The notes beneath the pieces were generated by a model. The model made no database searches. It had not been told where the DNA came from and worked only from the letters and a program-made list of their open reading frames with translations. From positions 1 to 30,301 of the forward strand of contig JAWBDT010000019.1 in the NCBI GenBank assembly GCA_038821645.1: a stretch of 30,301 bases of DNA. Reading direction: 5' to 3'. The stretch is from Ignisphaera sp. (GTDB lineage: Archaea > Thermoproteota > Thermoprotei_A > Sulfolobales > Ignisphaeraceae). Of the stretch, positions 1 to 30,301 are shown in pieces. How positions within the stretch are numbered: the first letter of the stretch is position 1; each line of letters begins with the position of its first letter. A program made the translations under genes and the position numbers.

Positions 1-182
1 TTATGATAACGTTATAGCTACTACGATAAAATACCTATCATAATCATCTCTTAGTCTTCTCAACTTCTTAAATCTTAAATTGTGTTTTTAAGTGCACAGG
101 TTTACATGCTTTAGGAGGTTTTCTGTTGTAACTGAAAAACTATTATATATGGTACACAAAATATTATCTACGGGTTATAGTT

Positions 183-605
183 TTGTATAGTTTTGATGAG
201 AGTGAGTTCAATAGATGGATTAAGAGTGCTAGACTAACGCTTGAATCTGCTAAAAAAGATCATGTTAATAGAGATTACAACTGGTCTTGTTTTAAAGCTC
301 ATCAAGCTGCTGAAAAAGCTCTCAAAGCTATTCTATGGGGATTAGGTAGCCCGAGAATAGGGCATTCGCTAGTTGAGTTAGGTAATGTCTTGAAGAGTAT
401 AGGTATAGAGATCTCTATTGATATCTATGAAGCTCTTGTGAGATTGAGTAAATTCTATATACCTACGAGGTATCCTGATGTATGGAGTGAAGGGGTACCT
501 GAAGACTATTACACAGAAAGTGAATCTAGAGAAGCTATAGAATTTGCTGAAAAAGTTATTGATTGGGTGATAAGTGTTTGGAGAAAGTTGTTGAAAAGCG
601 GATAA
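183..605 (+). CDS. HEPN domain protein (toxin of HEPN-MNT pair)
   Basis: 140 aa with HQAAEKALKA, GHSL and YIPTRYPD, typical of archaeal HEPN proteins; overlaps the MNT gene. Confidence 0.92.
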   Translation: MYSFDESEFNRWIKSARLTLESAKKDHVNRDYNWSCFKAHQAAEKALKAILWGLGSPRIGHSLVELGNVLKSIGIEISIDIYEALVRLSKFYIPTRYPDVWSEGVPEDYYTESESREAIEFAEKVIDWVISVWRKLLKSG

Positions 606-973
606 AGAGAGCTGGATGGGCTTTAAGTAAAGCGAAAGAGTTTACTGAATGCATAAAGAAGATATTTAGAAGCATCGTTTTAGTTGTGCTCTTTGGCTCT
701 TATGCTAGAGGTGATTTTAATGAGTGGAGCGATATAGATATTCTGATAGTGGTTGATGATGTGCTACCGAATAAGCCTACAGAGAGAATAGATATGGTTG
801 TACCCTGTATAACTGCTGTAGAAGCTCCAATAGAGCCTATAATAATCTCGAGAAACGAGTTTGAGAATCTAAAAAAGAAGAAGAATCCAGCTATAGTAGA
901 TGCTATAGATAATGGGATACCCATAATAAACAATACTGATAATCGATACAATACCCCTGATATTGCTACATAA
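578..973 (+). CDS. Minimal nucleotidyltransferase (MNT antitoxin)
   Basis: LFGSYARGD..SDIDI motif. Start moved from 563 to TTG 578, 7 nt after SD GGGTGA (565-570). Confidence 0.92.
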   Translation: MEKVVEKRIKRAGWALSKAKEFTECIKKIFRSIVLVVLFGSYARGDFNEWSDIDILIVVDDVLPNKPTERIDMVVPCITAVEAPIEPIIISRNEFENLKKKKNPAIVDAIDNGIPIINNTDNRYNTPDIAT

Positions 974-1335
974 GTCATAAGAGTTAATTCAACAGATACA
1001 TAATTATTGCTCACAAATACTGCTTAACACTACCTATACAGTAAACCAATAAGTGATATAGCAAGATAAGGTAGACCAATACTGTAAAAAGTTCTGCTAG
1101 TAGCTGGCCATAAATAGGTATAAAGATAATGTCCATAGTTGAAGCTATGATAAGCTCTTGCTTCACTCTAGATAAAAACACTATAGATCTACAAAACATG
1201 AATAAAACATGATACGATAAGGAAATCTAGATAGAGAAAATAGTGATGAATATAGCTACATTTTGCTTAACCAAAATAAAAGAGAAATCTATCTATATTC
1301 CAGCAGTTTAGCTTACATAGATATCTTTCTTTTAC

Positions 1336-3006
1336 TTATCTATGTATGGAGTATGCATATACTCTTGTAGCTTCATGGTTTCCGATATTATCTATAGCCA
1401 ATACATAGAACTCGATCTCTCTAGTTTCTTCAGGTATTTTGATTTTTGTGGTGTATGGGAATGGTTTTTCTCCAAAACCGTAACCTCCTATGGGCTCCAC
1501 AATATATCTTATCGAAATATGCATAGGTTGGTAGCTCCACTCTAGTCCATTAAGACTATAAACTAGATAGACTCCATAGAGACCGCTTTCTCTATCACAA
1601 ACTGATGCATTTACTAGAAGTTCTCCATCACTTAATTCAGTATTTACGCTATATATGGTAGGCTTGCTAGGGTCTACGAATTTGTATAGAGTAGTTGGAT
1701 TTACAATAACGTATATCTCGCCATAAGCTGTACTAACTTTAGGCATCCAGATCTCTTCTTCTTCAAATCTAAGTTCATAGAGCTTAAAGAGTCCTCTCCA
1801 TAAGAAGTAGAGCTTGCTATACTTATTGGGGTACAGAATCGGTAGGATCACAACATCATTTGATGTTAGAGGTCTTCCACCATATTCGTTATTCTCTATA
1901 GTGAAGTTCCCTAAAGTGTTTCCATCGAGATCAAGCTTGAAGATGTTCAGCGGTTTTTCTCCCAAATCTCTAACAGCATATATGTATTGGTTATCAACTG
2001 CGATATAGGGATTGGTATTAATGTCTCCCCCTACCCCTAAGTATTTCCTCCACAGCAGTGTTCCATTCCAAGAAATAGCCAAAATATTACCTATAGAGTC
2101 AGAGAGTATAACTCTATCCTTCCTATATATAGGTGTACCTATTATGTTGCTGTGTTTAAAAATCCATAGAATTTCTCCTGTTTTTGGGTCTAGTGCATAA
2201 AGATTTGTTGATGGTTCTGAAGTCACGTAGAGAACATCATGTCCATAGGTTAGACCTCTAACATTTGCCCCAACTTTACTACGCCACTGAAGAACACCAT
2301 CTTCTGTTACACAGAAAACATATCCCTCATCTCTAACACCTCCAACAAAAATTCTTCCTCCAGCAACTATAAGATTTGATGTTACTGAAGCTTTAGATGA
2401 TGCATTAACTTCAGATTCAAGCTTAACACTCCAAACAACTTCACCACTATCTTTATCGAAGGCAATGAGATAGGCATCGCCTTCGGGCGTCGAAGAAGTT
2501 CCAACATATAGGTACTTCCCTAATCCATAAGCTTCAACAAATCTCCATAAACCTAAGGCTTTCCATCTAGATACTGGTTGTGGATAAGATACAGCTCTTC
2601 CTTCAAGACTATCAGAGTAGACTTCAACACCCCACACCAAATCTCCATTTTCTCTATTGAGTGTGTAGACACCTTGATAGTCCGCTAAGAAGATTTTGTC
2701 TTTCTCCACAAGAGCTTCAGCTAATACTCCACCAATATTGGCTGAAATACTGATCTTAAAGGCTAGTTCTGGAACCCTAGGCAGATTAGAAGCATAATAC
2801 ATGTCGTTTTCTTCATCACCTTTCTCCATAATCCATGGAAGCTTAGGTGGATAGAACTCCATTGGGATATCCCCAGGTTCCTTAGATGGAGCTATTTCCT
2901 CTAAACCCATTCTCTTCATAAAATAGATGATATACATGGCAAAAACTGATAAAGAGATTATTAAGAGAACTATTAAAACAAAAACTATTTTCTGTTTAAT
3001 GATCAA
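1336..3006 (-). CDS. Membrane-anchored PQQ-like (BamB-type) beta-propeller protein with C-terminal beta-rich domain
   Basis: N-terminal hydrophobic helix; repeated A(L/F)D..(S/T)GE..W blades (AFDKDSGEVVW, ALDPKTGEILW, LNRENGDLVW). True start may be ATT at 3000. Confidence 0.8.
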   Translation of the reverse strand: MIIKQKIVFVLIVLLIISLSVFAMYIIYFMKRMGLEEIAPSKEPGDIPMEFYPPKLPWIMEKGDEENDMYYASNLPRVPELAFKISISANIGGVLAEALVEKDKIFLADYQGVYTLNRENGDLVWGVEVYSDSLEGRAVSYPQPVSRWKALGLWRFVEAYGLGKYLYVGTSSTPEGDAYLIAFDKDSGEVVWSVKLESEVNASSKASVTSNLIVAGGRIFVGGVRDEGYVFCVTEDGVLQWRSKVGANVRGLTYGHDVLYVTSEPSTNLYALDPKTGEILWIFKHSNIIGTPIYRKDRVILSDSIGNILAISWNGTLLWRKYLGVGGDINTNPYIAVDNQYIYAVRDLGEKPLNIFKLDLDGNTLGNFTIENNEYGGRPLTSNDVVILPILYPNKYSKLYFLWRGLFKLYELRFEEEEIWMPKVSTAYGEIYVIVNPTTLYKFVDPSKPTIYSVNTELSDGELLVNASVCDRESGLYGVYLVYSLNGLEWSYQPMHISIRYIVEPIGGYGFGEKPFPYTTKIKIPEETREIEFYVLAIDNIGNHEATRVYAYSIHR

Positions 3007-3014
3007 TCACCCGT

Positions 3015-4276
3015 TCAAGGTCCTTGATACAATATCTCTATCTCTGTATAAGTTTTTGACGAAACTGTTAACTGAAGAACAGCACTCTCTTTAGTGTATG
3101 AAAAGGATTTTCCTTCATCTTCAGGTCGCTCCATCAATATTTGCCAATTGTTTGCCCTTAGATAGTCTCTATACCATGATACTACATTGTCTACACTATC
3201 GTAAGTACCATAGGTTATTTCTATAATCTTTATTCCACTAATTACCATCGAGTAATATTTAAGCATTACAGAACCAGGATATCTCTCAATTGGTTCTGTT
3301 CCTGATGCAACATCTTTAGAAGGAAGCTTATACGAACCATAGTGAATAGATATCAAGGTGTATTTTCTTTCCTTTGTGGGAGCATTAATTATAACCCCAA
3401 CTTCTTCCTGAGCTTTTAGAAGATGTAGACTTATCTTTTCTGAAGTTTTTCCCTCACTTTTTACTGTCCATCCTCTGGATTGAAGCTCGTTTTTATACCA
3501 TTCTGCTACTGTACTAATATCAGCTGTGGTTCCATATTCTATCAATATAATTGCTGGAAAACCTTCCTCTCTACGATATGAAAGCATTACAGAACCAGGA
3601 TACCTCTGAATAGGCTCTTCTCCACCAACTTGATCTGAATTTGGTAAACCTTCAGAAACTGGAGTAGTTGTAATTCCTTCACTAGTTAATTTCTCGATAT
3701 CACCTACAACCACACAATAGACTGTACCTGGTTTACCGTCTACTTTTGTTGGAGCTCCACTCAAAGCCCAAATCCCAACCCCTCTCTATCCTTCTTAAAC
3801 AGTATTGCTCCCCACTCAACAGAACCTTCAGGTGTTGATATAGTATTGATCCCGTAGTCTGCAACAACTTCATGACCAGCTAGATTACTCTTATACCAAT
3901 TCAGGATATCTTTTGCAGTAGCATTTCCAACGAGATAAACTTTATAGATAACTCCTTCACGTGGTATACCCAATAGTGTATAATAATAGCTAGCCAGAAA
4001 ATGTTCTATAGATCTCCTATAAACTGGGATACCTGCTATTGGAGTACTACTTGTTGATGTAACTGCAGCTGTTGGTGTAACTGTAGGATTTGAGGAGTAT
4101 CTAGACGATTCAGTAATGAACAAAACTGTAGCATCTATGCAGGCTATAGCTATACAGGCTATAACTATCACTATATAGGTGTTTTCGTGAAAACATTTAA
4201 CATCACTATAGTGATTTGAATCAGGATGTAGAAGGTTATGCTCTAGGAAGTTTATAACTTTTTTTTTGGAATTCAT
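3015..4276 (-). pseudogene. Frameshifted exported protein with three ~100-aa repeat domains (ORFs 3761-4276 and 3015-3764)
   Basis: Both ORFs share the P.YPGS...WY...L domain. One extra G in the run at 3779-3782 fuses them (KDREGVGIWALSGAP, like KAQEEVGVIINAP in the next repeat). Confidence 0.65.
3261..3602. repeat. Intragenic 21-bp direct repeat aagcattacagaaccaggata (3261-3281 and 3582-3602)
   Basis: Identical 21-mers encoding YPGSVML in two domain copies. Confidence 0.85.
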
Positions 4277-4711
4277 GTGAAAGATATGAATATAGATTTT
4301 TACCTATTGATATAATCAAGAACATATCAATCTACTTGACACCTCTAGAGTAGCGCAAAATCGTTACTAGAGATAATCCTGTAGTAACTGTTTAGTATAT
4401 CTCTAAAATATATTCGCTAAGTCTAGCATAGTTTTATGGTTATTCAGTAAATCTATAGGATCTAGACTTATCTTTTTTAGTTTCTTCAAAGTTTCTATGA
4501 TGACACATAACCGTTGTTAGTGTCTTGATCTCGATATCTATACTATTAGTATCTTGTCTCTAATTATGGAATATAGTGTACCAAGAGACTGTGCAATACT
4601 AATAGATGTATCTAGGATATGCCGGTAAGCAGAGCATCCATGACTAAAGCTATGAACATGATTTGAGTCTATGATTTTCTTTAGAGTATATTAGGTTTTG
4701 AAAGTATTCTG

Positions 4712-5599
4712 TTGTCTATGGTTGATGCATATATGGTGTTTACTGATCTAGGTGATGTTTTGGAGAAGCTCAAGAAAATGAATGTAGATGTCTATACAAA
4801 GTTTATGCGTCTTGTTAATTGGTTTAGATCTATAGATGGAAAGGTTATGGTTATGTTCTCTGGTGGTGTTGATAGTTCTGTTGTTCTATCTACTGCTACA
4901 ACTGTTCTCGGTACAAGTAGAGTTGTTGCTGTTACTTTCTCTATGCCTATTGTTGATGAAGAAGATCTTTATTGGTCTAGTGAGATCGCTAAATCTCTAG
5001 GTGTTGAAAGAATAGTTATTGAGGTAGATATTCTTTCTGAGAAAGAGTTTGTTTCAAATCCTGTAGACAGATGCTATGTATGTAAGAGGAAGATGGTTAA
5101 GAAATTGAACGAGTATATAGATCTTCTGGATATAGATGTGGTTATCGATGGAACAAATGCATCTGATCTACATACATATAGACCTGGATATAGAGCTTTG
5201 AGAGAGTATGGTGTTAGAAGTCCATTAGCAGAAATCGGTATAACGAAAGAAGATTCTAGAGAAATTGCTAAAGCTTTCAATCTCCCTAACTGGAGTAGAG
5301 CTTCTTCGAGTTGTCTAGCTACAAGAATACCGTATGGTTCTCCAATAACTCTAGAAAAGATTGTGAGGATAGCTAAAGCAGAAAGAATAATTAAGGATCT
5401 AACAGGTTTATCTCTGGTTAGAGTCAGGGATCATGGAAATATAGCTAGGATAGAAGTTGATAGAAACGAGAGAAGGAAGTTTTTTAGCGAAGAGCTTATG
5501 GATAGAGTGGCTAGAGAGCTAAATAGGCTTGGTTATAGATATGTAACACTAGATCTCAATGGCTATGGGTCTGGAAGCTTCGATACATTAACTAGCTAA
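4712..5599 (+). CDS. larE: LarE-family ATP-dependent sulfur transferase
   Basis: PP-loop SGGVDS, NP.DRCYVCK, DGTNASD..YRPG, CLATRIPYG, VRVRDHG. Likely start TTG 4760 after GGTGA. Confidence 0.9.
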   Translation: MSMVDAYMVFTDLGDVLEKLKKMNVDVYTKFMRLVNWFRSIDGKVMVMFSGGVDSSVVLSTATTVLGTSRVVAVTFSMPIVDEEDLYWSSEIAKSLGVERIVIEVDILSEKEFVSNPVDRCYVCKRKMVKKLNEYIDLLDIDVVIDGTNASDLHTYRPGYRALREYGVRSPLAEIGITKEDSREIAKAFNLPNWSRASSSCLATRIPYGSPITLEKIVRIAKAERIIKDLTGLSLVRVRDHGNIARIEVDRNERRKFFSEELMDRVARELNRLGYRYVTLDLNGYGSGSFDTLTS

Positions 5600-5684
5600 A
5601 TATAGGGTAAACCTATAGATATGGTGTATCTATATAGAGATTCTTTACTAAATGCTGTGTATATCTCTATAGATTCTATCTATA

Positions 5685-6725
5685 CTATCTACGCCATTTT
5701 TCCCAAACTCTATAGAGTTCATCTCTTACGTATAGTGTAGCTATCTTCTCTATAGATCCGTTCTCTTTATGGATAATAACGTAACTATCTAGAGCATCTA
5801 CAACTTTACCTATAACTGTTGCTCTTATCCCTAAGCTATTCAACAGGTTTAAAGCTTCATCAACTCTATCACTAGAGACTACAGCTATTAATGTACCTGA
5901 GCTTATCAGTCTTAGTGGATCTATCTTAAGAGCACTAGCTATAGCCATAGTCTCTTCAGCTATAGGTATCAATTCTTCCCAAATCTCTATAGTCTTATTA
6001 GATGCATACGCTATCTCTATTAAGCCTTCAAGCAATCCTCCTTCAGTAGGATCATGCATCGAAGATACATAGCCTGCTTCAGCTAGAGCTAGAGCTTCTC
6101 TAACAACACTTATATCCTTAATGAATCTGCTTCCTCTTTCAATAATATCGCTAGAAACGCCAAGCTTAATCAAGATATCTCTAAAGTCTGTAGACAGGAT
6201 AGCTGTACCCTCTATAGCTATAGTCTTGGTTACAATAACAACATCGCCTACTCTAGCTCCTCTTGTTGAAATATATCTATTCTTATCTCCAATACCTATA
6301 GCAGTCATAGATATAAGCACTCTATCTAGATCTGGAGTATATTCAGAATGTCCACCAACAATAGATACTTCTAACTCTTTAGCAGCTTCATCTATACTCT
6401 TGGTTATAGAATCTATAACTGATTCATCTATATCTCTAGGTAGAAAGAGTACAGGAAGAAGCCATCTAGGTTTAACACCTCTAACAGCAATATCGTTACA
6501 TGCTATATGGACAGCAAGCCACCCAATATTCTCTACAGCACCAGTTATAGGATCAACATGCATCACCAAAATTTTCCCATTACCAATGTCTATTATAGCT
6601 GCATCTTCACCTATAGAAGGACCAATTATAACTGAAGAGTCTCTAATACCTGTTCTACTCAATATATATCTTGTTAATAGTTCTGGAGGTAGTTTACCGC
6701 TCAACAAGATCACCATAAATTTCAT
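5685..6725 (-). CDS. AIR synthase-related protein (PurM/HypE/ThiL superfamily)
   Basis: GKLP N-terminus, GEDAA, DPITG, NDIA, VGGHSE, MHDPTEGG, ISSGTL. Likely start TTG 6704. Confidence 0.88.
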   Translation of the reverse strand: MKFMVILLSGKLPPELLTRYILSRTGIRDSSVIIGPSIGEDAAIIDIGNGKILVMHVDPITGAVENIGWLAVHIACNDIAVRGVKPRWLLPVLFLPRDIDESVIDSITKSIDEAAKELEVSIVGGHSEYTPDLDRVLISMTAIGIGDKNRYISTRGARVGDVVIVTKTIAIEGTAILSTDFRDILIKLGVSSDIIERGSRFIKDISVVREALALAEAGYVSSMHDPTEGGLLEGLIEIAYASNKTIEIWEELIPIAEETMAIASALKIDPLRLISSGTLIAVVSSDRVDEALNLLNSLGIRATVIGKVVDALDSYVIIHKENGSIEKIATLYVRDELYRVWEKWRR

Positions 6726-6818
6726 GTGGAGTATAGTTTGATTAGTGTTTTTATCTCTATATACTGTATAGGTTCAAAAACTATTGAAGTATAGATCTAT
6801 ATCTTATCTACAGAATAA

Positions 6819-8645
6819 GTGTATAGGTATCTCGTCTTGGTGAACAAGTTTCCCTACGATAGACCTAGAATTGGGCAGATAGAGCTCTCGAAATTCCTCT
6901 ATACGAATCTTAGAGAAGATGTTGTAGCTATTGTGTCTGCTCCAACAGGTTTTGGTAAAACTATTTCTATTCTGTATGCATCTAGAGCTCTAGTTGATGA
7001 AGGTAGATTTGATAAGGTATTCTATGTGGTTAGAACTAGAAATGAGCTTGATCCTGTTATTAGAGATGGTAGGAAAGTTGGGATGAGATTCTCGATACTA
7101 TACAGTATAGCTAGAATGTGTCCTCTTGCTAGAGGTAAAAACATATCATCTGATGGATTTTGGGCTGTATGTAGTTTGCTAAGGATTAAGGGTTTATGTG
7201 AATACTATAGAAGAACGAGATCTCTAGATATTCCCCAGATATTCTCATCGATATCGGGTTCTAGAGACCATACAGATTTTGCAGATAGATTGTCTAAAGA
7301 AATTGGTGTTTGTCCCTACTTCACATCTCTTGAGTTACTGGATTATGTAGATCTCTATGTAGCTACATATCCATACATATTTAAGGAGAGCATCAAGAGC
7401 TGGATATTTAGTGATAGAGATTTTTCACAAACACTTCTAGTTATTGATGAGGCACACAATATACTGAATATAGGTAGCTTGATGGGTGAATCAATATCTA
7501 TAGATGTTCTAAATAGAGCTATCAGAGAATTAGAAGAACTTTCTCTAGATACAGATACTCTGGATTTTCTAAAGAATCTAACCAGTATTAAGGTAGATGA
7601 TGTTGGGAAAGGATATACGTTCATAGGTAGAGATAAATTAGGTCTCGATAAAGAGGTAGCAGATAGATTGATGGAGATAGCTATTGAAGCATCACTCAAG
7701 ATGTTTAGAGAGCATGATGATATAGATAATGTAGAGAATCTTGATTTATCGATATATAGAGTAGCTAAGTTCGTTAAATCAGCTATAAATGATCATTTCG
7801 AGATATTTGTATCTAGAGAAAGACCTAAAGGATTAACGATACATACACTACCTATAGATTTCGATGTAGTTAGAGAAATTATTGAGCAATTTCCATCAGC
7901 TATACTTATGAGTGGTACTTCTCCAGATAAATCATTTATAGAGAAAGGTGTAGGGATCAAGAAGCATATAGAGGTTGTAGATGTTGAAGAATATGGAGCT
8001 AGGAACTATCTGAGAGAAAATGCTGTAGTAATAATGTTTACAGGTGCTACAACAAGCTATAGAGAAAGAACAGAAAGAATGTTTAAAACATATAGCAAGC
8101 TCATCGAGGCTCTCTACAGAGCTCATAGAGGAGGTGTGATTATGGTTGTCTACCCTAGCTATGAGGTTATGAACTCTATAGTATCGCTTATCTCTAGCGA
8201 TATAGAAATGATTACAGAATCTCTAAAACCATTATCACAGGTAATAGACGAGATATCGAGAAAAGAGAAAGTGGTGGTAAATACTGTTGCAGGTGGTAGG
8301 TTAGCTGAAGGAATAGAGCTTACAGTAAATGGAGAGAGCTTGATTAAAGCTGTAGTTGTTGTTGGTGTACCTTATCCTCAGCCAGATGACTATATAGAGT
8401 TCATTAAAAAAGATCTGCAGAAGAAAGGATACATTTATATAGAGTACTATAGAGATCTAGCTATAATGAGAGTTCTTCAAGCAGTTGGTAGAGCCATAAG
8501 ATCAGAAAAAGATTATGCGCTTATAGTGTTAGCAGATAGAAGGTATCGACAGAAGAAACTTTTAGAAAAGATAAAGCTAAACATAAAAACTGTTACAGAC
8601 AGCATCAACACTATAGAAAAGATAGTATCATTACTTAACCAGTAA
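6819..8645 (+). CDS. XPD/Rad3/DinG-family Fe-S DNA helicase
   Basis: FPY..R.GQ, APTGFGKT, four Cys (CPL, C, CEYY, CPYF), DEAH, MSGT, EGIE, QAVGRAIR. Likely start 6837 or 6840. Confidence 0.9.
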   Translation: MYRYLVLVNKFPYDRPRIGQIELSKFLYTNLREDVVAIVSAPTGFGKTISILYASRALVDEGRFDKVFYVVRTRNELDPVIRDGRKVGMRFSILYSIARMCPLARGKNISSDGFWAVCSLLRIKGLCEYYRRTRSLDIPQIFSSISGSRDHTDFADRLSKEIGVCPYFTSLELLDYVDLYVATYPYIFKESIKSWIFSDRDFSQTLLVIDEAHNILNIGSLMGESISIDVLNRAIRELEELSLDTDTLDFLKNLTSIKVDDVGKGYTFIGRDKLGLDKEVADRLMEIAIEASLKMFREHDDIDNVENLDLSIYRVAKFVKSAINDHFEIFVSRERPKGLTIHTLPIDFDVVREIIEQFPSAILMSGTSPDKSFIEKGVGIKKHIEVVDVEEYGARNYLRENAVVIMFTGATTSYRERTERMFKTYSKLIEALYRAHRGGVIMVVYPSYEVMNSIVSLISSDIEMITESLKPLSQVIDEISRKEKVVVNTVAGGRLAEGIELTVNGESLIKAVVVVGVPYPQPDDYIEFIKKDLQKKGYIYIEYYRDLAIMRVLQAVGRAIRSEKDYALIVLADRRYRQKKLLEKIKLNIKTVTDSINTIEKIVSLLNQ

Positions 8646-8804
8646 ACTAGATAGATAAACATAAGTATAGGTTCTTCAGCTATATCCACCTTCTTTCACA
8701 TTGCATCAACATATCTACTACAGTTTCTAGATACATTAACCCCTATGCAATAGTTAAGATCAGAAAGCAATATATTCAGTTCTCAAATTTTTTAGTGTGG
8801 TTTG

Positions 8805-8867
8805 CTGTAGATGATGAGCCGTGGCACATCTGAGTAATGATGTTGGTGCCGTAGCCGTCTGAAACAG
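8805..8867 (+). ncRNA. Box C/D-type small RNA
   Basis: C ATGATGA 8811-8817, D' CTGA 8830-8833, C' ATGATGT 8837-8843, D CTGA 8859-8862, terminal stem ctgt/acag, T-run just downstream; GC-rich patch in an AT-rich intergenic region. Confidence 0.85.
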
Positions 8868-8902
8868 ATCTTTTTGTATAGCTACACTTTTGTTATGAGT
8901 CT

Positions 8903-9709
8903 CTATTTCTGTTTTATAATGTATAGAGCTGGATAGACTAGGCATGGAACTATATAGCCTAGATCCACACCCTTCTTTCTATATATTGTATCTACCTTAA
9001 GTAGCTCTGTTAACGATTCTCTCGGTATATCTATACTCTTTTTAGCAATCTCTATGAATAGTCTTGATAATGTTTTATTAATATCTCGTGTTTCGGTATA
9101 AATTTTATCACCTTGATTGACTATGTCTAGAACCTTCTGTACATTTGAGAAACATTCAAAGACTGGATGATGCTTTGATAGAACATCCATTACATGTCCT
9201 AGAGATAATCCTTCTAGAGATATTCTCCTCTCGGATATATCTGCTTTATCGAGTAGATTATGGTATCCTCCACCAATATTCTTCAAAACTTTGATAAATT
9301 CTATCGAGTCTAGAGTATCTGTAGAAAGTGTAGCGTTAAAGACTCTCCGTAGAGCTTTACGGAAATCAGCTTCAGCTTCTTCTTGAAACACATCAATATA
9401 TATGAGATATACAGACGCTATACACATTTCTATAGACATATTATAGCCAATGTTTTGTAGAGTAGTTGATAAAGCTCTAGCGATATTTCTACCGATCTCT
9501 ATACCGCCTAAACCTCTCTCACCTCTCTTAAACTCATCAACAATCCTCAGAACTTTGCTATATATCTCTATAGCTGAAGAAATAGATGAGAGTATGCAGA
9601 TATCATAATCATTAGATATACTGTATCTATGAGGAGCAGCAATCTTGGGATAACTACTACATGTATAGAAAACAGCTTTAACAACATCCATCAACAATTT
9701 ATTCTTCAC
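8903..9709 (-). CDS. Divergent CitG-like (triphosphoribosyl-dephospho-CoA synthase family) protein
   Basis: SYPKIAAPHRY resembles SAYPKPGNVHR; G.G..IA.A, T..D...F..L...GG and C-terminal layout fit archaeal CitG, but the NPG.AD motif is missing. Confidence 0.55.
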   Translation of the reverse strand: MKNKLLMDVVKAVFYTCSSYPKIAAPHRYSISNDYDICILSSISSAIEIYSKVLRIVDEFKRGERGLGGIEIGRNIARALSTTLQNIGYNMSIEMCIASVYLIYIDVFQEEAEADFRKALRRVFNATLSTDTLDSIEFIKVLKNIGGGYHNLLDKADISERRISLEGLSLGHVMDVLSKHHPVFECFSNVQKVLDIVNQGDKIYTETRDINKTLSRLFIEIAKKSIDIPRESLTELLKVDTIYRKKGVDLGYIVPCLVYPALYIIKQK

Positions 9710-9820
9710 CAGAAAAAAGTAGAAAGATGAAGCAAAATAAGACTTCTATCACTATTGCTCTAGCCAAGAAGCATTATAGTCGATAACCATACATCTAGAT
9801 ATACAACTACATCTGGATCC

Positions 9821-9831
9821 AAGCTTTTAAG
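9821..9831 (+). promoter_or_regulatory. Candidate TATA box for the hydrogenase operon
   Basis: aagcTTTTAAg about 65 nt upstream of the inferred beta-subunit start. Confidence 0.4.
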
Positions 9832-9895
9832 TCTGAATTCTGTCTACATCTAGACTTTAGGAGAGTAGCATTAGCGCTATAGATGGTGATACATC

Positions 9896-10981
9896 ATTTC
9901 TAGCGAATTTTTCGTTGGTAGATATAAAGATCTAGATACCATCATTAAGATAATCAAAAAGGTTGTTAATGGTGCTAGAGTCTTTGGATATAGAAGTGTT
10001 GATGGAGATATTGTTTGGGGTGAGATAAATGGTGTAGATGATCTTCCTCTAAATGTTTCTGATATTCAGAAACCAGGCTTCTATAGACTATCTAGAGGTG
10101 GTAGATTTAGGCATAGTTTTTTATCACCAAAGATATATCTCCATCCACCTGAACAAGTAATTTCAATTGTATTACCGAACTATGAATCTATAGATAGTGA
10201 TGTTGTTGATGTAGATAGAGTTGTATTGTTTGGTATTAAGTCTTGCGATCTAAAGTCTATCATGATTCTAGACTCTATTCTAGGTCTAAATAAACATCCT
10301 ATCTATACTAGAAGAAGAAGCTCTATAGAGTGTATTGTTGTTGAAGAGTGTCTAGAGCCTGGAGAAACATGTTTCTGTGGTGCTCTTGATGCAGGTCCTG
10401 ATGTTCATCGAGGTTTCGATATAGCTTATGCTAGACTTGATGAAGACGTTGTTCTGTTTAAGCATGGTAGCAATACTGGTAGAGAGATTATCTATAGAGC
10501 TAATCTAGAGAAAGCTGATAAAGATACCGTCTCTATATATCGAGAACTTATAGAAAAAGCTAGGAGGTCTACAGAAGCTCGTATACCCAGGATTAACGAA
10601 GTAAATGAAAAACTAAAGAAATCTATAAGCGATACAGAGCTATGGAGCAGATTAGCATCTAGGTGTATTGGATGTGGAAACTGTAACTATGTGTGTCCAA
10701 CTTGTTTCTGTATCGAGATAGAGGATCAAGTTTCAGAAAGATTTAGCAAAAGAGTAGCCAAATGGATTGGATGTTTAACGTATACCTATGGCCAAGTTGC
10801 TGGAGGTCATTTTAGAATCCACCTCTATACAAGGTATAGACATTTTGTGCTACATAAATTCATTTTCTATCCTATGCAGATAAATAGTATAGGATGTGTT
10901 GGATGTGGTAGATGTGTTACTTGGTGTCCCCTAGGAATAGATATAAGGAATACACTTAGAAAGGTTGCTGAATATGGATAG
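9896..10981 (+). CDS. Group 3b [NiFe]-hydrogenase/sulfhydrogenase beta subunit (4Fe-4S dicluster)
   Basis: CIGCGNCNYVCPTCFC and CVGCGRCVTWCP. Frame is open from 9890 and the part upstream of the ORF-track start (10226) encodes family-like Q.PG.YRL and SPK..L.PP. Confidence 0.88.
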   Translation: MSSEFFVGRYKDLDTIIKIIKKVVNGARVFGYRSVDGDIVWGEINGVDDLPLNVSDIQKPGFYRLSRGGRFRHSFLSPKIYLHPPEQVISIVLPNYESIDSDVVDVDRVVLFGIKSCDLKSIMILDSILGLNKHPIYTRRRSSIECIVVEECLEPGETCFCGALDAGPDVHRGFDIAYARLDEDVVLFKHGSNTGREIIYRANLEKADKDTVSIYRELIEKARRSTEARIPRINEVNEKLKKSISDTELWSRLASRCIGCGNCNYVCPTCFCIEIEDQVSERFSKRVAKWIGCLTYTYGQVAGGHFRIHLYTRYRHFVLHKFIFYPMQINSIGCVGCGRCVTWCPLGIDIRNTLRKVAEYG

Positions 10982-11825
10982 AGAGGGTATAGAGAAACAA
11001 AACATATTCACAGTTAAGAGAGCTATGGTTGTTAATGAAGTTGAAGAAGCACCTAATGTAAAGACGCTTACCCTAAAGATCGACAATGACTATAATGCAT
11101 CGCCAGGTCAATTCAATATGCTCTATGTTTATGGTTTAGGAGAAGTACCGATATCTATAGCTAGTCTCCCTACATCTATAGGTAGATCTATAGCTATTGA
11201 ACATACTATCAAAAGTGTTGGAGCTATAACGAAAGCTGTTGTATATAAAGTTAGTGTAGGTTCTATTGTAGGGATTAGAGGTCCTTATGGGAGAGGATGG
11301 CCTTTGGATGAGGCAGAAGATAGGGATCTGGTTATCATTGGCGGAGGTATCGGTGTAGCTCCTCTAAGACCTGTTGTAAAATATCTAGAGAAATTTAGAG
11401 AGAGATTCGGTAGAATCAATATACTGTTTGGTGCTAGATCTCCTAGAGATATCCTCTACAAATATGAACTAGATTCCTATAGATCTATACCGAACACAAA
11501 GCTTATGCTATCTATTGATACTTATTCAAGTGATTGGAGGCATCATGTTGGATTTGTTACTGATCTAATAGACTATATAGATATCGATGTACGTAACTCT
11601 ATAGCCTTTATATGTGGACCCGAGGTTATGATTAGAACAAGTATTAGAAAACTTTTGGATAGAGGATTTCGAAAAGATATGGTTTTTCTGTCTCTAGAGA
11701 GAAGGATGAGGTGTGGTGTAGGTGTTTGTGGTACATGTCAATTTGGTCACTACTTTATATGTAGAAACGGTCCTGTCTTTAGCTATAGTGATATAGAGGA
11801 CTATATATGGGTAGAAGGGATATAG
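10965..11825 (+). CDS. Group 3b hydrogenase gamma subunit (FAD/NAD(P)-binding, 2Fe-2S)
   Basis: PGQFNML, GEVPISI, RGPYGRGW, GGGIGVAP, CGPEVM, MRCGVGVCGTC..C. Likely start ATG 10974. Confidence 0.92.
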   Translation: MLNMDREGIEKQNIFTVKRAMVVNEVEEAPNVKTLTLKIDNDYNASPGQFNMLYVYGLGEVPISIASLPTSIGRSIAIEHTIKSVGAITKAVVYKVSVGSIVGIRGPYGRGWPLDEAEDRDLVIIGGGIGVAPLRPVVKYLEKFRERFGRINILFGARSPRDILYKYELDSYRSIPNTKLMLSIDTYSSDWRHHVGFVTDLIDYIDIDVRNSIAFICGPEVMIRTSIRKLLDRGFRKDMVFLSLERRMRCGVGVCGTCQFGHYFICRNGPVFSYSDIEDYIWVEGI

Positions 11826-11826
11826 A

Positions 11827-12594
11827 ATGTATGGTATAGCTATAGTTAAAGCAACTTCTTGTTCTGGCTGTATAAATGAACTCATATACTCTCTAACATC
11901 TGATCTCGATATGATCAAGACATACAGAATAGATTTCTTTCTAGAGCTTGTAGATAGAGAGACTATTGATGAAGTAGATATACTGTTTGTAGAAGGCTCT
12001 ATATCTAGTGAAGAACAAGAGAAACTATTGATCGATTTGAGAAAGAAAGCAAGAATTGTTGTAGCTCTAGGTACATGTGCATTAATGGGTGGTATACAGA
12101 GCCTTAGATCTGGAAGCAGTATTGATGAGGTTAAGAGGTGTGTATATCCAGAACCCCATCTGGTAGATGTCTATGGTGATGTGAAACCTGTGGATCAAGT
12201 TATACATATAGATTTCTTTCTCCCCGGATGTCCTGTAAATAGTGATGCTGTTACGTCTTTCCTTAGGAAGTTCTCTCTAGGTGGTCTGCCTATACATATA
12301 TATGAAAGTGTTTGTGGTGAATGTAAAAGAAGGAATATATCGTGTGTAATGGTTTCAAAAGGTATAGCTTGTTTAGGACCTGTAACAGTTAATGGATGTG
12401 GAGCTCTATGTCCATCGTTTAACCGTGGATGTTATGGCTGTTACGGTATAAAGAGCTACGATATAGATGAACACAACTTTAGCGAGTTTATTAAGGTGTT
12501 GCTGGATAAAGGTATGGATAAAGATAGCGTCTCTACATTAGTTAAGGGATACAGCTTCAAGCTGTATAAAAAGCTTGTAGGTGGTGATGTATAG
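11827..12594 (+). CDS. Group 3b hydrogenase delta (small) subunit
   Basis: SCSGC, VEGS, GTCA..GG, PGCP, CGEC..C..CLGP..GCGALCP...CYGCYG. Confidence 0.93.
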   Translation: MYGIAIVKATSCSGCINELIYSLTSDLDMIKTYRIDFFLELVDRETIDEVDILFVEGSISSEEQEKLLIDLRKKARIVVALGTCALMGGIQSLRSGSSIDEVKRCVYPEPHLVDVYGDVKPVDQVIHIDFFLPGCPVNSDAVTSFLRKFSLGGLPIHIYESVCGECKRRNISCVMVSKGIACLGPVTVNGCGALCPSFNRGCYGCYGIKSYDIDEHNFSEFIKVLLDKGMDKDSVSTLVKGYSFKLYKKLVGGDV

Positions 12595-13880
12595 AAAGGG
12601 TTTTGACTAGAGTTGAAGGAGAGGGAGAGATAGTGATTATCGATAGAGAAGGTAGTGTTGATTCTGTTGTATACAGAATTTCTGAAAGCCCTAGATTCTT
12701 TGAGTACATTATTAGAGGTAGAGATATATGGAGTGCTATCGATATTGTTAGCAGAATATGTGGATTATGTGGTGTTTCTTATGTATATACAGCATCAAAA
12801 GCTTTCGAAAAATGTCTAGGTATAGATGTAGATGAAGAAATTGAAAAAATTAGGGTTGCTCTACATCTAGCTGAAAGAGTTAAGAGCCACATGATACATC
12901 TATTCTATCTAAATCTACCAGACCTCGTGTATACAAGATCGTCTATAGAGTTCATCGATAGGAATCCAGAGATAGCTAAAGATGCTTTAAGAGTTATAGC
13001 ATGGTCTAGAAAAGCTATGGAGATATTTGGCGGAAGATTCCATAACGTCGTGAACATAAGGATTGGCGGTATCTATAGAGCACCAGAGAGAAATGATGTA
13101 GAGAAACTCTATAGAGAATTTAGTGAAGTTATAGAGAGTTTCACAAGGTTTGCAGAATTCTGTTTAAGTTTAAGAACTGTTCCAAAGTATCAGCATAAAC
13201 TTTCTGTAGCATCTATATACAGTAAAGAGTATCCACATACAGGTGACCATATCTCTCTTAACGGAACAATCTATAGTGTAAGCAAATTCTATAGAGATAT
13301 CTCTATAGGTATTCAGAAAAGATACTCAAACGCTCTACACTATAGGATAAAAGGTATTGAAAGCTATATAGTTGGACCTATAGCTAGATTTAATCAGTTC
13401 TATAGCTATCTGTCGAAAACAGTTAGAGAGCTTATTGAGCTATATGGATGGAGACAACCTCTAGAGAGTATATTCCAGGGATTTGTGGCACGTATTGCTG
13501 AAACATATGAAGCATTACTATATCTAGAAGAGTTCTTCAACAACTATAGGTATATCCATATACATAATGAGAGATACAGAGGTAGAGAATCTATAGATGT
13601 TTATGAATGTGAAGCTGCTATAGAAGCTCCTAGAGGTATTCTCTACCACAAATATAGGATTAACCAAGGCGGAAGAATAGAGTCATGCGATATAGTTACA
13701 CCTACAGCTCAAAATCTAGCTGCAATGGAGGATATAGCTTCAGAAAGACTTAGAGGAAGAAAGATAGATGATGAAGAAACAGTATCGATGGCTAGGAAGA
13801 TAGCTGTAGCATTTGATCCATGTATCTCATGCTCAGTACACATTATACCGATAAAGATACATAGAGCTTCAACTAAATAG
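12591..13880 (+). CDS. Group 3b hydrogenase alpha (large, Ni-Fe) subunit
   Basis: TRVEG, L1 RICGLC, EAPRG, L2 DPCISCSVH plus a 12-aa C-terminal extension. Start is ATA 12591 or TTG 12603. Confidence 0.95.
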   Translation: MERVLTRVEGEGEIVIIDREGSVDSVVYRISESPRFFEYIIRGRDIWSAIDIVSRICGLCGVSYVYTASKAFEKCLGIDVDEEIEKIRVALHLAERVKSHMIHLFYLNLPDLVYTRSSIEFIDRNPEIAKDALRVIAWSRKAMEIFGGRFHNVVNIRIGGIYRAPERNDVEKLYREFSEVIESFTRFAEFCLSLRTVPKYQHKLSVASIYSKEYPHTGDHISLNGTIYSVSKFYRDISIGIQKRYSNALHYRIKGIESYIVGPIARFNQFYSYLSKTVRELIELYGWRQPLESIFQGFVARIAETYEALLYLEEFFNNYRYIHIHNERYRGRESIDVYECEAAIEAPRGILYHKYRINQGGRIESCDIVTPTAQNLAAMEDIASERLRGRKIDDEETVSMARKIAVAFDPCISCSVHIIPIKIHRASTK

Positions 13881-14081
13881 CTAAACTATCTCTATCGAAA
13901 TCATCTACATCACAGTATAGGATGAAGCACTTTATCTAATCTTCTAATTCAAGTGATAAAGTATGGTGATGAAGAGTTTCATTGATTTACATAAGATTTT
14001 GGGTATCTATATAGAAGACACAATCTCTTGTAATAGAGGATTTGTGAGGTAGTGATCAATTCAAACAATATTGAACCTCAA

Positions 14082-14420
14082 TTACGGAGCATATTTGTTA
14101 AGTAATTTAGATAGTCTCTCCTTAAATTTCTGGGGATATGTTAAAAGAAGTTCGATTAATTCATCTTCACATATATCGCAATTGCTAACGAGTTTTGTTA
14201 TAGGTTTAATAACAACAGTCTTTGTTATGAACTTGATATCATCATCGTTATGGTAGAGATTTCTCAAAACACTTAAGAATTTGTCTGGCTCTTCTACCAC
14301 AAGAGATATGCAGTCTCTACCGTAGCTGATTTGACAAACAATATCAATCATATCGTATAGCCCGGGGACATATTCTCTTGAAATCTCTTTAACAACTTTC
14401 TTAAATCTATGGATATTCAT
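14082..14420 (-). CDS. Small helical protein downstream of the KaiC-like ATPase
   Basis: 112 aa, co-oriented, 24-nt gap after the ATPase; internal EEPDKF/TYPQKF similarity. Confidence 0.7.
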   Translation of the reverse strand: MNIHRFKKVVKEISREYVPGLYDMIDIVCQISYGRDCISLVVEEPDKFLSVLRNLYHNDDDIKFITKTVVIKPITKLVSNCDICEDELIELLLTYPQKFKERLSKLLNKYAP

Positions 14421-14444
14421 AGAGATTCTCTACCTCGAGACATG

Positions 14445-15866
14445 TTACTTGATATTGATTTTATATGAAGTTACTATATGTTTTAATGCTTCTGATAGAG
14501 TTTCTAGAAGAGTATCAAAATCAACTTTGTATAGTCTAGGGAAATCGTTTTGTTTCCATACATAGACATAGTTCTCTATACTTCTGTTAACGATTTCGTA
14601 GAAGAATCTTATAACTATATCGCATAAAGATGAAAGAATCTTGTATACCTCCTCTATATACGCCATTAATCCTATCAGAAGAACACCTCTAGACCTTAAT
14701 GCTTGAACTAAGTTGCTTATATCGTTGAATCCTTTGGCGATATTTCCATGTATAAGTGGATATAGAATCTCTAGACCATGTATAACAACTATATCTGGTC
14801 TATATCTATCGATACTACTCACTATATGTATAATGATTTCGTCAGAGGACATTGAGTATGGATTTATAGATTCTATTGCTACTACATGTCTCGATATCAA
14901 GTTCTTCACATCATCAATATCTATTCCAAATCTTGACACTATATTCTCGATAAAGTATTCTACTACATGTGGAGGTTCTGTAAAACTTATAACCAAGATC
15001 TTTAGATTATTCTCTAGAACAGGTTCAGCTAGAAAAAGCATAGATATATACATCCTAGAGTCTGGTGGATAAACTATCAGTATAACTCCATCAGCAGGTA
15101 TACTGCTTACAACATCTCTGAATAGAGGTGTCTTCAGGTTATAGAATTTACCAATTCTATTGATTTTCATAGGTATTGGTGGGATAAAGACCTCTAGACC
15201 TTTTCCTTCAATAATACGAAATGGTATTTCTGATATACGGATAGGAGATCCTCTAGCTTTTCTAATCTCTATATATCTTGAAATCATCTTTCTTTCAATT
15301 CTAGATTTAAGTATTAGAACAACATCAGCTACAAACTCTATAGAGCCAATATCTATCCTCTCTATATCTATAGGCATCTCTACAACAATTATAGTGATAC
15401 CGTTTACAACTAGCATTAACTGATAGAAGTAGTTTTGTAGCCATGCCCGTTTATCTGGATCAGAAACATATGTAAGTAACGCATTAATCGAATCTACCAC
15501 AATAACCCTAGGGCTATAGCTATCAACAACTTCAGAAATCGTTTTAACAACTTCATCAACATCTCTAGCTATAGGGATTCTGAGAAACAGTAGCATGTTT
15601 TGTTTCTCTTGCTCTTCTAGATATATACCAAGTTTCTTCATATTGTTGAAAAGCTTTTCTCTATCTTCTTGAAGAGATATGTAGAGACATTTATGTCCTC
15701 TTAATGTGTTTGAGTAGCATATTGTTGATGCAAGTGTTGTTTTACCTGAACCAGGATGACCAGCAATAACAACCATAGATCTAGGAGATAGTGAGCTACC
15801 TAAAAGTTCGTCTAGCTCATTAACACCGAATACATATTCTGTATCTCTACTCAATATTGTTACCAT
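14445..15866 (-). CDS. Two-domain KaiC-like/RAD55 RecA-superfamily ATPase
   Basis: FGVNELD, GHPGSGKT, VVDS, EFVAD, IRKARGS; second RecA-like domain with degenerate Walker A; GGTGA SD. Confidence 0.88.
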   Translation of the reverse strand: MVTILSRDTEYVFGVNELDELLGSSLSPRSMVVIAGHPGSGKTTLASTICYSNTLRGHKCLYISLQEDREKLFNNMKKLGIYLEEQEKQNMLLFLRIPIARDVDEVVKTISEVVDSYSPRVIVVDSINALLTYVSDPDKRAWLQNYFYQLMLVVNGITIIVVEMPIDIERIDIGSIEFVADVVLILKSRIERKMISRYIEIRKARGSPIRISEIPFRIIEGKGLEVFIPPIPMKINRIGKFYNLKTPLFRDVVSSIPADGVILIVYPPDSRMYISMLFLAEPVLENNLKILVISFTEPPHVVEYFIENIVSRFGIDIDDVKNLISRHVVAIESINPYSMSSDEIIIHIVSSIDRYRPDIVVIHGLEILYPLIHGNIAKGFNDISNLVQALRSRGVLLIGLMAYIEEVYKILSSLCDIVIRFFYEIVNRSIENYVYVWKQNDFPRLYKVDFDTLLETLSEALKHIVTSYKINIK

Positions 15867-15919
15867 AAACTCACCGTTATGATCGAGAATAAATATTTTA
15901 TAGAAGCTATGAAAAGGCT

Positions 15920-16420
15920 CTATCTATATGTATCTCTATGGGGTCCCTCGAATCTATATACCTCTTCTACTAGATGTTCAACTATATCTAGCAGTATCTT
16001 TATCCCTATCTCTATAGCTCTAGGAGAACCTGGTAAAACAGAAGCTATTTTTCCTGTAGGTAGTATATATAGTTCTGCTCTACTGAGTATAGCTCTAGCT
16101 CCCTCTAGCTCATACGATAATCTTCTAAATAGTTCTCCAAATCCCTGAAGCTTTCTCCAAGCCATTGACTCAACTACATCAACAGTTATATCTCTTGGGC
16201 TTGGACCTGTACCACCTAGAAAAACTATAATGTGTGTTTCTCTAGGTGATTCCATTACTACACGAACTATATCTCTATAGCTATTCGGAACTATATCTAC
16301 CTTAACAACGCTATATCCTCTACTTTTGATAAGCTCTACAGCTTTCTTACCACTAACATCTTTTGAAGGATCTCTAGAAACAGTATCGCTTACGATTACC
16401 ACATGGAAAAAAATATCCAT
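15920..16420 (-). CDS. moaB: Molybdopterin adenylyltransferase, MoaB/MogA family
   Basis: VSDT, D.SG, GGTGPSPRDIT, GFGELFR, LSRA, LPGSP. Confidence 0.92.
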   Translation of the reverse strand: MDIFFHVVIVSDTVSRDPSKDVSGKKAVELIKSRGYSVVKVDIVPNSYRDIVRVVMESPRETHIIVFLGGTGPSPRDITVDVVESMAWRKLQGFGELFRRLSYELEGARAILSRAELYILPTGKIASVLPGSPRAIEIGIKILLDIVEHLVEEVYRFEGPHRDTYR

Positions 16421-16454
16421 ACAGTATACACCATACTGTATTAGTTAGCTGAAT

Positions 16455-18323
16455 CTATCTGTATTTCAGTATATCGAAAGAATGTCTAGAGATTTTTACT
16501 GTAGCTCTAATCACGTTTTCTCTCTCTTTTATCTTCTCTATAGCGGTATTGCCTAGAGCTGATCCCTCTATTCTATCAATATTTAGCTTAGATCTATCTA
16601 CAACAATATCGAAGTAGTGTTGATGCATATTATTGTTCACTATAGCTATACTCTTTGAGTTATAGACGATAATAGAGGTATTCGATACTTCAGCTACTTC
16701 AGCTTGATTTAACTGAAGCGATGTTTCTTCATCTTGCTGTATCCTGAAATCTATCTTAACACCTACATATCTATAAACTATATCTCTTACTGCTTGTCTA
16801 ACTGGTTCTGGGAAATGATACAAGAAGCTATGGGGATATCTAGTTATGGGTGCTACAAATACGCTTGCACTACCGTGATTAACTTCGTATAGAGCTGGAT
16901 ATACTCTCCCTCTTCTATCTACAGCATACATATGAACTAAAACTTTTCCAGATGTCTTTAAGACTGGACCTAGTGGATAAACATACTGTTTTCTATGACT
17001 TCTACTATAGAAACTTCTCCCATCTGTAAAACCTATAGCCTCTACAATTCTCTCAATAATAGGGCTATCTCTATCAATACCAATAATATCGTAAGCATCG
17101 ATACCTAGAGCACCTTCAACTATTTTCTCAACAGCTGAAGCTGTTAGAAATACACTTACATCTCTATCTATAAGTCTGGCTATGTCTATGTGCTTCACAT
17201 AATCTTCTCTAACAAGAACTATATCGTTTTGACCAATATCTTCATATCTCTTAACAGTTATAGGTATCCCCATAAGCCCTAGAACATCCTCTATATAGTT
17301 ATCGTATGGTTTTCTTACAGCTGTTTGAAGAGCTATAGATATAAGCCCAAGTCTGTTAGATGTAACAAGGTCTTCGATTTTTCTAAGGTTATGTAAAACA
17401 TTTCTAGCTAATTCTACATGTTCTTCTCTATCTCTAGATACATACTCAAGTCCCTGGAAGAACGTTATCTCATCAACATCTCCAAGAAAGCTATACCAAA
17501 GCTGTTCAACAAAGAACTCTGGAGCAATAGTTGTAGGTATACCTAAACCGTTATAGGAATCAAACCATACACCTCTAAGCTTGTTACCAACAATACCTCT
17601 CACATAGTCTATAATGAATAGAGAGCCATATCTATATGTACCTTCTCTTGATTCTGTACCAACATATATACCATCGAATATACTGGACATAGCATAGAGG
17701 TCTAGACCTCTATGGAGAAATTCTTCACGCCATTCAGCAACCTTCAACACTATATCGATACCTTTATTAACGTCTCTAGCTTTATTAACAATTCTTTTCG
17801 ATACTGATTCAAGTAGGCTTCTAGAGTATATAGACCACATTCTCTGAATCTCTTCATCAAATCGAAGAAGCTTCAAAAGCAATGAACTGTTGAAGTTCAA
17901 TCCAAACATCTTATTGAAATTCTCTAGATCTCTCTGAGAATAACACCAATTAGCCCAAAAATCATCAACAATAACTTCATCGAATATCTGTGCTTGCTGA
18001 ACTACAGCTTTCTCAAACATCTCTATATTCCTATCGTCACTTACACATGCAAGAACCCTCCACCAATCAGCATTATCACCCATACCAGATCCCCACGTAC
18101 CTATAGCAACACCTCCAGCAACTCTGAAATCTCTCTCGAATATGTCTGCAAGTCTCGATACTACATCAGTATCAAGTAACTCACCTTCTCTATAGTTCTC
18201 TATATAGACTTTCTCAAAACCAAAATCCTTCAAAAACCTTAATAACAAATCTAATTGTATATTATTCTTCAAAAGATCCTTAACCGAGTAGGTAGTGATA
18301 TATAGAGCCAATCTAGTTTTCAA
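16455..18323 (-). CDS. Hypothetical protein, possible glycoside hydrolase (TIM-barrel-like N-terminus)
   Basis: 622 aa, no signal peptide, alternating beta/alpha pattern with IVDDFW, GTESR, WFD; in a sugar-uptake locus; SD GGGGTGG. Confidence 0.6.
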   Translation of the reverse strand: MKTRLALYITTYSVKDLLKNNIQLDLLLRFLKDFGFEKVYIENYREGELLDTDVVSRLADIFERDFRVAGGVAIGTWGSGMGDNADWWRVLACVSDDRNIEMFEKAVVQQAQIFDEVIVDDFWANWCYSQRDLENFNKMFGLNFNSSLLLKLLRFDEEIQRMWSIYSRSLLESVSKRIVNKARDVNKGIDIVLKVAEWREEFLHRGLDLYAMSSIFDGIYVGTESREGTYRYGSLFIIDYVRGIVGNKLRGVWFDSYNGLGIPTTIAPEFFVEQLWYSFLGDVDEITFFQGLEYVSRDREEHVELARNVLHNLRKIEDLVTSNRLGLISIALQTAVRKPYDNYIEDVLGLMGIPITVKRYEDIGQNDIVLVREDYVKHIDIARLIDRDVSVFLTASAVEKIVEGALGIDAYDIIGIDRDSPIIERIVEAIGFTDGRSFYSRSHRKQYVYPLGPVLKTSGKVLVHMYAVDRRGRVYPALYEVNHGSASVFVAPITRYPHSFLYHFPEPVRQAVRDIVYRYVGVKIDFRIQQDEETSLQLNQAEVAEVSNTSIIVYNSKSIAIVNNNMHQHYFDIVVDRSKLNIDRIEGSALGNTAIEKIKERENVIRATVKISRHSFDILKYR

Positions 18324-18436
18324 CCAACCACCCCAGAAGCTAGAGATTAAGGATCTTAATAAGCGTATACATAGACAATTATAGAGTAGATAGATAAAAA
18401 ATTAATATATGTAATACATGTACAGCTAATTTGAGA

Positions 18437-19693
18437 TTACTTTAAAGCTAGATGCCTTCTAATAATTACACCAACAAATATACCAAGCAATAGAATAGCT
18501 ACACCTATTCCAGCAATATACGTAAAATCTACTTCTCTCACCTTTTGAGTAACTACTTGAGTAACCATTACAGTCGATGGTACTGATACTGTTGATACTA
18601 CTGTTGATACTGTTGGCACAGTTAATGTTACAGATATAGTTGATGTTACAGGCTGAGTAACAGTTTCTCTTACTGTGGTAGCAATAGTAGTTATTTTTGT
18701 TTCTGTTACTGTACTTACAGTAGTTATTGTGTGTGCAATAGTTACTGTTTCTACGGATTTTATAACTGTTGCACCAACAAGGAACGAAACTTCATAAAGC
18801 CTCCACCTAAATTTACCTCCACCTTCTAGATTAGATCCCCACTCAAATGTATAGTCTATCATCTGGAGAATGTTACCTATAACATCTTCTCTAGTCCAAA
18901 TATCTGGTCTTAGTGATGATAGTATATTTGCTGCAAGAGCTACAAACTCTTGTATAGGTATACCAACTCTACCGTTACTTATTGGAGTAGTGATCTCGAA
19001 AGATACTGTTGTATGACTATCTGCAGATCTATCAATATTACCTACATAAACATCGAACTCTCTATACTCAAGAGTATTGTTTATGAGGATTGGTGCAACA
19101 ACAACAGCTTGAGGTTCACCTGTTACAGGCCATTCTGGATGTCTATAGTGTCTAACTATTACCAGCACATCACCAGCTTTTGTACCTCCATCACGAACAG
19201 ACTTAACAGTCCATACAAAAAGTGTTGCTGTAACAGGTAGAGTACATTCTTCTTCGTATATGGTGTAGTTTGCAAAGAATATTGCATATGGAAGTTCTGT
19301 CAATTTCCTAGGTATTCTATAGAGTGGATGAGCAGGTGGATTACCACCCCATATATTTCTACCATACCTGATACCTGGACCACCCTGCACACCCAACTGT
19401 TTAGGAAGATCCGTAAACTCTCCATAAACTTCAGCATATGTTCCTGTAAACTCCATAGTCATTGTTCCTTGAGCTCCTGCAGCCAGGTTCCAGAGATTAG
19501 CTATAAACGATGCGTGATCAAGATCAACCGTAGTCCATCTATTATCGGGTCCAGCTGTTCTTGTACCCTTGAATGCTGTTGGAAATATTATTGCTAAACC
19601 TCCAGTTTCTCCATAGACACCAGTAATAACAGATATTGTTATTAATACTATTTGTAGAAGGGCTAATAGTACTGTAAAACTTATTCTTTTCAT
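18437..19693 (-). CDS. Cell-surface GH12 (endoglucanase-like) homologue, probably inactive
   Basis: Signal peptide; NLWN, G.P.I.YG..W, P.K...L, PILIN, TPI..G.V.IP, EWG resemble thermophilic GH12; Thr-rich stalk and C-terminal TM helix. Confidence 0.8.
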   Translation of the reverse strand: MKRISFTVLLALLQIVLITISVITGVYGETGGLAIIFPTAFKGTRTAGPDNRWTTVDLDHASFIANLWNLAAGAQGTMTMEFTGTYAEVYGEFTDLPKQLGVQGGPGIRYGRNIWGGNPPAHPLYRIPRKLTELPYAIFFANYTIYEEECTLPVTATLFVWTVKSVRDGGTKAGDVLVIVRHYRHPEWPVTGEPQAVVVAPILINNTLEYREFDVYVGNIDRSADSHTTVSFEITTPISNGRVGIPIQEFVALAANILSSLRPDIWTREDVIGNILQMIDYTFEWGSNLEGGGKFRWRLYEVSFLVGATVIKSVETVTIAHTITTVSTVTETKITTIATTVRETVTQPVTSTISVTLTVPTVSTVVSTVSVPSTVMVTQVVTQKVREVDFTYIAGIGVAILLLGIFVGVIIRRHLALK

Positions 19694-19851
19694 TCATTCC
19701 ACCCTACAGTATGCAATAATATGGATCAACTTAATAAATTTATTTCTTCTTATGTACCTTGATAACGACATAAGTAGAATACAAAATAGAATATAAAAAA
19801 TATAAGATGTAGCTACGTAGGATTTGTGTAGAGTATTTAGAACTTGCTGTA

Positions 19852-20706
19852 CTAAGATTCTCTCAGTCTTGGATTGAATATATTCTCTAGGCCTATAGCT
19901 ATTAGTGATAATGATGTAGATAAAGCTACTATTGTTAGTCCTGGTGGTAAAAATAGCCACCAAGCACCTGTTACATAGGCTAAGAAGTAGTTTGCCCAGA
20001 AGAGCATCATACCTAGCGATAGATGTTTAGCCATACCTTCTGTAGATAGTATTAATGCTAAGCCCGCTTCACCTGCTATACCTATGGCCATAAATGTTGC
20101 GAAAGCAGTCACGATATATGGTCCAATAATTGGTATCAAGTCCTCAAATACTATCCTTATATCACCATAACCTGCCATTTTCGATAATGACACAAACTCT
20201 CTTTCTCTTAAACTCATGAACTGTGCTCTAATGGCTCTTGCAAACCATGGCCATGTGAATGCACCAAGAGTTATAGCTATTATATGGGGACCTCTAGCCT
20301 CTGGTGGAAGATACGAGGCTATTAGTACAGCTACAAGCCAGTTGGGTATCGCTAGAAACACATTTGTTACAGACATCAAGATCTCGTCTACTATACCACC
20401 TTTTATGCCTGCTATTGAACCTATTGTGAGCCCTATAGACATGGCTATAACTGCAGTTAGCAATCCTATTGTTAGCGAGACTCTTATGCTGTAGAGGAAT
20501 TGTGCAAAAACATCTCTTCCAAAACCATCTGTACCCAATGGATATTCAAGTGATGGAGGCTGGTTTCTAGGTCCTTTAGCAAAAGGATCACGTCCATATA
20601 TTAGTGGTCCAGCAAGTCCCATAAACAGTATTATTATGAACACTATGAATCCTATCAAGAATCGTTTGTTTGTAAATATTGCGTAAACAACTAGAGGTAT
20701 CTTCAT
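19852..20706 (-). CDS. ABC permease, OppC/DppC family
   Basis: PLGTD.FGRD, R.SL.IG, EREFV..SK..G EAA-like loop, WWLFLPPG, NPRLR. Confidence 0.93.
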   Translation of the reverse strand: MKIPLVVYAIFTNKRFLIGFIVFIIILFMGLAGPLIYGRDPFAKGPRNQPPSLEYPLGTDGFGRDVFAQFLYSIRVSLTIGLLTAVIAMSIGLTIGSIAGIKGGIVDEILMSVTNVFLAIPNWLVAVLIASYLPPEARGPHIIAITLGAFTWPWFARAIRAQFMSLREREFVSLSKMAGYGDIRIVFEDLIPIIGPYIVTAFATFMAIGIAGEAGLALILSTEGMAKHLSLGMMLFWANYFLAYVTGAWWLFLPPGLTIVALSTSLSLIAIGLENIFNPRLRES

Positions 20707-20709
20707 ATA

Positions 20710-21762
20710 TTATCCCCTTCCTCCTACTCTAATCCTTGGATCTATTAAAGCATAGATGAAGTCTACTAAGAAGTTTGCTGCAAAAACTGTAGCTATAACT
20801 ATAAGGAATATACCTTGTATCAATGGATAGTCTAGAGCACCTATAGCTCTAGATAAGAAGTAGCCTACACCTGGATAATTGAATACCGTCTCTACTATGA
20901 ATACACCAGTTATAGCGAAGCCAAGCTGTAGAGCTAATCCTGTTACTTGTGGTAATAGTGAGTTTCTGTATGCATATCTAAAAATGGTTCTATCTTTAAC
21001 ACCTAGAGACTCTGTGTATGCTATATAGTCAGCTCCAAGTTCAGCCGCAATCACTACTCTCATTGATCCCATCCAGTTAGCTGATTCAACTATGTATATA
21101 GATAGGAAGGGTAATGTATAATGGTGTAAATAATCTATTAGAAACTCAAATGTAAGCGAAGGTTTTACTCCAACTGAGTACATACCTGATGTTGGGAACC
21201 ACCTTAAGCTAAAGGCAAAGACGAAAAGCAGAAGCATTGCTAGCCAGTAGTAGGGTACTCTAGCCACTATAAACGAATATCCAACAACCAATTTCTCAAG
21301 TATGCCTCCTCTCTTGTAACCTGCGTAAGCACCTATCGTATTACCTGTATACCATGCAGCTAGTACTGCTGGAACAACAAGAGCCAGTGTCCAGGGCAGA
21401 GACATAGCTATAACATCTGTTACCTTCATTGGATACATATCTATAGATATTCCAAAATCACCTCTAAAAGCTCTGCTTAAAAATGTAAAGAACTGTATAT
21501 GTAGAGGTTTATCGAATTGAAATATATCTAGAAGCTGTCTATATATCTCTGGAACCATAACTGGATTGTATATCCACTGCATAATTATTTGCTGCATCCT
21601 TATGGCTAGAGGGTTACCCGGTATAGCTCTAGGCAGTATAAAAACTACACATATCGCTATAAAATACGTTACTACAAGCAATGCAACCTTTCTTGCTATA
21701 TATAGTATCAATGTTTTATCGATACTCAACTTCACCATATCAACACCAAAAACATTGACCAT
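20710..21762 (-). CDS. ABC permease, OppB/DppB family
   Basis: PRAIPGNP, GDFGIS, PYYW, RNSLLP, ETVFNYPGVG, DYPLIQG, DPRIR. Likely start ATG 21738. Confidence 0.93.
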   Translation of the reverse strand: MVNVFGVDMVKLSIDKTLILYIARKVALLVVTYFIAICVVFILPRAIPGNPLAIRMQQIIMQWIYNPVMVPEIYRQLLDIFQFDKPLHIQFFTFLSRAFRGDFGISIDMYPMKVTDVIAMSLPWTLALVVPAVLAAWYTGNTIGAYAGYKRGGILEKLVVGYSFIVARVPYYWLAMLLLFVFAFSLRWFPTSGMYSVGVKPSLTFEFLIDYLHHYTLPFLSIYIVESANWMGSMRVVIAAELGADYIAYTESLGVKDRTIFRYAYRNSLLPQVTGLALQLGFAITGVFIVETVFNYPGVGYFLSRAIGALDYPLIQGIFLIVIATVFAANFLVDFIYALIDPRIRVGGRG

Positions 21763-21904
21763 ATAGAAGCTTTTAAATCTTTATGATTAGTGTTCAAGAA
21801 AATGGTTACTGAGTGATGTATAGAGGATATTGATGTAACAAACAAGTATGCATAAGGCTTATTATGAAGTATATTTTATGGAAAATAGGGAATAAAAAAT
21901 GGTT

Positions 21905-24157
21905 TTATTTCTTACCAAGAGTTAATATAAACCATCCAACTATAGCACCTACTACCAATAGAACAGCCCAAACTACTGCAACAGTCGCCCAGTCTGCTTC
22001 TCTTTCCTTAATAGTTATAGTAGAGTACACAGTTCTCTCAACTTGTTGAACCACTGTAACCGTAACAGTTACTGTAGCTCCAGGGACTACTGGTGTTGTT
22101 GGAGTTGGTGTTGGTGTAGGAGTAGTAGGTGTAGGTGTTGTTGGAGTTGGTGTTGGTGTAGGAGTAGTAGGTGTAGGTGTTGTTGGAGTTGGTGTTGGTG
22201 TAGGAGTAGTAGGTGTAGGTGTTGGTTTACCTGATTCTATTCTGAAGCTTTTTCCTTCGTATATTGACCTTCTTAGATATTCGTTATACCTATTCATAGA
22301 TATGAGGGCTCCTCCTTCTTCTACTGATGCTAGCCACCATGGTTTTTCAATTGGTTTTCCTGTTGGTGTTAAGAAGAATAACACAGGTGCGCTACCCCAC
22401 CATGATGGTAGCCACCATGGTCTCTGTGCATTTGGCCATCCATCCCAGTACTTATCGTTGTATACCCAGAAGGATGGTGTATAGAATAATGGTATTGATG
22501 GTAGATCTTCAAATAGTATCTCTTGGATAGCATAAGCCAGTTCTTTTTCACGCTCTGGATCTATTAGCGATCTCATCATTTCTTCAAATAATGCATTTAA
22601 TCTATCGTTTGTATAGCCTATCCATCTAGCCATGTTGCCCCATGGAGAGTACAGAGCATTTCCATAAGAGTTTCTAATATGACCTACCTCATATGCTCCA
22701 GCACTCCAACACAATGTTGCATCGAATCTACCATTAGAGAAGCTTTCCCACCAAACTCTATAGTCAACAGCTTGTACTGCTACCGCTATACCTATGTCCT
22801 TTAACGCATCAGCTACAAGTGAAGCTATGGTGTTCTCGAGAACAGCTCCTGCAGAAACTAGTATCGTGAATCTCAAGGGTGTTCCATCTGGAAGCTCTCT
22901 AACACCATCTCTATCTCTATCAACGATTCCTGCAGCATCAAGTATGCTTCTTGCTTTAGCTAGATCTTGCTTAAGTAGACAGTCTGGTGTTCCCCAATAC
23001 TTTTGACACGCTTCACGATTCACATAATCTTTGTATACACCTTCAGCAACAAATCCAACAACAGGTGCCTGTTGTACTAATCCTAATAGACCATACTCAG
23101 TAATATCTTCCCACGGTATAGCCCAGGCAATAGCTCTTCTTACCTCGATTCTCTGGAAGATAGGTAGGTTGAGGTTGAGATATAGCCAGAAGCTGGCTCC
23201 AGGTATAAAGTATGGCTGTACCTCAGACCATGTCTTTATACCATGTCTTGTTTTAAGTTCTTCGACATTAGGTATGAATACTCCTGCTCCACCACCAATA
23301 ATACCTAAGGCATCTATATCGCCTCTGATTAAAGCTGATACCGCTACTGTAGTATCTTTATAGTATATGAACATTAGGTATTTGGCTGCAGGAAGACCAA
23401 AGATATCCTTACCCCACCAATTATCTATTCTCTCGTATATAACTTGAGTAGCATCTGCGAAATAAAGTTTGTAGGGTCCAGCAACAACCTGTCTAGCTGG
23501 GTCGTCATTTCTCCACTGAACTCTCATACCTTCGCCCATTTCATCAATAAGAGGTTTGAAGATATGTACCGGTACTGGTCTTATGAATAATATACAGCCT
23601 ATGGGACCTCCAAGCCAGTCCATAATGATTTCCTCTCTTGGTGGAGGCTCTTCACCTGGTGTTCTCGCTATATAGTACTTCAGTGTTTTGTCATCGATTA
23701 CCTCATAGTTGTATATACACCAATCACCCCATAGACCAGCACCTACTTGTCTACTCAACTGATAACCTTCTACTATGTCTCTACTGGTTATAGGTGTTCC
23801 ATCACTCCAACGAGCTTCATTCCTTATGTGTATGGTTATGGTAATTTCATCTCCATTGAACTCTATTCTATCTATAAGGAATAAGAGCCAATCCTGAGTT
23901 AATACATTCTGCATAGCTACAGATGGGTATAGAATATGCCAAGCACCCCACTCCATACCACCAGCACCTCCAGGAGCAAAGGGATTCCAGTTTAGTGTTG
24001 GTGCCCCTATATTTCCTATAATCAAAGTCTCTTCACGTTTTGGTGTTTGTGCATATATGCGTGTATTCGCTATAGCAAGGATTGTGCTTAATAGCAACAT
24101 TATGATAAAGAGATGTACTAAGACTATGTGTTTGGTTTTTAAGATCAAAGACTTCAC
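21905..24157 (-). CDS. ABC substrate-binding protein, OppA/DppA family 5 (likely oligosaccharide-binding)
   Basis: NWNPF, ARWSDGTPITSRD, GPYKL, VRRAIA, DLPSIPL; signal peptide, PT linker, C-terminal TM anchor. Likely start TTG 24148. Confidence 0.92.
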   Translation of the reverse strand: MKSLILKTKHIVLVHLFIIMLLLSTILAIANTRIYAQTPKREETLIIGNIGAPTLNWNPFAPGGAGGMEWGAWHILYPSVAMQNVLTQDWLLFLIDRIEFNGDEITITIHIRNEARWSDGTPITSRDIVEGYQLSRQVGAGLWGDWCIYNYEVIDDKTLKYYIARTPGEEPPPREEIIMDWLGGPIGCILFIRPVPVHIFKPLIDEMGEGMRVQWRNDDPARQVVAGPYKLYFADATQVIYERIDNWWGKDIFGLPAAKYLMFIYYKDTTVAVSALIRGDIDALGIIGGGAGVFIPNVEELKTRHGIKTWSEVQPYFIPGASFWLYLNLNLPIFQRIEVRRAIAWAIPWEDITEYGLLGLVQQAPVVGFVAEGVYKDYVNREACQKYWGTPDCLLKQDLAKARSILDAAGIVDRDRDGVRELPDGTPLRFTILVSAGAVLENTIASLVADALKDIGIAVAVQAVDYRVWWESFSNGRFDATLCWSAGAYEVGHIRNSYGNALYSPWGNMARWIGYTNDRLNALFEEMMRSLIDPEREKELAYAIQEILFEDLPSIPLFYTPSFWVYNDKYWDGWPNAQRPWWLPSWWGSAPVLFFLTPTGKPIEKPWWLASVEEGGALISMNRYNEYLRRSIYEGKSFRIESGKPTPTPTTPTPTPTPTTPTPTTPTPTPTPTTPTPTTPTPTPTPTTPVVPGATVTVTVTVVQQVERTVYSTITIKEREADWATVAVVWAVLLVVGAIVGWFILTLGKK
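22092..22224. repeat. Perfect 42-bp tandem repeat x3 plus 7 nt, encoding a Pro/Thr linker
   Basis: ggtgttgttggagttggtgttggtgtaggagtagtaggtgta at 22092, 22134 and 22176. Confidence 0.95.
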
Positions 24158-24267
24158 CCAGATTGTTTATTCGTATTTACCCTATTCCTATAGTAAGCTT
24201 AAAAATTTTTTAGTGTATTATAAAAATCTGGATGGATGAGTAAAGGGATGGATGCTAGTGATAAATA

Positions 24268-25731
24268 TTAATCCAGGTTCTGAAGCAATGTGTTAAGTCT
24301 ACTAATGATAGCATCTTTAAATACCTTCTTAAGTTCTTCTGTATCTATGCTATTGCTGCGGATAGCGTTACCAAGTTCGCGTGCTTTATCTAATGTGAAT
24401 ACTGTTTTACCACCTGTTAAAGGATCCACAAATTCTACAGGTTGACCCACCATATCGAGATACTTGTAGTATTCTTCGAGACCTATCTCTCCATTGATGT
24501 ATTTCTCTACAATACGGTTCACAACCATCTTTAGCAGTTCTCTAATATCTTGATCTGCTATAATTGTGTCTCCGTAAAGCTCTATAGCTGGTGCTGCTTC
24601 ACCTAGCATAAGTTCCATATTTACTGGAGGTGCATAAAGATTTGCTATAGCTGGATCTCTATAGATTATTCTGGGATTTGTATTGTTGTATCCTAGAACC
24701 GGTATGTAGAAGCTCCATCCAGTTCTATTTAGAAACATCATATCTTGTGCTTCTGTCAAAACCCATCTGATCAGTCTATACATACCTTCTAAACCATCAT
24801 CACTAGCTCTAGCAGCTATAGCTATAGGTGTAAACCAGAAACCTGTCTCATTTCTGGGGAACAATATCTGGAGTTTATCGGGAAACATAGAGTAAGCTGT
24901 ATATGCATCACCAAACTCTAAAACAGTAAGTAATGCTCTTCCAAAAGATACAGAGTCTCTTGCCTGACGAGTACCTACCTCAAGTCTCGAGATAGAACCA
25001 AAGATTACGGATATCAATGTCCAGCCTTTCTCCCAACCATATTTCGATAGAAGTGTATTGACTGTATTCATCATTGGTGCTCTATTAGTTACAGGATAGG
25101 CTGCTACAAGGTTTCCTCCTCTAGTTATTGTAGCAACATATTCAGGTTTAAGCAGATCTGTCCATGAGTTCGGGATCTCTAATCCATATTTGTTAGCGTA
25201 ATCAGTATTAACTAGCCATGTATATGGTACAAAGAACATTGCAATCCAACACAATCTACCATCATCTGTATATCCCTTGAGGAATTCCGGTACATCTCTA
25301 GCTAATGCGAGAATCTCTGGATCATCTATTGGATGTAGAGCTCCTTCTCTGCATAAAATAGTTATGTTGTATCTATTCTGTCCTATAAATCCATCTACAC
25401 TTCCATTAACACCTGCAGCTTTCCATATTTTTGGATCCTCAATCCTTACAAACGATATATTCGTTATGTTTAACCTCATTGATGCAGAAGGAAGTATCAC
25501 ACCTACTCTAGGCATACCACTTTCAGCAAAAAAGTATCTATTAAAATCATCACAACTCCATTGACTCCATGTAGTCATGATCTTTAGAGATACAGGCTTG
25601 AGTTGTTTAACTTCAGATTCTTCTTGCCGACCTGGTGATACAGTAATATTATATATAGCCATCAACGCTATACCTAAGACAACTATGATTGCTACAACCA
25701 TTAATACCATATTTTTCTTCATACCGATCAC
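24268..25731 (-). CDS. ABC substrate-binding protein (AfuA/thiamine-like family)
   Basis: N-terminal anchor; VNT......P.SW.DLLKP, YGWEKGW, PIAI motifs. Likely start ATG 25722. Confidence 0.75.
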   Translation of the reverse strand: MIGMKKNMVLMVVAIIVVLGIALMAIYNITVSPGRQEESEVKQLKPVSLKIMTTWSQWSCDDFNRYFFAESGMPRVGVILPSASMRLNITNISFVRIEDPKIWKAAGVNGSVDGFIGQNRYNITILCREGALHPIDDPEILALARDVPEFLKGYTDDGRLCWIAMFFVPYTWLVNTDYANKYGLEIPNSWTDLLKPEYVATITRGGNLVAAYPVTNRAPMMNTVNTLLSKYGWEKGWTLISVIFGSISRLEVGTRQARDSVSFGRALLTVLEFGDAYTAYSMFPDKLQILFPRNETGFWFTPIAIAARASDDGLEGMYRLIRWVLTEAQDMMFLNRTGWSFYIPVLGYNNTNPRIIYRDPAIANLYAPPVNMELMLGEAAPAIELYGDTIIADQDIRELLKMVVNRIVEKYINGEIGLEEYYKYLDMVGQPVEFVDPLTGGKTVFTLDKARELGNAIRSNSIDTEELKKVFKDAIISRLNTLLQNLD

Positions 25732-25911
25732 ACAACTGGAATTCTTTCTACAGAACTTATAAAATTTAGATAAAATTTAGAGAGACGGTGAATTGAACAA
25801 GGTTTTGTCACTCTCTATTGTAATTGGGACACAACGAATCAATGAATGTTACTTCTATACAATAATGAGGTATTTTACGAAATCTGGAACTATTTTAGTG
25901 CTTAGTATCCT

Positions 25912-26496
25912 TTAGCCAATGAGTCTAGAGACTATGTATGGTGTTATGAAGGATTCTATGAGGCTTGCAACTAAGAGTAATAGAACAATTATCAGGATTA
26001 TTTTTGGAAGAATCTTCAATGTTTTAGCTATATCTTCTCTATTCCTTTTAAATACATATTTCCAGAAGTCTATACCGAGTTTAGTTCCAAAAGCTGAAGC
26101 CATGAGTATTGCTGGAAGTTCGAAAACACCGTGGGGAGCTATAGCTACAAAGCCTAGGAGTGGTGAGCCTCCAGTCATAATAACCAACATTATCACCATA
26201 CCTACAATAAACCCATTGGCAAAAACTATTACACCAGGAATAAATACAAGTAGACCTGAGGCTATAGATATGGATGCAACTAGTAGATTCCTTCTGAATA
26301 TATAGAAAGCTGTATCAATACTATAGAATTCTATAGGGATATCTCCGTAAGCTTGCTTAATCATATCATTTACTGTTTGAAGCTCGTTTGGTGCAAACAT
26401 CACGAGATATAGTGTAGCAAGAGAGCCTAGAAACCAACTCACTACGAATATAATGACCATGACTAGGAAAAACATCTTCAGAGACACACCATTCAC
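25912..26496 (-). CDS. SpoIIM/DUF95-family membrane protein
   Basis: IF..N, NG..VG, PHGVFELPA, A.LIESFITP. Confidence 0.88.
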   Translation of the reverse strand: MNGVSLKMFFLVMVIIFVVSWFLGSLATLYLVMFAPNELQTVNDMIKQAYGDIPIEFYSIDTAFYIFRRNLLVASISIASGLLVFIPGVIVFANGFIVGMVIMLVIMTGGSPLLGFVAIAPHGVFELPAILMASAFGTKLGIDFWKYVFKRNREDIAKTLKILPKIILIIVLLLLVASLIESFITPYIVSRLIG

Positions 26497-26676
26497 CTCT
26501 AGATATGTACCACAACTACTGGACCTAATATACTGATCTACAGCTATATATTTCTACCTCAATGTATGTCGCTATGATGGTTAGGCTAAACCAAACTACG
26601 TGTATTTGTTTTAATCAGTATTTCAATAGAATGGGTTATGGATAATACATAGCCATGTCTTTAGATTCAATTGGTT

Positions 26677-27447
26677 CTAATAATCATATATAGATCTACA
26701 TACAGATACCGTTCCTGCACCATCTTCAGCTGGAGTCTTTATTCTCTGACCTATAACATGTAGATCTCTTGACCTTAGTATCTCTCTCAAGACTTCTTTC
26801 CCCTGCATTTTCTCTGATCTCAAACAGTTTATCGGTATCTTGAACGCTATATCCAGTACTTCTCTATCTAGGAGCAGAGCTACAGCTTTTACATCTATAC
26901 ACTTTGCTATCTCTAGCTCTGGGTATCTACCATAAGCTAGTCTGTTAATGGTTTCCTCAAGCTCTTTTTCAACAAGTTTTAATAGAAAGCTATAGCCAGC
27001 AAAAACCTCATCTCCACCACTTCCTGTATAGATACATCTACATCCATCTTTTTTAGCTTCTCTAAGTACTGAATAGAAAACTATATCGTTTCTGATCTCT
27101 ATACATCCACCATCTCTATGCGAGTCAATTCTATCCCTACCTATACACCCAATAACACCACTCTTTAGATTATCGATATCTCCTTGATCTATATAAATGT
27201 ACTTAACATCTATATTGAAGAACTTAGCTATATGATTCACATATACAAGATCTTTCGGAAGACCTTGTCTATATACAGCTGTATAGCCTCTAGGCTTATA
27301 GCCAGCCGATACGCTTGCCAAAAGCACTAGCGATGTATCTATCCCACCGCTTAAAGCAATACAATCACATCTATACTCCTCTACAGATTCCACTAGTACA
27401 TTAAACAGCTTCTCTGCGTATATATTGCAGGGCATTGGGATCCTCAT
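26677..27447 (-). CDS. Asparagine synthetase C-terminal-like ATP pyrophosphatase (no glutaminase domain)
   Basis: LSGGIDTS, TGSGGDEVFAGY, GKEVLR, R.KTP..G. Confidence 0.82.
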   Translation of the reverse strand: MRIPMPCNIYAEKLFNVLVESVEEYRCDCIALSGGIDTSLVLLASVSAGYKPRGYTAVYRQGLPKDLVYVNHIAKFFNIDVKYIYIDQGDIDNLKSGVIGCIGRDRIDSHRDGGCIEIRNDIVFYSVLREAKKDGCRCIYTGSGGDEVFAGYSFLLKLVEKELEETINRLAYGRYPELEIAKCIDVKAVALLLDREVLDIAFKIPINCLRSEKMQGKEVLREILRSRDLHVIGQRIKTPAEDGAGTVSVCRSIYDY

Positions 27448-28076
27448 TAGATCAACCTCAAGATAATGTAGTTGCCATAGCTTTCAGACCCTATAGTCTT
27501 GTATCCGAGGATAGATCTGTGAAGTGGTCCTGATAAAACTACTGTATGGTATTCGCCTCTCTCTCCTAGAGGATCTATACCGATTTTTAGCGCTTTTTCT
27601 ACAAATAGATCGACATTACCTCTACCTAGTTCTACACCAAGCCATTCACCTAAATTCTCTATACATCCTATTATGAGTGGCTTCACACCATCATAGAGCT
27701 CTCTATAGAGAAGGTCGAGTGGATCCAAACCCCATAGAGGTTCAACAAGTGTTGCTCCTACTTCTCTAACGAGTTTCTCCATATAGTTTAGATGCTCATC
27801 GATATACACATCTCCAGCAACTACTACATCTACCTGGAGCTTCTTAAGCAGATCAACTGTCTCTATAAATTCTCTACCTCTAGTAAGCTTTACCACAGTA
27901 ACCGGTATTTCGGCTAAAAGAAGTGTCTCAATAGATTTACCTATGTTAAGTAGATGAGGGCTTGGTCTTGGAAACTCGTACACAAGTACTATACCTAGAT
28001 CCACTTTTCTACCGTATCGATAAACAGCGTAGTAAGAATCCTTACCTCCAGATAGAAAAGCTACATACATATTCAC
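27447..28076 (-). CDS. DUF71/Dph6 (diphthine-ammonia ligase)-like ATP-binding protein
   Basis: SGGKDS, GD...EH, EPLW, DP.GE.GEYHTVV..GP. Confidence 0.85.
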   Translation of the reverse strand: MNMYVAFLSGGKDSYYAVYRYGRKVDLGIVLVYEFPRPSPHLLNIGKSIETLLLAEIPVTVVKLTRGREFIETVDLLKKLQVDVVVAGDVYIDEHLNYMEKLVREVGATLVEPLWGLDPLDLLYRELYDGVKPLIIGCIENLGEWLGVELGRGNVDLFVEKALKIGIDPLGERGEYHTVVLSGPLHRSILGYKTIGSESYGNYIILRLI

Positions 28077-28768
28077 ACACCAAGCTTTTGGAGAAGCTTT
28101 AAGGGATAGGTTACGTAGAGATTCTTAAGGTATGTCTTGTGGTATGTTGTTCTAGGAGGAAGAGTTTCACCTCTTGTAGCAATTCTATAGATATCTTTTG
28201 GCTCTAGTTTTGGCATCAATACGCATATATCTGAAGAAGAACACCTATCTATATCTATAGGAACCTTAGCCATATCGAGTAACGCGTTTGGAGAACCCAG
28301 TTCTTTAAACGCTAAATAAACATCAATTCTATCAATATTCAAAACCACCACTGTACCACCCACCTTAACCTTCATTTCATCGCTACCTCTCTTAGCCATA
28401 GACTCTAACTCTTCTACAGCCTTTACCACAGACCTATGGTCTATCAATCTACTTGACCCGATATACATCCATCCACCAACATCATCTACATCTAAACCGT
28501 AGTCAGCTATATAAGCTGGAACCACTTTTACACCAAGAGACTTTAGAGCATTAAGTCTGTGGTGACCATCGATAACTATGAGCCTGTTCTTTTCAACAAT
28601 AATAGGCTTCCTTAAAGCTCCATCAATACCTATCGAGTCTAGTACTCTAGAGCTATGTATGATATCGGTATCTTCGTGAGGAACAACATCATTTATGTAG
28701 AGTAGAACTGGATTAGCGAGATGATTATTACATGGATTCTCTCGAACTCTGCACCTCTTTATCGGCAT
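28073..28768 (-). CDS. ParB/Srx-fold protein resembling free serine kinase SerK
   Basis: VPHE, KPII, IDGHHR, DY......V..W, C-terminal GE.LPPRTTYH. Confidence 0.75.
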   Translation of the reverse strand: MPIKRCRVRENPCNNHLANPVLLYINDVVPHEDTDIIHSSRVLDSIGIDGALRKPIIVEKNRLIVIDGHHRLNALKSLGVKVVPAYIADYGLDVDDVGGWMYIGSSRLIDHRSVVKAVEELESMAKRGSDEMKVKVGGTVVVLNIDRIDVYLAFKELGSPNALLDMAKVPIDIDRCSSSDICVLMPKLEPKDIYRIATRGETLPPRTTYHKTYLKNLYVTYPLKLLQKLGV

Positions 28769-28803
28769 TTACGCTACCTCAGAACTGTTAACACGATCTA
28801 CCA

Positions 28804-29778
28804 CTATGTATTAGCTAAGTATATAAGGTGATGTATAGGTAGCACCAGAAGATGTAGAAAAACTACGTAGACTATAGATACATAGATAGAGAGTTCTACA
28901 GCTCTTAGTACATCGCTGTGTGTTGGTAAATGGAATTCTCTACCTATAGTATAGCTCTCTATCTTCTCAAGCTTAACACCTAAACATCCAGCTGTAGCCG
29001 CCATAGGGTTTCCAGCATTTATGCTTTCTGTAAATTTTCTATCCCTTAAATATATATACCAACCTCTTCGAATAGAACCACCAACAGTAGAGCATAAAGC
29101 TAGCGTAATTAGCGCGGTTAATCTTGCTGGAACAAAATTGAGGATTGTATCAACTTTTGCTGAAAACCATCCTATATCCTTAAACATAGGCTCTCTGTAA
29201 CCTAGTGCAGAATCCATTGTATTCGCTAACCTCTGGATTAGTGCTCCTATAGAGCCTAGAAAGAGATAGAAGAATAGTGGTGATGTAAATCCATCTACAA
29301 GACTTTCAAACAGAGACTCTATAGCGGCTGACGCTATGTGACCTTCATAAAGATTTTCAACACTCCTTCTAACAATATTTGAGATAGTTTTTCGAGCATG
29401 CACTATATCTCTATTCTTGAGATGTAGATAAACAGCTTTAACATAGTCTAGAAGCAGTTTTAGTGATAGTGAGACCTTCAAGAGGTATATAGAGAATAGT
29501 ATCCAGAGAACTCTATGTATAGAGTTAACCACATAGAGAACAAACATATATAGAGCTGTATGGATAAAGACTGTGGCAATCCATAGAGCTACACCCATCA
29601 ACCTGTTCTTCGGAAGTTTTTTGTAGAGAGTTATAGCAAACGTATAGGCTGTGTGTACGGGATGTATCTTGTACATTATTCCGCTGTGATATGGGTAGAG
29701 GAAATCCAGTATAAGAGCGCCTAAGAGGATTGAAGAGAACTCCACTATATCTCTAGGGAGAAGCCAGTCTAGATCCAT
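28804..29778 (-). CDS. cbiB: Adenosylcobinamide-phosphate synthase CbiB
   Basis: HPV, IVRR, AAIESLFESLVDG..SPLF, NTMDSALGY, G.FSAK.D.ILNFVPARL, S.NAG.PMA, LEK..Y. Start placed at ATG 29778 after GGTG. Confidence 0.92.
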   Translation of the reverse strand: MDLDWLLPRDIVEFSSILLGALILDFLYPYHSGIMYKIHPVHTAYTFAITLYKKLPKNRLMGVALWIATVFIHTALYMFVLYVVNSIHRVLWILFSIYLLKVSLSLKLLLDYVKAVYLHLKNRDIVHARKTISNIVRRSVENLYEGHIASAAIESLFESLVDGFTSPLFFYLFLGSIGALIQRLANTMDSALGYREPMFKDIGWFSAKVDTILNFVPARLTALITLALCSTVGGSIRRGWYIYLRDRKFTESINAGNPMAATAGCLGVKLEKIESYTIGREFHLPTHSDVLRAVELSIYVSIVYVVFLHLLVLPIHHLIYLANT

Positions 29779-30301
29779 AGATTCGCACCTACAGCATGTA
29801 TAGCCATAACCATTAGATAACATAGCTCGGATACAAAGCCCAGGACATCGCCATTAACGAAACCCAGAACCCTACTGGATAGCAGATGGGTAGATAGTAC
29901 GGCAATAGTGAAACCCACAGCCAGCAACATGGTTAATAATGGAGCTATCATGGGGTGTACAGAGAACATAAGGACTGTAGTTAAAGCAACTGCTATAGCT
30001 ATACCGAGAAGCACATCTATGTCTCTGACACTATGCTTAAACAACCTACCTATACCTTCTGGAGGTTCTCTACCTAGATAAGATAGCGTAGGCATGGAAA
30101 CTATAGACCACACTTCAGCAGAAATAATCAGAACTATCGATACCTCTAGCCTTGTCTTGATCAAGATGCTCAGTACCGATGAATATAGTCCTAACACTAA
30201 TAGCACGAATATCGCTATTGCGTAAGAACCTCTATACCTATCTTTAACAACTCTATACGCATCTACACCAAATCTATATGCCAAGACAGCTTCTGAGAAA
30301 T
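29769..30301 (-). CDS. cobS: Adenosylcobinamide-GDP ribazoletransferase CobS (5' end outside window)
   Basis: KD.Y.GSYA, G.G..F, G.VNGDVLG...E; frame stays open to the window edge. Confidence 0.88.
   Translation of the reverse strand, partial: FSEAVLAYRFGVDAYRVVKDRYRGSYAIAIFVLLVLGLYSSVLSILIKTRLEVSIVLIISAEVWSIVSMPTLSYLGREPPEGIGRLFKHSVRDIDVLLGIAIAVALTTVLMFSVHPMIAPLLTMLLAVGFTIAVLSTHLLSSRVLGFVNGDVLGFVSELCYLMVMAIHAVGANLWI

Follow-up and report, generated by a model that had tools for sequence, protein, structure and literature searches.

The analysed window is a whole contig (C19) of 30,301 nucleotides from an Ignisphaera sp. draft assembly, and its last part carries the end of a cobamide operon read from the minus strand. 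The first gene is that of CobS (cobamide synthase, 29769–30301; PF02654, 54.5 bits over profile positions 80–206 only), which is truncated at its 5' end at position 30301, since the contig ends there. It is followed by CbiB (adenosylcobinamide-phosphate synthase, 28804–29823; PF03186, 252.6 bits; NF002281, 319.4 against a cut-off of 273) and by a ParB/SerK-like open reading frame of 231 amino acids (28073–28768), further called kinase-like, which gave weak N-terminal matches in NCBIfam (SerK, 41.8 bits; SbnI, 39.5 bits) and no match in Pfam. Then come the two genes considered here, both intact on the minus strand: a DUF71 PP-loop ATP pyrophosphatase gene of the TTX_0299 family (27447–28076; 209-amino acid ORF with GTG start) and a gene for an Asn-synthetase-like protein of 256 amino acids (26677–27447; ATG start), which consists of the synthetase (PP-loop) domain only.

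The two genes were described in the initial annotation as overlapping at 27447, and indeed the final A of the DUF71 stop TAA doubles as the first base of the following ATG (TAATG). The overlap claimed between the DUF71 gene and the kinase-like ORF at 28073–28076 depends on the start codon: it comprises four nucleotides (GTGA) if GTG at 28076 is used, but turns into a 2-nucleotide gap if translation begins with ATG at 28070, which is the likely start because the homologues align from there. Whichever start applies, the pair and the kinase-like ORF are tightly packed. The view that the pair closes the operon agrees with a gap of 180 nucleotides before the next downstream gene, a SpoIIM-like one (25912–26496), itself kept only in the closest relative. 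Homologues of the kinase-like protein are located between CbiB and DUF71 at loci L042, L045, L047, L049, L050, and L054; a seeming 435-amino acid fusion of the kinase-like ORF with DUF71 in genome G093 was rejected, since the translation contains a stop codon between them.

Other salvage genes of the host lie on further contigs: C24 carries BtuFCD, CobT, and a CbiZ-CobZ fusion, and C23 carries CobY. CobD was not found in the draft assembly, where only a HisC-like gene in the his operon (C17) was present; it is probably located in the assembly gap between C23 and the window, because CobY is cut at C23:1–453 and CobS at the window end. The known salvage steps found each have an enzyme or a candidate, and the two ligases are therefore extra. 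Neither cbiA nor cbiP was found in this genome, which is 97.8% complete; the best matches in the CbiP/CbiA profile scan were 24.7 bits (TIGR00313) and 18.4 bits (TIGR00379), both away from the pair.

Family assignment and active-site residues

The calling of a DUF71-like gene and a stand-alone Asn-synthetase domain was upheld by the Pfam profile search. The DUF71 protein matched PF01902 with 93.3 bits over residues 5–200 and the NCBIfam model NF052347 (TTX_0299 family) with 250.3 bits, just above the cut-off of 250, which it narrowly missed in the genome scan (249.7), and it is a member neither of the PAB0415 family, which comprises PF0295 orthologues (104.2 bits, cut-off 250), nor of TIGR03679 (Dph6_archaeal; 67.6 bits, cut-off 197.3). 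The PP-loop SGGKDS is intact, with S7, G8, G9, K10, and D11 invariant in 21 sequences. Where Dph6 has EGGExE the protein has ERGEYH; G-E-Y-H-T is invariant across the family, the second position of the motif is variable (R, K, H, N, G, Q, or E), and in the alignment the catalytic Glu of Dph6 (E188 position) is replaced by His. A separate true dph6 is present at C14:26059–26730 (TIGR03679, 239.5 bits against a cut-off of 197.3; motif EGGEAE), so the gene in the window is not Dph6. It carries the GEYH signature that was published for the DUF71-B12 subgroup, and it shares the context of that subgroup, being a second DUF71 copy which adjoins B12 genes in a genome with its own Dph6.

The association of a DUF71 subgroup with B12 genes, stated in the initial annotation, was indeed published in 2012 (PMC3541065), but with another proposed role, similar to that of bacterial CbiZ in pseudo-B12 salvage. 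According to this paper the signature GE[FY]H, or ENGE[F/Y]H, of DUF71-B12 replaces EGGE/DxE of Dph6, and two DUF71 homologues each are present in Ignisphaera aggregans, Pyrolobus, and Thermoproteus (PMC3541065, Table S1). In a table of PMC5041015 the DUF71-B12 group is listed as "function unknown". Among the matches listed by the literature search there was no functional study of DUF71-B12, COG2102, or PF0295 from 2013 onwards, and the searched library yielded no papers on TTX_0299, PAB0415, cobalamin monocarboxylic acid, or corrinoid deamidation.

The Asn-synthetase-like protein matched PF00733 with 62.9 bits over residues 30–161 and stayed far below the cut-offs of the equivalog models TIGR01536 (48.7, cut-off 267.1) and NF006949 (37.7, cut-off 499), of which it is not a member. 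It aligns to residues 230–460 of the 553 of AsnB and the class-II glutaminase domain is absent; therefore the source of nitrogen, if one is used, would be free ammonia or a different amine. The best Foldseek match of its AF2 model (pLDDT 91.6) was the C-domain of E. coli AsnB (1ct9, TMq 0.76), with beta-lactam synthetase and carbapenam synthetase among the top structural matches and NAD and NMN synthetases among the distant ones. The aligned orthologues are 42–94% identical, the PP-loop SGGIDT is kept, and the residues aligned with AsnB D351, E352, and K449 are invariant in 32 sequences, where the E. coli numbers were derived by counting along the alignment and the roles were taken from the human equivalents. 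In a passage of PMC6748925 these equivalents, Asp-367, Glu-368, and Lys-466, are given as synthetase-site residues. AsnB E348, D384, and R387 align with Ser, P176, and E179, respectively; Glu-348 is catalytic in AsnB, and the Ser in its place is an observation that weighs against an amidating role.

About eight cysteines are conserved in the Asn-synthetase-like family. The C-x-C pairs mark the start of strands 1 and 4 in the model, and they are absent in a second subfamily and in the Nitrososphaeria type; a role of the cysteines in Fe-S binding or sulfur transfer was set aside, as the C-x-C pairs are seemingly far from the PP-loop end and are not kept in relatives. The 313-amino acid Nitrososphaeria proteins were not accepted as family members but as the nearest outside group, with 0 of 14 loci near B12 genes. 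The predicted complex of the two proteins gave scores of 0.00 and 0.00, which speak neither for nor against binding.

Judged by these residues, adenylation motifs appear to be kept in both enzymes, and the separate Dph6, the replacement of Glu by His, and the substitutions at AsnB D384 and R387 indicate that the pair would serve neither EF-2 nor aspartate.

Gene neighbourhood and distribution

The placement of the pair in a cobamide operon turned out to be widespread when gene neighbourhoods were surveyed: the gene or the pair belongs to clusters with CobT, CbiZ, CobS, CbiB, and often BtuFCD in 16 of 19 extended loci, while the remaining 3 of the 19 and several loci of the second subfamily lie outside B12 clusters. 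Usually the pair is inside CobT-CbiZ-CobY-CobD-CobS-CbiB clusters, with CobY and CobD between CbiZ and CobS in all five clusters annotated. The two genes are on the same strand in 55/55 locus records that hold both (some assemblies being represented by two records), and in 52/55 at most 60 nucleotides separate them. Either gene can come first (32 and 23 records), and in 24 of 30 loci DUF71 and its partner are direct neighbours; this arrangement is not due to chance. The second, more remote Asn-synthetase-like subfamily (27–33% identity) is also found directly after CbiB or beside DUF71. The partners are not strictly interdependent, because the Asn-synthetase-like gene occurs without DUF71 in 30 of 109 genomes and is intact beside a DUF71 gene that looks degraded in two clusters.

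The distribution of the pair was followed in 301 Thermoprotei genomes. CbiB occurs without CbiP in 106 of them, where an Asn-synthetase-like match was present in 93, DUF71 in 74, both in 73, and neither in 12; the last group is an observation at odds with an amidation module. Among the 57 genomes with CbiP there was no DUF71 and there were 2 weak Asn-synthetase-like matches, both away from B12 genes, and the same result (DUF71 in 0, the weak unlinked matches in 2) was obtained for the 53 genomes in which CbiB and CbiP occur together. When only CbiZ-bearing genomes were considered, 105 of the 301 lacked CbiP, and of these 90 had an Asn-synthetase-like match and 72 had DUF71, while 37 genomes with CbiZ and CbiP had no DUF71 and 2 weak Asn-synthetase-like matches unlinked to B12 genes; only 9 of these 37 belong outside the Sulfolobaceae-like family f5. 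CbiA is confined to families f5, f14, and f18, in none of which DUF71 was found. In a CbiP-positive genome of the window's own family (G280) the same operon from CobT to CbiB ends at CbiB, without the pair. In genomes positive for CbiP and negative for CbiA, which are few and incomplete, CbiC was found in 1 of 5 and CbiD in 0 of 5.

Thus, the pair accompanies CbiB and CbiZ in genomes that lack CbiP and CbiA, and none of the CbiP-positive genomes was found to contain it; such a pattern is expected of a stand-in for CbiA and CbiP. To this extent the reading of the pair as enzymes of corrinoid amidation or reamidation, put forward in the initial annotation, gained partial support, and it did so among CbiZ-bearing genomes alone as well, while we infer its chemical part. 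The complementarity with CbiP might simply reflect the lifestyle of salvagers as opposed to producers, and the genome counts are not independent events, since the genomes are related.

Possible role of the pair

Both parent families, Dph6 and AsnB, make a carboxamide from a carboxylate via an acyl-adenylate (PMC3541065; established knowledge). It is tentatively proposed that the pair forms an ATP- and ammonia-dependent module for corrinoid side-chain amidation, which stands in for CbiA and CbiP in cobamide salvagers. The PP-loop of each enzyme would adenylate a free carboxylate at the periphery of a corrinoid that has been imported or processed by CbiZ, on either an acetate or a propionate side chain, and free ammonia would displace AMP to give the carboxamide. 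The product would be a fully amidated intermediate of the cobyric acid level, to be finished by CbiB, CobY, and CobS. The presence of two enzymes may point to two classes of site, in the same way as, in B12 producers, the unrelated CbiA amidates a and c and CbiP amidates b, d, e, and g. Free carboxylates might originate from heat or acid deamidation of environmental corrinoids, from off-target hydrolysis by CbiZ, or from uptake of incompletely amidated precursors. The corrinoid substrate, the ammonia nucleophile, the division of sites, and the origin of the carboxylates are all inferred. The DUF71-B12 pattern is also known in mesophilic bacteria (PMC3541065), which a heat-damage rationale leaves unexplained.

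In a broader sense, hyperthermophilic archaea that do not produce B12 may possess a second, independent corrin amidation system, which rebuilds the six primary amides on salvaged corrinoids that have lost some or all of them and replaces CbiA/CbiP, although this is held with some reserve; one of its PP-loop ligases would then, again with reserve, be derived from Dph6 and the other from the synthetase domain of AsnB. DUF71-B12 has been a named and unsolved gap in B12 salvage since 2012, to which a conserved partner, a distribution rule, and an assayable hypothesis are now added. If the proposal is true, the DUF71-B12 family gains a function, the two classical corrin amidotransferases have a replacement that is not homologous to them, and a repair step for damaged cofactor is described as well. 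It would also bear on the survival of B12 auxotrophs at temperatures of at least 90 °C, on the prediction of usable corrinoids, and on the annotation of genes that are now labelled "asparagine synthase", "QueC", or "diphthamide synthase".

Several other roles have to be weighed against this proposal. As the Asn-synthetase-like gene directly follows CbiB in many lineages (e.g., L118, L120, L124, L125, L064, and L066), the pair, or the Asn-synthetase-like enzyme alone, might be a helper of CbiB that adenylates the f-propionate of CbiZ-released cobyric acid for attachment of aminopropanol or threonine phosphate via an amide bond. This is unlikely, since CbiB evidently works without the pair in the 53 genomes with CbiB and CbiP, the G280 operon stops at CbiB, and two different ligases would be needless for one ligation step; nevertheless, in the window the kinase-like ORF stands between CbiB and the pair, AsnB-family enzymes that use amines other than ammonia exist (the beta-lactam and carbapenam synthetases found as top structural matches), and to our knowledge the ATP use of CbiB has never been reconstituted in vitro. 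The idea published in 2012 is that DUF71-B12 cleaves or remodels complete cobamides such as pseudo-B12, as bacterial CbiZ does, in which case the Asn-synthetase-like protein would be an accessory. It agrees with the strict anti-correlation of DUF71-B12 and CbiZ in bacteria, with the clustering of DUF71-B12 with btuFCD and cbiB, and with the statement that archaeal CbiZ does not cleave pseudo-B12 (PMC3541065), and the window protein shares GE[FY]H. However, PP-loop enzymes are ligases and amide hydrolysis reverses their known chemistry, a point also raised by a reviewer of PMC3541065; moreover, 72 of the 105 CbiZ-positive, CbiP-negative genomes carry DUF71 alongside CbiZ, and its absence from 37/37 genomes with CbiZ and CbiP is not predicted by remodelling, so that this role seems improbable for the window pair.

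Less probable still is a substrate other than the corrin ring, namely a small molecule from which the nucleotide loop is built. It might be a nicotinate or lower-ligand intermediate, or else the phosphate of threonine or serine as a product of the kinase-like protein. The window shares the order kinase-like ORF-DUF71-Asn-synthetase-like gene with L042, L045, L047, L049, L050, and L054, a lone DUF71 gene in G078 is located beside 2-hydroxyacid dehydrogenase and class-V aminotransferase genes, and the distantly matching NAD and NMN synthetases are PP-loop amidases; yet a kinase candidate, CobD, CobT, and CobY are already present in the related clusters examined, no known loop intermediate requires a new carboxamide, and many clusters retain the pair but have no kinase-like gene. 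A function outside corrinoid metabolism is very unlikely; the genes would then encode a housekeeping amide synthetase, for instance a minimal asparagine synthetase dependent on ammonia, and their place in this operon would be fortuitous. The genome yielded no full-length AsnB, its best PF00733 match being the Asn-synthetase-like gene itself, a distant pair in G209 has an AsnC-type regulator and a class-II aaRS-like gene as neighbours, and the nearest outside relatives, the Nitrososphaeria proteins, have no B12 genes nearby. Against these points stand the position in cobamide clusters, conserved over two subfamilies and both gene orders, the distribution that tracks CbiB without CbiP, the replacement of AsnB D384 and R387, and the TIGR01536 score (48.7 against 267).

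Comparison with known systems

With corrinoid side-chain amidation as the preferred reading, each protein can be set beside its better-known relatives. The DUF71 protein shares fold and PP-loop with Dph6 (alignment to PF0828/3rjz, E 5.6e-21) and, presumably, the carboxylate-to-carboxamide reaction; it differs from Dph6 by the altered EGGExE motif, by the TIGR03679 score below cut-off, and by the presence of the host's own Dph6 on C14. The Asn-synthetase-like protein likewise has fold and PP-loop in common with the synthetase domain of AsnB, beta-lactam synthetase, and carbapenam synthetase, but is shorter at both ends, with no N-terminal glutaminase domain and no counterpart of the final ~90 residues of AsnB, and has S, P, and E instead of E348, D384, and R387.

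The closest known group, the DUF71-B12 subgroup of PF0295/PAB0415 type, has the PF01902 fold, SGGKDS, and the His of GEYH in common with the window protein, and in both cases a second copy exists beside true Dph6 and clusters with cbiB and salvage genes. The NCBIfam assignment is different, as the window protein scores within the crenarchaeal TTX_0299 family (250 bits) and not the PAB0415 family (104 bits, cut-off 250), and the second position of the motif, which is N in the published version, is variable in its family. The window type co-occurs with CbiZ, whereas the published bacterial DUF71-B12 excludes it, and the window gene is paired with an Asn-synthetase-like gene, while the main text of PMC3541065 names none in B12 context; this partner thus appears to be the new element.

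Asn-synthetase and DUF71 parts are also joined in the AsnB-DUF71 fusions of Methanohalophilus type (PMC3541065; P0121–P0123), which were interpreted in that paper as Dph6 with its own ammonia supply. They keep the glutaminase domain and EGGExE, neither of which is present in the window pair. Only 3 longer DUF71 proteins were found, all of the type AsnB(glutaminase+synthetase)-DUF71 with the Dph6 motif, in a search that gives weak evidence of absence of other types; because of this motif the fusions were rejected as support for a B12-type pair.

Finally, CbiA and CbiP are complementary to the pair in distribution and, as proposed for the pair, are two enzymes of ATP-dependent amidation of corrin side chains. 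Both are P-loop enzymes of the CobQ/MinD type that carry a domain for glutamine amidotransfer and act through phosphorylated intermediates. The window pair has no homology to them: its members are of PP-loop folds, have no glutaminase, and would form an adenylate.

Operon layout and cobamide salvage genes

The window is the whole of contig C19 (30,301 bp), part of a draft genome assembly of 1.57 Mb (97.8% complete, about 36% G+C). It carries on the reverse strand the genes for CobS (29769-30301, truncated where the contig stops) and CbiB (28804-29823), a ParB/SerK-like ORF of 231 aa (28073-28768) and then the pair in question, a DUF71 ORF of 209 aa (27447-28076; PF01902) and an asparagine synthetase-like ORF of 256 aa (26677-27447; PF00733). 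The two genes of the pair overlap by one base (TAATG at 27447). The 4-nt GTGA overlap of the DUF71 gene with the kinase-like ORF requires GTG at 28076 as start; the DUF71 homologues start at the position of ATG 28070, from which a 2-nt gap is left, and the tight packing holds with either start. The initial annotation placed the pair at the end of the cobamide operon, which is borne out by a 180-nt gap 3' of it and by the following SpoIIM-like gene, kept in the closest relative only.

In its N-terminal part the 231-aa ORF is similar to amino-acid kinases of the ParB/Srx type (SerK 41.8 bits, SbnI 39.5 bits), and no Pfam match to this ORF was found. Several of the related clusters have a homologue at this position, and the ORF is a candidate threonine kinase feeding CobD.

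Elsewhere on the contig another PP-loop enzyme, unrelated to the pair, is encoded at 4712-5599 (+), an ATP-dependent sacrificial sulfur transferase of the LarE type (TIGR00268, 264 bits) adjoining an AIR-synthase-related protein (5685-6725, -). Four genes at 10226-13880 (+), encoding a 4Fe-4S dicluster protein, an NAD-binding/DHODB Fe-S protein, a NiFe-hydrogenase small-subunit-like protein (Oxidored_q6) and a NiFeSe hydrogenase large subunit, look like a sulfhydrogenase-type soluble hydrogenase. The family-5 solute-binding protein of 750 aa at 21905-24157 (-) contains a long Pro/Thr repeat (PTPTPTTPTPTT...), which raises the local G+C up to 0.42, followed by a C-terminal membrane anchor.

The classical corrin amidotransferases CbiA and CbiP were both searched for in the window genome and neither was found (best matches 18.4 bits against a cut-off of 261 and 24.7 bits against 310, respectively). 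A BtuF-BtuC-BtuD-CobT-CbiZ operon is present on contig C24, its last gene (G000 C24:1812-2906, locus L041) encoding a fusion of CbiZ with a CobZ-like alpha-ribazole phosphatase; this CbiS-like protein scores 197.5 bits on NF038002 and 99 bits on TIGR03161, both below their cut-offs. A CobY gene is truncated by the beginning of contig C23. This gene content marks the organism as a cobamide salvager, and the known salvage steps considered are all covered except CobD, which probably falls in an assembly gap.

Features of the two PP-loop proteins

The DUF71 protein matches PF01902 (93.3 bits) and, among NCBIfam models of putative ATP pyrophosphatases, that of the TTX_0299 family (250.3 bits, cut-off 250); its scores are lower on the PAB0415 family (104 bits, cut-off 250) and on the archaeal Dph6 model (67.6 bits, cut-off 197.3). 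It aligns with the solved Dph6-type protein PF0828/3rjz and retains the PP-loop SGGKDS; at the position of the Dph6 motif EGGExE it carries ERGEYH, with the Glu-to-His change that is the signature of the DUF71-B12 subgroup (de Crecy-Lagard et al., PMC3541065). A separate true Dph6 is encoded by a second DUF71 gene on contig C14 (26059-26730; 239.5 bits on Dph6_archaeal, cut-off 197.3; motif EGGEAE), and thus the window gene is not the sole Dph6 orthologue.

The 256-aa partner matches the synthetase half of asparagine synthetase only (PF00733, residues 30-161), and a glutaminase domain is absent from it. An AlphaFold model built from 32 orthologues (pLDDT 91.6) superposes on the C-terminal domain of E. 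coli AsnB, beta-lactam synthetase, carbapenam synthetase and human ASNS (TMq 0.68-0.76), and in the profile alignment the protein corresponds to AsnB residues 230-460 of 553. The PP-loop is retained and invariant across the family, as are the residues at the AsnB positions D351, E352 and K449; the positions of AsnB E348, D384 and R387 are occupied by Ser, Pro and Glu. Because the human equivalents of these residues make up the synthetase site (PMC6748925), the adenylation machinery looks intact and the aspartate pocket partly rebuilt.

About eight cysteines are conserved in an alignment of the orthologues (C27, C29, C136 and C208 invariant; C7, C101, C138 and C183 at least 90% conserved), the C-x-C pairs among them sitting where two adjacent strands begin. 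They could form structural disulfides or bind a metal and are not retained in the second subfamily or the Nitrososphaeria type described below.

Gene neighbourhoods and distribution

A search with the asparagine synthetase-like protein in 301 genomes of the same class gave matches in 109, strong in 49 of those (34-94% identity). DUF71 was directly adjacent at 24 of the 30 best loci, and at 3 of the other 6 the sequence ends less than 300 nt from the query homologue. The gene or pair lay in clusters with CobT, CbiZ, CobS and CbiB at 16 of the 19 loci extended to 20 kb, some also with the kinase-like ORF and/or BtuFCD; CobY and CobD stood between CbiZ and CobS in all five annotated clusters. Among 46 named archaeal MAG loci (Ignisphaera, Desulfurococcaceae, Pyrodictiaceae, Hyperthermus, Zestosphaera), many on short contigs and some from assemblies shared with the 301-genome sample, DUF71 was adjacent in 27 and another cobamide gene was present in 24. 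In the 55 locus records holding both genes, some of them duplicates of one assembly, these were always on the same strand and at most 60 nt apart in 52, with DUF71 first in 32 and second in 23; adjacency kept despite flipped order points to functional coupling.

A second, longer subfamily of the partner (314-347 aa, 27-33% identity) lies directly after CbiB in complete clusters of three genomes (G078, G077, G044) and beside DUF71 in six (G120, G149, G196, G017, G286, G209). In a quick tree the two Thermoprotei subfamilies form one group (SH-aLRT 90), separate from a Nitrososphaeria type of 313 aa with no B12 genes nearby at 14 of 14 loci.

In the same tree (loci L011-L040) the branching is discordant with the family assignment of the genomes: those belonging to the window's own genus fall into three separate subclades intermixed with other families, suggesting that the cluster has been exchanged laterally between hyperthermophiles. 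Genome G022 has two copies of the cluster; in the second (L048, contig C1), and at L035/L055 (G224, contig C19), DUF71 is matched by tblastn only in pieces or in part and seems degraded, the adjoining asparagine synthetase-like gene being full length.

Of the 301 genomes, CbiB was found in 159, CbiZ in 142, TTX-type DUF71 in 86, CbiP in 57 and CbiA in 52; both genes of the pair occurred in 79, the asparagine synthetase-like gene alone in 30 and DUF71 alone in 7. Among the 106 genomes with CbiB and without CbiP a match to the partner was present in 93, DUF71 in 74, both in 73 and neither in 12, whereas DUF71 occurred in none of the 57 CbiP-bearing genomes and weak matches to its partner in two, away from B12 genes. 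Since CbiZ-containing genomes also split by CbiP (DUF71 in 0/37 with it versus 72/105 without; partner in 2/37 versus 90/105), more than the presence of salvage genes is behind the pattern; these counts exceed the number of independent events because the genomes are related, and only 9 of the 37 CbiZ and CbiP genomes lie outside the Sulfolobaceae-like family f5. CbiA is confined to families f5, f14 and f18, none of which has DUF71. In G280, a CbiP-positive genome of the window's own family, the same CobT-CbiZ-CobY-CobD-CobS-CbiB operon stops at CbiB.

Four genomes (G167, G248, G280, G258; 79-95% complete) have CbiP and CbiZ and no CbiA, with CbiB in all but G248; CbiC was found in G280 alone, and CbiD was found in none of them. 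These may be salvagers that retain CbiP without corrin-ring synthesis.

Proposed function and alternatives

Both parent families convert a carboxylate to a carboxamide via an acyl-adenylate. Adenylation motifs are retained in both proteins, neither has a glutaminase, the Dph6 signature is lost in DUF71, and the aspartate pocket is partly lost in its partner. Given this chemistry, the kept motifs, the salvage-operon membership and the failure to find CbiP and CbiA, the simplest reading is that the pair would amidate side-chain carboxylates of salvaged corrinoids with free ammonia, bringing the material to the fully amidated state required by CbiB and later enzymes. Free carboxylates could arise in a salvager when environmental corrinoids are deamidated by heat or acid, through off-target hydrolysis by CbiZ, or when the precursors taken up are incompletely amidated. 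Corrinoid amidation was already put forward in the initial annotation; gene context and distribution agree with it, and the chemistry itself is a tentative proposal, to which we give somewhat less than an even chance.

A role as CbiB helper is weakened by the 53 genomes with CbiB and CbiP, where CbiB occurs without these genes bar the two weak matches to the partner. Cobamide remodelling of the kind attributed to bacterial CbiZ is likewise weakened, since the chemistry speaks against it and the pair is absent where CbiZ and CbiP both occur, while the conserved operon position counts against housekeeping enzymes.

The 2012 catalogue of the DUF71-B12 subgroup already has Ignisphaera aggregans with a second copy of DUF71 (PMC3541065), and a 2016 list gives the subgroup as "function unknown, B12 salvage" (PMC5041015). 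No later functional work was found among the matches listed by the literature searches, and the main text of PMC3541065 has asparagine synthetase only in the context of Dph6 and ammonia supply, besides the reviewers' comments; as far as this literature shows, it is thus new that DUF71 has this partner gene and that the two are complementary to CbiP and CbiA. The published suggestion for DUF71-B12 is a role like that of bacterial CbiZ and differs from the amidation of corrinoids proposed here.

Follow-up and report, generated by a model that had tools for sequence, protein, structure and literature searches.

Gene content of the locus

The window, i.e. the whole stretch of 30,301 nucleotides that was analysed, ends in a group of minus-strand genes that includes cbiB and cobS (Table 1). 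Between cbiB and a gene for a PP-loop ATP pyrophosphatase lies an open reading frame for a 231-aa protein, which the initial annotation had described as starting 35 nt after cbiB and overlapping the next gene. Both statements were confirmed, the intergenic gap being 28769-28803 and the overlap 4 nt (28073-28076).

Table 1. Features at the right end of the window
Feature	Coordinates	Strand	Basis
SerK/SbnI-family kinase candidate, cob-linked 'long' clade, 231 aa	28073-28768	-	ORF, NCBIfam, PDB, AF2 + Foldseek, synteny
cbiB, adenosylcobinamide-phosphate synthase	28804-29823	-	Pfam CobD_Cbib 252.6 bits; NCBIfam NF002281 319.4 bits (cut-off 273)
cobS, cobamide synthase, 3' part	29769-30301 (ORF 29769..>30299)	-	Pfam CobS 56 bits
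PP-loop ATP pyrophosphatase, TTX_0299 family	27447-28076	-	NCBIfam NF052347 250.3 bits (cut-off 250); Pfam Diphthami_syn_2 93.3 bits
Asparagine-synthase-like (AsnS-like) PP-loop domain protein	26677-27447	-	Pfam Asn_synthase 62.9 bits, residues 30-161

The cobS gene is truncated by the contig end, and its aligned part corresponds to residues 89-271 of the 271-aa CobS of a relative. For cbiB, an internal methionine at about 29778 may be the true start. The TTX_0299-family frame opens with GTG and encodes a Dph6 paralogue with the motif SGGKDS, and the AsnS-like protein carries SGGIDTS and lacks the glutaminase domain. An Rfam scan found no RNA families in the window. The 20 runs listed are all DNA and all but two carry a hot-spring metagenome label.

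A distant member of the SerK/SbnI family

No Pfam match at E<=0.01, ParBc included, was obtained for the 231-aa protein. The NCBIfam models of SerK and SbnI gave 41.8 bits (cut-off 380) and 39.5 bits (cut-off 350), respectively; judged on these scores, it is a distant member of the SerK/SbnI family that stays below both equivalog cut-offs. Its PDB sequence match was SbnI (5ujd, residues 25-227, E 1e-8; other entries 6nr6 and 5uje), which is the best full-length sequence match and is likewise encoded in a biosynthetic operon. SbnI, a staphylococcal O-phospho-L-serine synthase and regulator, feeds a phospho-amino acid to a PLP enzyme; it differs in being bacterial, in belonging to a siderophore pathway and in its regulatory role.

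The AF2 model of the protein (pLDDT 92.2, pTM 0.86) found nine Foldseek matches in the PDB at E<=0.001, all of them SerK (5x0*, 1vk1) or SbnI, with TM scores of 0.64-0.71 and structural alignments of about 224-249 columns. The next matches were ParB proteins with TM scores of at most 0.28, and even the best-aligning ParB/Noc structures covered only about 75-85 columns of the N-domain (rmsd 2.2-2.5). The model thus has the two-domain architecture of SerK/SbnI, with a ParB/Srx-like N-domain and a family-specific C-domain. A ParB-type CTPase DNA clamp was also considered and rejected, as neither a ParBc match nor an HTH or other DNA-binding domain was found and the similarity to ParB is limited to the N-domain.

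The SerK-like motifs named in the initial annotation are present as P30-H31-E32, D67-G68-H69-H70-R71, W100 and P205-R206-T207-T208-Y209-H210, with E32, D67, H69, H70, R71, W100, R206, T208 and H210 as catalytic-type residues. In SerK of Thermococcus kodakarensis (TK0378, PDB 5x0b and 5x0e; the Pyrococcus furiosus protein is 1vk1), profile alignment gave as counterparts E30, D69-GHHR-73, W102 and P220-KTTRH-225, so that the form PKTT.H given in the initial annotation is correct. The two proteins share the glutamate, DGHHR, the tryptophan and a C-terminal P-x-T-T-x-H, but their identity is only about 19-20%, and K221 and R224 of SerK are replaced by R206 and Y209. E30, the catalytic base of SerK, is the residue mutated in PDB 5x0e/g/j/k and aligns with E32. 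Across 33 aligned family members, E32, D67, G68, H70, R71 and H210 showed no variation. The C-terminal motif is more diverse: the cob-linked clade has the consensus LPPR[TSM]T[YCL]H, most other members have PPK[TS][TS][RIK]H, and the three canonical-like SerK rows of the alignment have HKATRH.

Clade-specific linkage to cobamide genes

In relatives, the operon runs cobT-cbiS-cobY-cobD-cobS-cbiB-kinase-PP-loop-AsnS-like. It is contiguous and on one strand from cobT to the AsnS-like gene in two genomes (G104 and G093), while in the relative with 82% identity (G058) it spans cobY to the AsnS-like gene and cobT and cbiS are located elsewhere. In other genomes, homologues of the kinase at 38-82% identity hold the corresponding place in the operon, so the arrangement is more than chance. 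Co-localisation of the clade with cob genes, which the initial annotation had named among its checks, was observed: cbiB lies within 15 kb in 13/13 distinct members and within 3.6 kb in 12 of them. Cob genes were nearby in a single one of the 43 other family rows, for which 5-6 kb were fetched on each side. The linkage persists where the unit formed by the kinase, PP-loop and AsnS-like genes is inverted (G050) or relocated (G022).

In the phylogeny, the protein stands apart from canonical-like SerK: the 13 cob-linked members group together in a single branch (SH-aLRT 85). Mapping the cob label onto this tree takes two changes; shuffled labels took 12.8 on average, and none of 500 shuffles was equally low. 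Clade members were found across several families and every clade genome is CbiB-positive. Within the genus, each of the eight CbiB-positive genomes, including that of the window, encodes a family member of the long or the short type. The one CbiB-negative genome of the genus (93% complete) has none and keeps the CysK/M-like gene.

The SerK family as a whole is present in 138 of 151 genomes of the class, mostly outside any cob linkage. Four CbiB-positive genomes of this sample (G010, G068, G142 and G039) gave no SerK-family match, and in all 34 genomes of family f5, wherever a SerK-family member and cbiB shared a contig, the two were not close to each other. In one genome (G088), the slot after cbiB is occupied by a short member of about 180 aa, its frame truncated by the contig end, with the C-terminal sequence PPKTSKH, i.e. 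the serine-kinase-like form PPKT[ST][RK]H. Finally, the operon context departs from that of known serK genes: according to PMC5120207, T. kodakarensis serK belongs to no operon, and in the Desulfurococcales serK is found in the vicinity of genes for dehydrogenases and aminotransferases.

CobD, PduX and serine metabolism in the genome

The route assumed by the initial annotation runs through CobD. A cobD gene was found in the operon of relatives; in the genome of the window, a genome-wide search gave only HisC in the his operon. True absence of cobD was rejected as an explanation: the contig of the window ends within cobS, another contig (C23) begins within cobY and continues as in G058, and the cobD gene falls in the assembly gap between the two, which is expected to measure about 1.4 kb and to contain the 5' part of cobS and the 3' end of cobY as well. 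The operon CobD homologues are 347-374 aa long and have no additional domain. One of them scored 240.7 bits against a cut-off of 290.55, so the substrate of CobD itself is not fixed by the match.

PduX is a GHMP kinase. The genome encodes six proteins of the GHMP family, and in NCBIfam none of them gave a match to any family of PduX or BluE; their top-scoring families were galactokinase-like, homoserine kinase, shikimate kinase, mevalonate kinase, pantoate kinase and beta-RFAP synthase. No second SerK-family gene was found in this genome either. The initial annotation had seen its proposal endangered by a sole housekeeping SerK in a genome that also has pduX. The gene is the sole SerK-family gene here, and pduX was not found.

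Elsewhere the cob-linked gene has company. One genome (G050) also encodes a canonical-like SerK, which matches the SerK model over its full length with 91.7 bits, and another (G054) also has a 137-aa mini form situated 229 bp upstream of its CysK/M-like gene. Family relatives adjoin a TrpB-like PLP enzyme in G120 and G141 and a CysK/M-like PLP enzyme in G102. Such PLP enzymes act on O-phospho-amino acids, and the pairing of the window protein with CobD fits this pattern. As for the serine pathway, the genome of the window has three PGDH-like dehydrogenases (273-299 bits, all below cut-off) and one weak SerB-like match, also below cut-off. Since no other SerK-family gene is present in this genome or in G058, and a CysK/M-like enzyme is kept in the genome or genus, the kinase may also make phosphoserine.

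A candidate L-threonine kinase feeding CobD

As the source of the phospho-amino acid needed for the B12 side arm, the 231-aa protein is the strongest candidate kinase. The preferred reading, to which we give a probability of about 0.45, is that of an L-threonine kinase that supplies CobD and is PduX/BluE-like in function. A free-amino-acid O-kinase of SerK/SbnI fold would have been recruited into cobamide assembly to convert L-threonine, with ATP or another nucleotide, into L-threonine-O-3-phosphate. The operon CobD would decarboxylate this product to (R)-1-amino-2-propanol phosphate, and CbiB would couple the latter with adenosylcobyric acid. The nucleotide loop would then be finished by CobY, CobT, CobS and CbiS, the last through its CobZ part. 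The computed support consists of the fold, the catalytic-type residues, operon membership, clade-specific cob linkage and the lack of a PduX-like GHMP kinase among the genome's GHMP proteins; from it, we infer kinase activity and threonine as the substrate. The proposal of a non-orthologous PduX replacement or a phosphoserine source is backed in part by the linkage, the separate branch, the lack of a PduX-like GHMP kinase and the cobD of relatives, and its two branches are weighed below.

Several known systems can be set beside this one. The proposed reaction and its position, feeding CobD upstream of CbiB, match those of PduX/BluE (EC 2.7.1.177) as described in PMC6249242 and PMC7242693. The clade is likewise associated with cobD and cbiB genes, but the window protein is of ParB/Srx-SerK fold, unrelated to that of PduX/BluE, and the likeness would be one of function only, making the kinase a non-homologous analogue. 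Another archaeal solution to the threonine-phosphate step is MM2060 of Methanosarcina mazei, in which CobD is reportedly (Tavares et al. 2018) fused to a kinase domain; in the present operon CobD is unfused and the kinase would be a separate SerK-fold gene. CobU/CobP also act as a kinase of the late pathway, but they have a P-loop fold and are bifunctional, and in archaea they are replaced by CobY and CbiZ, both present in the operon.

Threonine, serine and adenosylcobinamide are all possible substrates. For threonine speak the need of CobD for a phospho-amino acid, the lack of a PduX-like enzyme among the GHMP proteins and the paralogues that two genomes (G050 and G054) have in addition to the cob-linked gene. 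Against it stand the CbiB-positive genomes that have no SerK-family match, the unlinked f5 genomes, the serine-kinase-like motif of the short member in G088, the sub-threshold score of CobD and the fact that no CobD fusion to a family member was found by homologue or profile search. No homologue longer than the window protein was found, which is weak evidence. Among the best 150 of 2668 profile matches, three exceed 330 aa (379-649 aa); the match is N-terminal in two and C-terminal in one, and in all three the aligned stretch of the profile is confined to its N-terminal, ParB-like part.

Some of these points would equally suit an L-serine kinase, with CobD turning O-phosphoserine into ethanolamine phosphate for a nor-type linker and a possible second use in cysteine or tryptophan synthesis. 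The characterised family members are all serine kinases by their NCBIfam names, SerK and SbnI, and canonical T. kodakarensis SerK rejects threonine and homoserine according to PMC5120207. Sister and short relatives have TrpB-like and CysK/M-like enzymes as neighbours, and the sister lineages beside TrpB-like enzymes suggest descent from a serine kinase. The gene is also the only one of its family in the genome. Nevertheless, in organisms with the phosphorylated serine pathway, phosphoserine is already an ordinary metabolite and would not call for a kinase of its own in the operon. Moreover, paralogues coexist with the cob-linked gene in two genomes, and the C-terminal motif departs from PPKTTRH at R206 and Y209. 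To our knowledge, norcobamides are known only from Sulfurospirillum, and the serine reading is held to be rather unlikely. Also unlikely is an adenosylcobinamide kinase, which would prepare cobinamide from salvage for guanylylation by CobY by phosphorylating its aminopropanol hydroxyl; with CobY it would form an archaeal equivalent of the two activities of bacterial CobU/CobP. The target hydroxyl resembles the threonine side chain, and a 422-aa protein (P0167), in which a mini-SerK domain is fused with a GalU-like sugar-1-phosphate nucleotidyltransferase, displays a kinase-plus-nucleotidyltransferase logic within the family. Yet the CbiZ domain of CbiS already provides the archaeal salvage route in the operon, the long type shows the closed two-domain form typical of kinases with small substrates, and the gene adjoins cbiB rather than cobY. 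No CobY fusion was found in the 151-genome sample, the long CobY-like frames of four regions containing neither DGxHR nor an HMM match, and the threonine-phosphate supply of CobD would be left without explanation.

The single copy in the genome and the mostly cob-unlinked spread of the family over the class would also agree with a housekeeping serine kinase, or with another kinase (of alpha-ribazole or of free aminopropanol), that is simply carried along with the operon. The linkage in all clade members, maintained across several families and through inversion or relocation of the unit, the CbiB-positive status of all clade genomes and the CbiB-negative congener without a family member make this distinctly improbable. 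The probability is lower still, at the level of a long shot, for a non-catalytic role, in which the protein would regulate the operon or act as its nucleotide-binding switch, akin to SbnI regulation or ParB-type switches. NCBIfam calls SbnI a bifunctional transcriptional regulator, and PMC12704722 describes CTP binding by a SerK-like archaeal protein; against this, catalytic-type residues are invariant, no HTH or DNA-binding domain was found and the resemblance to ParB stops at the N-domain.

An L-threonine kinase of this kind would fall into a known gap, since the source of threonine phosphate is recognised as missing from archaeal B12 synthesis; PMC8305020 names EC 2.7.1.177 among the pathway gaps still open in haloarchaea. 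It would represent another independent invention of the step, broaden the substrate range of ParB/Srx-fold kinases and provide annotators with a marker by which hot-spring archaea that make B12 could be recognised. The literature search found no paper that ties SerK-like or TTX_0299/AsnS-like proteins to cobamides, subscription papers and supplements being largely outside its reach.

The PP-loop pair and its possible role in corrin amidation

Neither CbiA nor CbiP was found in these archaea. Among CbiB-positive genomes of the 151-genome sample, 42 have CbiP only, 36 the PP-loop genes only, one both and 13 neither. The PP-loop genes are thus complementary to CbiP, which makes them candidate replacement corrin amidases. 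The TTX_0299-family protein is a candidate ammonia-dependent corrin amidase and the AsnS-like protein, whose gene adjoins the TTX_0299 gene or cbiB in relatives, a candidate second one.

Taken with the kinase, the pair may tentatively be read as a Desulfurococcales-type late cobamide module, in which a SerK-fold kinase would stand in for PduX and the TTX_0299-family and AsnS-like proteins for CbiA/CbiP, working with ammonia and adenylated intermediates; as a whole this is possible rather than probable. Six corrin carboxylates would then be amidated with ammonia, in place of the glutamine-dependent phosphorylation chemistry. The pair is possibly of greater weight than the kinase: if it amidates the corrin ring, current predictions of B12 producers based on CbiA/CbiP would miss these lineages, which in the 151-genome sample amount to the 36 CbiB-positive genomes that have the PP-loop genes only.

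The operon and the fold of the kinase-like protein

The host genome, Ignisphaera sp. G000 (1.57 Mb, 31 contigs, 97.8% complete), contains the window as an entire contig, C19; the closest named protein relatives come from Ignisphaera sp. MAGs. At its right end, the minus strand carries in order cobS, cbiB and open reading frames (ORFs) of 231, 209 and 256 aa (table). The identities of cbiB and cobS can be regarded as secure from their profile scores. The initial annotation had described a SerK-like gene within a cob operon, 35 nt after cbiB and overlapping the next gene; the ORFs, motif alignment and fold bear this out, and the distance from the cbiB stop is indeed 35 nt, with an overlap of 4 nt.

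Features of the operon, its surroundings and smaller family members (window positions unless a locus of a relative is named)
Feature	Position	Strand	Evidence or context
cobS	29769 to beyond 30299 (cut by contig end)	-	Pfam 56 bits
cbiB	28804-29823	-	Pfam 252.6 bits; NCBIfam NF002281 319.4 bits (cut-off 273)
231-aa kinase-like ORF	28073-28768	-	NCBIfam SerK 41.8 bits (cut-off 380), SbnI 39.5 bits (cut-off 350)
209-aa ORF, TTX_0299-family PP-loop	27447-28076	-	ORF call; SGGxD[ST] motif
256-aa ORF, AsnS-like PP-loop	26677-27447	-	ORF call; SGGxD[ST] motif
PP-loop pair after the kinase	26677-28076	-	in relatives at L049-L054, L057
SpoIIM-family membrane protein and 487-aa solute-binding protein (SBP_bac_6 plus AF0941-like segment)	24268-26496	-	
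750-aa ORF, like substrate-binding protein	21905-24157	-	26% identity to Opp-type protein of G058
Short-type gene (G064)	L057:13630-14172		beside BtuF-like gene adjoining cobT
Short-type gene (G088)	L056:1-423		directly after cbiB
Smaller-type (mini/short) gene (G120)	L104:5896-6300		

A Pfam search of the 231-aa protein gave no match at E<=0.01. Its top match among PDB sequences was the staphylococcal O-phospho-L-serine synthase/regulator SbnI (5ujd, residues 25-227, E 1e-8), followed by the N-terminal domain of Tk-SerK (5x0b), the free L-serine kinase of Thermococcus kodakarensis. A profile alignment of 11 homologues places E32 on SerK E30, D67-GHHR-71 on D69-73, W100 on W102 and P205-RTTYH-210 on P220-KTTRH-225. 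In the AlphaFold2 model, for which 33 aligned sequences served as input, pLDDT is 92.2 and pTM 0.86, and disorder is confined to residues 1-15. All nine Foldseek matches in the PDB at E<=0.001 were SerK or SbnI entries (TM 0.64-0.71); ParB, Noc and sulfiredoxin came next at TM <=0.28, the well-superposed ones aligning on the N-domain only. Residues E32, P55, D67, G68, H70, R71, P84, Y90 and H210 are invariant in 33 family members. On the basis of the sequence scores, aligned motifs, modelled fold and invariant residues, the protein is classed as a distant SerK/SbnI-family kinase whose structure is, as modelled, complete, and not as an equivalog of SerK or of SbnI. Unlike SerK, its cob-linked clade has R for K221 and Y, C or L for R224.

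Conservation of the operon and the missing cobD

The homologue scan, with one genome per species, yielded 28 loci, nine of which (L004-L012) hold full-length relatives of 40-48% identity. When these nine, two of them cut by contig ends, were searched by tblastn with the window neighbours, CbiB and CobS were recovered at eight, the PP-loop protein at seven and the AsnS-like protein at five. The full order in relatives is cobT, cbiS (cbiZ+cobZ), cobY, cobD, cobS, cbiB, kinase, PP-loop and AsnS-like, unbroken on a single strand in G104 and G093. In the closest relative, G058, the kinase is 82% identical and the locus corresponds to the window in each gene, from that of the solute-binding protein up to cobS, beyond which lie cobD (TIGR01140 240.7 bits versus 200.8 for hisC) and cobY.

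In the host genome, the CobD model matched only HisC, sited within the his operon. Real absence of cobD was rejected: C19 stops at CobS residue 89 while another contig, C23, starts at CobY residue 151 and continues past cobY with the same three genes as G058, so that cobD looks absent because of an assembly gap. This gap, about 1.4 kb by synteny with G058 and lying between window position 30301 (the contig end) and C23:1-453, is expected to contain all of cobD, flanked by the cobS 5' part and the cobY 3' end. CbiS and CobT are encoded on contig C24. Contig C22 carries a de novo anaerobic corrin cluster comprising five tetrapyrrole-methylase genes (cbiE/F/H/L/cobA-type), a cbiT-like methyltransferase, cbiD, cbiC, cbiG, a cbiM-type cobalt uptake gene and tetrapyrrole precursor genes.

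Specificity of the cob linkage

The SerK/SbnI family is widespread, with some match in 138 of the 151 class genomes. Linkage was assessed on 56 distinct members with flanks, the clade being the 13 that score at least 221 bits to its HMM. Co-localisation with cob genes, which the initial annotation had proposed as a check, is borne out in this clade: cbiB lies within 15 kb in 13/13 members and within 3.6 kb in 12/13. Among the other 43, a single one (the short-type gene of G064) has cob genes in the flanks retrieved, 5-6 kb to either side; by coordinates, one further relative, in G141, has cbiB at a distance of 12 kb. CbiB is present in all eight sample genomes that carry the clade or its sister from G120. 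Within the genus, a long or short member is present in 8/8 CbiB-positive genomes (the host included) and missing from the sole CbiB-negative one (93% complete), which keeps its CysK/M-like gene.

A quick maximum-likelihood tree united the 13 members in a single branch (SH-aLRT 85), with G120 and a Methanodesulfokora gene as sisters; a wider clade (support 95) adds G034, G111, G141 and G126. Apart from these, in the opposite half of the tree, fall the canonical-like SerK proteins of Desulfurococcaceae, which are full-length matches to the SerK model (92-116 bits). The nearest outgroup, the gene of Candidatus Methanodesulfokora washburnensis (L009:515-6609), adjoins MtaA, RamA and MtaB, which form a corrinoid-dependent methyltransferase system, and not cob biosynthesis genes.

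The family also occurs in a mini (about 135 aa) and a short (about 180 aa) size, both of which lack the middle domain and keep PHE, DGHHR and PPKT[ST][RK]H motifs.

Candidate substrates

CobD requires an O-phospho-amino acid, and in M. mazei a CobD-kinase fusion is known. TrpB-like enzymes, which use O-phosphoserine, adjoin a family member in G120 and G141; a CysK/M-like gene lies directly upstream of the short-type gene of G102 (L099:5834-6367), and in G054 a 137-aa mini form (L101:4986-5399) lies 229 bp upstream of another. The cob-linked clade, whose partner CobD is likewise a PLP enzyme acting on a phospho-amino acid, fits this theme of PLP-enzyme neighbours using O-phospho-amino acids. 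The six GHMP-family proteins of the host gave no PduX/BluE family match, their best matches being galactokinase-like, homoserine kinase, shikimate kinase, mevalonate kinase, pantoate kinase and beta-RFAP synthase. PduX and BluE are the kinases known for threonine phosphate (PMC6249242, PMC7242693), and EC 2.7.1.177 is given as an open gap in haloarchaea (PMC8305020). No link of the SerK-like family to cobamides was found in the openly readable literature.

The 231-aa protein is very probably a kinase dedicated to cobamide assembly (probability about 0.85). The initial interpretation, a PduX replacement or a supplier of phosphoserine for a norcobamide, is to this extent partly supported. L-threonine is put forward tentatively, its chances falling a little short of even. 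Specialisation is favoured by paralogues alongside the cob-linked gene in G050, G054, G104 and G093, by the substitutions at SerK K221 and R224 and by the tracking of CbiB within the genus; a housekeeping or other kinase is judged quite improbable, and a non-catalytic regulator highly improbable. Against threonine, Tk-SerK rejects this amino acid (PMC5120207), sister gene contexts suggest serine kinases, and a short-type gene with the PPKT[ST][RK]H-type motif takes the place that follows cbiB in G088 and, in G064, adjoins the operon. Moreover, a second serK was sought in the host and the 231-aa gene proved to be the sole family member, though the CysK/M-like gene is kept (80% identity); the operon CobD homologue scores under its equivalog cut-off, and four of the 92 CbiB-positive sample genomes lack a family match. 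L-serine as the substrate is considered unlikely.

Adenosylcobinamide needs weighing because of P0167, a 422-aa fusion of a GalU-like sugar-1-phosphate nucleotidyltransferase with a mini-SerK domain, which repeats the kinase plus nucleotidyltransferase logic of bacterial CobU and suggests hydroxyls other than those of amino acids as targets of some family members. In the 151-genome sample, no fusion of CobY to a mini-SerK domain was found. Against this reading, the CbiZ salvage route is already in the operon, the architecture of the long type is closed, as for a small substrate, and an adenosylcobinamide kinase, which we hold to be rather unlikely, would leave the supply of CobD substrate unexplained.

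The PP-loop pair and downstream genes

Neither CbiA nor CbiP was found in the host genome, despite its de novo corrin pathway. In the 151-genome sample, CbiB occurs in 92 genomes, CbiP in 45, CbiA in 42 and the TTX_0299 PP-loop family, paralogous to Dph6, in 39. TTX_0299 and CbiP are complementary among the CbiB-positive genomes (CbiP only 42, TTX_0299 only 36, both 1, neither 13; in the 59 CbiB-negative ones, CbiP in 2, TTX_0299 in 2 and neither in 55), counts whose statistical weight is overstated since related genomes are not independent. CbiA is confined to families f5, f12 and f16, and every TTX_0299-bearing family lacks it. The AsnS-like gene mostly adjoins that of TTX_0299 or cbiB, and the SGGxD[ST] motif is kept in both proteins. 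A separate, lower-scoring TTX_0299 paralogue in these genomes is presumably Dph6 itself. Because two amidotransferases are missing and two putative carboxylate-adenylating enzymes lie in the same operon, non-orthologous replacement of CbiA/CbiP by the pair makes a testable case, with both proteins as candidate ammonia-dependent corrin amidases. Alternatively, the pair could work with CbiB as the partner that spends ATP on forming the amide bond.

After the operon, the arrangement of the SpoIIM and solute-binding genes is kept in G058 only. The 750-aa ORF has a long Pro/Thr repeat linker (TPTPTPTT...) followed by a C-terminal hydrophobic helix; its product may resemble a surface-anchored archaeal binding protein, the one indication being its identity to the G058 Opp-type protein.
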